A stretch of DNA of 64,000 bases. It comes from an uncultured Candidatus Rokubacteria bacterium (GTDB lineage: Bacteria; Methylomirabilota; Methylomirabilia; Rokubacteriales; CSP1-6). The notes under the pieces were generated by a model. That model did not search any database. It saw only the letters and a program-made list of their open reading frames with translations, and was not told the DNA's origin. The stretch spans positions 1-64,000 of the forward strand of contig CAVVEU010000029.1 of the NCBI GenBank assembly GCA_963747235.1, read 5' to 3'. The translations under genes and the position numbers were made by a program. Below are positions 1-64,000 of the stretch, one piece after another; position 1 is the first letter of the stretch; every line of letters begins with the position of its first letter.

Positions 1-1999
<1,999 letters not shown>

Positions 2000-2120
2000 T
2001 CACCTACGTCATCCAACACTCGGACCAGGCCGCCAGTACACCGCAGTTGCCTTCGGCAAGCGGTGTCGCGAGGCCGGCGTCCGGCCATCATGGGCTCGGT
2101 GGACGACGCGTACGCCAATG

Positions 2121-2269
2121 CGCCGTGTCTTGAACCACCCGGCGACGTCGGGAAATCCCTCGATGTCGGCGACGCGCGCGAAGTAGAGATACCGGCGATT
2201 GGCCTGCGACTCGCCCGCGAAGGCCTCCTTCAGGTTGTCGCGGCTCTTCGATCCCTTCAGGCTCTTTCC
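2121..2269 (-). pseudogene. Rubrerythrin N-terminal remnant
   Basis: Manual translation GKSLKGSKSRDNLKEAFAGESQANRRYLYFARVADIEGFPDVAG; AAGGAGG upstream, but ATG missing and homology stops near 2121. Confidence 0.8.
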
Positions 2270-2332
2270 TGCTCTCTCGAATCCTCCTTGCGACGTTTGG
2301 GGGTGAGCGACGCGGTACTGCGGGGCCCGGCG

Positions 2333-2824
2333 CTACGGCGGCGGACGGCGCGCGGCCCGCCCGCGGCCCTTCCTGCGGCAGGCGGCGCAGCGCCCGTAGA
2401 ACTCGATGCGGTGATGCGTCACGCTGAATCGGCCCGACGACGCGACCCGGCTCACCAGGGCGCGCGAGTGGGGCTCGGTGAGCGGCCCGGCCACGTCGGC
2501 GATGCGCCCGCAGGCCAGACAGGTGAAGTGGTGGTGCTCGCTCAGGTTGCAGTCGAAGCGCGTGTGAGGTCCGGGCAGCTCCTTGACCAGTCCCTGGGCG
2601 ACGAGGAGCCGCAGGTTCCGATACACGGTGCCGAGGCTCACCCGCGGCAGCCGGCACCGCACCATCTGGTGCACGGCCTCGGCGGTGGGATGAGCGTCGC
2701 TCCCGCGGACCACCTCCAGCACCAGCCGGCGCGGACCGGTCAGCCGGAGGCCGACGCCGCGCAGGGCCGCCGACGCCCCGTCCCGCCTCCGCGCGACCGG
2801 GCTCTTATCAGGAATGATTGTCAT
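2333..2824 (-). CDS. Fur/PerR-family transcriptional regulator
   Basis: HPTAE, SLGTVYRNL, HHHFTCLACG and C-terminal CAAC zinc motifs; next to rbr and katG; start uncertain. Confidence 0.9.
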   Translation of the reverse strand: MTIIPDKSPVARRRDGASAALRGVGLRLTGPRRLVLEVVRGSDAHPTAEAVHQMVRCRLPRVSLGTVYRNLRLLVAQGLVKELPGPHTRFDCNLSEHHHFTCLACGRIADVAGPLTEPHSRALVSRVASSGRFSVTHHRIEFYGRCAACRRKGRGRAARRPPP

Positions 2825-2827
2825 AAC
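2805..2827. promoter_or_regulatory. Fur/Per-box-like operator
   Basis: AT-rich ttatcaggaatgattgtcataac; minus strand matches GATAATGATAATCATTATC at 12/19 positions; at the 5' end of the fur-like gene. Confidence 0.55.
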
Positions 2828-2884
2828 GGAACGCAGCCTAAACGTTCCCAGGCCATCACGCCCCCAGCCCCGCACACTGCAGCC

Positions 2885-2985
2885 CCGCTGGAGCCGCAGG
2901 CACAGCGTACATTGGCCTCCGGGCGCGCCGACCGCGCCCGCCCGGCTGTGAGCGGGATGCTAGGCGCGCGCACCGCCGCCGTCAA
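2885..2985 (-). repeat. Promoter-bearing dispersed repeat, copy 1
   Basis: Minus strand TTGACGgcggcggtgcgcgcgccTAGCAT..cgctca..ggaggccaATGtacgctgtg..cggctcc, alignable by eye with 6581-6710 and 31797-31915. Confidence 0.65.
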
Positions 2986-3011
2986 GCGGCAAATGACCCG
3001 CCGGCCCGAGA

Positions 3012-3058
3012 AACCCCGGAGCCGATCCCACGGAAATCCCAGGAGCCGATGCCACAGC
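3012..3058 (-). repeat. Tandem CTGTGGCATCGGCTCCTGGG-like doublet A
   Basis: ~47-bp direct repeat with 5513-5559; each copy is two ~21-bp units. Confidence 0.8.
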
Positions 3059-3096
3059 TTCGTCCTCGGGTCTGCCCAGCGCCGCCAGGGTGTCGG

Positions 3097-5482
3097 CTAC
3101 GTCCTGACCAGCCGACACAAGGTCGACCGGTGCGGCGTGCCTCCGCTCACCGGGTCGTGCTGGTCGTTCCGCACCAAGAGATTCTGGTTGGCGCCCGCGT
3201 CCGAGAACGGATCGAAGCCCGGGAGGCCGAGCTCCGGGCACGCCTCCCACCAGCCGTGCGAGCAGCAGACGACGCCGGGCAGGATGGCGTCGGTGACGTG
3301 CGCCTGCGCGCGGATGCGGCCCTCGGCGTCTCGACCACGATCCACTCGCCGGTCTTCACCCCGAAGCGGCGCGGCGGTCTCCGGATGGATCTCGGCCGTC
3401 GGATTCGGCGCGGTCTTGCGGAGGCTGGGCAGCCCGCGATGCTGGCTGTGGATGTACTGCGCGCGCTTGGCGTTCGTCAGCACCAGCGGGAAGTCGCGCG
3501 GCCAGCTCGGGCTGGCTCACCGGGCTGAGCGCGGGCTCGACGTAGTCGGGCAGCGGCGGCAGCCCGTGCTCGGCGAAGCGCAGGGCGAAGAGCTCCACCT
3601 TCTTCGTCGGCGTCGCGAAGCCGCGCGGGGCGCCCGTCGCGGGGTCGACCTCGGCGAACCGGCGGTGCTGCAGCGGCGCGCGGGGGACCGACGTGCCGTG
3701 CGGCAGCGCCCGCAGCGCGTCGAGGGTCACGCCGCTCGGCTCCAGCACGTGGCGGTAGGCGGCGTCGATGTCGCCGTCCCAGAACTCGGCGCCGAGGCCG
3801 AGCCGCTGCGCCAGGCCGAAGACGATCTCCACGTCCGACCGGCGCTCGTGGAGCGGCGGGACGGCGGCCTCGCGGAACTGGATGTGCGCCATCGTCTCGA
3901 TCGGGTAGCGATGGCCGACCTTCAGCGCGGAGGACTCCATCCAGCTCGAGGCCGGCAGCAGCACGTCCGCGAACCGGCTGGTCGGCGTGTGGACCAGCTC
4001 GATCTGCGCGAAGAACTCGAGCCGCTCGAGGGCGGCGCGACCGCGCAGGGTGTCGCCGTTGGCGAGCAGCATGTTGGCGCCGAACGAGACGAGGGCGCGC
4101 AGCGGGTAGGGCTGGCCCTCCAGGATCGCCCGGTACATGTCGTACGCGGTGACGGTCCCCGGCGTGGCCGGCGGGCCGATGGGCCGCTCCGCGCGGCCGA
4201 GGCGTCGGGCGGCCATCTCTGCCGGGAGCGCCTCGCGCGCCGCGACGTCGTTGACCTTCGGGGCGATCCCCGGCACGTTGCCGCCGGGCGAGTCGAAATC
4301 GCCGAGCAGCGCGTAGAGGATCTCGATGGCCCTCGACGCCTGCGTGGCGTTGGTGTGCTGGACGAGGCCGTTGTGGAAGTAGTGCGAGACCGGCCGGTGG
4401 TCGGCCAGCAGCCGGGCTGCCGCGACGACCTTCTCCTCCGGCACGCCCGTGATCCGCGCCACGACCGCGGGCGGGTACGCCGCCGCGATCGACGCCAGCC
4501 GCTCGAACACGGGCCGGCAGGTGACCTCGCGGCCGTCGGCGAGCCAGGCGCGGCACGTGCCGCGGAGGGCGAACGGCGCGTCCGCCGCGTACGTCCCGCG
4601 CGCGGGATCGTAGAACACCAGGTCGTCGCGGCCGTCGACGGCGGCCAGGTAGCGGAGCGGCACCACCGGCACGCCGGTCAGGTCGCGGCTGGTGAGCAGC
4701 TCGCCGGTGTCGTCGCGCACCAGCAGCGGCGCGTTCGTCCACTCGCGCACGAACGGCTCGTCGAAGCGGTGGTCCTGGATCAGGAGGTGGATCAGGCCGA
4801 GCGCGAGCGCGCCGTCGGTGCCGGGGCGCACCTGGAGCCACAGGTCCGCCTTGTTCGCGAGCCCCACGCGCCGCGGGTCGATCACCAGCAGCGTCGCGCC
4901 GCGCGCCTTCGCGGCGGTGATGTCGATGCCGAGCGTGAGGAAGTTCCCGGTGGGGTTCGCGCCCCAGAGGACGATGCACCGGCTGCGCGGGACGTCGGGC
5001 ATCGCCAGCGACGGCGTGCCGAACGTGTAGTGCGCGGCCCCGGTGTCGCGCGGCCACTGGCAGAGGTGGGTGGTGCCGCCGAGGTTCGGCGTGCCGAACA
5101 GGTGGACCAGCCGGTGCAGCCACCGCTCGGTGTCCGTGAGGCCGGTGCCGCCGGTCGTCCCCTTGTTGAACGCGACCGCCTCCGGCCCCGAGGACGCGCG
5201 CACCTCGAGCAGCTTCCGCGCGATCAGGTCGAGCGCCTCGTCCCAGGAGCAGCGCTCCCAGCCGGGGTCGGGATCGGTCTTCGGGCGCGTGCGGCGCATC
5301 GGGAAGTCGACGCGGTGCCCGTGCTCGTGGAACTCGGGCGCGGCGCGGCCCTTGGCGCAGATGGCGCCGCCGAACGGGTGCGACCGGTCGGGCTCGACGG
5401 AGATGACGCGGTGGCCGTCGACGGTGGTGACCGTCGGGCAGTGCACGCCGCAGAAGCCGCAGTAGCCCGTGACCTGTCGCAT
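3097..5482 (-). CDS. Molybdopterin (Mo-bisPGD) oxidoreductase with [4Fe-4S]; frameshifted near the 3' end
   Basis: CGFCGVHC..GAICAKG, VRPGTDGAL, ADVLLPA, and the C-terminal molydop-binding domain (HGWW..DPVSG) in alternative frames. Confidence 0.9.
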
Positions 5483-5512
5483 CGCTACTTCTCCACAGCC
5501 GCCACGACGTGG

Positions 5513-5559
5513 AACCCCAGGAGCCGATCCCACAGAACCCCAGGAACCGATGCCACAGC
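5513..5559 (-). repeat. Tandem motif doublet B
   Basis: aaccccaggagccgatcccacagaaccccaggaaccgatgccacagc, matches 3012-3058. Confidence 0.8.
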
Positions 5560-5560
5560 G

Positions 5561-6481
5561 TCAGCCGAGGGCCACGGCCCGCACCGGCGCCAGCCCCTTC
5601 GCGATATCGTCCCAGCGTTCGCCGCCGTCCTCGGACAGAAAGACCGAGCCATCCTCCGTGCCGATGACGACCGTCCGGCCCCGGGCCGCGAGACAGCCGG
5701 TGTCCACGTTGTCGCTGAACCATTCGGGCAGCCCGATCCGGCAACGCTCGAATGGCGCGGAGCCGTCGAGCGGCCGCCGGTACACGGTTGCCCGGCGACC
5801 ATGGTGGCCGCTGGATGCGCTGATCAGCACGGTGCCGCCGGCCACGGCGACGGCGCGACAGTAATGCGCGTGGAGTCCGTCGTTGTCCCATTGCCACGTG
5901 TCACCGCCGTCGCCGCTCCGGCCGAAGCCGTCGGCGGCGGCCACGAGGACGAGGCCGGGATGCCCGGGTGGCACCAGCACCTGGTGCACGTCGTGCTCGA
6001 TGTCGAGGGTCGGCCGCCAGGTGCGATCCCCCGAGCGGAGCACGCCGCCCACGTGCACGTTCACGTACGCCGCGCCGTCCGCGCCGGCGCTGATCGAGCG
6101 GACGTCGGCAGGGGCTCCCCACGGCGTGTACCAGGCCTCGCGCCCTTCGGTCTCCTCGAAGGATGGTACCGGCACGAGGCGATCTGCCTCGAGGCGCAGG
6201 AGATGCGCCCGTGCGGTGCCGACGAGCAGTCCCGCCGGCGTCGTCGCGAGGCACGTGGCCCTGCGTTTCGGCACCTTTGCGGACATCGACCAGCGGGAGC
6301 CGTCCGCGCTTCGCCAGAGCTCTCGGCCATCGACGAGCGCCCACCACCCATCGCCGGCGGGCGCCAGCGCCCCTACTTCCCGGCCCGCCAGATCATCGAC
6401 CCGGGCTGCGCCGTCGCCGTTCACGAGGTGGAGGCCCTCATCGGTGGCCACGAGAATCGTTCGCGGGCTGATCATGCTCAT
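5561..6481 (-). CDS. BNR/Asp-box beta-propeller protein
   Basis: SxDGGxxW repeats (SGDGGDTW, SEDGGERW); GGAGG before ATG 6481. Confidence 0.75.
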   Translation of the reverse strand: MSMISPRTILVATDEGLHLVNGDGAARVDDLAGREVGALAPAGDGWWALVDGRELWRSADGSRWSMSAKVPKRRATCLATTPAGLLVGTARAHLLRLEADRLVPVPSFEETEGREAWYTPWGAPADVRSISAGADGAAYVNVHVGGVLRSGDRTWRPTLDIEHDVHQVLVPPGHPGLVLVAAADGFGRSGDGGDTWQWDNDGLHAHYCRAVAVAGGTVLISASSGHHGRRATVYRRPLDGSAPFERCRIGLPEWFSDNVDTGCLAARGRTVVIGTEDGSVFLSEDGGERWDDIAKGLAPVRAVALG

Positions 6482-6580
6482 TGCCGCCTCCTGTCGATCC
6501 CAAGCATACCGCCGACCTCGGCGCTGGGCGACCGCCGTCGGAGGGCACCTCCTGGGCTCTCGAACTCCGGTCCGGTCCGT

Positions 6581-6710
6581 CCGGTCCGCCGGCCGGTTGA
6601 CGGGACGGTGTGTCTCGCATAGCATGCCGCTCAGCCGGGGCGGCTCGCTCGACCCGCGAGGAGGCCGCTCATGTGCGCCGTGCCGTCGGTTCCAGGGGCG
6701 GCCGGCGTCC
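6581..6710 (+). repeat. Promoter-bearing dispersed repeat, copy 2
   Basis: TTGACG(6597)-N17-TAGCAT(6620), ggctcgctcgacccgcgag, GAGGAGG-ATG; ~130 bp homologous to 31797-31928. Confidence 0.8.
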
Positions 6711-6724
6711 AAGGAGGCAAGCCG

Positions 6725-8023
6725 ATGACGTCGTTCCACGCATCGCTGGTCGTCACGTGCATCGTCGCGGTCTCGTTCGTCGGGTGCGCCTCGCCGCCGC
6801 CAGGGTCGCGCGACGCCGGTGCCTCCGGTCCGTCCGCCGGGCCGGGGCCGCGGTTCGCGGCCGGTGGCCCGGACGCCCGCGAGTACGGCGCGGACGCCGG
6901 CTATCCGATCGGTGACCAGTCGACGTACTTCAGCCTGCCCTTCCTCGTGGGCTCGCAGAGTCATCTCGATCAGGTGTTCGAGGGTCGGATCGTGCGCGGG
7001 GCGTCCACGCCGTCGCCGCTCGGCCGCGCGGCCGCCGAGCCCATCATCCGCTACGAGCATGGTGGCCAGACGCTCACTCTCGACGACTACCTCGCGCGCC
7101 ACCCCACGACCGGGCTCCTCATCGCGCGGGGCGACACGATCCTCCTCGAGCGCTACCAGTACGCGCGGGACGATCGGCATCGCTTCACGTCGTGGTCGAT
7201 GGCCAAGACCGTCACCGCGATGCTGATCGGGATCGCCATCGCCGAGGGCCGCATCCGGTCGGTCGACGATCGCGCGGAGGTGTACGTACCGGCCCTGGCG
7301 GGCACCGAATATGGGCGCACCTCGATCCGGCACCTGCTCCAGATGTCCTCGGGGGTACGCTTCCGCGAGGAATACACGGGGGACGACGATGTCTCTCTGC
7401 TCGCCCGCGACACGTTCCTGCGGCTCGGGAAAGGCGGTGTCGAGGCGGTCAAGCGGTTCAACGAGCGCGTGGCGCCGGCCGGCACGCGCTTTTCCTATGC
7501 GTCGGTCGAGACCCAGGTGCTCGGCTTCGTGCTGACGGGCGCGGTCGGCCGGTCGGCGTCCGAATACCTGGAGCAGAAGATCTGGCAGCCGATCGGCGCC
7601 GAGGCCGACGCGACCTGGCTCATCGACCGTTCCGGCCAGGAGGCGACCCTGTGCTGCCTCAACGCGGTGCTACGCGACTACGCGCGGCTCGGCCTGCTGC
7701 TCGCCCACGACGGCAACTGGCGTGGCCGGCAGATCATCCCCGCCGCGTGGGTCCGGGACGCCACGAGCCGCCACCCGGACCAGCGTCACCTCTGGCCCGG
7801 GACCGCCACGCCATTTCTCGGGTACGGCTACCAGACGTGGATCTGGCCCGGCGAGGCCCGGAGGTTCGCGTTCCTCGGCATCCGCGGCCAGTCGATCCTC
7901 GTCGACCCGCACAGTCGCCTGGTGATGGTCCAGACGTCCGTCCGCAAGCGCCCGTCGAATGATCCCAGCGCAGCACTGACGAGGGCCCTCTGGGAGGCCG
8001 TCGCGGCCACCCTCGGCAATTGA
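6725..8023 (+). CDS. Serine hydrolase (class C beta-lactamase/NylB-like) lipoprotein
   Basis: SMAK (SxxK), YAS, lipobox FVGC; AAGGAGG RBS. Confidence 0.85.
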   Translation: MTSFHASLVVTCIVAVSFVGCASPPPGSRDAGASGPSAGPGPRFAAGGPDAREYGADAGYPIGDQSTYFSLPFLVGSQSHLDQVFEGRIVRGASTPSPLGRAAAEPIIRYEHGGQTLTLDDYLARHPTTGLLIARGDTILLERYQYARDDRHRFTSWSMAKTVTAMLIGIAIAEGRIRSVDDRAEVYVPALAGTEYGRTSIRHLLQMSSGVRFREEYTGDDDVSLLARDTFLRLGKGGVEAVKRFNERVAPAGTRFSYASVETQVLGFVLTGAVGRSASEYLEQKIWQPIGAEADATWLIDRSGQEATLCCLNAVLRDYARLGLLLAHDGNWRGRQIIPAAWVRDATSRHPDQRHLWPGTATPFLGYGYQTWIWPGEARRFAFLGIRGQSILVDPHSRLVMVQTSVRKRPSNDPSAALTRALWEAVAATLGN

Positions 8024-8220
8024 CCGGAGTCGGTCACAGATGGAAATCGGCGAGCGTGGGCTCGCCGATGTAGTCGTGGTACTGGGTCGGGGGCTGTTGG
8101 CTGGTGATGATGGTCTGACGAGCCCGGACCAACTCGAAGGCGCTTATTCGGAACGACGCTCCACTTCCGGCTTGCGCGCGCCGACTGGGATCGGGGCCAT
8201 GCCGCGGGAGGCCTGCACAC

Positions 8221-10553
8221 ATGAACGATGACGCCAGGATCGGCGCGCCGCGGAAGCGCAAGGAGGATCCGCGCTTCCTGACCGGCGCATCGTGCTTCAC
8301 CGACGACGTCGCGCTGGCCGGGCAGCTCCACGCGGTGGTCGTGCGCTCGCCCCACGCGCACGCGCGCATCCGGGCCGTCGACACGGCCGCTGCGCGCTCC
8401 GCGCCGGGAGTGCGGCTGGTGCTGACGGCGGTCGACGTCGAGGGCGAGGTCGCCCGGCCGATTCCCTCGTACTCGCGCACGCCGCCCTTCGACATCCGCG
8501 GCCCCGACGGGGCGATGGCCCCCGATGCGGACCAGTTTCCCCTGGCCCGGGAGACGGCGCGCTACGCCGGCGAGCCGGTCGTGTTCGTCGTGGCGGACAC
8601 GCCTGGCCAGGCCCACGACGCGGCCGCGCTGGTCCGCGTCGACTACGAGCCGCGCCCGGCGGCGATCGGCTTCGAGCAGGCGCTCGCGCCGGATGCGCCC
8701 CGCGTCTGGGACGATCGGCCGAGCAACGTGTCCTTCGAGTGGGAGGGCGGCGACCGGGCGCCGTCGAGGCGGCGTTCGCCCGCGCTGCGCACGTCACGCG
8801 CGTGGAGGTCGTCAACAACCGGATCGCCCCGGTGTTCATGGAGCCGCGCTCGGCCGTCGCGGAGTACGACCCGGGCACGTCGCGCTGGACGCTCCGGGTG
8901 GGATGCCAGTCGGCCCACGGCATGCGCGCCGTGCTCGTCCACGTGATGGGGATCGAGCCCGAGCGGCTGCGCGTCGTCGTGCCCGACACCGGCGGCGGCT
9001 TCGGCGCCCGCGGGGGCGTGTACCCGGAGTACCCGCTGCTCCTGGTCGCCGCCCGGCGGCTCGGGCGACCCGTCAAGTGGACGGCCGAGCGCACGGAGGC
9101 GTTCCTGGCCGATCACCAGGCGCGCGATCACGTGCTGCGCGGCGAGCTGGCCCTCGACGGCGACGGCAGATTCACGGCGATGCGCGCGCGCGTCGACTGG
9201 CGCCACGGCGCCTATCTGACGAGCCGCAACGTCTGGGTGATGGTGCACTACCTCCCGCCGACGCTCGGCGGCCCCTATCGCATCCCGTGCGGCCACGCGG
9301 CCATCCGCGGCGTGTTCTCCCACACCACGCCGCTCGCGGCCTTCCGGGGAATCGGGCGCATCGAGGCGAACTACCTCACCGAGAGCCTGATCGAGGCGGC
9401 GGCGCGCGAGACGGGCATCGACCGGATCGAGCTCCGCCGGCGGAACCTGGTGGGGCCCGGAGAATTCCCGTGGACGACGCCGGGCGGCGCCGTGCTGACC
9501 TCGGGCGAGTTCCGGAGGAACCTCGATCGCGCGCTCGAGCTGGCGGACTGGAGCGGCTTCCCTGCGCGGCGCGCCGCGAGCCAGGCCCGAGGCGTGCTCC
9601 GCGGGTTCGGGCTGGCGATGTACGTCGAGAACGACGGCAGCACGCCCACCGAGTTCGCGGAGGTCCAGGCGACGGGGGACGGCCGGGTGATCGTCTGTGC
9701 CGGCACGCAGGACTTCGGCATGGGGCACGCCACCGTGTTCTCGCAGGTCGCCGCGGAGACGCTGGGCGTCCCGTTCGACTGCGTCGAGGTGGTGTTCGGG
9801 GACACGGACCGCGTGATCCGTGGCGCCGGCTCCCACGGGTCGCGCTCCGCCCGCGTGGGCGGTGGCGCCGTCGTCGCCAGCGCGCGGAAGGTGGTGGAGG
9901 AAGGGCGGCCCCTCGCCGCCCGGATGCTCGAGGCCGCAGCCGCCGACGTGACCTACGCCGCCGGGCGCTTCACCGTGGCCGGGACCGACCGGGGCGTCGG
10001 GCTCTTCGAGGTGGCGGCGTTCGCCGAGAAGACGAACGGTCGGCTGGCGGCCGAGGCCGATTTCGCGACCGCCGGCGACGTCCACGCCAACGGCTGGCAC
10101 GCGTGCGAGGTCACCGTGGATCCCGACGACGGCACCGTGCGGCTCGAGCGCCACGCGATCGTGGCCGACGTCGGCCGGGCGATCAACCCGCTCATCGTGC
10201 ACGGCCAGATGCACGGCGGCGCCGCCCAGGGTGTCGGGCAGGCGCTGATGGAGCACGTCGTGTTCGAGGCGGACAGCGGGCAGCCGGTCTCCGCCAGCTT
10301 CATGGACTACGCGATCCCGCGGGCGGACGACCTCCCCCTCTTCGCCGTCGAGCTCAACGAGGTGGCGGAGCCCGACAACCCGCTCGGCGTGAAGGGCGCG
10401 GGGGAGAACGCCACGACCGGCGCTCCCGCGGCGGTCATGAACGCCCTGCGCGATGCCCTGCAGTCGGCCGGCGCCGGCGGCGTCGACATGCCGGCCACCC
10501 GCGAGCAGGTCTGGCGGGCGCTCCGCCGGGCCCGCGCTGCGGCGCGCCCGTGA
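8221..10553 (+). CDS. Xanthine dehydrogenase/CoxL-like Mo-binding subunit; indel ~8760
   Basis: RKEDPRFLTG, GGGFGARG, AFRGIGR, GQMHGGAAQG, GVKGAGE. Confidence 0.9.
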
Positions 10554-10725
10554 GGCCGGCGCCGGCCCTCGCGCGAACCGCTGGTCAGGAGGAGGTTGCG
10601 CCGAGGGCGACGCAACGTGCGGTGAGATGACGCCTCCCCCGTCGGCCAGCCGGAGGCCATCGCGCCCTCGATCTCGACGGGTCGGCGCGTGCTTCTGCCA
10701 CGATGACCACAATCGATCGATCCGC

Positions 10726-11871
10726 TCATGCTCTTCCCAGCCCGTAGAGCGCGGCCGCATTGTCGTGAGTCAGCTTGCGGCGCATCTCTGGCGACAGGTG
10801 CCGCATCTGCCGCTCGATCGCTTCTCGGGAGTTGGGCCAGACGCTGTCGGGGTGCGGATAGTCCGACGCCCACAGCAGGTGCCCATCGCCAAAGAACGGA
10901 ATGAGCGACATCGCCACGTGGTCTTCCTGGAAGGTCGCGTAGATCTGCCGCTTGAAGAGCTCGCTCGGCTTCGTCACGAGGGCGCTGCCGCCCTTGTCCG
11001 CCCAGAACTCCTTCGCCTCCCAGAGCCGCCAGTGGCGGTAGTCGAGCTCCTCGACGAGCCAGGGGAGCCATCCCGTGCCGGCCTCGGCCATCACCATGCG
11101 CAATCGCGGGTGGCGCTCGAGGATGCCCCAGGCGAAGAGGTCGACGAAGGGCTCGAGGAAGTTCGCCAGGAAGAACTTGGTGTTCTCGAAGACGCTCGCC
11201 GCCTTGCCGGCGACGCGATCGCCCGGCTTGCCGACGAACACCGTGATGTGCCAGGAGAGGATGATGCCGCTCTCCTCGAGCGCCTGCCAGAGCGGCTCCC
11301 AGGCCGGGTCGTCGAGCTTGGGGTTGACGTTGGCGATCATGAGATTCACCTGGCGCACGCCGCCCTTCGCCCTCAGCCGCTCGAGCTCGGCGAGCGCGCC
11401 CTCGGGCGTCTCCGGCAGCATCGGCAGGCCGATGAGCCGGTCGGGCGCCGCCTTGCAGAAGTCGAGCAGCCAGTCGTTGTAGACGCGATAGCAGGCGGTG
11501 CGTAGCACGGGATCGTCGGTCGAGATCTGGAAGATCGGCCCGAAGATCACCTGCGTCGCGACGCCGTCGCGGTCCATGTCGGCGAGACGCAGCTCGGCGA
11601 CGGCCGGGCGGCGCGCGCTCGCGTCGTGGATGCCGGCGCGGTCGAAGGCGTTATAGAGCGGCTTGATCGGCCGCGCGGAGCCCGTCGCCGGCGGCTTGCC
11701 GTCCCAGCGGCCCCACACCTTCCCGTCGCACACCCAGACCGCCTGTCCGTCGCGCTCCTCGACATGCGGCGCGCGGTCGAGCAGCGACGCGGGCAGCCGC
11801 GTGGTCCACAGATCCGCGGGCAGTTGGCTGAGATCCATGTGATCGTCGCAGGAGATGAGTTGGTCAGTCAT
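10726..11871 (-). CDS. Amidohydrolase_2 family protein
   Basis: SCDDH, DMDRDGV, WASDYPH. Confidence 0.9.
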   Translation of the reverse strand: MTDQLISCDDHMDLSQLPADLWTTRLPASLLDRAPHVEERDGQAVWVCDGKVWGRWDGKPPATGSARPIKPLYNAFDRAGIHDASARRPAVAELRLADMDRDGVATQVIFGPIFQISTDDPVLRTACYRVYNDWLLDFCKAAPDRLIGLPMLPETPEGALAELERLRAKGGVRQVNLMIANVNPKLDDPAWEPLWQALEESGIILSWHITVFVGKPGDRVAGKAASVFENTKFFLANFLEPFVDLFAWGILERHPRLRMVMAEAGTGWLPWLVEELDYRHWRLWEAKEFWADKGGSALVTKPSELFKRQIYATFQEDHVAMSLIPFFGDGHLLWASDYPHPDSVWPNSREAIERQMRHLSPEMRRKLTHDNAAALYGLGRA

Positions 11872-11910
11872 GTGATCCTCCGGTCGATGGACGCTGTCGG
11901 ATTGTCGCTC

Positions 11911-12072
11911 TCATCGGGCAGGACTGCACCCTGCACGCCCCGTGAAGCGCGGCGGCCGCTTTTCGCGGAAGGCGGCGACGCCTTCTGCGCGGTCCGGGGT
12001 GCGGGCGGCCATCGCTTGGTTGCGCGCCTCCATGTTCAGGACGTCCTCGAGGGACATGCCGAGTCCCTGGTA
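11911..12072 (-). pseudogene. Enoyl-CoA hydratase C-terminal fragment
   Basis: YQGLGMSLEDVLNMEARNQ..DRAEGVAAFREKRPPRFTG. Confidence 0.7.
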
Positions 12073-12154
12073 GGGGTGAGTGTCACGATGCTGTCGTGCC
12101 GGTGATACAACACCGATCCATTCGTCATTCGCGAGCTCCTTGGGGACTGCGCCC

Positions 12155-12250
12155 TCAGTTCGGGTACACGATCGTGCGCAGCATGATCCGGCGCTCGTCG
12201 GGCCGATAGTCGCCGGCGCCGCGGTGCATCGTCGCCCGCTCGTCCCAGGT
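12155..12250 (-). pseudogene. TauD/TfdA dioxygenase C-terminal fragment
   Basis: WDERATMHRGAGDYRPDERRIMLRTIV*. Confidence 0.7.
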
Positions 12251-12272
12251 CAGGAACCTCCTGAGTCGTCGA

Positions 12273-12488
12273 CTAGTTCCAGCGCCCACCAGGCGCACAC
12301 GGCCTGGCCCATGACGAGATGTTTGTGCTCCGCTCTGACAGCCAGGGCAGCTCCTCGGTGAACATGGTCACGCACTGACGCCAGGAGCACGGGCATCTTC
12401 GTGATGTCGAGGTGACCTGGCGATGGGCCATGTTGCTGGGCAAACCGCTACCCCCGAGATGGATCTGAGCATCCTCGATACGCATCAC
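12273..12488 (-). pseudogene. Internally deleted amidohydrolase (paralog of 19780-20598)
   Basis: N-terminal DAQIHL joined to C-terminal PCSWRQCVTMFTEELPWL. Confidence 0.75.
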
Positions 12489-12822
12489 GCCTCCCCTTCC
12501 TGGTCGACCGCGGCTTTGGACCCACCCACCGCTCGATCGCCATCGAGAGTATCCTGTGTGGGCTCACGCTGCACCTACCGCAGGCGAGCACGGAGACGTA
12601 CCGTGATCAACCGGAGGAGAACAGTCCTTGGTCAGCCGCAGAGCAATTCCTGTCACTCGTCGCGGGTAGTATGACCGCATCACCGATCTCACGCATTGCG
12701 ACGTCGACGTCGGCGGCAAGACCATGTTCTGGATGGGGATGGTGCAGACTGTAAACGCTCGCGCCCTTGACGCGGCTACGGTAGTATTGCAGCGGTTCGA
12801 TTGCTTCTTCGGAGGGATTGCC

Positions 12823-13972
12823 ATGGCGCGCGCGTACAACGTGATCGACGCGGACGGTCACATCCTCGAGCCGCTCGACCTGTGGGACAAGTACATCGAT
12901 CCCGACATTCCGCGAGCGCCGGCCGCGGTTTGTCATCGACGACAACGGCAAGGAACGCCTGAGCGTCGAGGGCAAGCTGCTGGGCAATCCGCGGGGCATC
13001 GGCAGCCTCGGCTCCGTCGGCGTCCGGCAGGGCATCGTCAAGGCCAACACCCTGAAATATGCCGAAGGGCGCAGGGGTGGGTTCGACCCGCACGCGCGCA
13101 TCGTCGACATGGATGCCGACGGCATCGATGCCGCCTTCCTCTATCCCAGCCTCGGCCTGTTCGCCGGCGCCGTCGAGGATCCGGGCCTGGCCGCCGCGAT
13201 GTGCCGCGCCTACAACCGCTGGCTGGCCGACTACTGCACGCCGTATCCCGAGCGCCTGTTCGGGGTCGCGATGCTGCCGATGCAGTCGGTCGATCTGGCG
13301 GTCGACGAGATGCGCTACGCCCGCGAGAAGCTCGGGATGCGCGGCGGGTTCCTGCGGCCCAACCCGTATCACGGCAAGAAGATGATCAGCGACCCGATGT
13401 ACGAGCCGTTCTGGGCGATGGCCGAGGCGCTCGACTTCTCGATCGGCTTTCACGAGGGGTCGACCAACGCGATGCCGACCGTCGGCGTCGACCGTTTCGA
13501 GGAGGACCGCGCGGCGCGCCACATGGTCTCGCACACCATGGAGATGATGCTGGTCGCGCTGAGCGTGATCTGGGGCGGTGTCGTCGACCGTCACCCGCGA
13601 TTGCGCATCGCGTTTCTCGAGTCGGGCGGCGGCTGGATCGCGCCGTGGCTCGACCGCATGGACCGGCACTTCGACGATCAGGGCTTCAACGAGTCGGCGC
13701 CGAAGACGAGGCCGAGCGAGCTGTTCCAGCGCAACTGCTGGATCTCGTTCGAGCCGGTCGAGAGCAGCATCGCGGTGCTGGCCGACTATATCGGTCCGCA
13801 CAAGATCATGTGGGCCACCGACTATCCGCACTCGGACGGCTTCTTCCCGGGCGCGCCGCAGATGCTCCGCGAGCGGCTCGGGCGGCTGTCCCCCGAGGCG
13901 AAGCACCAGGTGCTCGCCGGCGGCGCCCTTGGCTTCTACGGCCTGAGAGCGAGCAATGGCAGCCTCGAATAG
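12823..13972 (+). CDS. Amidohydrolase_2 family protein; indel ~12905
   Basis: VIDADGHILEP, DMDADGID, WATDYPH. Confidence 0.9.
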
Positions 13973-15380
13973 GCCGCTGTGGCAGTGGAGCGCCTGCGAG
14001 CTGGCCGAAGCCATCGCTGCGCGCCGCGTGACCGCCGTCGAGGCCGTGGGCAGCGTGGTGGCCCGCATGCGCGCCACCAACGGCAAGATCAATGCGGTCG
14101 TGGACGATCTCGGTGAGGCCGCGCTGCGCGAGGCCGAGGCACACGACAAGGCGATGAGTGCCGGCGGTCCGATCGGGCCGCTGCATGGCGTGCCGGTCAC
14201 GATCAAGGAGAACGTGGATCAAGAGGGGTGCGCGACGCCCAACGGCGTCGTCGCCTTCAAGGGCGTGATCGCGCCGGCCGATGCGCCCGTGGTCTCCAAC
14301 CTCCGTCGGGCCGGGGCCATCATCGTCGGGCGCACCAACACGCCGGAGTTCTCCTTCCGTGGCACCACGGTGAACGAGCTGCACGGCCGCACGTTCAATC
14401 CCTGGAACGCCACCGCCTCGGCCGGCGGCTCCTCGGGTGGCGCGGCCGCCGCGGTGATGATGGGCTATGGCCCGATCGCGCACGGCAACGACATCGGCGG
14501 CTCGCTCCGCTTTCCGGCCTACGCCTGCGGCGCGGCCACGGTGAAGCCCGGTCTCGGCCGGGTGCCGGCCTACAATCCCTCGGCCACCGTCGAGCGCGGC
14601 ATGCTGGCGCAGGTGATGTCCGTGCAGGGCGTGATCTGCCGCGAGGTCCGCGACGTACGCCTGGCCATGCGCTCGCTCGTCGCCTACGACCCCCGCGATC
14701 CCTGGCAGGTGCCCATGCCGTTCGAGGGGACGCCCGAGCCGAGGCCCATCAAGGTCGCCTTCACCCGGAACACCTTCGACTTCCCCCTGCACCCCGCGGT
14801 CGCCCGGGCGCTCGACACCGCGCGCACCGCGCTGGCCGCCGCCGGGTACGACGTGCGCGAGGTCGAGCCGCCCCTCCTCGAGGAGGCGGCCGTCACGGGC
14901 GCGCGCTGCCTCTTCGGCGAGGCCAAGGCGCTGATGGACGCCGACGTGCGCAAGTACGGCTCGAAGACCGTCGTGGCGATCTTCGACGAGTACTACCGCT
15001 ACTTCCAGCCGTTCGAGGGCCTCGAGTTCCTCAAGGCGATCGCCGACCGGAACCGCTTCATTCGCGCCTGGACCACGTTCATGGCCGACTACCCGCTGGT
15101 CCTCACCCCGTTCCTTCCGGCGCCGATCTTCACCTGGAACCGTGACGAGCAGGGCGCCGAGGGCGTGCGCGAGGTGCTCGGCAGCGCGCTCTACAGCTAT
15201 GCCATGAACTTCATGGGCCTGCCCGCGGCCATCGTGCCCGCGAACGAGAACGACGCCCAGCCGGTCGGCGTCCAGATCGTCGGCCGTCGCTTCCGCGAGG
15301 ACATGATCCTCGATGCCGCGGAGGCGGTGGAGCGCGCGGTCGGCGTGATGGCCGAGCGGCTCTGGCGGCGCGGCCCATGA
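13956..15380 (+). CDS. Amidase signature family protein
   Basis: GGSSGG, GNDIGGSLRFPA. Confidence 0.92.
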   Translation: MAASNRPLWQWSACELAEAIAARRVTAVEAVGSVVARMRATNGKINAVVDDLGEAALREAEAHDKAMSAGGPIGPLHGVPVTIKENVDQEGCATPNGVVAFKGVIAPADAPVVSNLRRAGAIIVGRTNTPEFSFRGTTVNELHGRTFNPWNATASAGGSSGGAAAAVMMGYGPIAHGNDIGGSLRFPAYACGAATVKPGLGRVPAYNPSATVERGMLAQVMSVQGVICREVRDVRLAMRSLVAYDPRDPWQVPMPFEGTPEPRPIKVAFTRNTFDFPLHPAVARALDTARTALAAAGYDVREVEPPLLEEAAVTGARCLFGEAKALMDADVRKYGSKTVVAIFDEYYRYFQPFEGLEFLKAIADRNRFIRAWTTFMADYPLVLTPFLPAPIFTWNRDEQGAEGVREVLGSALYSYAMNFMGLPAAIVPANENDAQPVGVQIVGRRFREDMILDAAEAVERAVGVMAERLWRRGP

Positions 15381-15417
15381 CGCTATCGCACCAGACCAGC
15401 CGCGAAAGGGGAGCACC

Positions 15418-16162
15418 ATGGCGTTTTACGAGAAGGGCCCTGTCCGCATTCACTACCAGGAGGCCGGCTCCGGCTTCCCGCTCTTCGTCATTCCCGGCGG
15501 GGGCCAGAACTCGAGCATCGGCTTCATGGACCGGGCGCCGTTCGACGCGACCGAGGAATTCAAGGACGAGTACCGCTGCATCACGGCCGACCTGCGCAAC
15601 GCGCCGAGCGGCCAGTCCTCCGGGCCGCTCGAGATGGATCGGCCGTGGGACTCCTACGCCGACGACCATCTCGCGCCTCATGGATCACCTGGGCATCCGG
15701 CGCTTCATGGTGATCGGCTACTGCATCGGGGGGCCGTTCATCTGGAAGCTGATTGAGCGCGCGCCGGAGCGCATCGTCGCCGCGGTCGTGTCGCAGCCCG
15801 TCGGCTTCCGCAAGGAATCGAACCCCATGTACGACAACAGCCTGCAGACCTGGGGGCCGGCGCTGCTCAAGCAGCGGCCCGACCTCACGATGGACATGAT
15901 CGACAAGTTCCTGACCCGGATGTACGTCACGAACGCCGACTTCGTGTTCAGCGTGCCGCGCGACGTCGTCCAGAGCTGCCCGGTGCCCGTGCTGGTCATG
16001 CCGGACGAGACCCCGTCGCACCCCTACGAGCCCGCCCTCGAGTCGGCGATGCTGGCCCCGAAGGCCGAGATGACCTTCTACCCCTGGAAGGACACGAAGG
16101 AGAAGATCCCGCTCGCGGTGCGGCACGTGCGCACGTTCCTCAAGGCCAACCGGCCGGCCTGA
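15418..16162 (+). CDS. Alpha/beta hydrolase; indel ~15672
   Basis: GYCIGG nucleophile elbow; two overlapping frames join. Confidence 0.8.
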
Positions 16163-16177
16163 TCCCGAGGAGGATCC

Positions 16178-17219
16178 ATGGCGTTCGGATGGGGCATCGT
16201 CAGCACCGGCAAGCATCCCGACATCAAGATCGCGCCGGCGATCGCCGCGGCCGACGGCGGCGACCTCGTCGCCGTGTACAGCCGCGATCAGGACCGCGCG
16301 GAGGCGTTCGCGCAGAAGCATGACGCGCGCGCGGCGTACAGTCGGCTCGGCGACCTCCTCAAGGACTCGCGGGTCGACGGCGTCTTCGTGGCCTCGCCGA
16401 ACGCCCTGCATGCCGAGCACGTCGCCCAGGCGGCGGCGGCCGGAAAGCACGTGCTGTGCGAGAAGCCGATGGCCACGACGATCGCCGACGCCGTGCGAAT
16501 GGTGCACGCGTGCCGCCGCGCGGGCGTCACGCTCGGCGTGGCCTTCAACCTGCGCCAGCACCCGGCCTATCAGACGGGCCCGCGAGCTCGTCGCCGCCGG
16601 GGCGCTGGGGCGCATCGTGCTCGCCCAGGCGCAGTGGGCCTTCGGCGTGCGCGGCCGCGACGGCTCACCGCCGCGTACGCCGCTCACGCAGTGGTGGGAC
16701 ACGCCGGAGCTGATCGGGGGCGCGTCCACGATGATGGGCACCGGCGTGCACTCGGTCGACCTGCTGCGCTTCGTGCTCGGCGCCGAGGTGGACGAGATCA
16801 CCGCGGTCACCGACGGCCAGACGGTCGCGCGCCCGCTCGAGCAGCTCGCCTGCCTCACGTTGCGCTTCGACAACGGCACGCTCGGCCAGGTGGTCGCGAG
16901 CCGCCTTCTTCCCGATTCGCGCAACGATTTCCGCGTGTACGGGATCACCGGGCTCATCGCCGGACACCACTCGATGTGGGAAGCGCGCACCGGCCACTTC
17001 GAGACCACGAGCGACACCGTCAACGAGACCGCCGACTACCCGGAAGCGTTGCTGCCGAACTACGTGGCCGAGATCGAGGACTTCCAGCGCGCGGCCGCCA
17101 CCGGCGGCCAGCCCGCCGCGACCGGCCTGGACGGGCTGCGTGTCGTGGAGGTCACGCTGGCGATGATCGAGTCCGCGCGCACGCACCGGAGCGTGAAGAT
17201 CGAGCGCGTCGAGCCTTAG
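16178..17219 (+). CDS. Gfo/Idh/MocA oxidoreductase; indel ~16573
   Basis: GKHVLCEKP, GVHSVD. Confidence 0.88.
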
Positions 17220-17243
17220 CGCCATCACAAACAGGAGACTTCG

Positions 17244-19770
17244 ATGAGTGTTCACACGTCGCCACGGTCGGACATGGCACCAGGGCTTCCCTACGACCGG
17301 CGCCGCCTGGAAGACATCGGCTACATGACCTGCATGACTCTCACCCTGCTCGGCAACTATGCCCAGACCGGGCATTTCGGCGGCCCGCTCGCCTACACGC
17401 CGTTCAACGTGGCGGCGCATCTGGCCGGGCCCGAGCTGGGCGGGCTCCGCTATGACTACCGGCGCCCCAAGCATCCGTACGGCGACAAGTTCATGCTGGC
17501 GGCGGGACACTGCGCACCCACCTGCTACGCGCTGTGGATGATCCTGGGGCAGGCGCTGTACCGGAAGCATCACGCGACCGGCGATCCCCGCTATCACGTG
17601 GCACCGGACGTCGCGATGCTGCCGGTCGACGCGCTGGGATTCCGCCGCGGCGCCGGCGCGCTGAGGACGCTTGCTCGCGGACCAGGGGCTGTCGGACCAT
17701 CCGCTGTTCGCCCAGGCGAAGGGGCGAGGCATCCGGGCGCTGTCCGGGCACATCGAGTCCACCGATCTCACCAACGACGTCAACGGGGGCCCCTCGGGCG
17801 TCGGAGTCGCGACGGCCGCGGGAAAGGCGGCGTTCTGGGACATCATGGGCGCCCCCATGGGGACGCCGAAGGTCATCGCGCTCGAGGGCGAGTTCGCCAT
17901 GACCGAGGGACACGCCCAGGAGCTCAAGACCCAGGCCATCGCGCTGCAGGTCGGCAAGCGGCTCCGGATCTTCCTGTCCGACAACAACGCCGGCATCGAC
18001 GATTCCCTGATCGGCGGCGTGGTGGCCAGCAAGTTCTCCGGCTACCGCCTGGTCGACCAGTGGACTTCGTACGGCTGGAACGTGCTCACCCTGCCGGATG
18101 GTCACGACTACGACCAGATCGTGGGCGCGCTCCGGACCATGGAGGCCTGGGATCCGGCGGATCGCCGTCCGATGATCGTGATCGGCACGACCACCAAGGG
18201 GTACTGGCCCGGCGCGGTGAACGGCAAGATCCCCGGGGCGGGCGACCAGGTGGTGGGCTACCCGAGCCATCCGTACGGGATGAAGATGAACTCGGAATAC
18301 TTCGTCGCCCTGGCGCGCACGTTCGAGGCGCGCTACGGCGTCGAGTTCCAGGGGATCAGCCAGGGACCGGTCACCGACCCGCGGGAGCGGCTCATCCAGT
18401 TCAAGACCAACATCGACGTCGTCATGTCAGTCCTCGAGCGCGATGGCCTCGGGGACTGGCTGGCCGATCGTCTGGTCGAGATCGGCGACTCGGTGCCGGC
18501 CGAGATCCCGCTCCGCGTCGACGTGAAGCACGACCCATTCCTCGACGACCGTCTCAAGGTCGCCAATCTTCCCGAGGAGCCGCAGACGCTCACGGTGAGG
18601 AATTCGATCTCGGGCAAGGAGAAGCAGCTCAAGATCGCGCTGTTCCGCAAGGCGGGCGAGACGGCGGGCGCCCGACGGGCCGTGTCCGAGATCGTCAAAT
18701 GGGCGAACCACGTCACCGACAACCGCGTGCTGACCCTGGCGGCCGACCTCTCGGAATCGATCAACCTCGAGCACGGCAGCATCTGGGGCCACTACGATCC
18801 CGAAACCAACCCGCTGGGGACGCGGCTCAAGGCCGCGATCGAGGAAGCGGGCAACGTATCGAGCGCCATCGGCCTGGTCGGCCAGAGCGCGTCGCTGGAC
18901 CCCGACCAGTTTGCCGGGGTGTGGGCGTTCAGCGGCACCTACGGCGCCTTCACGCCGCTGATGTACCTGCCCGCGCGCGTGTGGAGCCAGCAGAACCAGG
19001 ACAGCAAGTTTCGCACCGGCGTCCTGCACATCCTCGCCGGGCACTCCGGCCCGGAGACCGCCGCCGACGCGCGCACGCACTTCGGGATCTTCGCTCCCCA
19101 GGTGTGGAAGCTGTTCCCGCGTGACCAGGTCATCAACCTGAGCTTCTGGGACTACAACGACGTGGCCCCCGGCTACTTCGCCGCCGCCGAGATCGCCGCG
19201 CGCGAGAAGAAGGTTGGCGTCATCGTCATCGAGGTGGCACGCCCGGACTTCCGCGTGGCCGACCGCAACACGTTCGCCGACTCCGACCTGCGGGCCGCCG
19301 CCAAGGGTCTCTACGTCATCCGCGACTTCGCGCCGGGCCAGCCACGACACGGCTACGTCGTTGCCCAGGGATCGAGCTCGACGTTCAATCTCGTGAGCGT
19401 GCTGCCACGGCTGACGAGTGCCGGCATCAATGTGAAGGTCATCGCGGCGATCAGCGAAGAGCTGTTCGACCGCCAGCCCGAAGCCTATCGGAACGACGTG
19501 CTGCCGCCCGAGGCCAGCCAGGATCTCATGTTCGTGATGAGCGGAACGCGCCGCATGTGGCCGCTGCGCAACGTCGGCTCCCTGACCGATGAGTATTCCC
19601 TCACCGCCGACCAGGACAACGTGTGGCTGACCGGCGGCACCGAGGCAGACGTGATCGCCGAGGCGCACCTGGATCCGGACTCGATCTTCGCCGGGGTGCA
19701 GCGGTTCGCTCAGGAGCGCCCGACGCGTCTGAGCCGACAGCGCGCATTGCTGAGCGCTCTGGGAGCCAAG
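17244..19770 (+). CDS. Transketolase-like TPP enzyme; indel ~17675; no stop before the next gene
   Basis: TGHFGG, LAAGHCAP, DGHDYDQI, LAADLSES, HSGPETAADARTH. Confidence 0.8.
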
Positions 19771-19779
19771 GAGTTGACC

Positions 19780-20598
19780 ATGCTGATCGTCGACGCGCAG
19801 ATTCATCTCTGGAATGCGGGCAACCCCACCAGCCCGTGGCACCGGCAGATCCCCGCCTATCTCAAGGAAGATGCCCTGAAGGAGATGGACGCCGGCGGTG
19901 TCGATGCCGCCATCCTCACGCCGCACACCCCGTGGGATCCGAACGCGAACGAGCTCTGCATGGAGGCCGTCCGCGCGCATCCCGACCGGTTCGCGATCCT
20001 CGGCAACTTCCCCCTCGACAAGCCCGAGAGCCGCGCGCTGGTCGACACGTGGAAGCAGCGCCCGGGCATGCTCGGCTGCCGCTTCACCTTCATCGGGCCG
20101 GAGCAGAGCAAGTGGCCGACGGACGGCACCGTCGACTGGCTGTGGCCGGCCGCGGAGCGGGCCGGCCTGCCGATCGCGATGATGGCGGCGAACTTCCTGC
20201 CGAAGGTCGCCGAGATCGCCCAGCGGCATCCCAACCTCAAGCTGATCCTCGATCACCTCGGTCGCCCGAGGGGGGACGCGCCCCCGAGCGAGCGGTGGGC
20301 GAATCTGCCGGAGGTGCTCGCGCTCGCGAAATATCCCAACGTCGCGATGAAGGCGACCGGCGCGCCGAGCTACTCCGATCAGCCCTACCCGTTTCGCGAC
20401 ATCCACGACAACCTGCGCCGGCTCTACGACGCCTTCGGCCCCGCGCGCTGGTTCTGGGGCACCGACATCACGCGCATGCCCTGCCCGTGGCGCCAGTGCG
20501 TGACGCTGTTCACGGAGGAGCTGCCCTGGCTGAAGGGCCGCGACCTCGAGCTGGTCATGGGCCGGGCCGTCTGTGACTGGCTCGGCTGGAAACGATAG
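19780..20598 (+). CDS. Amidohydrolase_2 (lactonase-like)
   Basis: IVDAQIHLW, ILDHLG, FWGTD; own AAGGAG RBS. Confidence 0.85.
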   Translation: MLIVDAQIHLWNAGNPTSPWHRQIPAYLKEDALKEMDAGGVDAAILTPHTPWDPNANELCMEAVRAHPDRFAILGNFPLDKPESRALVDTWKQRPGMLGCRFTFIGPEQSKWPTDGTVDWLWPAAERAGLPIAMMAANFLPKVAEIAQRHPNLKLILDHLGRPRGDAPPSERWANLPEVLALAKYPNVAMKATGAPSYSDQPYPFRDIHDNLRRLYDAFGPARWFWGTDITRMPCPWRQCVTLFTEELPWLKGRDLELVMGRAVCDWLGWKR

Positions 20599-20608
20599 GA
20601 GAGACGAC

Positions 20609-21395
20609 ATGAGACCCAACAAGCTGCGCGAGCTCCTGAAGGCCAACAAGCCCACGCTTGTCCACCCACATTCACACCACGTGGCCGTCCATCGTCGAAG
20701 CCATCGGGCACACCGGCCTCTACGACTACGTCGAGTTCGTCGGCGAGTACGGCCCCTTCGACCTGCACGATCTCGACAACCTCGCCCGAGCCGGGGACCT
20801 CCATAACATGTCGATGCAGCTCAAGGTCGACCAGGAGCCGCGGGGCTTCCTCGCGCAGCGGGCGATCGGCTCCGGTTTCCACAGCATCCTGTTCGCGGAC
20901 TGTCGCTCCGCCGCGGACGTGCAGGAGTGCGTGCGCATCGTCCGCGCGGAGACCCCGGAGGACAAGGGCACCTACGGCGTCGCCACTCGTCGCTTCAGCT
21001 ACATGGGCTATGGCGGCACCAAGGACTACGTCCAGGCCCTGCGCGACATCGTCGTGGCCATCATGATCGAGAAGCCGGGCACGGTCGACACGCTCGAGGA
21101 CGTCCTCGCCGTCAAGGGTGTCGACATGGTGCAGTGGGGCGGCTCCGACTACTCGATGGGCATCGGACGCGCCGGCGAGCGCTACTCGCCCGAGCTCCGA
21201 GTGGTGGAGCGCCGCGTGTTCGAGACCGCCATCAAGATGGGCGTGCCGCCCCGCGCCGAGATCGCCACCGCGGATCAGGCGAAGTACTTCCTCGACATGG
21301 GCGTCCGGCACTTCTCCGTCGGCACCGACATCACGATCCTGCACCAGTGGTGGAAGTCCCAGGGGGAGGACCTGCGCAAGGCGCTCGGCCACTGA
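20609..21395 (+). CDS. HpcH/HpaI aldolase family; indel ~20660
   Basis: EFVGEY, IMIEK, GGSDYS. Confidence 0.85.
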
Positions 21396-21412
21396 CCAGA
21401 AGGGGCCAGGAC

Positions 21413-23871
21413 GTGGCCTACGACCACCTCGAGGTCGAGACCCGCTGGCAACGCTACTGGGACGAGCACGGGACGTTCCGCGCCACGCGCCGGAGCGGCC
21501 GGCCCAAGCGCTACGTCCTCGACATGTTCCCCTACCCGTCCGGCGTCGGTCTCCACGTCGGTCATCCCGAGGGCTACACCGCCACCGACATCATGGCGCG
21601 CGCCTGGCGCATGCGCGGCTACGACGTCCTGCACCCGATGGGCTGGGATGCGTTCGGCCTGCCGGCCGAGCAGCACGCGATCGAGACCGGGCAACATCCC
21701 GCGGGCACGACGGCGCACAATATCGCGACCTTCAAGCGCCAGCTCGAGATGCTCGGCTTCAGCTACGACTGGGCGCGGGAGATCGACACCACCGATCCGG
21801 GCTACGTACGCTGGACGCAGTGGATCTTCCTGCAGCTGTTCCGGCTCGGGCTCGCCTACCAGGCGACGGTGCCCGTCAACTGGTGTCCCGCGCTCGGCAC
21901 CGTGCTCGCCAACGAGGAAGTCGTCGATGGCAAGAGCGAGCGCGGCGGCCATCCCGTCTATCGCTCGCCGCTCCGACAGTGGCTCCTGAAGATCACCGCT
22001 TATGCCGATCGGCTCGCCGAGGATCTGGCGCTCGTCGACTGGCCCGAGGGGACGCTTGCCGCGCAGCGCCACTGGATCGGCCGCTCGGAGGGCGCCGAGA
22101 TCGTCTTCGGTGTCGACGGTCACCCGGACGCGCGCATCGCCGTCTTCACGACCCGGCCCGATACCCTCATGGGCGCGACCTACGTCGTGCTCGCGCCCGA
22201 GCACGAGCTGACGCGCACGCTGGCGACGCCGGCTCGGCGCGAGGCCGTCGTCGCGTACGTCGAGGCGGCCGCCCGCAAGAGCGAGCTCGACCGCGTCGCG
22301 CTCGCCAAGACGAAGACCGGGGTGCCGACCGGCGCCGTGGCCATCCACCCGATCACCGGAGCCCGCCTGCCGATCTGGGTGGCCGACTACGTGCTCGGCG
22401 GCTACGGGACCGGTGCGGTCATGGCCGTCCCCGGGCACGATCAGCGCGACTTCGAGTTCGCGACCGCCTTCGGTCTCCCGATCGTCGAGGTCGTGAGCCC
22501 GGACGGGCAACTGCACGACGCGCTCGAGGCCGCGTACGTCGACGACGGCGTCACCGTCCGCAGCGGCGAGTTCGACGGCCTGGCGACGCCCGAGGCCAAG
22601 CGCGCGGTCGTCCGCCGACTCGAGGCGCTCGGCCGCGGCCGCGGCACGGTCAGCTACCGGCTGCGCGACTGGGTCTTCTCGCGTCAGCGCTACTGGGGTG
22701 AGCCCATCCCGATCTACTTTCCGGTCGAGCTCGCCGACCCGACCGGCGACCCCCGGCGAGGGGCCGCGCACACGATTCGCTACGACCAGCCGCTCGCGGT
22801 CGACGAGTCTCGGAGCTGCCGCTGCGCCTGCCCGAGCTCGCCGATTTCAACCCGGGCGAGGACCCGGCCGGCCCGCTCGCGCGCGTCGGCGACTGGCGCT
22901 TCTTCCAGCGCGACGGTCGCTGGTTCGCGCGCGAGACCAACACCATGCCGCAATGGGCGGGCTCGTGCTGGTACTACCTGCGGTTTCTCGACCCGGACGA
23001 CGACGACCAGCCCTGGGCGATGGACGCGTACGACGCGTGGATGCCCGTCGACCTCTACGTCGGCGGCGCCGAGCACGCGGTGCTCCACCTCCTCTACGCC
23101 CGCTTCTGGCACAAGGTGCTCTTCGATCTCGGTCACGTCCGGCACCCCGAGCCGTTCATGAAGCTCGTGCACCAGGGGACGATCCTGGGCGAGGACAACG
23201 AACGGATGTCGAAGTCGCGGGGCAACGTCGTGAATCCCGACGACATCGTGCGGGAGTACGGCGCCGACGCGCTCCGGCTCTACGAGATGTTCATGGGGCC
23301 GCTCGAGGCCGTGAAGCCGTGGCAGACCTCGCAGATCCAGGGCGTGGTGCGCTTCCGCGACCGGCTCCACGCGGTCTGTCGCCAGCCCCTCGTGGAGGCG
23401 ATGGACGACGCCACGCGCCGGCTGCTCCACCGGACCATCAAGAAGGTCAGCACCGACATCGACGCGATGGCCTTCAATACGGCCATCTCGGCCCTCATGG
23501 TCTTCGTGAACCACCTCGCCCGCCTCTCCGCGATGCCGCGCGAGGCGGTGCGGACGCTCGTCCTGCTCGTCTCGCCGTTCGCGCCGCACGTCGCCGAGGA
23601 GCTGTGGCGGCATCTCGGCCACGCGGCATCGCTCGCGTACGAGCCCTGGCCCGCGTGGGACGAGGCCCTCGCGGTCGACGACGTGATCGAGCTCCCCGTC
23701 CAGGTGAACGGCAAGGTGCGCGGCCGCGTCCAGCTCGCCCGCGACGCCTCCGAGGCGGACGCGCGCGCGGCGGCGCTGGCCGCGGACGGGATCGCGGCGC
23801 GCCTGGCCGGGCAGGCCGTGCGGAAGTTCGTCTACGTGCCGGGGCAGGTCGTGAATCTCGTGGTCGGCTGA
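21413..23871 (+). CDS. leuS: Leucine--tRNA ligase; indel ~22810
   Basis: [50 protein letters not shown]. Confidence 0.95.
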
Positions 23872-23886
23872 ACTTCCAGCGAGCCG

Positions 23887-24222
23887 CTACGTCCTCGCGT
23901 GCAAGAGCACTCGCTCGTAAGTCGTGCGCACGCGCGTCGAGAAGACACCGATGTCACGGTCGTAGATCTTGATCAGCTCTCTGATCTCGGGGCCGCTGAG
24001 CGCGGCCGCGAGCTCGGCCGCGCTCTCGAACGCGTAGAGGGCCATGTACTGGTGCGATCCGTCGCCCAGCACGACCTTGTAGCGCGCGGCGCCGATACAG
24101 CCCGGGAGCATGCGCACGGCATCGGGCACGTGCTCGTTGTCGTACCAGCGGTTGAACTCGGCCTCGCGGCCGGGCTCTACCGTGGCCCGCACGCTCAGCA
24201 TGTGCTCAGGGAACATGTCCAC
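23887..24222 (-). CDS. Small dimeric alpha/beta-barrel (DUF4286/EthD-like) protein
   Basis: EAEFNRWYDNEHVPD..YMALY. Confidence 0.7.
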   Translation of the reverse strand: MDMFPEHMLSVRATVEPGREAEFNRWYDNEHVPDAVRMLPGCIGAARYKVVLGDGSHQYMALYAFESAAELAAALSGPEIRELIKIYDRDIGVFSTRVRTTYERVLLHART

Positions 24223-24244
24223 CGTGGCGCCGCGTTACTCCGCG

Positions 24245-25621
24245 CTACTCCATCGGCCGGAGCTCGGACAGCATCGTCGGCACGAGCTCGGAGACGGTCG
24301 GATGAATGTGCATCGCGCGGCGGATCACCGTCCACGGCGCCTTTGCGTACATCACGTCGAGAATCGAGTGGATGACCTCGTCGCCGCCCGTGCCGAGGAT
24401 CGCGGCGCCCAGGATGGCGCCGGTCTCGGCGTCGACCGCGATCTTCATGAAGCCCTGAGTCTCGCCCTTTTCGACCGCGCGCCCGACGCGCGTCATGGGC
24501 CGCTTGGCGATCGAGCGCCTTGCGCCCGCTCTTGCGAATCTCTCCCTCCGTCATCCCGGCCCGACCGAGCGGCGGATCGACGTACAGCGCGTAGGCGGTG
24601 ATCCGATCGCTCACCCGGCGCGGATCGTTCTCGAGCAGGTTGGCGATCACGATCTCCCCGTCGTTGTACGCAGTGTGCGTGAACGCCCCCTTGCCGTTGC
24701 AATCGCCGAGCGCCCAGATTCCCGGGACGCTCGTGCGGAGCTGGTCGTCGACCACGACGTAGCCCCGCTCGTCGACCGCGACCCCCGCCTTCTCGAGGCC
24801 CAGATCGTCGGTATTGGGCCGCCGGCCGACGGCGAGCAGCACGTGCGTGCCGTGAACTTGCGGCGCCCCGCCGGCACAATCGACGTTGGCGACGATCTCG
24901 TCGCCGCGCTTGGCGAAGCTGATGCACTTCGCGTTCGCGCGCACCTCGACGCCCTCGTGCTCGACGATCTCCCGGATCGCGGCCGACACGTCTTCGTCCT
25001 CGCGGCCGACGAGCCGCGGCCCCATCTCGATCACCGTGACCTCGGCGCCGAAGCGCCGGAACATCTGACCGAACTCGAGGCCGATGTAGCTGCCGCCGAC
25101 GACGATCAGATGCCTCGGTAGAACGTCCACCGACATCATCGAGCTGTTGGTGAGATAGTCGATCTCGCGAAGCCCCGGCATGTCGGGAACGAGCGCCCGG
25201 CCGCCGACGTTGATGAAGATCCTGTCCGCGCTGGAGGCGCTCTCCGCCGACGCTCACCTCGTGCGCGGACTCGAAGCGGGCGTGGCCCTGGTAGACGGTG
25301 CAGTTCTCCATGCTCCGCAGCCAGTCTTCGAGACCGGTGCGCGACTGACTTCGAGACCGCGTCTTTCCGGGCCATGACCTTCTTCATGTCGACCCGCACC
25401 GAGCCGACGTCCACGCCATACTCGGCGGCGCGAGCGGCCACGCGCGCCGCGTACGCGCTCGCTACCATCGTCTTGGTCGGAATGCAGCCGGTATTGACGC
25501 ACGTTCCACCGAAGGCGCTGCGCTCGACGACCGCGACCTTCATGCCGGCGCCCGCGAGACGCGAGGTCACGTAGGGACCGGCCTGGCCGGTGCCGATGAC
25601 GATCGCGTCGTAGGCCGTCAC
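24245..25621 (-). CDS. FAD pyridine nucleotide-disulfide oxidoreductase (MerA/RclA-like); several indels
   Basis: [31 protein letters not shown]. Confidence 0.88.
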
Positions 25622-26279
25622 GACGGCAGCTCCGTGCCCGCCTGCTCCGCGACCATGTACGCGGCGTACCACTCCGGCCAGTTCGCATCCCTCTGGCCGC
25701 CGAGCTCGCGGCCTCGTACTTGCCGTGGGCGGCCTCGGCGCGACGAAACGCTTCCGCCAGATCGTTCACGGACGCGAAGCTCGTCACCCCGGAGTCGATG
25801 CGGCCGGGCAGCCGCGTCGTGATCTCCTGGAACAGCCATCCGTTGCCGTCTGGATCGCGGAACGAGGCGAACGAGCGGTAGCTGCCACGCGCGGGATCCG
25901 GACCGCTCGTCCGGCGCCGCCCGAAGAGGTAGGGCTCGTCCGTGCCCGCGTACACGCCGTCGCTGTGGAACACCTCGCTCACCTCGACGCCGCGACCGCG
26001 AAGCTCGTCTCGGGCGGCCGTGATGTCGGAGACGATCAGGTACAGGCCCTGCGCGGAGCCCGGCGCCGCCGCGGTGACGTTCTTGCCGAAGATGATCGAG
26101 CACCCGGAGCCGGGCGGCGTGAACTGCATGATGCGGAAGTCGTCACCACTGGCGAACTCGGCGTCGAGCCTCCACCCGAGCCTGCCGCCGTAGAATTCCT
26201 TCGCGCGGTCGATATCCGAGACGGGGATGATGACGATCTCGAGCTTCATGTCGTTGCTGCGGACCTTCGTCGTGCTCAT
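25618..26279 (-). CDS. VOC/glyoxalase family protein; indel near the 3' end
   Basis: [20 protein letters not shown]. Confidence 0.85.
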
Positions 26280-26330
26280 AGCGGCCTCCTGAGTTGCGTC
26301 ACGTGTGTGCATCCCCGCCGCCCCGCTGCT

Positions 26331-27266
26331 TCACCCGAGCGTGCGCAGGCGATCGATCAGGAGGCGCACGAAGGCGGCCGTGTCGACGTCGACGGCGACA
26401 CGGGCATTGGGCTGGCGGCCGCTGTGGCCGCGTCGGTCGACGACCGTGCGCCCGCGCGAAAGCTCCGACGAGCATTCCACCTCGACGTTCCGGTACTCCG
26501 TGGTCAGGAGCCCCGGGCACACGAGCTCGGCCACCGCGACCGCGTCGTGCACCGGGTACCCCTCCGGATACCACGAGTAGCGGCGGTAGGGCGGAAACGC
26601 GTCGAGGATCGCGGCGACGACGCCGCCGGCGCGGCCGAGGCCGCGCAGCTCCTCCAGCTCCGCAGGGCTGACGATCGCCCGGTACGTCACGTCGAGGCCG
26701 ACCATGGTGAGATCGATCCCGCTCGAGAAGACGCGCCGCGCGGACTCGGGATCGACCCAGATGTTGAACTCGGCGGCCGAGGTGGCGTTGCCCTCGCCGA
26801 TCGCGCCGCCCATCAGGACCATGCGTCCGATGCGCTCGGCCGCGTCGGGATACCGCGCCAGGAGCAGCGCCACGTTCGTGAGCGGCCCGAGCGGAACGAG
26901 CGTCACCGGCTCGTCCGCGGCAAGCAAGACCCGCGCGAGGAGATCGACCGCGTGCTCGTCCACCGCTCGACCCCTCGCAGGCGGCAATCCGGGGATATCG
27001 CGCCGCACGTCGGCGCCTTCCGTGCTCGGCGTCCGCTGGTAGGGGAACTCACGCACCAACGGCCGGTCGGCGCCCGCCGCGACGGGAATCTCGCGGGCCA
27101 AGAACTCCACGACCCGCAGCGCGTTCTCCGTGGTCTCGGCCACAGGCTGGTTCCCCTCGACGGTCGTGATCCCGAGTACCTCCACCTCGGGGCTCGCCAG
27201 CGCGAGCATGATCGCGATCACGTCGTCGTAGCCGGGGTCGCAGTCGATCAGGACCGGGATCGGCAT
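26331..27266 (-). CDS. Nucleoside hydrolase (IUNH)
   Basis: DCDPGYDD, LGPLTN, AEFNIWVDP, VHDA. Confidence 0.92.
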   Translation of the reverse strand: MPIPVLIDCDPGYDDVIAIMLALASPEVEVLGITTVEGNQPVAETTENALRVVEFLAREIPVAAGADRPLVREFPYQRTPSTEGADVRRDIPGLPPARGRAVDEHAVDLLARVLLAADEPVTLVPLGPLTNVALLLARYPDAAERIGRMVLMGGAIGEGNATSAAEFNIWVDPESARRVFSSGIDLTMVGLDVTYRAIVSPAELEELRGLGRAGGVVAAILDAFPPYRRYSWYPEGYPVHDAVAVAELVCPGLLTTEYRNVEVECSSELSRGRTVVDRRGHSGRQPNARVAVDVDTAAFVRLLIDRLRTLG

Positions 27267-27302
27267 CAGCGCGCCAGTATCGCATCCCCGGCGGAAGACT
27301 AG

Positions 27303-27426
27303 AACCAATTCCTGGCGTGAAGTCTGGGTAAACGAAAGGGGTCAGCGGCGTCAACGTCCGCTAACTCCTCGTCCTTCATGGTTGCGGGGGCTGGATTTGA
27401 ACCGGCGACCTTTGGGTTGTGAGCCC
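27303..27426 (-). mobile_element. att scar S1: 3' 48 bp of tRNA-fMet plus terminator/arm module
   Basis: 27379-27426 matches 49903-49950 at 46/48; preceded by the ttcctgg..gtctgggtaaacgaaagggg hairpin module. Confidence 0.9.
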
Positions 27427-27532
27427 TTTTCAAATCGCTGCCAGAGCCAAAGCGCCATAACCAACGCATCGTAAATCAAACTTTCTTCCGCAAGTGGCTT
27501 TGGGCCTCTTTGGCTCTCCTTGGGAGCAACTT

Positions 27533-27561
27533 CCCGGGTAGTTCCTGGGTGAAGTCTGGGT
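27533..27561. repeat. Putative integrase arm-type sites
   Basis: cccgggta/cctgggtg/tctgggtg tandem; ttcctgggtgaagtctgggt also at 29829 and 49834. Confidence 0.6.
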
Positions 27562-27572
27562 GCCAGAAACGA

Positions 27573-28916
27573 CTATCTCGCTCGCCGCCGCTCGTCGAGC
27601 CAGCGAGTCAGGAGCTCATGCGAGGCCCGCTCCAGGTCGTAGCGATAGCCACCGGTCGGCGTGGCGAGCTGCGTGAGCTCCGCGTTGAATCCCTCGTTCG
27701 ACTGCGACCAGCGTGGATCGGGCAACGCGTGGCCCACACTCTCCTCGCGCTCGAAGATTCTCAGGAAGCTGTTGGCGAACGGCGAACGGGTGACGTCGCC
27801 GGCGCCGAGTAAGAACGGTGCGCTCAGCCCATCACTGTTCGCCAGGACGATCAGCGCGATCTTCCGTTCCGGCAGCTTCAGGTAGAGCGACGAGAACGAC
27901 TCCGGCCAGTAGCCATAGTGCCAGACCAGCCGTACACCCTCGTGAGCCTGGATGAACCAGCCGAGCCCGTACGGCAGCTTCCGGCCGTCGGACGTTCTCG
28001 CCGGCGTCCACGCGCGCTCTTGCGTCTCCGCCCAAATGAAGCGGTGACCGTCGATGGCCGTGTCATGCTGGGCCAGGTCGAGGACGTTGGAGATCAATCC
28101 GGCTGCCGCGTTGATGCCGCGCGGCGGATAAATGCTGCGAACCATCTCGGCGCCATCGAGGCGATATGGCTTGGCGAGTTTCGACAGTCCGGCCTCATAG
28201 CGCCGCGCGTGATCCGCGTCCAGGAACGACGACCACTTGGCTCGGTCGTCCAGGACATCCTGTCCCGGGACGCTGGCGGCCATGCCGATGGTGTCGAGGA
28301 TGTTGGTGGCGAGCAGCTCGCGGAACGGTTTGCCCGATGCCCGAGCGATGACGTCGGACAAGTGGGAGAATCGGTAGCCGTCGTACCAGTACGTATCGCC
28401 CGACGGATCGTGCGAGGTGTGGGTAAAGACATGACGCACCGTCGGTCCGCGGCCGAAGCGCTGCTGGAACTCGGGCGAGTACTTGGCCATGGGCTCGTCG
28501 AGATCGAGCTTGCCCCGCTCGACGAGCTGCATCAGCAGCGTGGACGCGAACGTCTTGGTGAGCGAGGCGATACGATAGTTGGTCTCGGGCGTGGCGGGAA
28601 GCTTGTTCTCGGTGTCGGCGAACCCGAATGCCTTGGCCCACTGGAGCTTGCGGTCTTTGACGATGGCCGCTGAGAGTCCCGGGATCTTGAGCGCCCGGCG
28701 CAGATCCTCCAGCTGCCGTTCGAGCCGCGTGATCCGGTCGCCCGCCGCCAACGGCTTCCCACGCTCCTGCGCGGACACCGAGGATCCGAGCGCGCGCCCC
28801 GCCAGCAACGACAGCGCGAGCGAGACCGTGACCTTGCGCCGGGTCAGACGTGGATCGACGCTCACGACTCCTCCACATCCTGCACCCAGGGCAGCAGTCG
28901 CGCGCGAAGCGGTCAC
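27573..28916 (-). CDS. Serine hydrolase/beta-lactamase family
   Basis: IASLTK, YGLGW, WHYG; start uncertain. Confidence 0.85.
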   Translation of the reverse strand: MTASRATAALGAGCGGVVSVDPRLTRRKVTVSLALSLLAGRALGSSVSAQERGKPLAAGDRITRLERQLEDLRRALKIPGLSAAIVKDRKLQWAKAFGFADTENKLPATPETNYRIASLTKTFASTLLMQLVERGKLDLDEPMAKYSPEFQQRFGRGPTVRHVFTHTSHDPSGDTYWYDGYRFSHLSDVIARASGKPFRELLATNILDTIGMAASVPGQDVLDDRAKWSSFLDADHARRYEAGLSKLAKPYRLDGAEMVRSIYPPRGINAAAGLISNVLDLAQHDTAIDGHRFIWAETQERAWTPARTSDGRKLPYGLGWFIQAHEGVRLVWHYGYWPESFSSLYLKLPERKIALIVLANSDGLSAPFLLGAGDVTRSPFANSFLRIFEREESVGHALPDPRWSQSNEGFNAELTQLATPTGGYRYDLERASHELLTRWLDERRRAR

Positions 28917-28926
28917 GGCTCCCCAG

Positions 28927-29757
28927 TTATCCCCCGGCCCGGCAGATGATCTCCGTCGGCGAGATGAGGCCGGCCTCGATAGCGCTCACCATGTTGGCGA
29001 TCTTCTGGGGCGTCGTCGCACCCATGAGGAGATGCAGCCCGAGGGGCGGCGCGCCGCTCTGCGTGATGCGCGCGCGCAGTTCCCGGAAGAACGTGATCGC
29101 GAACTCGCGGCGGCTGCGCTGGGCGAGCACCTCGAAGCCCGCGGCGGCCAGTAGCCGGGCGTAGGTCGCGCTCGATTCGACGAAGCTCGTCTCCGAGCTC
29201 CCGGCCCACGGCACCGGGTAGGCGAGGGCGCCCTCACCCTCCCGCATCACGTCGTAGACGCCGAACACCCCCCGCGGCTTGAGCACCTGTCGCACCTGTG
29301 CGAACAGAGCGCCTTTGTCGGCGATGTTCATCCCGACGTGGAGCATGTAGGCGCCGTCGAAGGTACCAGTGGGGAAGGGCAGGGCGAGCGCGCTCCCGTG
29401 CCGGTACGAGACCCGGCCGGCGAGGCCGGTCCGCTCCGACAGCGCCTGCGCGACCCGGACGTATTCCTCGGTGAGGTCGATGCCGGTGACCGTGCAGCCA
29501 AGCACGTGCGCGAAGTAGCGAGAGGCCCCGCCGAGCCCCGAGCCGATGTCGAGCAGGTGCATGCCCCGGGTGACGCGAAGCTCGGCGGCGAAGTCGACCG
29601 TCGCCTGGCGGCCGCCAATGTGGAACTCGTCCACCGAGGCGAGATCGCCTGGCTCGAGCCGGTCTGGGTCCTTGCCCGCCCCCCGGAGCGCGTCGAGCAC
29701 CGTACGCTCGAGGGCCCCGTGCGTGTAATGCTGCGCCACTGTTTCTTCGGTTCCCAT
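28927..29757 (-). CDS. Class I SAM methyltransferase
   Basis: DEFHIGG, LLDIGSGLGG, LKPRG. Confidence 0.9.
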   Translation of the reverse strand: MGTEETVAQHYTHGALERTVLDALRGAGKDPDRLEPGDLASVDEFHIGGRQATVDFAAELRVTRGMHLLDIGSGLGGASRYFAHVLGCTVTGIDLTEEYVRVAQALSERTGLAGRVSYRHGSALALPFPTGTFDGAYMLHVGMNIADKGALFAQVRQVLKPRGVFGVYDVMREGEGALAYPVPWAGSSETSFVESSATYARLLAAAGFEVLAQRSRREFAITFFRELRARITQSGAPPLGLHLLMGATTPQKIANMVSAIEAGLISPTEIICRAGG

Positions 29758-29828
29758 GAACGCCCCCGTTAGCTGATACGGCGAAATCCTAGCCAGTCAC
29801 CGCGCTCCTGGCAAGCGTCCCGGCCCGA

Positions 29829-29918
29829 TTCCTGGGTGAAGTCTGGGTAAACGAAAGGGGTTAGCGGCTGCTGCGTCCGCTAACCCCTCGTCGTTGATGG
29901 TTGCGGGGGCTGGATTTG
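29829..29918 (-). mobile_element. att scar S2: tRNA 3' 21 bp plus module
   Basis: Near-identical to 49834-49923, then diverges to cagaatgctacac. Confidence 0.9.
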
Positions 29919-30245
29919 CAGAATGCTACACGGAGCCCCGTACGCTCTGGATTGACGTTGTCCCGTAGCCATTTGGGCCTCTCCGACCTTCCTACCGCGC
30001 TTCCAGTGGAGTGGACTGTTCCCGTGGTGCCTTCGGGGAATCGGGGACAAAAGGGGAACGACGCATTGACCACTTGACATCGACGCTCTTTCGGCAAATC
30101 CTTGCGCGGATCTAGCGACTCGCGTGGCATCTGACGTTGATCGGGCGGCTCGGGCCCACGCCAGCGGAACGGCGGTCAGGAGCACAAGCGTCGTGCTTCG
30201 TGTCACAGACGGGAGGAGAACGTGTCTCCATATCGGACATCTCGG

Positions 30246-30629
30246 ATGAAAGGACTACTGTTCTTCGTCCTCCTGTTCACCCCGCTGCAACTGCACGCCC
30301 AGCCCACAAACCTCCAACCCATCAATGTCGATCTAGAAATCGCACGCGTAAAAAAGCAGCTCCGCGAGATCCAGGGCTTGACCATAGCCAGAGACCAAAA
30401 GATCGAAATGCAGAGAGCACTCCTCGATCGCGAGATCGCGAACACGCAATCGAAAATACGCGCCATTCAAAGCAGCACCTCGAAGGATCAAAGCGTCACG
30501 TCGAAGGGCAAAGGTCAAGGCAGCGACTCGAAGGATGCAGCTACTGCTAGTCGAGACCACAAGAAGGCGGGTCTGGACAACCTTCAAAAGATGCTGGACA
30601 TTCTCCGCTCCATGAATCCTACCATCTAA
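30246..30629 (+). CDS. Hypothetical secreted coiled-coil protein
   Basis: Signal peptide MKGLLFFVLL..AQ; heptad pattern; lower GC. Confidence 0.55.
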   Translation: MKGLLFFVLLFTPLQLHAQPTNLQPINVDLEIARVKKQLREIQGLTIARDQKIEMQRALLDREIANTQSKIRAIQSSTSKDQSVTSKGKGQGSDSKDAATASRDHKKAGLDNLQKMLDILRSMNPTI

Positions 30630-30797
30630 TGGCCAACCGCTAGACTCGCGTGGTCGCGCGGGTGCTGTGCACGGGGCACCCTTCCACGCCGAGACGCCGC
30701 GGTCGGCGGGCGTACCGCGAAGCCGAAGCCCAGCCGGGCCGCGTTCCGTCGGAGTCGCCCCGGTCCAGCGCTCAGTGTCAGTCGCGGCCAGGGCGGA

Positions 30798-30908
30798 GCC
30801 GTCGGCTCCTGGGGTGGCCGGCGTCCGAGTCCGGGAGGTTATGTCGCGGGGACCGGGGCCACGGACGGGGGCACCGCCGCCGGAGGGCGTTGATGTTGGC
30901 TATCCTCT
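30798..30908 (+). repeat. Dispersed repeat, 3' part
   Basis: cgtccgagtccgggaggttatgtc..ccgccggagggcgttgatgttggctatcctct, homologous to 31900-32009 with the same right boundary. Confidence 0.85.
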
Positions 30909-31028
30909 CGGTTTGCCCGGAGATCGGCTGCTGGCCGCGGAAATGCGTTTGCTTACCTTGGCTTTCTTCATGACGCCACGAGACTTTCCGTTTCCAGTCT
31001 AAGCTCAAGGATAGAATGAGGGGAACTC

Positions 31029-31544
31029 ATGAAGCGTGCCATGGCCTTGGCCGGCTCCGCGATCTTTCTGGTGATCGCTCCGGGAACCCTCGCCGTGTAC
31101 GTTCCCTGGACCTTCACCCGCTGGCGCATGGCGCCGCCGCTCTTCGGGTTTTCTTCATTGCGCATTTTGGGCGGGCTGATGATTGCCGCCGGGCTGCCGG
31201 TTCTGCTCGACTCCTTCGCCCGCTTCGCCATTCAGGGCCTGGGGACGCCGGCGCCGGTCGCGCCTCCTCAGCACCTGGTAGTTACCGGGCTCTATCGTTA
31301 CGTGCGCAACCCCATGTACGTGGCCGTTACTTCGCTGATTTTCGGCCAGGGACTCCTCTTGGGCAGCATGGCCCTGCTGGAGTACGGACTCGTGGTATGG
31401 CTCGGGTTCTTTGCCTTCGTGCTTCTCTATGAAGAACCTACATTACGCGGAACGTTCGGGAAGGATTATGAGGATTACTGCGCGCGCGTCCCGCGCTGGA
31501 TTCCGCGGTTCTGGAGCAAACGGAAGCCTTTCGCCGCAGATTGA
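31029..31544 (+). CDS. Isoprenylcysteine carboxyl-methyltransferase/PEMT family
   Basis: GTPAP, GLYRYVRNPMY, EEP..F..Y..Y..VPRW. Confidence 0.88.
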   Translation: MKRAMALAGSAIFLVIAPGTLAVYVPWTFTRWRMAPPLFGFSSLRILGGLMIAAGLPVLLDSFARFAIQGLGTPAPVAPPQHLVVTGLYRYVRNPMYVAVTSLIFGQGLLLGSMALLEYGLVVWLGFFAFVLLYEEPTLRGTFGKDYEDYCARVPRWIPRFWSKRKPFAAD

Positions 31545-31796
31545 CGCCGACAAACGCAAGATTGAGCCACAGGCCAAGAGATAGTGCCAAGGGCCGGAAG
31601 CTAGCAGCCGGCAGCTAGTGGCGGGGAGCAGACGGTGCTCGTGATCTCCCCGGTGAACTTCGTGGCGGATCTACAGCATGCCCGGGCTCCGGTACCAGAT
31701 GGCGTGGAATCACGGACTGAGCCGCGCGGCGCTGCGAGTGTACACGCGCGGCGCCCGAGAGTACGGCGCCGCGAGGTGGAATTCGTGCTGATTCGA

Positions 31797-32009
31797 CCGG
31801 TCCACCGGTCGATTGACGGCGGCGGTCTGTCTGGCCTAGCATGTCGCTCACCCGGGCCGGCTCGCTCGACCCGCGAGAAGGTCGCTGATGTGCACTGTGG
31901 CATCGGCTCCTGTGGCGTTCCGCGTCCGAGTCTGGGAGGTTATGTCACGGGGACGGGGGCCACGAGGGGGGTGCCCACCGCCGGAGGGCGTTGATGTTGC
32001 CTGTCCTCT
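31797..32009 (+). repeat. Longest copy of the promoter-bearing repeat
   Basis: TTGACG(31813)-N18-TAGCAT(31837); contains ctgtggcatcggctcctg; overlaps both the 6581-6710 and 30798-30908 homologies. Confidence 0.8.
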
Positions 32010-32010
32010 T

Positions 32011-32130
32011 GCGCCGATGATGACGCTGACGCTGTCGTGTGATCACCGCGCGGTCGATGGGGCGCGGGCGGCGCAGTTCCTCGGGGCGCTGGCTGATTTG
32101 GTGGAGGAGCCGCTAGCGCTGCTTGCGTGA
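32011..32130 (+). pseudogene. Dihydrolipoamide acyltransferase (E2) C-terminal tail
   Basis: LTLSCDHRAVDGARAAQFL..VEEP. Confidence 0.8.
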
Positions 32131-32250
32131 AGTTCTTGGATGCGCATTCCTTGCCGCGCCCGCCGAGGAGCATCACGGCGTACCGTCGGATACAGTGTAC
32201 GTTGCTGCGAACGAGGACGCGAAAGCGCCCGCACGTCGTGAGGAGATGAC

Positions 32251-33330
32251 ATGACAAACGGTGAACGACAGACCAAGGGGCGCGGACGGCTGTTCGACAG
32301 CGTGGTGGAGACGGTCGGCGACACGCCGTGCATCCGCATCAACAACCTCGCCCCGAAGAACGCGACCATCTACGTGAAGGCCGAGTTCTTCAACCCGGCC
32401 GGCTCCGTCAAGGATCGGCTTGCGCTCAGCATCATCGAGACCGCCGAGCGCAATGGAACGCTGAAGCCGGGACAGACCGTCGTCGAGGCCACGAGCGGCA
32501 ACACCGGGATCGGGCTTGCGATGGTCTGCGCCGCCAAAGGGTATCCGCTTGTCGTCACGATGGCCGACAGCTTCTCGATCGAGCGGCGCAAGCTCATGCG
32601 CTTCCTCGGCGCCAAGGTGATCCTCACCCCGCGTGCGCTCAAGGGCTTCGGGATGGTGCAGAAGGCGAAGGAGCTCTCGGAGAAGAACGGATGGTTCCTC
32701 GCGCATCAGTTCGAGACCGAAGCGAACGCCGCCATTCACGCCTCGACGACCGCGCGCGAGATCCTCGCTGACTTCGAGGGCAAGCGACTCGACTACTTCG
32801 TCACGGGCTATGGCACCGGCGGCACGCTCACGGGAGTCGGGCGTGTCCTGCGCAAGGAGCGCCCGGGCGTGAAGATCGTGGTCAGCGAGCCCGCGAACGC
32901 CGCGCTGCTGAGCAGCGGCAAGCCGCAGAAGCGCAACGATGCGCACGAGCCTGCGGAAGGCCATTCCGCTTTCGAGCCGCATCCCATCCAGGGATGGACG
33001 CCGGACTTCATTCCGTGGGTGCTGCAGGAGGCGGTCGACAAGAAGTACATCGACGAGCTCATCACGATCCCCGGGCCTGTCGCGATCGAGTGGTCGCGCA
33101 AGCTCGCGCAGCGCGAAGGCATCTTCACCGGGATCTCGGGCGGCGCGACGTTCGCCATCGCGATGCAGGTGGCCGAGAAGGCGCCCGCGGGTTCCGTGCT
33201 GCTCGCTATGCTGCCGGATACGGGTGAGCGGTATCTGTCGACGCCGTTGTTCGAAGGGATCGTCGAAGGGATGGACGACGCCGAGATCGCGGTCATGAAG
33301 TCGACGCCCAATTTCCAGATGCCGAGCTGA
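32251..33330 (+). CDS. cysK: Cysteine synthase (PLP)
   Basis: NPAGSVKDR, EATSGNTG, GTGGT, PDTGERYLST. Confidence 0.9.
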   Translation: MTNGERQTKGRGRLFDSVVETVGDTPCIRINNLAPKNATIYVKAEFFNPAGSVKDRLALSIIETAERNGTLKPGQTVVEATSGNTGIGLAMVCAAKGYPLVVTMADSFSIERRKLMRFLGAKVILTPRALKGFGMVQKAKELSEKNGWFLAHQFETEANAAIHASTTAREILADFEGKRLDYFVTGYGTGGTLTGVGRVLRKERPGVKIVVSEPANAALLSSGKPQKRNDAHEPAEGHSAFEPHPIQGWTPDFIPWVLQEAVDKKYIDELITIPGPVAIEWSRKLAQREGIFTGISGGATFAIAMQVAEKAPAGSVLLAMLPDTGERYLSTPLFEGIVEGMDDAEIAVMKSTPNFQMPS

Positions 33331-33447
33331 CCTCGATCTCACTATCCATGCGCTCTCGGCTGCCGACTTAACGAAACCATAGTCGCCTGACAGGCTCACT
33401 GGGACACCGCTAACGAGTGTCGGTTCCAGTTTGGTTGGCGACCTGAT

Positions 33448-33488
33448 CGCTAACCCTTCGTTGAACCAGCGACCTTTGGGTTATGAGC
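33448..33488 (-). mobile_element. att scar S3 (degenerate)
   Basis: 33461-33488 identical to 49921-49948; preceded by half of the terminator (cgctaaccc); tRNA 3' tip deleted. Confidence 0.8.
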
Positions 33489-33859
33489 ACAAACAGCTAG
33501 ACGATCCCCGTATACCCTCCAGGATCCCCCAACCTGGTCTGCCTGACGGGGAATCGACTACCCGTTCTAGAGGATTCTCAATCGGGCCCCGGCGTACCGC
33601 TTCTCCGTTTTGGGCGCGCGGGAGCAAAACGGGAGCAGTCGCCGTTGCTGCGGGAGGGCGTGGGAGCAAAAAACGGGCTAACCAGGCGGGAAATTACGGA
33701 AACCTCGACGAATTGGGTGAGTTTGCAGACCTTCTGGGGTTGGTGGCGAGCCAGCGCGCGCTCTGGCGCGAGCTCAGCCAGGCGATCAAGGCTTCAGCAG
33801 ACGCGCCAAACCTCGCGTCCCGGTGATCGCAATCATCGCTCATCGGGTCGGTCGGAGGG

Positions 33860-36800
33860 CTACTTGCCGAGGGCTCCGCCGCCGTCGCCGACGAGTATGA
33901 ACGGCGCCCAGAAGAGCGGGTGCGCATAGCTGAACACCGCGCGCTTGCTGCGCTCGTCCTCGTAGACTCCACGGTCGATGAGCGCGTTCAGCGTCTCCTG
34001 GAGGGCCTGCGCCCGCGTGAGGGACTGGTTCTCGTGCTGACGCCGGAACAAGTCCGTGGTGAGCGCCAGCGCCGATCGCGTCTCGACCGGCCAGCTCGTC
34101 ACCAGCAGCGCCCGCGCGCCCGCGTAGAAGAACGCTCGCCCCAGACCCGAGATCGCCTCCGAGCCCGCGCCCCTGGCGCCGGCGGTGTTGCACGCCGAGA
34201 GCACAACCCAGTCGGCGTTCAAGCGGAGCCCCAGGATCTCCTCCATCGTGAGCAGTCCATCGCCGTCCACACCAGCCACGTCCGGCGCAGACAGGGCGAG
34301 CGCCGGCTGCGTGAGCCCGTCGAGATCGCCGGAGACCAGCCCGTGGGTGGCGAAGGCAACCACGCGGTAGCCGGCGAGGTTCACGCTCTTTACCACCTTC
34401 TCGTTGGCTTGGGCCCCGAGGAATACTTCCTTGGTCACGTCGGCGTTCATTGCCAGTGCCAACGACCGGATCTCATCGGCAGTCTCCGGCAACCGGGGCA
34501 GCATCGCCAGCTGGCTGGAATCGATCCCCTCGGTCACCGGGGAGCTTCGCAGTACGATGGGCAACCCTCGGGTCTGGAGTCCCTCGGCACTGGCCATCTG
34601 CCGCGAGGCCTCTTCACGGGCGGCGCGGGCAGCGTGCCGCGGGCTGAACCACGGGTCCCCGAAGCCGATGAAGGGCCGCCGGCTGGGATCAGGCGCAGGC
34701 ATCGATCGCAGCGTCGCCAGCGAGGCCACCGACGGCAGCACCGTCACCGCGTGCGTCCGGACCAGCCAGGGCACCCCCCGATAGTTGGCAAAGAGCAGGT
34801 TCTGCTCCGGCCCGATCGGCGGCGGCTTCGTCGGCAACAGGGCGAACGGCACCTGGCCGAGTACGCCATGTGCAACGACCAGGAGGCTCTGAGCGTCCTT
34901 CCAGCCGGCGGTCACGGGCCCCAGGGCCGCCTGGTAAAGCTGGTGAGCGGTCACGACGTCGAATTCAGGGATGTCGCCGAGTGCCTTGGCTCCGGGGTCG
35001 AGTGCCATTCGGACCTTGTGCACCATCTCGGCCAGCGCTGGCTCGCCGAGCGACGTCGCCCCGAAAGCCACCGGGCCCGAAATCCCGAAGGCCCAGCTGA
35101 AGACACGGTCGTGGGTGACGAATGTCGCAACCAATGCCTCGCCTGGTCGCAACGCCTTCCGGACGGCGTCCACCGTCGCCGGCTTGGGGTTGATCAGCTC
35201 GGCGTAGGCGGGGAACTCACGCTCGAGCTGCCCGAGGAGGGCCTGGCGCGCCTGCCGCAAGAGATCGATCTGCCGGCGGAGGGTGGCGATCACCTTCTGG
35301 TCTTGCTGGTCGTTCGGTGCGCTCAGCACGTTGGCCAGCGCTCCGGCCATCGCACCGAGTTGCTTCTTGGCGTCTTGCTCGCGCCGGACGAGGTCGGCCA
35401 GCGCCGGCGTTCGAGCAGAGGCCCGCGCCGCGCCGGCATCGAGCGCCCGCTGGACTGACTGGCCCCGCGCGACGTCGGCCAGGCGGAAGGCCTCGGCGGC
35501 GACATCGAAGCCCGCTTGGCCCTCGAGCGGCGTCCCCTTGATGTCGGCCAGGAGACCGATGGAGCCGGCGAGGATCATGGTCAGCTGCTGGTCGCGGGCC
35601 GGCCGGCTTGCGGACTCGTCGTCCGTCTCCTGGGTCCGCGTCAACAGAATCGGCGTCGCGTCCTTGAGGTCCCGAAGGGCCCCCGCGCGGTCACCGGCCT
35701 GGGCGAGCGCGATAGCTCGCAAACCGAGGACCTCCGCTGTCATGGGGTCCTTGCCGCCGTAGACGCGGCGGCTCCGCTCGAGTGCCTGATCCAGCACCGG
35801 GATCGCCTCGCCCGGCCGCCCGGTCCTCATGAGCGCCACTGCCCACCCTGAGTTGCCGAGGAGGTGCTTCTCGTAGCCAGCTGGGTCGGCCCGCATGGCC
35901 CGATGGACGGTCCCGTACTCCTGGAGGGCTTCACCCCAGCGCCCCTGCCCCACGAGGGCCTGGGCGAGGTCGGTTCTCGCCACGGCCATGAACAAGGACT
36001 CCTCGCTCGCCTCGCTCTTCTGATAGATATCGAGCGTTACGCGAATCAGGATCTCGGCCTCTGCGAAGCGTCCCTGCTCCGCGATGGTCTGGGCCAGCCT
36101 GCGGACAAGGATCGCAGTGTGAGTGGAGTACCGGCCCCGCCTCCCAAGGGCACTGAGGAGGCCGGTGCGTGCTTCTTTCTCGGCCTCGAGAAGACGACCC
36201 TGTCGTAGCAGCACGGCCGTTACACGGGCGTACGCCAAATCGATCTGGGTGGCCTTGGACGCCTCACTATCGGCGAGCAGCACGTCGATGGACTCCCGCC
36301 ACAAGGCCTCCGCTTTGGCCAGGTGGCCGTTCGCCTCGGCGATCGAGGCGCGAGCCGCCAGCATGTTGCTCTGGTGGAAGGCCCTCGCGGTGGCCCGGAT
36401 GTTTCGCCACCCACGCGACTCCGCTTCCAGCACCTCGAGTCGCCTCAGCACCGCGTTGGCCGCGTCGAGGTCACCCGCCTGCGCATAAAGCCGGACCTGG
36501 AACGCGTACAGATTGAACAGAAGGGCGGGCCGATCCGGCCCGACGGCGGCGATCGCTTGACTGATATAGCTCACCGCCCGACTGACACTTCCCCCCATTG
36601 CCTCGGCGGTTGCCGCGCGGGCGAGGATCTCGTCGTACGCCAGCGGCGTCGAGCCGCCCCGACCGGCCCATTGCAGGCCCTGACGCCAGTCCTCCAGTTC
36701 CTGCTTCTGGCGGCCGACTCACGGTTGGCCAGCGCCCGCTCGACATAGAAGGTGGCGAGGACGCTCGGGTTCGCCGTCTCTGGCGGTTGCTGGTCGACCT

Positions 36801-37015
36801 TGACCCGCGCCGCCTCCACCACCTTCGGGTCGAAGCGCTTCTGCTGGTCTAGAAGCACGGTCGAGATCGTCGATGGTTCGAGGCGGCGGCACGAAGGAGC
36901 TGCCGCTGAAGGAGGCCGTGACCTTCTTGGCTTCCTCGATCGACATCGTCTGGCAGCCGACGAAGACCGGCACCGTCAGGAGCACGACACAGAGCGAACC
37001 GACGAGGCTGTTCAT
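33860..37015 (-). CDS. CHAT-domain (caspase-like) TPR lipoprotein; indels 36.6-36.9 kb
   Basis: Lipobox VFVGC, TPR helices, FATHGL and LSACNT catalytic motifs, HPLFWAPF. Confidence 0.85.
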
Positions 37016-37066
37016 GGCAATCGCCCTACTCATCTACCGGCGGACTCCCAAGCCATCACGATTCTC

Positions 37067-38095
37067 TCAACGAGTCACTAGCACCTTCTTCACCCAGCCA
37101 CTTCCCTTGCTCGTCTCGACGCTCAAGAAGCCGTCTTGCTCCTTGCCCATGGCGATGAGTTCCTCTCCCTTGCCGAGGGTGGCTAGCGCGTCACTCGCCT
37201 CGGACGGCTTGGCGAAAAGCCTGACGTTGCCGATCTTCGGCCGCACCACGTCGCCCTCGTTGAACACGTCGCCACCCTTGGTCCGTTTGCCGGCCTCCTC
37301 GGCCAGTGAGCCGACGCCGCGCTGCAGTGCCGGATCGGCGCGCACAGCCCGGACGATCCCGTTGTAGTTGTCGGCGAAGCTGGCCGCGATGACCTTGCCT
37401 TCGTTCGTGTTCGAGTAGCCGCCGCCGGCGCCGCCGCCGAGCAGCCCGCCAAGACGGAAGTCGGCTTTCTTGGCGCTCCCCTTGGCCGAAGCCACTTGAA
37501 CGGTGGAGCGCGCGTCGGCCAAGAGCATACTGGTCTCCGCCTCCTTGAACTTGAGACCCCCGGCGAGGCCGCCGACAACGCGTCCGCCTGCCCCGAACAG
37601 GCCGCCGATCGTGCCGAGGGCACCGCCTACACCGCCGGCGTCATCTTCGTGGAACACGACTGCAGGCGTCATGATGTAGTCGGCCGTCGCGATCTGGCCC
37701 CCGCCCATGTTGGAGTCCTGCCTCAACTCGCCCGACTTCCCAAGCGCGCGCTCCTGCATCACATTTTGCATGCCGGAGCCGCGCTCAACGACGATGAAGC
37801 AGTTGGACTGCTGCAGCATCAGCCGGATGAGACCAGTCGGAGGTCCGAGGTTGTAGCGGGACAAGGATGCGACGGCGTCCTGGGACTCGACCACCGCTAC
37901 GGTGGCCATCGGTTTCTCGCAGCGCTCGAGGTCGGATGCGGCGCCCTGGGCGCCGCCGGTGCCTGCCGCCCCCTTGACGACGCTGCCGCCCTCGCCCTTC
38001 TTCATGTCGAGGACGCCCTGGGCGCGTGCGTCTACTGCCACGCCGATGGTGACTGCCAGGATGCATGCCGACAACGCACTCCGTGAGATCCCCAT
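37067..38095 (-). CDS. CsgG/HfaB-family protein with C-terminal SH3-like domain
   Basis: Signal peptide, QQSNCFIVVERG, ADY, Gly-zipper, C-terminal GWV. Confidence 0.75.
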   Translation of the reverse strand: MGISRSALSACILAVTIGVAVDARAQGVLDMKKGEGGSVVKGAAGTGGAQGAASDLERCEKPMATVAVVESQDAVASLSRYNLGPPTGLIRLMLQQSNCFIVVERGSGMQNVMQERALGKSGELRQDSNMGGGQIATADYIMTPAVVFHEDDAGGVGGALGTIGGLFGAGGRVVGGLAGGLKFKEAETSMLLADARSTVQVASAKGSAKKADFRLGGLLGGGAGGGYSNTNEGKVIAASFADNYNGIVRAVRADPALQRGVGSLAEEAGKRTKGGDVFNEGDVVRPKIGNVRLFAKPSEASDALATLGKGEELIAMGKEQDGFLSVETSKGSGWVKKVLVTR

Positions 38096-38716
38096 ACGAC
38101 TATTCCCCCTTGCGGCCCAACTAGCACGCGCGGCCAAGCGAAGCCGCCGAACTAGCACGTCGCCGGTCTAACCCTGCGACCTCTTCGGCTCGTCGGGTTA
38201 TCGCTCTGCCGCCTCGGACGATCCCGCGATCGTTCGGTCAATGGGTCTATCGCTGATGTCCCACAGACAAAGTTGGACTCACCACACCATCGTGAGGCAC
38301 AGTCGGATTTCCTCGGTATGGGACCTAGGGCCAATGTCTGTGGTCAGCCAGTCGCGGGCACAGCGGGACCAGCTTCTTCGAAACCACTGGATCCGCCAAG
38401 TTCTCCGTTGGCGGTTGATTTGCAATGTTCGGTGCGTGTGCCCAGCCCCTCCCAAGGCGTCGCGCAGCAGACGGACCGTGTCGCTCCTATGCCAAGCGAC
38501 ACTCGGATATCACGACCCCGTCAGAGAATTCAGAAGGCAACTTCAGACGTCGACAGGCCGCTGGTACAACCCGGCGTACATTCGCCTCGTGAATGACGCC
38601 AGGGCCGTGGCGGTTCCAGAGAACGCTGGCACTACCTGTGAGGTTCGGGTGCCTGTGTTGCATCAGCCAGCGTCTGGCGAAGCAGGCTCTGTCGCGATCG
38701 TCGGTGTGGGTAACGC

Positions 38717-38793
38717 CTGGGTAAACGAAAAGGGGTTAGCGGCTTCAATGTCCGCTAACCCCCCGTCTTCAATGGTTGCGGGGGCTGGATTTG
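38717..38793 (-). mobile_element. att scar S4: tRNA 3' 21 bp plus module
   Basis: ctgggtaaacgaaaaggggttagcgg..ccgctaacccc, tggttgcgggggctggatttg, then cagaatgctacac as in S2. Confidence 0.9.
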
Positions 38794-39009
38794 CAGAATG
38801 CTACACGGCTCCTGAAGCGTTCTGGGTCGATCTCCGGCAGCGGGCGGTTGGTGGCCCGGCAACCGAAAGCCCTCCGTGAGGGAGACAATGCCTCTGAGCG
38901 GTCTGGCAACCGCCTGATGGAATGGGCCACGGGCTCTCCGCCGTGCCGTCTGCCTATTCCCGCCCGGGTCTGTTAGACTCGCGCCCACCACTCGGGAGAT
39001 GACACGCTG

Positions 39010-39995
39010 ATGGATCGTCGGAGCTTCGTCGCCACCCTGGCAGGCGGCCTCCTCGCCGCGCCGCTCGCCGCGGAGGCGCAGCAGGCGGGGAAGGTCTACC
39101 GGATCGGTTTCCTCGGGAACTCCACCGCCGCCCTCGAGGCCAATCTCGTCGGGCCGTTCCGCGAGGGCTTGCGGGACCTCGGCTACGTCGAGGGTCGAAC
39201 CTCGTCATCGAGTATCGGTGGGCCGAGGGAAAGTACGAGCGCTTTCCCCGCTCGTGGCTCGAGCTCGTCGCCCTCAAGGTGGATGTGATCGTCACCGCCG
39301 GAACGCCCGCCGCCCTAGCCGTCAAGCAGGCGACGACGACGGTCCCCATCGTCATGGCGGCCGTGGGCGATCCCGTCGGCACCGGCCTCGTCGCGAGCCT
39401 CGCCCGGCCCGGCGGGAACCTCACGGGACTGGCGTCGATCTCGCCGGACCTGGAGGGGAAGCGGTTGGAGCTGCTCAGGGAGCTCGTCCCGAAGCTCTCC
39501 CGCGTGGCCTTCCTCGTGAATCCCGCCAATGCACTCCACACGGTCTCGGAGAAGCACGCGCGCGAGGCGGCCACCGTGCTGCGCCTGAAGCTGCAGTTTG
39601 TGGGCGTGCAGTCGGAGGTGGAGTTCGATCACGCATTCGAGACCATCGCCAGAGAGCGGCCGGGCGCCATGGTGGTGCTTGCAGACCGCGCTCTTCCTGC
39701 ACCACCGGAGCGCATCGTTGACTTTGCCGCGCGGCACCGTCTGCCGACGGTCTATCCGTACAGCGGAGCTGGCAGAGGCTGGGGGCCTGATGTGCCTTTG
39801 GCCCGAGCTATCCCGACATGCACCGGCGCGCCGCCGCCTACGTGGACAAGATCCTGAAGGGCGCCAAGCCCGCTGACCTCCCCGTCCAGCAGCCCACCAA
39901 GTTCGAGCTCGTCATCAACCTCAAGACCGCCAAGGCCCTCGGCCTGACGATCCCGTCGACGCTGCTCGCAGCGGGCGGATCAGGTGATCGAGTAA
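39010..39995 (+). CDS. ABC substrate-binding protein (ABC_sub_bind/TrpX-like) copy 1; several indels
   Basis: MDRRSF.. signal, [31 protein letters not shown]. Confidence 0.85.
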
Positions 39996-40108
39996 TGGAT
40001 CGGCGCATCTTCCTCGGCACGTTGGCGAGCGGCCTCCTTGCCGCGCCTCTCGGCGCGGAGGCGCAGCCGGCGGCCAAAGTTTACCCGATCGGTTCCTCGG
40101 AAACTCGA
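39995..40108 (+). pseudogene. SBP 5' stub
   Basis: [32 protein letters not shown](F)LGNS, ends at att scar S5. Confidence 0.8.
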
Positions 40109-40130
40109 TGGTTGCGGGGGTCCGCAACCA
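40109..40130 (-). mobile_element. att scar S5: tRNA 3' 12 bp, palindromic
   Basis: TGGTTGCGG-gggt-CCGCAACCA; first 12 nt identical to 49903-49914. Confidence 0.65.
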
Positions 40131-40296
40131 CCTGCAGGCAAACCACCGATCGATCGCATTCCGCTTCGAGATTCAAGCTTCAGACTACACTCTCGAAAGT
40201 GCTCGCAGCGACCGCGCCTATATGCCTGTGCCGTAAAATCCGTCGGCTCGCCAAACACATCCCCGAATCTCCGAAAACAACTCTGCAGCAAATCAT

Positions 40297-40620
40297 TCAG
40301 CGCATCGCGGTCTCCCTCCTCGAAGGCGCTTGTGAGCAGTCGAAAACATTCGACATAATCGTCTGCCATTCGCCGCCCACTCGGTAAGCCTCTGGCACCT
40401 CATTCGGCCCCTTCCTCATGGCGCGCCAAGCATCGATCAAGCGACCGAGAAGCTCTGCTGGGATAGGTTCCTTCAGGCGATGTTCTTGCAGCCCCTTTTC
40501 CACTTGCACCATCGTGCCATACTGATCCTCCATGTACTTGTTGACAAAGTAACCTGACACGGCCGTTTCCGGTCTTTTACGGCGAAGGAGGCGCCTCAGA
40601 TGCCCCCTAATGGGCCGCAT
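40297..40620 (-). CDS. Hypothetical protein, possibly a frameshifted or truncated gene
   Basis: Lower-GC ORF with plausible composition; no family confidently recognised. Confidence 0.35.
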
Positions 40621-40757
40621 GCTGAATATTTGGCACCTCGGCCAGAATCGGGGCGTGGCATAGAGGCGCCCGCGGCGTCAGAACCGAGGCTCGTGCCCAC
40701 GACGGCCACCTCGGCACCTCCTACGGCGCGGTGCACTGACGATCTCCGGAGGCCCCA

Positions 40758-42948
40758 ATGAACCGGTGCATGTTCAGGACGATGACTCTGTGGTGCCTTC
40801 TCGCCGCACGACGTTGGTTGGACTTCCGCATACAGATCACGGTACCGCAAACGCTCGGTCTCACGTTGCTGCTCGTTGCTGCCTTTGTGCTGCGATCTGA
40901 GACGCTCTTTACCTTCACAGAGGCAGCACCGTTCTTCGTCCTTGCCTTTCTCTCCATCGTGCCTTTGGGCGGCGCGATCGTACAAGTCTTGTTGCCGGAC
41001 GTTCAGGGTCGAGCCGAGCGGGCCGCCCTTATCGCGATAACCGGCTATGCGAGCTCGGTAACATTCGGCTTTCTGCTCGGCGCCATCGGAATACAGTGGG
41101 TGTACTTCCCCCTGTGTCTGGGCGCGCTCCTTCTGTGGCTGACCCAGATCTATCTGCGGGCGCCCGCCGAAGGCGGACCGCTCCGACGGATCACCTCCCT
41201 AACCCCGTTTGGCAGTGTCTGGAGTTCCCAGGGGCCATGGCTCGTCGGGATCATCGCTCTTCTGAGCGTCCTGGTGACCATGCCGTTGTTAGCACCGCGT
41301 GTCCGCGTGACGAACGATCTCATGCATGACTACTCCTTCATCGACCAGCACTATCACCTGACACACGCGGTGATGTTCATATACGGGGCGCCCATGCGGA
41401 TATGGCCCGCTTTGGCGGGAACGCAGCCCCTCGTGTATCCGGATTTCCACAATTTTTGGATGGGACAACTTGCGGCATGGAGTCATGCAGATATCGACAG
41501 CATCTTTTACGTCTATGCGCCAATCGCCATGATCGCTTTGAACACGCTTCTGCTCTACGCGTTTGGCAAGAGTGTGACCGGCTCCCCGTGGGGAGGGTGT
41601 ATCGGCGCCGGTCTGGGGTACCTTCTCTTTGTGCCCAATCCGTATGAGCCGAACATTTTCTTGAGCGATGTCGAGGGCCCGCCCTGGATACTCGCGCGAA
41701 CCCACTTTCTCGAACTGGCCTCCGGCGCTGTCTATGGAGTTGGATGGCAGCTGCTGACGGGCGTGGCACTATGCGTGTCGTTTATCGTTTCCAAACAGAC
41801 GTTTCGAACCCAGGTCGGTGCGCTTACCGTGGCGGCCATCCTTCTGACCTCGTTGGTGCGTATTCGACCGCACTACTTCGTTGCCACAGCGCCGCCATTT
41901 TTCATCCTGATTGCCTGGCTGCTCCACAAGCGGCTGGACGTACGGCTTCTGTTGCCGGTGGGAGTATTCGCCCTATTGTTCGGCGCAGTCTTCCTGGAGA
42001 GCACGAGCCGACACTACAATACGTCAACTCTCGATCTGGGGCTCGCATACGGGCCGGAAGGCGACCTCCTCATCAAGTACTACCTACCCCAGACGTTTGT
42101 CAGATGGGTAGTACGTTTGCCTGTGTTCATCGTGCCGATTGCCGCGATCTGTCTCTACATTCTGATTCGCCTCAGTGGGACCGCCATCGTGCTCATCCTT
42201 GCCTATGGCCTCTGTCAGGTATTGCGGAAAACATGGCGGCCTGGTCCGGTAGACCACTATCTGTGGGCTGTTCTGGTCTTCACCATTGCGGCATCGGCTG
42301 TAATCGTAAAGCCAGACTTTGTGGATGTAGGCGGAAACTGGGGAACTCAAGCACTGTTCATCGTACCGCGCATCGTGCTTCTACTTGCAGTGGTGCCGCT
42401 GTATGAACTTCTGCGCCGGCTCTACCGAACCTCTCCGTGGCTACAAGTCCACTCACGTCACTTCGCGTTGGCCAGTCTGCTCTTGTTCTCGGTCGTTGCC
42501 TACCGGGGCGCAAGTGCCACGCTTCACCAACAGGCCAGTCGAGCCTACCCCTCAAGTGCACACGAACTCAGCGTCTACAACTGGATCAGGGCGAACACAT
42601 CTGTTGATACGGTCGTCGCGGCGAATCCGGCGCATGTGGTCAATCCCCGAGGGGAAACGATTCGCGACACACATTTTCTCGGGGCGATGACCCATCGTCC
42701 GGTTTATTTGGAAAAGAGGAGTACCCCAATTCCTTGCACGCCGCGGAGGTGTCTAAGCGTCGAGACACGCTCCAGCAACTCTTCGCAGCAACCACCCCCG
42801 CTCTGGTTCGTCAGGTGGTAAGCAGGAGCAATATTGACCTGATCCTCATCTATCCCGACACACCTACGATGGTCGACCTTTCCTGTTGTATGAAGTTGGT
42901 CTATGGCGACACTCTGAAAGTCTACGAAGTGTTGCACACGGATCGATG
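40758..42948 (+). CDS. Polytopic membrane protein, GT-C/surface-glycan-modification-like; indel ~42730
   Basis: Many TM segments, soluble C-terminal domain (WIRANT..D.VV); visibly lower GC. Confidence 0.55.
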
Positions 42949-42970
42949 ACGTTCGACCGCGGCCATCGTC

Positions 42971-44022
42971 TGGACCTGCTCCCCGAACACTCCGCCACGG
43001 GGGTGGTGACGATTCGGCTTAGGATCCCCGCGGGGAGGCCCCGCGATGCGTCGGAAACGGTTCACGGAAGAGCAGATCATCGGGATCCTGAAGCGTCTGG
43101 TCGCGGATCTCACGCGGGATAGACGGAGTTGGTCAGAAAAAAGGCCTGACGCCCGCGGCGCAGCGGATCGCGGTGCGGGCGATGCAGGCGAGCTCCGGGT
43201 GGAGTGAGCGCCGGGCGTGCGGCCTGGGGAGCACGGACCGCTCCACGTGCCGGTACCAGGCGCGGCGCGTGGACTGGCCGGCGCTGCGCGAGCGGCTGCG
43301 CGGACTGGCCGCCAAGCGCCGTCGCTTTGGCTATCGCCGGCTCTATGTCCTCCTCCGGCGAGAGGGGTATCGCGTGAATCTCTAGCGGGTCTACGCCTGT
43401 ATCGCGAGGAGGGGTTCGCGGTGCGGCGCCGCCGTCGCCAGCGCCGCGTCGCCCGCGGGACGCCGCCGGCCGTGCCGACTCGGATCAACGCGCGCTGGTC
43501 GCTGGACTTCTTGCTCGACACTCTGGAGGGTGGCCGCCGCGTGCGGCTCCTGGCCGTGGTCGATGACTTCACGCGGAACTGCTTGGCGCTCGAAGTGGAC
43601 ACGTCGATCGGCGGGCGCCGGGTCGTCAAGGTGCTCCAGCGGCTCGTCGAGACGCGCGGGACACCGGCGGTGCTCATCACGGACAATGGGCCCGAGTTCG
43701 CCGGCCGAACGCTCGATGCGTGAGCCTACGCGCAGGGGATCCGGCTGCACTTCATCGAGCCCGGCAAGCCAAACCAGAATGCCTACATTAAGAGCTTCAA
43801 CGGCCGGTTCCGTGACGAGTGCTCAACGAGCACTGATTCCTCAGCCTGGCTCAGACGCGCCAGATCGTCGAGGCCTGGCGCCTGGACTACAATGCGGTCC
43901 GGCCGCATAGCTCCCTGGGGCAGATTCCCCCTCGGGAGTTCGTGGCCGCGTGGCAGTTAACCCGGGCCGCACGAGGCGCAATCCTCAACCTCGAAACGGT
44001 CTAGTTTTCGGGGGCAGGTCCA
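42971..44022 (+). mobile_element. Degenerate IS3-family element
   Basis: IRs tggacctgctccccgaacact / agttttcgggggcaggtcca; deleted orfA (RFTEEQIIGILK); orfB WSLDF, TDNGPEF, FNGRFRDEC with internal stops. Confidence 0.9.
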
Positions 44023-44471
44023 CCGAGCGCGATTGGAGGAGAGTCGGGGAGCAGGTCGTCATGACCAAGCTGGAACGGCTGGATGCGTTGCTGCGGCAGG
44101 GCGAAGTCGGCGGCATCCTCGGGCATGGGCTCTCCTGCACTGTCGGTAAGCATATCGCTTGCTCGGCCTCCTCCTAATGCGCCAATTCCCACCCGCGCGC
44201 GGCCACGCGCTAGCCGGGTGGGGTTGCTGGCCTCGGCCCACCAATTCGGCTACGATAACCGCGCTATGGAGCGCGCCGAGCAGCTACCGTGGCGGCCCGG
44301 CGGACGGGGGGGCAGACGTGGCGGCGCAGCACTGCCCGAACCGGAGAGGCCTGAACGTGTTTGCGGGCCCCTCTGCCGCTGATGCAGCTGCCGCCCCGTC
44401 CCCCCGCGCCGCCAGTGAGTTAGGGCTCCTCAGGTTGACTCCAGCAGCCTACACCCGAAAAGGAGCGAACA

Positions 44472-44735
44472 GTGCGTTGGACGGTCACCATCAAGGACCA
44501 AACATATGGCGTTCACACCGAAGTCAACGCGTATGAATGTCGAGTGACCCGATCAGGGGGCGAGGTCAGGTTGAGCGTTCAAAATGTGAAGCCGGGCGGT
44601 CTGAGGGAGGGTCGTTTCTTGATGCCGTCGGACGTTGCCCGACAATTGGGGAGCGCACTGCTCCTCGCTTGCGCCGGAGAGAGCGAGCGTATCGACATCG
44701 TCTTCTCCGCTGAGGAGCCGAAGGCCAAACGATGA
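44472..44735 (+). CDS. Small hypothetical protein
   Basis: AAGGAG RBS, 87 aa, globular composition. Confidence 0.55.
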   Translation: MRWTVTIKDQTYGVHTEVNAYECRVTRSGGEVRLSVQNVKPGGLREGRFLMPSDVARQLGSALLLACAGESERIDIVFSAEEPKAKR

Positions 44736-44770
44736 ATCGGGCAAAGACAGAGCGCCCCGGGCGCTTCTGC

Positions 44771-44827
44771 CTCGGCCTGACGATCCCGCCGTCGCTGCTG
44801 CTGCGGGCGGATCAGGTGATCGAGTGA
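44771..44827 (+). repeat. Isolated SBP 3' tail
   Basis: Encodes LGLTIPPSLLLRADQVIE* with no SBP body upstream. Confidence 0.9.
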
Positions 44828-45804
44828 TGAACCGTCGGACGTTCTTCTGCACCCTGGCGGGCGGCCTCCTCGCCGCGCCGCTCGCCGCCGGGGCGCAGCC
44901 GGCGGGCAAGGTGTGGCGGATCGGGTATCTGACAGGTAGTTCTGTGGGTGCCCTCGATGCATTCAAGCAGGTGCTGGGTGAGCACGGGTATGTTGAGGGA
45001 CGAAACATCGCGATTGAGATCAGGTCTGCTGAGGGAAGAGTTGAGCGGCTTTCCACCCTTGCCGCCGAATTGGCTAACATCAATGTCGATGTGTTCCTGG
45101 TGACCGTCAACAGAGTAGCCCTGGCCGTGCGGGAGGTAGCTCCGAAGACCCCTATCGTGATGACGCGTGCCGAGGAGCCAGTTCGCCTTGGGCTCGTCAA
45201 GAGTCTTGCCAGGCCGGGCGGCAACATCACGGGGATCGCGATCGTGGCCGGCCCGGAGATCTATGGTAAGAACTTGAAGTTGCTGAAGGCGGTCCTTCCC
45301 GGGAGGGCGCGCATCGCGGCTCTCTTCAATACCACGTCTTCCGTCAACGCACTCTGGTTGAAGGCCACTGAAGAGGCGGCTGGCAAGCTGGGGGTGAGGC
45401 TTGTGCCGATCGGAGTCCGCAATCCGGAGGACTTCGAGCAGGCATTTGCGCTGATGAAGCAAGCGGAGGCGACCGGGTTTGTCGTCCTCGGCGAGCCGCT
45501 CTTCTTTGGCCCCAACAGCCGGCTGGTCAACGATCTAGCACTGCGGAGTGGACTGGCTTCCATGTGGCCTCTTCGAGCTGGCATAGACGCAGGTGGCCTG
45601 ATGTCTTACGGCATTCCGGTGCCCGATTCCTATCGTAGCGCGGCAGCCTACGTCGTTAAGGTTCTTCGGGGTGCCCAACCCGGTGACTTGGCGATGGAGC
45701 AGCCGACTAAGTTCGAGCTGGTCATCAACCTCAAGACCGCCAAGGCCCTCGGCCTGACGATCCCGCCGTCGATTCTGCAGCGGGCGGATCAGGTGATCGA
45801 GTAG
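44827..45804 (+). CDS. ABC substrate-binding protein copy 2
   Basis: [24 protein letters not shown]. Confidence 0.9.
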   Translation: MNRRTFFCTLAGGLLAAPLAAGAQPAGKVWRIGYLTGSSVGALDAFKQVLGEHGYVEGRNIAIEIRSAEGRVERLSTLAAELANINVDVFLVTVNRVALAVREVAPKTPIVMTRAEEPVRLGLVKSLARPGGNITGIAIVAGPEIYGKNLKLLKAVLPGRARIAALFNTTSSVNALWLKATEEAAGKLGVRLVPIGVRNPEDFEQAFALMKQAEATGFVVLGEPLFFGPNSRLVNDLALRSGLASMWPLRAGIDAGGLMSYGIPVPDSYRSAAAYVVKVLRGAQPGDLAMEQPTKFELVINLKTAKALGLTIPPSILQRADQVIE

Positions 45805-46784
45805 TGGATCGGCGCCGCTTCCTGCTGACCTCGATGGGCGGGGCCCTCGCGGTGCCGCTCGCCGCCGGGGCGCAGCCGGCCGGGAAGGTTCCCCGCGTTG
45901 GCTTTCTGCTCGGTCTCTCGCCCGGGCCTTCGCGAGAAGTGGACGCCTTCCAGCGAGGGCTACGCGAACTCGGGTACATCGAGGGCCAGAACATTGCGAT
46001 CGACTATCGCTACGCACGCGGGCAAGTCGAGCGTCTTCCCGAGCTTGCCGCCGAGTTGGTGCGCCTGAACCCTGACGTCATCGTCGCCCCCTATACGCCT
46101 CCCGCTCTGGCGGCCAAGCGCGCAACCAGCATGATCCCGATCGTCTTCGCCGTCGTTGCCGATGCGGTTGGCGCCGGACTCATCACCAACCTCGGGCGGC
46201 CCGGTGGGAACATCACGGGATTGACGAGCACCAGTGCCGAGCTGGGCGGCAAACGCTTGGAACTCCTCAAGCAAGTGATCTCCAAGGCCGCTCGCGTGGC
46301 GGTTCTCTACAATCCCGCCGATCAGTCCAATGTGCTGATCTTGAAGCAGCTCCAAGAGTCAGCGCCGAACCTGGGTCTCACCCTGCAACCGCTCACGATA
46401 CGTGAACCGGGCGACTTCGAGGGCGCTTTTTCCGCGATGGCCCGAGAACGCACACATGCGATGTTCGGCGCCCCCGGTGTTTTGACGTTCGAGCATAAGG
46501 AGGTTCTCGTAGGCCTCGCCGCCAAGCGTCGGCTACCGGCGATGTGGGGCCATCGCCAGTTCGTCGACGCTGGCGGCCTCATGTCCTACGCCGTGAACTT
46601 TTACGACCAGATCCGACAGACCGCCGCTTACGTGGACAAGATCCTCAAAGGCGCCAAGCCCGCCGACCTCCCTGTCGAGCAGCCCACGAAGTTCGAGCTC
46701 GTCATCAACCTCAAGACTTCGAAGGCGCTCGGCCTGACGATCCCTCAGTCGCTGTTGCTGCGGGCGGATCAGGTGATTGAGTGA
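45804..46784 (+). CDS. ABC substrate-binding protein copy 3
   Basis: Same motifs; TAGTG overlap. Confidence 0.92.
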   Translation: MDRRRFLLTSMGGALAVPLAAGAQPAGKVPRVGFLLGLSPGPSREVDAFQRGLRELGYIEGQNIAIDYRYARGQVERLPELAAELVRLNPDVIVAPYTPPALAAKRATSMIPIVFAVVADAVGAGLITNLGRPGGNITGLTSTSAELGGKRLELLKQVISKAARVAVLYNPADQSNVLILKQLQESAPNLGLTLQPLTIREPGDFEGAFSAMARERTHAMFGAPGVLTFEHKEVLVGLAAKRRLPAMWGHRQFVDAGGLMSYAVNFYDQIRQTAAYVDKILKGAKPADLPVEQPTKFELVINLKTSKALGLTIPQSLLLRADQVIE

Positions 46785-47755
46785 TGGACCGGCGGACGTT
46801 CATCGGCGTTATCACTGGCAGCCTCCTCGTCGCGCCGCTCGCCGCCGAGGGGCAGCCGGGGACAATACGCCGCATAGGCGTTCTATCCCCTGCCTCGCCT
46901 GGGCCTTCCCCCTTGCTCAGCGCGTTCCAGCAAGGACTCCAAGAGCTCGGCTACGTTGAGGGACAAGACATTCGCCTGGAGTATCGATTCGCTGAGACGA
47001 GGCTCGAACGGCTGCCCGGCCTCGCCGCCGAACTGGTCGGTCTCAAAGTCGATGTCATCCTTGCGATCAATAGCACAGCCGCTCAGGCTGCCCTGAAAGC
47101 CACCAAGACAATCCCCATTGTCTTTACGTGGGTTGCCGACCCTCTTAGTCTCGTGTCGAATCTCGCGCGGCCGGGCGGGAACGTTACGGGGCTGACCACC
47201 ATGACCACCGAGCTGAGTGGGAAACGCTTGCAACTATTTAAGGATGTTCTCCCCGGCATTCCCCGCATAGCCGTCCTCTGGAATTCGGCCAATCCGGTGG
47301 CCACTCTGGTCTTCAGAGAGATGGAAGGCGCAAGCGCGCGGCTCGGTGTTCAGCTTTACTCCATGGCCGTGCGCAGTTCCACCGAGTTCCAAGACGCGTT
47401 CAAGGCGGCGGCGCGGGCACGCGCGAGCGCGCTCTTCGTGATCGAGGAGGGAACGCTCTTTCCACACCGAGCGCGCATCCTGAGTTTGGCGGCACAGCAT
47501 CGCATGCCAGCGGCGTCCCAGTTCAGAGACTTTGCGGAGGCGGGGGGCCTGCTGAGCTACGGGCCGAACCTCTCCGACTTGTTCCGGCGCGCCGCCATCT
47601 ATGTGGACAAGATCCTCAAGGGAACCAAACCCGGCGACCTCCCGGTCGAGCGGCCCGAGAAGTTCGAGCTGGTCATCAACCTCAAAACCGCCAAGGCCCT
47701 CGGCCTGACGATCCCGCCGTCGCTCCTCCAGCGGGCGGATCAGGTGATCGAGTGA
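46784..47755 (+). CDS. ABC substrate-binding protein copy 4
   Basis: Same motifs; TGATG overlap. Confidence 0.92.
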   Translation: MDRRTFIGVITGSLLVAPLAAEGQPGTIRRIGVLSPASPGPSPLLSAFQQGLQELGYVEGQDIRLEYRFAETRLERLPGLAAELVGLKVDVILAINSTAAQAALKATKTIPIVFTWVADPLSLVSNLARPGGNVTGLTTMTTELSGKRLQLFKDVLPGIPRIAVLWNSANPVATLVFREMEGASARLGVQLYSMAVRSSTEFQDAFKAAARARASALFVIEEGTLFPHRARILSLAAQHRMPAASQFRDFAEAGGLLSYGPNLSDLFRRAAIYVDKILKGTKPGDLPVERPEKFELVINLKTAKALGLTIPPSLLQRADQVIE

Positions 47756-47860
47756 AGATCCGCCCAATCTTCACCGGCAACTCCCTTCTCGCCGCGTCAC
47801 TAGTGGGCTAAGGGCAGAATAGGCTCGCTCCCGTGCGATGGGGGCTATAGGAGATCCGCG

Positions 47861-48814
47861 ATGACGAACAGACGGGCGTTCCTGCTAGGCGCTGGTGCCT
47901 TGGTGTCTGATGCTTTCGTTCCGATCGGAGCGCGGGCTCTCGCGCAGGTCACCGGGAGTCCTCCGCGCTCGAAGACGCGCCTGATTCTCCTCGGCACCGG
48001 TGGCGGGCCCCGACCGCGCAAGAGCGTGATGTCAACCGCGCAGGTGATCGTGGCCAACGACGTCCCATACGTCATCGACTGCGCCAATGGTGTCGGCCGG
48101 CAGCTCGTGCTGGCTGGTGTGCCGCTCGCCAAGATCCGCCATGTGTTTATCACCCACCACCATTCCGACCACAATGCCGACTATGGCACCCTCCTGCTGC
48201 TCGCGTGGGCCAGTGGGCTGCGGACGCGCGTTGACACGTGGGGTCCGCCGCCGCTCGAGAAGATTACGCGGCTCTTCTTCGAGATGAGTGCACCGGACAT
48301 CGATGTGCGTATCGTCGACGAGGGGCGAGTGCCGCTGGTGCCCCTGATCCATCCGCACGAGCTGACACAGAATGGATTGGTGTGGCAGGACGACAACGTC
48401 AAGGTGACCGCGGCGATTGTCGAGCATCCTCTGGTGCCGACCGCCTTCGCGTACCGGTTCGACGGCCCCGACCGGTCCATCGTCATCTCAGGCGACACGC
48501 ATCGCTCGGACAATCTAGTGAAGCTCGCGCAGGGCGCCGACGTGCTGGTGCATGAGGCTATGTGGGTGCCGGGCGTCGATCGCCTGGTGGGCGCAAACCC
48601 CAACGCCACGACGCTGAAGAAACACATCATCGACAGTCACACGCCTGTGGAAGAAGTCGGCCAAGTAGCGACCGCCGCGGGCGTGAAGACGCTCGTGCTG
48701 TCGCACTTAGTGCCGGCGGACGATGAGCGGCTTACGGATCAGATGTGGATCGATCTGGCCGCCGCGTACTTCAAGGGACGCATTGTTGTCGCCAAGGACT
48801 TGATGGAGATTTGA
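47861..48814 (+). CDS. Tat-exported MBL-fold hydrolase (RNase Z/arylsulfatase-like)
   Basis: NRRAFL, LGTGGGP, THHHSDH, SGDT, LVHEA, LSHLVP. Confidence 0.88.
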   Translation: MTNRRAFLLGAGALVSDAFVPIGARALAQVTGSPPRSKTRLILLGTGGGPRPRKSVMSTAQVIVANDVPYVIDCANGVGRQLVLAGVPLAKIRHVFITHHHSDHNADYGTLLLLAWASGLRTRVDTWGPPPLEKITRLFFEMSAPDIDVRIVDEGRVPLVPLIHPHELTQNGLVWQDDNVKVTAAIVEHPLVPTAFAYRFDGPDRSIVISGDTHRSDNLVKLAQGADVLVHEAMWVPGVDRLVGANPNATTLKKHIIDSHTPVEEVGQVATAAGVKTLVLSHLVPADDERLTDQMWIDLAAAYFKGRIVVAKDLMEI

Positions 48815-49038
48815 CCGCGCCCGGCGCTTCATTCCGCTCGTAGATCTCCAGATAGTTCAGGGTCACCCGGCGGTGCTGGGCGAGCCGTGCGGGGGAACCG
48901 CCTCCGCAATGACGAACGTGCTCATAGCGACTCCTTGGCCGTACTGAGCAGGGCCGCAGTTCGGTGGCACTGAGCTGCTCCGCGAAGTGTTCTTGAAGTT
49001 TTCTCTTGCTCGCTTCAGGCGGGTGCGGTAGGCGCCCA

Positions 49039-49746
49039 GCCAGCCGCCACAAGTCGGAGTTCCTGGCCAACATGAGCCACGAGCTCCGCACGCCACTCAA
49101 CGCGATCATCGGGTTCTCGGAAGTGCTCGCGGAGAAGATGTTCGGGGACGTCAATGCCAAGCAGGCGGAATACCTGCAGGATATTCTCGAGTCGGGGCGG
49201 CATCTCCTGTCCCTCATCAACGATATCCTCGATCTCTCGAAGATCGAGGCAGGACACATGGAGCTGGAGCCGGCGGACTTCGATCTGTCGGGGACCATCG
49301 ACAACGCGCTGACTCTGGTACGGGAGCGCGCCACCCGGCGCGGCATCACGCTGGGCAGCACCATCGACGACCGCCTGCGGATAATCTGCGGTGACGAGCG
49401 GAAGGTGAAGCAGGTCCTCTTGAATCTCCTCTCCAACGCGTTGAAGTTCACGCCCGAAGGGGGACGGATCGACGTCAGCGCCGCCCTGCGCGACAGCCTG
49501 GCGGAGGTGTCCGTAGCGGATACGGGCATCGGCATCGCGTCGGGTGATCAGGAGGCCGTCTTCGAGGAGTTTCGGCAGGTGGGCGCCGCGGAGCGGAAAG
49601 CGGAAGGCACTGGGCTCGGGCTGGCGCTCTCCCGGAAGTTCGTCGAGCTCCATGGCGGCAGGATCTGGGTGCGGAGCGAGCTCGGCCACGGCTCGACCTT
49701 CACCTTCACCTTCCCGGTCGGGTCTGGGCTGACGAGCCAAGCATGA
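49039..49746 (+). pseudogene. Histidine kinase HisKA+HATPase fragment without sensor
   Basis: KSEFLANMSHELRTPLN, NLLSNALKFT, DTGIG, GTGLGL; no credible N-terminus. Confidence 0.8.
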
Positions 49747-49793
49747 CGATCCCGCCTTTGCTCCTCCAGCGGGCCGACCAGGTGATCGATTAG
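49744..49793 (+). repeat. Isolated SBP 3' tail
   Basis: tgacgatcccgcctttgctcctccagcgggccgaccaggtgatcgattag. Confidence 0.85.
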
Positions 49794-49854
49794 CCCGTGG
49801 CGTCACGTGCAGGAGCCAGGTCGACAAAACCAATTCCTGGGTGAAGTCTGGGTA

Positions 49855-49892
49855 AACGAAAGGGGTTAGCGGCTGCTGCGTCCGCTAACCCC
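49855..49892 (-). terminator. Intrinsic terminator after tRNA-fMet
   Basis: ggggttagcgg/ccgctaacccc 11-bp stem followed by tttcgttt on the minus strand. Confidence 0.8.
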
Positions 49893-49902
49893 TCGTCGTC
49901 AA

Positions 49903-49979
<77 letters not shown>

Positions 49980-49990
49980 GTGACTGACGT

Positions 49991-50019
49991 AATGTACCCG
50001 ACGCACGGCACGGAGTCAA
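49991..50019 (-). promoter_or_regulatory. sigma70 promoter of the tRNA
   Basis: TTGACT-N17-TACATT. Confidence 0.7.
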
Positions 50020-50032
50020 CCGCACCGCGTGC

Positions 50033-50485
50033 CTACTTCTTCTCGGCTCGGCTGGGATCGTCCTCCGGATTCAGCCAGTTGACGACGAAGGGCCCGTCTC
50101 CGAAGATCTCAATCACGCTCCCGGCCCTTTGCAAGGCGAAGTGGGGCATCCGGGCGGGCATCGCGGCGTGGGCCCCTGTCGCCAGCTCGGTCAGCTTCGA
50201 GGCGTCGTACTGCTCCCCGTGCGCCACCAGGAACGCGCCGGTCAGCACCGTGATGTGCTCGTCGGTCGGATGCCAGTGAGGCGGCACCCGGACGTCGGCG
50301 GCCAGCGTGCGGATGCGGAGCACGTAGAGGCCCGGCTTGCTCGGGTCGCCCGCGACGACGGCCATCTCCGTGCCGGGGATGAGCGGGCGCCAGACGAGCT
50401 GGGCGGGGGTGACGACGTGGCCCTGGGCGACGGCGAGGGATGGGATCAGGACCAAAGCGATCAAGAACAATAGCAGGCCCCTCAC
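50033..50485 (-). CDS. Secreted cupin (DUF4437-like)
   Basis: Signal peptide, PPHWHPTDEHITV, MPHFA; probable GTG start inside a BoxC-like repeat. Confidence 0.8.
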   Translation of the reverse strand: MRGLLLFLIALVLIPSLAVAQGHVVTPAQLVWRPLIPGTEMAVVAGDPSKPGLYVLRIRTLAADVRVPPHWHPTDEHITVLTGAFLVAHGEQYDASKLTELATGAHAAMPARMPHFALQRAGSVIEIFGDGPFVVNWLNPEDDPSRAEKK

Positions 50486-50564
50486 CCTGCCCTCTCCCCG
50501 GTGGGGAGGGGGTGGAGAAGGCATCAGCTCCCCTCACCCTGCCCTCTCCCCAGAGGGGAGAGGG
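50478..50564 (+). repeat. Two BoxC/REP-like palindromes
   Basis: cccctcaccctgccctctcccc-N-ggggag(a/g)ggg; 50530-50564 identical to 56570-56604. Confidence 0.9.
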
Positions 50565-52053
50565 AGAGGCGGCGGCCGGTGACGCGGTCGGTCTTGGCCG
50601 GCTCGAAGCGGCCGGTGCGGGCCAGGGCCCAGAGCACGCGCCAGGCCCCGCGCGTCGCGAGCAGCCAGTAGGTCTGGCAGCGGAAGGTGCCGAGGAACTT
50701 CTCCTTCAGGCTCTTGCGGCGGAGGTCCACCGGGCGCGGCAGGTACGGGTGGAGATCCTCGATCAGCGCCTGGGTCATGATGCCGCCCACCCACACCGTG
50801 AGCGCCAGCGAGACGGTGGGCGCGCCGGTGGCCATGTAGAACCAGAAGCGGTGGCCCTCGTGGTGGTAGGCCAGGTACCAGCCGAGCCAGCCGGTGACCG
50901 GGTAGACCAGCGCCGCGATCGGCCACTCCACCACCTTGTTGCCGATGTGCCGCACGAGCTGGGCCAGGTTGAACGCGGTGGGCTCCGTCCGCCAGACGCG
51001 CCAGAGGAACGGGATGTCGTCGAGCACGCCCCGGTACCAGCGCGCGTTCTGCCGGATCACGCCCTCGGAGGTCTCGGGCAGGTCGGTCACCTCCACCATG
51101 GGCAGCGCCTGGATCAGCACGCCGCGCCGGCCGAGCTCGTAGCCGAGCGTGGAGTCCTCGGTGGCGCCCGAGGTCGGGAAGCCGCCGACCGCCTGCATCA
51201 GGTCCAGGCGCACGAACTGGTTGTGGCCCAGGCAGATCTGGGAGCGGCGGAAGAAGAGCTCGAACGCGGGGCGCACCAGCCAGGCCAGACGCGGGGCGCG
51301 CGCGGTCAGGCGGCCCAGGAGCCGCACGCGCTTGACCTCGTTGAGCAGGCGCGCGATGGACACGCGGATGAAGATGGACGACTGCTGGATCGCGCAGATC
51401 TTCCCGCGAATCGGCAGCCGGTCGTAGTTGGCGAGGGAGAGCGGGATGCCCTGGTAGGCGAGGCTCCCCTGCCCGCCGAGCTCGCGCTGGGCGATCCAGC
51501 GGTAGGTGTCCGGATCCGGGATCGAGTCGGCGTCGCTCACGCCCACGAAGACGCGGCGCGGGTCGGTCTCCTCGGTCAGGATCTCGCGGAGCACCTCGGG
51601 GCGCAGCGCCCAGTTGAGCTGGTGCGCCTTGCGGCCCGGCCCCGGCATCACCACGTGCGAGAGGCGCTTCTGCTGATAGGGCGGCAGCGTCTCGCGCAGG
51701 CGCCGCACCAGCTCGCCGGTGCTCACCCCCATGGCGGGATGCGGGGCGCGCTCCTCCTCCTCCTTGGTGATCACCACCACGTGCAGGCGGCCGTGCGGGT
51801 AGCGCGAGGCGGTCAGCGCGCCCACCGTCACCGCGATGTCGGGCTCGTGGTAGGCGGGCACCAGGTGCAGGAACACCGGCGCGTCCGGCTCCCGCTCGAG
51901 CTGCTCCTCCGCGGGCAGGTCGGCGAGGCGCGCGTAGGCCTCGCGGACGAAGCGCGTGGTGATGAGCATGCCGCGCCAGTCCAGCGCCAGCTTGATCGAG
52001 GCGCGGATGTTGAAGAAGAGCGCCACGAAGAAGAGGAACGGGATGATGTCCAC
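50524..52053 (-). CDS. GT2 family membrane glycosyltransferase
   Basis: VPAYHE, DAD, TED, QNARW. Confidence 0.85.
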   Translation of the reverse strand: MDIIPFLFFVALFFNIRASIKLALDWRGMLITTRFVREAYARLADLPAEEQLEREPDAPVFLHLVPAYHEPDIAVTVGALTASRYPHGRLHVVVITKEEEERAPHPAMGVSTGELVRRLRETLPPYQQKRLSHVVMPGPGRKAHQLNWALRPEVLREILTEETDPRRVFVGVSDADSIPDPDTYRWIAQRELGGQGSLAYQGIPLSLANYDRLPIRGKICAIQQSSIFIRVSIARLLNEVKRVRLLGRLTARAPRLAWLVRPAFELFFRRSQICLGHNQFVRLDLMQAVGGFPTSGATEDSTLGYELGRRGVLIQALPMVEVTDLPETSEGVIRQNARWYRGVLDDIPFLWRVWRTEPTAFNLAQLVRHIGNKVVEWPIAALVYPVTGWLGWYLAYHHEGHRFWFYMATGAPTVSLALTVWVGGIMTQALIEDLHPYLPRPVDLRRKSLKEKFLGTFRCQTYWLLATRGAWRVLWALARTGRFEPAKTDRVTGRRLSLSPLGRGQGEGS

Positions 52054-52058
52054 GCGGG

Positions 52059-53635
<1,577 letters not shown>

Positions 53636-54526
53636 TCAGGCCTTCCGTTCGAGGATGAAGCGCCCGAGGGCGCGAATGGGCTCGGCGCGCGGGCCCAGGA
53701 CGCGAAGCGCTTCCTCCGCGTCGCGGATCAGGAACGCGGCGCGGGCCCGGGAGACCTCGATGCCGTGAATGGCGGGGTAGGTCGCCTTCTGCTGGATCTG
53801 GTCCTTGCCCGCCGTCTTGCCCAGCTCTTCCGAGCTCGCGACCACGTCGAGGATGTCGTCCACGATCTGGAAGGCCAGCCCCAGGTCGGCGCCCGCCACG
53901 CTGAGCGCGCGCACCTGCGCGGCGTCGGCCCCGCACAGCATGGCGCCGATGCGGAGCGAGGTGCGGATCAGCGCGCCCGTCTTGTGCGCGTGGATGTAGT
54001 CCACCATGTCGGCGCCGACCTTGCGGCCCTCGGCCTCCAGATCGGCGACCTGGCCCGCCACCATGCCCTTGTGGCCGGCCGCGTCGGCGATGTCCACCAC
54101 GACGTCTTGCAGCGCGCTGATGTTGCTCTGTCCCGCGTTGTCGGCCACCAGGCGGAAGGCGAGCGTCAGGAGCGCGTCCCCGGCCAGGATGGCCGTGGCC
54201 TCGCCGAAGACCTTGTGATTCGTGGGGACGCCGCGGCGGAAGTCGTCGTTGTCCATCGCGGGCAGGTCGTCGTGGACCAGCGAGTAGGTGTGGATCAGCT
54301 CCATCGCGCACGCGGTGGGCATCACCTGGTCCGCGGTGCCGCCCACCGCCTCCGCCCCCGCGATGACCAGCACCGGGCGCAGCCGCTTGCCGCCCGCGAA
54401 GACGCTGTAGCGCATCGCCTTGTGCAGGGTCTCGGGTCGGAGGCTCTCGGCGGGCAGGAAGCGCTCGAGCGCCGCGTCCACCGCGGCCGCCCGCAGCGTC
54501 ATGTAGGCGCCGAGATCGAAGCTCAC
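53636..54526 (-). CDS. ispA: Farnesyl diphosphate synthase
   Basis: GGKRLRP, HDDLPAMD, FQIVDDILD. Confidence 0.93.
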   Translation of the reverse strand: MSFDLGAYMTLRAAAVDAALERFLPAESLRPETLHKAMRYSVFAGGKRLRPVLVIAGAEAVGGTADQVMPTACAMELIHTYSLVHDDLPAMDNDDFRRGVPTNHKVFGEATAILAGDALLTLAFRLVADNAGQSNISALQDVVVDIADAAGHKGMVAGQVADLEAEGRKVGADMVDYIHAHKTGALIRTSLRIGAMLCGADAAQVRALSVAGADLGLAFQIVDDILDVVASSEELGKTAGKDQIQQKATYPAIHGIEVSRARAAFLIRDAEEALRVLGPRAEPIRALGRFILERKA

Positions 54527-54762
54527 GCGCGATCGTCCTCGGCCAGATCGAAGGGCGCGACCTTCAGCACCCCGCTCTCGTCCCGGGTCAGGAGCTCGAT
54601 GCGCTTCTCGGCCTCGTCGAGGTACTTGCCGCAGCGGCGGGCGAGGCCCACGCCCTCCTCGAACACCTGCAGCGACTCCTCGAGCGACAGGTTACCGGCC
54701 TCGAGCTGGTCCACGATCTGCTCGAGCCGTTGCAGCGCCGTTTCAAACTTGATGTCGGTCAT
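54523..54762 (-). CDS. xseB: Exonuclease VII small subunit
   Basis: FETALQRLEQIV..LE..SLEESL..FEEG. Confidence 0.93.
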   Translation of the reverse strand: MTDIKFETALQRLEQIVDQLEAGNLSLEESLQVFEEGVGLARRCGKYLDEAEKRIELLTRDESGVLKVAPFDLAEDDRA

Positions 54763-56098
54763 CTCGTTCCTTGAGGCGCTCCACCCGGGCCTCCAGCGCG
54801 CCCTGGTGCAGCAGGATCTCGATGGCGTCGCCGGGGCGCGCCTGCGCGGCGGTGCGAACGATCACGCCCGACGACAGCCGGGTCAGGCTGTAGCCTCGCC
54901 CGAGCACGGCCAGCGGGGAGAGGCTGTCGAGCTGCCCGACCGCGGCGTCGAACCGGTGACGGGACGCCTTCACGCTGTGCCCCGCCGCCGAGGCGAGCCG
55001 GCCGCGCAGCTGCGCGAGCAACGTCGTCCCGTTGGCAATCCTAGCGACCGGGTTGAGAGAGCGCAAGGCGTTTCTGGCCAGAGACACCCGATGCGCGGCG
55101 TCCTGCCGCCGGCTCCGCGCCGCGAGGCCGAGGCGGGTGGTCAGCTCGTCGAGGCGCCGGTGCAGATCGCGCAGGGCGCGCGAGGCGTCGGTGAGCACGC
55201 GGCGCTTGGCGAGCGCGTCCACGCGCTCCCGCTCGCGCTCGAGACGATCGGCCATCGCCTGCTTGAGGGAATCGTAGAGGCCGCACAGCGCGCGGACGAC
55301 CTGCAGCTTCTCCTGCACCACCAGCTCGGCGGCCGCCGACGGCGTGGGCGCGCGCAGGTCGGCCACGAAGTCCGCGATGGTGAAGTCGGTCTCGTGGCCC
55401 ACCGCCGAGATCACCGGCACCCGGCACGCGGCGATCGCGCGCGCCACCCGCTCGTCGTTGAAGGCCCAGAGATCCTCGATGGAGCCGCCGCCCCGGCCCA
55501 CGATCACCACGTCCAGCTCCGCGATCTCCTGGAGATCGGCGAGCGCGCGCACGATCTCGCCCGGGGCCTCCTCGCCCTGCACGCGCACCGGCGTGATCAG
55601 GATGCGCAGGTCGGCGAAGCGGCGCGCGATCACGTGCAGCATGTCGCGGATGGCCGCGCCGGTGGGCGAGGTCACGATCCCGATGGTGCGCGGATACGGC
55701 GGCAGCCCGCGCTTGCGGGCGGCGTCGAAGAGGCCCTCGGCCTCGAGCCGGCGCTTGAGCTGCTCGAAGGCGAGCTGGAGCGCGCCCACGCCCTTGGGCT
55801 CGAGCAGCTCGACCACCAACTGGTATTCCCCTCGCGCGAGGTAGACGTCGAGGCCGCCGAAGGCCAGCACCTGCATGCCGTCCTCGGGCTGGAAGGCCAC
55901 GCGGCGGCCGCGCCCGCGGAAGAGCACGCAGCGGAGCTGGGCGGTATCGTCCTTCAGCGTGAAGTAGGCGTGCCCCGACGACGGCGTGCGCAGGTTGCTG
56001 ATCTCCCCCTCCACCCACACCGCCGGGAACTGATCCTCGAGCGACGCCTTGATCCGCGTCGCCAGCTCACTCACGGTGCAAACGACCCGCTCGCTCAT
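54743..56098 (-). CDS. xseA: Exonuclease VII large subunit
   Basis: WVEGEISN, SGHAYFTLKD, RGGGSIEDL, GHETD. Confidence 0.96.
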   Translation of the reverse strand: MSERVVCTVSELATRIKASLEDQFPAVWVEGEISNLRTPSSGHAYFTLKDDTAQLRCVLFRGRGRRVAFQPEDGMQVLAFGGLDVYLARGEYQLVVELLEPKGVGALQLAFEQLKRRLEAEGLFDAARKRGLPPYPRTIGIVTSPTGAAIRDMLHVIARRFADLRILITPVRVQGEEAPGEIVRALADLQEIAELDVVIVGRGGGSIEDLWAFNDERVARAIAACRVPVISAVGHETDFTIADFVADLRAPTPSAAAELVVQEKLQVVRALCGLYDSLKQAMADRLERERERVDALAKRRVLTDASRALRDLHRRLDELTTRLGLAARSRRQDAAHRVSLARNALRSLNPVARIANGTTLLAQLRGRLASAAGHSVKASRHRFDAAVGQLDSLSPLAVLGRGYSLTRLSSGVIVRTAAQARPGDAIEILLHQGALEARVERLKERDDRHQV

Positions 56099-56102
56099 CG
56101 GA

Positions 56103-56202
56103 CCCCTCACCCCGGCCCCCTCACCCTACCCTCTCCCCATCGGGGGCGAGGGTCCCGCGACCTTCCCCCTCTCCCCTCTGGGGAGAGGGCCGGGGTGAGG
56201 GG
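56103..56202. repeat. BoxC-like cluster: partial, forward and inverted copies
   Basis: 56117-56152 forward, 56167-56202 reverse complement. Confidence 0.9.
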
Positions 56203-56559
56203 CGCGCAGCGGTCGCTGACAACGCCTCAGCAATGCGCTGAAGCACGCCGTCGGTATTCGAGAGCGCGTCATTGTCCCAGAACCGAAGCACCCGATAGCC
56301 CAGCGCCTGAAGGAGCGCGGTGCGCCCCGCGTCGTAGTCGGCGTGCGCCGCATGCTGGCCACCATCGAGCTCCACGATCAGCTTCCGCTCTCGGCAGCAG
56401 AAGTCGACGACGTAGGGGCCGATCGGTACCTGGCGCGCGAACTTGGCGCCCGAGGAGACGGCGATCGCGAAGACGGGCCCAGATGCGGCGCTCTGCATCG
56501 GTCTGCCGTCTGCGCAACCCGCGCGCGAAGTCGCGCGGTGATTCGCATACAACCAGCAT
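56121..56559 (-). CDS. DUF559 (YcjD/Vsr-like PD-(D/E)xK) endonuclease; indel ~56455
   Basis: ARGLRRRQTDAERRIW.LR, KF.RQVPIGPYVVDF, VELDGGQH, D.RT.L..GYRVLRFW. Confidence 0.9.
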
Positions 56560-56569
56560 CTCGACCTCA

Positions 56570-56604
56570 CCCCTCACCCTGCCCTCTCCCCAGAGGGGAG
56601 AGGG
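56570..56604 (+). repeat. BoxC-like palindrome upstream of DUF559
   Basis: cccctcaccctgccctctccccagaggggagaggg. Confidence 0.9.
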
Positions 56605-56627
56605 TATGTAGGCCGCCAGCGTCTCGC

Positions 56628-57485
56628 TCATCGGGAGAGCTGGCGGAGGGCGGCGCGGTGGGTGTTGCGCATGAGCATCGCGATGGTCATGGGGCCGACG
56701 CCGCCGGGGACCGGGGTGATGGCGCGCGCCTTCGCGGCCACCGACGCGAAATCCACGTCGCCGGTGACCTTGCCGGTGGGCAGGCGGTTCATGCCCACGT
56801 CGATCACGACCACGCCCTCGCGCACCATGTCGCCGGTGACCACGCCCGCCCGCCCGGCCGCGACGCAGAGGATGTCGGCGCGCCGGCAGTGCGCGGCCAG
56901 GTCGCGCGTGCGGGTGTGGCACATGGTGACGGTGGCGTTGCGCCCGAGCAGGAGCTGCGCGAGCGGCTTGCCCACGAGGCGCGAGCGGCCGATCACCACC
57001 GCCTCCGCGCCCTCGATCGGGATGCCGTAGTGGTCGAGGATCTCGACGCACCCGGCCGGGGTGCACGGGATCGCACCCGGCTTGCCGCCGAGCAGGTTGC
57101 CCAGGTTCATCGGGTGCAGGCCATCCGCGTCCTTCTCGGGGGCGATCGCGGCCACCGCGGCGTCCTCGTCCATGCCCTTGGGCAGCGGGAGCTGGAGCAG
57201 GATGCCGTGGACGGCGGGGTCGCGGTTGATGCCCGCGATGGTCGCGAGCAGCTCGGCCTGCGAGCAGCCCTGCGGGAACAGGAAGTCACGCGTGGTGATG
57301 CCCACCTCGTCGGCCGCGCGCTTCTTGTTGCGCACGTAGATCTGGGAGGCGGGGTCCTCGCCGACCAGGATGACCGCGAGCGTGGGGTGCGCGCCCGTCT
57401 TCTCCCGGAGCGCGGCGACGTCGGCCTTCACCTCGGCCAAGACCTTCGCCGCGACTTCCTTGCCGCTCAGGATCTGCGCCGACAC
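56628..57485 (-). CDS. folD: Methylene-THF dehydrogenase/cyclohydrolase
   Basis: YVRNK, QLPLP, KDADG, PCTP, TPVPGGVGPMT. Confidence 0.96.
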   Translation of the reverse strand: MSAQILSGKEVAAKVLAEVKADVAALREKTGAHPTLAVILVGEDPASQIYVRNKKRAADEVGITTRDFLFPQGCSQAELLATIAGINRDPAVHGILLQLPLPKGMDEDAAVAAIAPEKDADGLHPMNLGNLLGGKPGAIPCTPAGCVEILDHYGIPIEGAEAVVIGRSRLVGKPLAQLLLGRNATVTMCHTRTRDLAAHCRRADILCVAAGRAGVVTGDMVREGVVVIDVGMNRLPTGKVTGDVDFASVAAKARAITPVPGGVGPMTIAMLMRNTHRAALRQLSR

Positions 57486-57487
57486 GG

Positions 57488-58282
57488 TCAGCCGGCGAGA
57501 GGGACGCGCAGACGCTCGATGGACAGCCCGCGACCGGTTTCGGGATCGATGCGGATCACCGCGCCCTGGAGCATGGCCGGCCCCTTGGCGGGCTCGAAGC
57601 GGTTCGGCATCCCCGAGAGGAAGCGGGCGAGGGCCAGCTCGGGCTCGACGCCGATGACCGAGTCCGTCGGGCCGGTGAGCCCCAGATCCGTGATGTAGGC
57701 GGTGCCCTTGGGCAGGAGCCGCTCGTCCGCGGTCTGCACGTGGCGGTGCGTGCCGACCACCACGCTCACCCGCCCGTCGAGGTGCCAGCCCATGGCCTGC
57801 GACTCGGACGTCGCCTCGGCGTGCATGTCCACCACGATGATCGACGTCTCGGCCCGGAGGCGCTCGAGCTCCTCGTCCGCCTTGCGGAAGGGGCAATCGA
57901 GCTGGGGCAGGAACACGCGGCCCATCAGGTTGAGCACCGCGACCTTGTGCGGCCCGGCCTTGATCACGATGGACCCGGCGCCGGGAGTGCCCGGCGGGTA
58001 GTTGGCCGGGCGCAGGAGCAGGTTCTCCTTGCCGATGTACTCGATGATCTCCTTCTTGTCCCAGATGTGATTGCCGGAGGTCATCACGTCCACGCCCTGC
58101 TCGAGGAAGGTCCGCGCGATCTGCGGCGTGACCCCGAAGCCCGAGGCCGAGTTCTCCACGTTGACCACCGCGAGATCGGCCTCGTGCTGCTTCTTGAGCT
58201 TTGGCAGCAGCATCTGCACCGCGCGCCGGCCCGGCTCGCCGAACACGTCGCCCACGCAGATGACGGTGAGCGGCTTGGTCAC
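57488..58282 (-). CDS. ymdB: YmdB/TIGR00282 metallophosphoesterase
   Basis: [33 protein letters not shown]. Confidence 0.93.
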
Positions 58283-59920
58283 TTGGCCACCTCGACCGCG
58301 CGGGTCTCGCGGATCACCACGACCTTGATGTGGCCGGGGTACTGCATCTCGGCCTCGATGCGCTTGGAGATGTCCTTGGCGAGCTGGTGGGCGTCGAGGT
58401 CGGAGATCTGCTCGGCCTTGGTCATGATCCGCAGCTCGCGGCCGGCCTGGATCGCGTAGCAGAGCTCCACGCCCTTGTAGGACATGGCGATCTCTTCCAG
58501 CTTCGCCAGGCGCTTGATGTAGCTCTCGAGGACGTCGCGGCGCGCGCCCGGCCGGGCCGCCGAGATGCCGTCGGCGGCCTCGGTGAGCACCGCCTCGATC
58601 GTCTCGGCCTCGACGTTCTCGTGCCCGCAGAGCGCCGCGTTGATCACCTGCGGCGACTCGTTGTACTTGGTGAGCACCTGCAGCGAGAGCTCGGGGTGGC
58701 TCCCCTCCTGCTCGTGGGTGAGGGCCTTGCCGATGTCGTGGAGCAGGCCCATCCGCTTGGCGAGCTGCACGTCGGCGCCGATCTCGGCCGCCATCATGCC
58801 GGCCAGCCACGCCACTTCCTTCGAGTGTTGCAGGCAGTTCTGCCCGTACGAGGTGCGGAACTTCATCCGGCCCGACCAGCTTGATCAGCTCGGGATGCAG
58901 CCCGTGCACGCCCACCTCGAAGCAGGCCTTCTCGCCCTCCTCGCGCAGGTGCTGCTCCATGTCCTTCTTGACCTTCTCGACCACCTCTTCGATGCGGGCC
59001 GGGTGAATGCGCCCGTCCGCGATCAGCCGCTGGAGCGCCAGCCGCGCGATCTCCCGGCGGTACGGATCGTAGGCCGAGATCAGCACCGCTTCCGGCGTGT
59101 CGTCCACGATCAGGTCCACGCCGGTGAAGCTCTCGAGCGCGCGGATGTTGCGGCCCTCGCGCCCGATGATGCGGCCCTTCATGTCGTCGGAGGGCAGGTC
59201 CACGATGGACACCGCGGTCTCCACCGTGTAGTCCGGAGCCAGGCGCTGGATCGTGGTGGCCAGCACCTCCTTGGCCTTCATGTGGGCGGTCTCGCGCGCC
59301 TCTTCCTCGAGGCGCATGCCGAGGAGCTGGGCCTCGCGCCGGGATTCGATCTCGACCTGCGCCATGAGCTGGCGCTTGGCCTCCTCGCTGGTGAGCCCCG
59401 CGACGGCCTCGAGCTTGCGGCGCTGCTCCTCGAGGGCCGAGCCCAGCCGCGCCTCCTTGTCCCCGAGGCTCCGCTCCCGCTCGCCCAGGGCCCGCTCGCG
59501 ATTCTGGAATTCGGAGTCGCGCCGGTCGAGCTGATCCAGCCGGCGGCCGATCTGCTCCTCCTGCTGCGCGACGCGTCGCTCCAGCTCCTGCAGCTCCCGC
59601 TGGCGGGCGCGCGTTTCCTGGTCCAGCTCGGCGCGCGCCTTGAGCGCCATCTCCTTGGCCTCGAGCTCGACGCTGCGGATCTTGGTCTCGGCGTCGCGGG
59701 CCCGGGCCTCGGCCTCGCGCGTCTTGCCCTCGGCGTCCCCGCGCGCCTGCTCGGCCAGCCGCTTGGCGTCGTCCACGATGCGGTTGGCGCGGCCTTGCGC
59801 ATCGGCGAGCGTGCGGGCTGCGACGGCGCGGGCTCCGAAATGTCCCCCGAGATATCCAGCGACGGCGGCGAGGAGGGCGACGACCGGCACCACCACCACC
59901 AGCCAGGTCATGGCGTTCAT
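58279..59920 (-). CDS. rny: Ribonuclease Y; indel ~58870
   Basis: TM, coiled coil, KH ([12 protein letters not shown]), HD (LLHDIGK). Confidence 0.96.
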
Positions 59921-60004
59921 CGATCACTCCATCCCGGGTCGTGACCCGGTCAGGATCATGTGCACTTGAGGTAGCGGGCGGCAAATAGCCGCGAAAGTTG
60001 ACGA

Positions 60005-60034
60005 ATTATAGGCCCCACCGGGGAAGAAAGTCAA
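60005..60034 (-). promoter_or_regulatory. sigma70 promoter of the rny operon
   Basis: TTGACT-N18-TATAAT. Confidence 0.7.
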
Positions 60035-60061
60035 CGAAGCGGGAGAGAGCTACGGAGACGA

Positions 60062-60243
60062 AAACGCCCCACCTCTGCCGTGTGCCGACGGTGTTTCGAA
60101 CCTGGTATGCACCAGGTGGGCGCCAAAATGGAGGGCTTCAGGCTTCCCCTCCTAGGAGGGGCGTGCGCACCACCCTCGTGAGCGGCTCCCAATCTTTAAA
60201 CGAGGTTGAAACTTCCCCCCGGCATCACGCACAGCGTAGGGCC
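60062..60243 (-). ncRNA. ssrS: 6S RNA
   Basis: ~180-nt intergenic region between zapA and rny (canonical synteny); ends pair (gccc..ctgtgcgtg..gccg / cggcacacggcag..gggc); own TTGACC-N18-TACACA promoter. Confidence 0.8.
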
Positions 60244-60279
60244 TCTTCTGTGTACCCCCGGCCCCGCCGGCGGGTCAAG

Positions 60280-60582
60280 CTACTTTTCGGGCACCACCGC
60301 GTCCAGGAGTTGCCGCAGCGCGCCGAGGCGGGCGGTGACGTCCTTGTGGTCCACGTCCTGCTCCTTGCGCTCCTCGCGGAGGCGAAAGAGCTCGTCGGCC
60401 ACGTCCAGAGCGGTGAGGGCCAGCACCCGGGCCGGATCCCCGCCGGAGGCCTCGCCGCGGATCTCCCGGGCGCGGCCGTCCACGAAGGTGGCGAGCTTGC
60501 GGACCCACTCGGGCGCCGCCTCGCTCCGGATGGGGTACTTCTGGCCCAGGATCTCGATGTCGACGCGCTGCTTCTCCGCCAT
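60280..60582 (-). CDS. zapA: Cell division protein ZapA
   Basis: IEILGQKYPI, LALTALDVADE. Confidence 0.88.
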   Translation of the reverse strand: MAEKQRVDIEILGQKYPIRSEAAPEWVRKLATFVDGRAREIRGEASGGDPARVLALTALDVADELFRLREERKEQDVDHKDVTARLGALRQLLDAVVPEK

Positions 60583-60673
60583 TTTGAAGCCCTCTTTGTA
60601 TTCGCTCGGCTCGATTCCCGGATCCGCTCGGCTCGCCTTCGGCTGTCACCTCGCCCTGCCACGGCTGCACGTC

Positions 60674-60919
60674 CTACTGGATGTCGAGCCGGTCGAGCTC
60701 CTTGAGGATGCCGTCCACCTGGGCCAGCACTTCCTTGCGCTCCTGCCGCAGGCTCGTGAGCTCCGCGCGCTCCCCTTCCGCGTGGTGGAGCTTGGCCTCG
60801 AGGCCCGCGACCTTGGCCTGCAGGTTGTCGCGCTCCTTGCGCAGCCGGGTGATCGTCTCCGCGGCGCGGCGCACCGACTTCTCGAGCTGCTCGAGCCGTT
60901 CCGTCAGCCCCTCGGCCAT
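60674..60919 (-). CDS. ZapB-like coiled-coil protein
   Basis: 81-aa coiled coil between pheT and zapA; GGAGG RBS. Confidence 0.75.
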   Translation of the reverse strand: MAEGLTERLEQLEKSVRRAAETITRLRKERDNLQAKVAGLEAKLHHAEGERAELTSLRQERKEVLAQVDGILKELDRLDIQ

Positions 60920-60930
60920 CCGGTCCTCCG

Positions 60931-64000
<3,070 letters not shown>

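Follow-up and report, generated by a model that had tools for sequence, protein, structure and literature searches.

Shared gene ends flank divergent bodies and unrelated cargo in a tandem array of PF04392 binding-protein genes on a tRNA-Met island series of a Rokubacteria genome

Introduction

Gene-conversion cassette systems and orphan modules are known from pilE/pilS, vlsE, the 3′ ends of trypanosome VSG genes and the orphan toxin tips of CDI/Rhs. Homology-facilitated illegitimate recombination, which pairs one homologous anchor with an illegitimate join, accompanies the uptake of foreign DNA by transformable bacteria such as Acinetobacter and pneumococcus. Toxin-antitoxin pairs occur in chromosomal integrons, and the Bug/TctC family consists of expanded orphan binding proteins without adjacent transporters.

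Here we analyse a stretch of 64,000 nucleotides (the window) from the genome of an uncultivated soil bacterium of the Rokubacteria, which carries a tandem, co-oriented row of PF04392 periplasmic binding-protein (SBP) genes on a tRNA-Met island series. PF04392 has been described as an aromatic-amino-acid binding family (PMC10443332). Each unit of the array opens with a common twin-arginine-type signal-peptide block, the head, and closes with a common block of ~75 nt, the tail. An earlier note on this DNA had proposed that the tail/head junction is a recombination anchor that shuffles interiors and captures cargo, like an integron. The anchor and cargo part survived the note's own tests (silent-site conservation, frequency of orphan tails, stability of array order); the integron part is not supported.

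How does this array compare with the described systems? As in pilE/pilS, vlsE, VSG and CDI/Rhs, conserved blocks flank a variable body, for whose replacement they would provide homology, and displaced partial copies are left behind. The array differs from these systems in that silent copies do not feed one expression site and all units are complete genes. Its orphans hold the constant part only, unrelated genes are captured, and it has no evident tie to immune evasion or competition. Like Bug/TctC-type orphan families it comprises numerous paralogs, most of which have no permease gene nearby, and several phyla contain PF04392 tandem arrays that reach 15 or more. To our knowledge, neither constant DNA ends nor overlapping junctions, orphan ends and captured cargo are mentioned in the searchable descriptions of Bug/TctC and PF04392.

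Results

Three of the four binding-protein genes that had been called full paralogs are intact, namely SBP1 (44827..45804, E = 4.7e-33), SBP2 (45804..46784, E = 5.4e-55) and SBP3 (46784..47755, E = 1.2e-50), all on the + strand, with PF04392 profile scores of 115, 187 and 173 bits against a curated cut-off of 25.9 bits. Each overlaps the next unit by one base, as TGATG or TAGTG. SBP1 has orthologs of 89–91% identity in the relatives G013, G004 and G003, and SBP3 has a gene-sized copy of 90% identity at C5:100335-101300 whose flanks are unrelated. The fourth gene (39010..39995, + strand, 986 nt; 79% identity to C13:185764-186743) is frameshifted: head and tail are intact, the body runs through three frames, and the profile matches only piecewise, in different frames that include one TGA, so that it is either a pseudogene or the product of assembly indels. 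Its stop overlaps the start of the 5′ stub noted earlier at 39995..40106 (+ strand, 3′ end approximate), which is indeed a head (nhmmer match 39995-40094, E = 5.1e-23; 82% identity to 39010-39122) that breaks off after the twin-arginine-type signal peptide. A possible degenerate head remnant lies at 47756..47815 (+ strand), where a local alignment with heads reaches a score of 16 (shuffles give 11.5 ± 1.7, and 10 of 500 attain 16); the tail also forms a 9-bp hairpin with the first 10 nt of this stretch. The stated lack of a permease holds for the ABC permease profile PF02653, which has 99 matches in the genome and none in the window, the nearest to the array being at C29:76766.

A window search for the 25-nt tail core GCGGGCGGATCAGGTGATCGAGTRA allowing at most one mismatch returned five copies, ending at 39995, 44827, 45804, 46784 and 47755, where none is expected (100 shuffles). 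The sixth tail of the earlier count, which ends at 49793, is genuine, though diverged: it lies beyond three mismatches of the core, has 83–90% identity to the other tails over 49–53 nt and is detected by nhmmer at 49719-49792 (E = 2.2e-15). Two tails follow unrelated sequence in place of a binding-protein body, as had been noticed. The first (44768..44827, + strand, nhmmer E = 6.8e-17) is preceded by an 87-aa ORF without a family match and supplies AGGTGATC and an overlapping stop/start to the next gene; in G013 the orthologous stretch closes a full, though frameshifted, binding-protein body at its 3′ end. The second (49744..49793, + strand) adjoins the tRNA-Met terminator and is preceded by a HisKA and HATPase_c fragment. 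Its ortholog in G004 (92%) is the tail of an intact binding-protein gene, and in G014 an orphan tail shares its 5′ edge.

Across the genome as a whole, orphan tails are no rarity (5 of 31), and 6 of the 31 tails sit on frameshifted or partial bodies, although frameshift calls in metagenome-assembled genomes (MAGs) may include assembly errors; outside the genus they are uncommon (7 orphan and 4 partial among 219 evaluable tails). In a hand-curated set that is subject to detection bias, 15 of the 23 remnants with a 3′ end keep no more than 90 nt, against ~6% expected under uniform break points (binomial 1.5e-13). The same holds for 7 of the 9 remnants not followed by a binding-protein gene, or 7 of 10 when L058a is added to the long class. 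One hypothesis is that these remnants record plain decay down to a functional floor, in which a dying array in a junk-rich island collects random indels and the tail is kept for the ribosome-binding site and stop/start of the next gene. The many broken copies fit this account, as do the IS3 remnant with stops in the cargo and the several orphans that directly precede a head (44768, C29:248323, L076, L097, L111 and the G013 DctP slot). However, seven short orphan tails have no binding-protein gene following them, and together with the evidence on silent sites and relatives given below this leads us to regard decay as an unlikely explanation.

The decay hypothesis also holds that the ends seem conserved through protein and translation constraints alone, and part of this is borne out. 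The tail encodes a C-terminal protein motif found throughout PF04392, and in this lineage it also holds the ribosome-binding site AGGTGATC, the exact complement of GAUCACCU at the 16S 3′ end of the same genome, 5 nt before the next start, and a stop that overlaps that start. The motif, and even the same codons (ACG, CCG, GCG and GTG at fixed positions), recur in other phyla, and third-position GC (GC3) is higher in the tail than in the interior in nearly every taxon. Part of the DNA-level conservation therefore reflects a family-wide constraint rather than local homogenisation; much of the end conservation is family-wide. As a probe of genome-specific homogenisation of tails (concerted evolution), a comparison of tail identity within G000 (0.757), within G013 arrays (0.899) and between them (0.821) was negative (permutation p = 0.999), though for samples that are not comparable and that are confounded by the cross-phylum codon conservation.

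Silent sites set the ends apart from the interiors. GC3 is 0.92–0.96 in heads and 0.87–0.95 in tails and falls to 0.70–0.76 in interiors, in agreement with the more AT-rich interiors that had been reported. Across 24 paralogs of the window's genome, the ratio of observed to expected codon identity is 1.27–1.35 in heads and 1.30–1.38 in tails (tail GC3 0.89–0.93), as opposed to 1.05–1.09 in interior columns regardless of their conservation. The 43 interior columns that are at least 80% conserved (GC3 0.81) fall in this same range, which argues against plain decay, since equally conserved interior columns show no silent-site excess. Within the array only, the ratios are 1.61 for tails, 1.86 for heads and 0.99 for interiors, and interior silent sites are saturated (0.99–1.09). 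The longest exact matches are 18–45 nt for the tail/head junction blocks, compared with 10–17 nt between interiors, such that constant blocks with enough exact identity for homology-anchored exchange surround divergent bodies.

Array order, which the earlier note wished to see compared, differs among congeners. The SBP1 ortholog is followed by SBP2 in the window's genome and by a different binding-protein gene in G004. In G013 it is followed by an intact 341-aa ORF that joins a PF04392 head to a complete DctP domain (E = 4.2e-66), and in G003 by a 344-aa ORF that joins the head to Amidohydro_2 (E = 4.2e-9); in both, the signal-peptide head of PF04392 runs in frame into the unrelated protein. 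The head on the DctP protein is swapped in, judging by the outside homologs of that protein: the eight N-complete ones among the 14 read carry other signal peptides before a common mature start, YK.EFKM. Four of these eight (P0002, P0007, P0066 and P0081) have 64–78% identity, and only the signal peptide of P0002 partly resembles a PF04392 head. All 29 protein-level head matches in G000 lie in PF04392 genes, 28 of them in frame with a body. In deltaproteobacterial arrays, slots hold PIN/AF2212-like pairs and one aspartyl-protease/DUF5678 pair.

Contig C14 of G013 carries two inter-array duplications, of which 13572-14625 matches 40280-39227 at 98.6% and 16410-17770 matches 42930-41571 at 96.0%. 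On the left, one duplication stops 37 nt into a head and the other in a binding-protein gene's conserved 3′ block, and both right ends lie at a tail end, so that four of four ends fall in constant blocks, in a relative rather than in the window's genome. Left edges of swapped segments lie 37, ~72 and ~85–105 nt into the head. The case for exchange is a comparison of species-level MAGs, and a direct event was not seen in the window's own lineage; break points inside conserved blocks are not resolvable because all paralogs align there. Both these duplications, which terminate in head or tail blocks, and the two head-cargo fusions, which are intact ORFs, speak against plain decay. Could chimeric joins at repeated tails, arising in assembly or binning, have produced such patterns? 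The genome is a MAG (88% complete, 4.9% contamination), its tails share up to 45 nt exactly, and the 90% copy of SBP3 on C5 could be second-strain DNA. However, the orphan tails each represent a distinct sequence variant, the 49744 tail recurs with its tRNA flank in G004 and G014, the G013 slots lie within a 674-kb contig where the two copies differ by 1.4–4%, and the same patterns appear in independent assemblies, which makes an artefact barely credible.

The cargo of the window falls into two blocks. Block 1 (40121..44767; GC 0.54–0.64 outside the IS) holds a 687-aa ORF of no known family (40758-42821), an IS3-type transposase remnant (42973-44003; rve domain, E = 1.4e-14) with stops inside the frame, and the 87-aa ORF (44472-44735); rve, found only in the IS3-type remnant, apart, the block has no Pfam, NCBIfam or PADLOC matches. 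Block 2 holds an MBL-fold hydrolase with its own RR-type N-terminus (47861..48814, + strand; Lactamase_B_2, E = 6.8e-13), for which every NCBIfam match falls under its cut-off. The histidine kinase C-terminal fragment with HisKA and HATPase_c (49006..49746, + strand) has 87% identity to L010 2911-3589 of G013, part of an 818-aa kinase with three GAF domains, and this full-length relative lies directly upstream of a binding-protein array. Both cargo blocks may have originated by end-anchored recombination.

The island series is anchored on a tRNA-Met gene (49903..49979, − strand; ARAGORN). The left edge of the array-bearing segment is marked by an att-like repeat (38707..38808), a partial copy of the tRNA-Met 3′ end and downstream terminator with 88–89% identity to 49838-49923, which contains the 13-mer ATGGTTGCGGGGG at 38772-38784. 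Direct repeats of the tRNA 3′ end thus bound the segment, and the 13-nt tRNA-Met core has five window copies (27378, 29897, 38772, 40108 and 49902) where chance predicts none, with 87–124-nt repeats at four of them. The copy at 40108..40120 lies at the exact end of the head stub and is followed by its inverted complement, forming a palindrome. The left edge of cargo block 1 therefore coincides with an att-core copy and not with a head-specific site, which suggests that this junction arose by island integration or by att-att recombination. An alternative hypothesis extends this to the whole locus: elements that target tRNA-Met would have integrated and excised one after another, their att copies would have recombined, and the binding-protein ends would be incidental passengers. 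The core copies and repeats, the stub junction, the lower GC and GC3 across 40100-49800 than in the flanks and the divergence of relatives left of ~49830 all agree with it. However, no integrase was found on the contig or in the 16 window ORFs scanned (22.9–56.6 kb), the IS3-type rve remnant being the only such find within the segment, and the hypothesis leaves unexplained both the right edges inside tails and the head/tail-bounded slots of G013, G003 and G008, which lie away from this tRNA. As an account of the entire array it is quite improbable.

The remaining alternative is a dedicated site-specific, integron-like cassette system acting at the tail/head junction through a recombinase encoded elsewhere. 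Like integrons, the array has co-oriented gene-sized units, which resemble promoterless cassettes, and unrelated cargo between constant boundaries, and the toxin-antitoxin-like pairs among the units of some lineages recall those of chromosomal integrons. Orphan edges cluster at GGCCTGACGATCC; the edge is identical in G000 and G014, although the DNA upstream of it is unrelated, and C17:125665 begins at the same TGACGA. Unlike integrons, with their IntI, attI and attC, the array has constant boundaries that belong to the coding sequence of the resident family itself, and it has neither an integrase nor a folded attC-like site. The tyrosine recombinase profile PF00589 has five matches in the whole genome and none on the 262-kb contig C29, the G013 arrays have truncated integrase pieces nearby, and seven tail-region folds gave z from −1.54 to +0.61, no better than shuffles (16–144 of 200 fold as well). 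A fixed crossover point was rejected because orphan edges lie ~41, 45, 50, 50, 54, 60, 75, ~95 and >110 nt before the stop, and the left edges of swapped segments vary as well. There is no sign of a dedicated cutting enzyme, and we consider an integron-like system very unlikely.

Discussion

We favour, with a probability of roughly 0.6, a reading in which the conserved ends anchor homologous recombination, combined with illegitimate joins and erosion, within the tRNA-Met island series. Head and tail are the only stretches with 18–45 nt of exact identity between paralogs and thus offer patches of homology at which ordinary, RecA-type recombination can act. One would expect unequal crossover within one array, gene conversion between arrays, and a one-sided homologous join paired with an illegitimate join. 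Homology-facilitated illegitimate recombination would leave foreign DNA with a resident tail or head at just one of its two sides, a pattern seen where the G013 DctP copy abuts a truncated integrase. Compared with the process in Acinetobacter and pneumococcus, the array would differ in its anchors of 18–45 nt and in a donor that may be another array of the same genome.

By such end-anchored recombination, gene bodies would turn over slot by slot, and unrelated genes would occasionally be captured, sometimes by in-frame fusion to a head. Head stubs and orphan tails would be the scars, and erosion of dead genes would halt at the tail where the translation of the next gene still needs it. We hypothesize that the shared ends of the array mark the sites of past swaps, losses and captures of whole gene bodies and, in some cases, of unrelated genes.

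Organization of the array

The window spans the opening 64 kb of contig C29 (262 kb), which belongs to a metagenome-assembled genome (MAG; G000) of 5.57 Mb with a GC content of ~0.71. In the genome collection, the named genomes closest to it are MAGs of Candidatus Rokubacteria/Methylomirabilota. Array features between 39010 and 49793 lie on the + strand throughout. The array opens with a PF04392 (ABC_sub_bind) binding-protein gene (39010-39995), followed by a 100-nt stub (39995-~40106) of the head, the conserved 5' signal-peptide block. A lower-GC block of 4.6 kb, holding a 687-aa ORF, an IS3-type transposase remnant (rve domain, in-frame stops) and an 87-aa ORF, separates the stub from a 60-nt orphan tail (44768-44827), that is, a copy of the conserved 3' block ending at the stop codon that lacks a binding-protein body. 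Three intact PF04392 genes follow, each with a one-base overlap with the next (SBP1-SBP3; 44827-45804, 45804-46784 and 46784-47755), and then a possible degenerate head (47756-47815; its score is reached by 10 of 500 shuffles), an MBL-fold hydrolase, a histidine-kinase fragment made up of the C-terminal 246 residues (49006-49746), a diverged orphan tail (49744-49793) and, beyond it, the tRNA-Met terminator and gene. Five sites in the window match the 25-nt tail core at ≤1 mismatch, where none is expected, and a sixth tail copy is detectable by profile and BLAST only. The array described in the earlier note is real, but its count of four full paralogs needs correction: family matches at 39010-39995 are split over three frames, and the intact genes number three. 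Its statement that no permease is present holds, in that a family search of the window returned no PF02653 match.

The cargo (non-SBP) ORFs 40758-42821, 39983-40369(-), 40300-40620(-), 44472-44735 and 38241-38879 have no Pfam, NCBIfam or PADLOC match. The first of these, the 687-aa ORF, has a GC3 of 0.68, a T-rich coding strand and, among the matches listed, no DNA match in 30 relatives. Just left of the array segment (33860-38158) are encoded a CHAT-TPR protein (912 aa) and a CsgG-like, SH3-containing lipoprotein.

Across G000 there are 39 PF04392 matches, ~24 of them full length. With a DNA profile built from the six tail copies of the window, 31 tails are detected in this genome, of which 20 sit on full-length bodies and six on frameshifted or partial ones; the other five are bodiless (44762, 49719, C29:248323, C17:125665 and C5:102249). 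Contig C5 carries a second array with overlapping junctions. It also holds a gene-sized copy of SBP3 (C5:100335-101300 against window 46790-47755, 90% identity) in wholly unrelated flanks, explained either by copying of a slot to a different locus or by the bin containing a second strain. Two classes are apparent among the 24 full-length genes when interior GC3 is set against tail type: all 12 genes with an interior GC3 ≤0.78 have window-like tails (nhmmer E ≤3e-10), and of the six with interior GC3 ≥0.93, four have no window-like tail and two have only weak ones, a split that partly reflects subfamily since the tail profile derives from window copies.

Slot contents differ among related genomes

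The strongest evidence for turnover of slots, the places between one tail/head junction and the next, comes from sequence comparison with relatives, all of which are MAGs. The tRNA right flank is 86-95% conserved in 15 same-genus genomes (among the matches listed). Orthologs of SBP1 (89-91% identity) are present in three congeners (G013, G004 and G003), and their neighbours are different in all four genomes, so that array order around this gene does vary among relatives, as the earlier note had anticipated. Downstream of SBP1 the window has SBP2. In G004 the same slot holds a different SBP and then the tRNA, and the tail of that SBP is an ortholog (92%) of the window orphan tail at 49744. In G013 it holds an intact 341-aa ORF in which a PF04392 head is in frame with a complete DctP/TRAP binding domain (E=4.2e-66); this ORF has its own stop, followed after 25 nt by an orphan tail overlapping the next SBP start. 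In G003 a 344-aa ORF fills the slot, its PF04392 head (DNA profile E=3.7e-10) being joined to an Amidohydro_2 domain. G008, G002 and G005 also contain head stubs, orphan tails and genes with internal deletions; the junction search in five further congeners scored 40 candidates per genome, and its counts are lower bounds.

Could the head simply be a generic signal peptide? This is rejected for G000, where all 29 protein-level head matches lie within PF04392 genes, 28 of them in frame with the body. Moreover, of fourteen outside homologs examined for the DctP protein, the eight that are N-complete have other signal peptides ahead of the shared mature start YK.EFKM; four of these eight are 64-78% identical, and only the signal peptide of P0002 is partly head-like. 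Because DctP homologs carry other signal peptides and G000 heads are confined to PF04392 genes, the head on the G013 DctP was swapped in.

A single G013 contig (C14) contains two arrays, each immediately 3' of a GAF-domain histidine kinase. Their non-SBP slots include a SAM-methyltransferase flanked by a head stub and a tail, a cytochrome P460 gene with a head on one side and the final third of an SBP on the other, and a second DctP copy. Two segments are common to both arrays (98.6% and 96.0% identity); on the left, one ends 37 nt into a head and the other within an SBP, in its conserved 3' block, and on the right both end at the end of a tail. One of these two tails adjoins a truncated tyrosine recombinase, and this boundary is an illegitimate join. 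The recombinase ORF, without its N-terminal part (L106 1936-2364; G013:C14:38933-39364), begins right where the tail after the second DctP copy ends, and a further truncated integrase lies at G013:C14:23590-24084. The GAF kinases (locus L010 1261-3717 and locus L106 14690-17647) have response regulators nearby; of the window kinase (49006-49746), the C-terminal fragment alone is kept. SBP arrays may serve as signalling inputs and not as transport parts.

Partial tRNA-Met repeats

Repeats of a partial tRNA-Met 3' end with its terminator, 88-97% identical, occur in the window at 27303-27426, 29825-29933, 33461-33499, 38707-38808 and 49828-49950, and partition the stretch from 27 to 50 kb in the manner expected of islands integrated one after another. 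The 13-nt tRNA-Met 3' core has five window copies against none expected, and four of the five lie within 87-124-nt repeats of tRNA end and terminator; therefore, the array sits in a tRNA-Met island series. The head stub ends exactly at a core copy, and this junction, at least, may be an att-type scar. At the same break (40108-40131) the core and, after it, its inverted complement form a palindrome (GGTTGCGG GGGT CCGCAACC) that may represent an att-att or inversion scar.

Silent-site conservation of heads and tails

The 24 paralogs were codon-aligned and codon identity was scored where residues are identical, with the expectation taken from the genes' own codon usage. Observed/expected ratios are 1.30-1.38 in tails (GC3 0.89-0.93) and 1.27-1.35 in heads, compared with 1.05-1.09 in interior columns irrespective of amino-acid conservation. 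Amino-acid conservation as the source of the excess is ruled out, since the 43 interior columns that are ≥80% conserved (GC3 0.81) stay within the interior range. For the three array genes alone the ratios are 1.61 in tails, 1.86 in heads and 0.99 in interiors. By block, GC3 amounts to 0.92-0.96 (heads), 0.70-0.76 (interiors) and 0.87-0.95 (tails). Low-GC3 interiors as recent foreign DNA are not supported, given the SBP1 orthologs in three congeners and a tail GC3 above that of the interior in most taxa. The tail Q-V-I codons CAGGTGATC include AGGTGATC, the exact complement of GAUCACCU in the G000 16S 3' end; AGGTGATC sits 5 nt ahead of the overlapping start of the next gene, and part of the tail conservation is thus explained by a ribosome-binding sequence for that gene lying within the tail.

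The claim that the ends are more conserved than the protein requires therefore stands at silent sites, but not as a local effect alone. In the species collection, 584 of 595 matches to the tail pattern are confirmed relatives from many phyla, and among 214 tails from 80 loci (L024-L103) identical codons occupy identical positions across phyla, shared by Rokubacteria, Binatia and Delta-, Beta- and Alphaproteobacteria; examples of fixed codons are ACG at one Thr, ACC at another, CCG, GCG and GTG. For nearly all taxa, GC3 is also higher in tails than in interiors. Because tail codons are conserved across phyla, local conversion is not the whole story, and this conservation, a question in its own right, may reflect a function at the RNA or DNA level. 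Junctions with overlapping stop and start characterize mainly Rokubacteria (18/47 tails; 0/48 in Deltaproteobacteria and 0/25 in Binatia). Outside the genus, 208 of 219 evaluable tails are on full genes, four are partial and seven are orphan, with 13 further tails too close to a locus edge left out of the count. A Syntrophobacter array carries PIN/AF2212-like pairs in two slots, and one deltaproteobacterial slot holds an aspartyl-protease/DUF5678 pair.

Discussion

How might slots be exchanged? The longest exact identity between paralogs is 18-45 nt in junction blocks versus 10-17 nt in interiors, and 18-45 nt falls within the range regarded as the minimum in E. coli for RecA-type recombination. 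Remnants retaining the 3' end of a gene were curated by hand: of 23, 15 keep ≤90 nt, compared with ~6% expected with uniform break points (p=1.5e-13), as do 7 of the 10 without a following SBP gene (7/9 before L058a was counted as long). We read this as two processes. Homologous exchange would have its crossovers confined to the constant blocks, at times paired with an illegitimate join, and dead copies would erode until the piece still serving the next gene remains; break points within blocks common to every paralog are placed to the block only.

The earlier note had likened the locus to an integron, and this analogy is not supported: the 262-kb contig has no tyrosine recombinase, the tail has no folding signal for a hairpin or attC-like structure, and orphan edges are dispersed from about -41 to beyond -110. 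Nothing thus speaks for a dedicated site-specific system. Orphan edges do crowd at GGCCTGACGATCC, and G000 and the congener G014 have one edge in common with unrelated upstream DNA. The same note's idea of the junction as a recombination anchor is partly supported, mainly through the relatives (slot differences, fusions and the C14 segments); a test for genome-specific homogenisation of tails, itself confounded, was negative. The locus would be a case of homology-anchored cassette exchange in a multigene family.

We hypothesize, at a probability of roughly one in four, that head and tail form an integrase-free socket for gene bodies, that whole slots are traded by ordinary homologous recombination, that the arrays serve as a platform, open to selection, on which periplasmic binding proteins and enzymes are put together, and that tail silent sites are kept across phyla for socket compatibility. 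A body inserted between head and tail would land beside the ribosome-binding site of the preceding tail, and in-frame joining would add a predicted twin-arginine-type export signal. Since all arrays, including those on tRNA-targeting islands, have the socket sequences in common, slots would be tradable within and between genomes.

One study (PMC10443332) gives aromatic amino acids as the ligands of the three solved PF04392 proteins. Full-text literature searches returned no prior description of constant-end PF04392 arrays. Public sequencing runs matched at most 0.23 of the sampled words and contribute nothing to the conclusions.

Surface antigens and toxin tips are commonly varied by recombination at conserved blocks. 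In these arrays, such recombination would shape which nutrients or signals a widespread, uncultivated soil phylum can sense, and unrelated periplasmic proteins would be captured via in-frame fusion to a resident export signal. Cassette-like gene flow would then have a concrete example, open to test, that needs no integrase, and the very large 'orphan' binding-protein families of soil bacteria would have a possible explanation.
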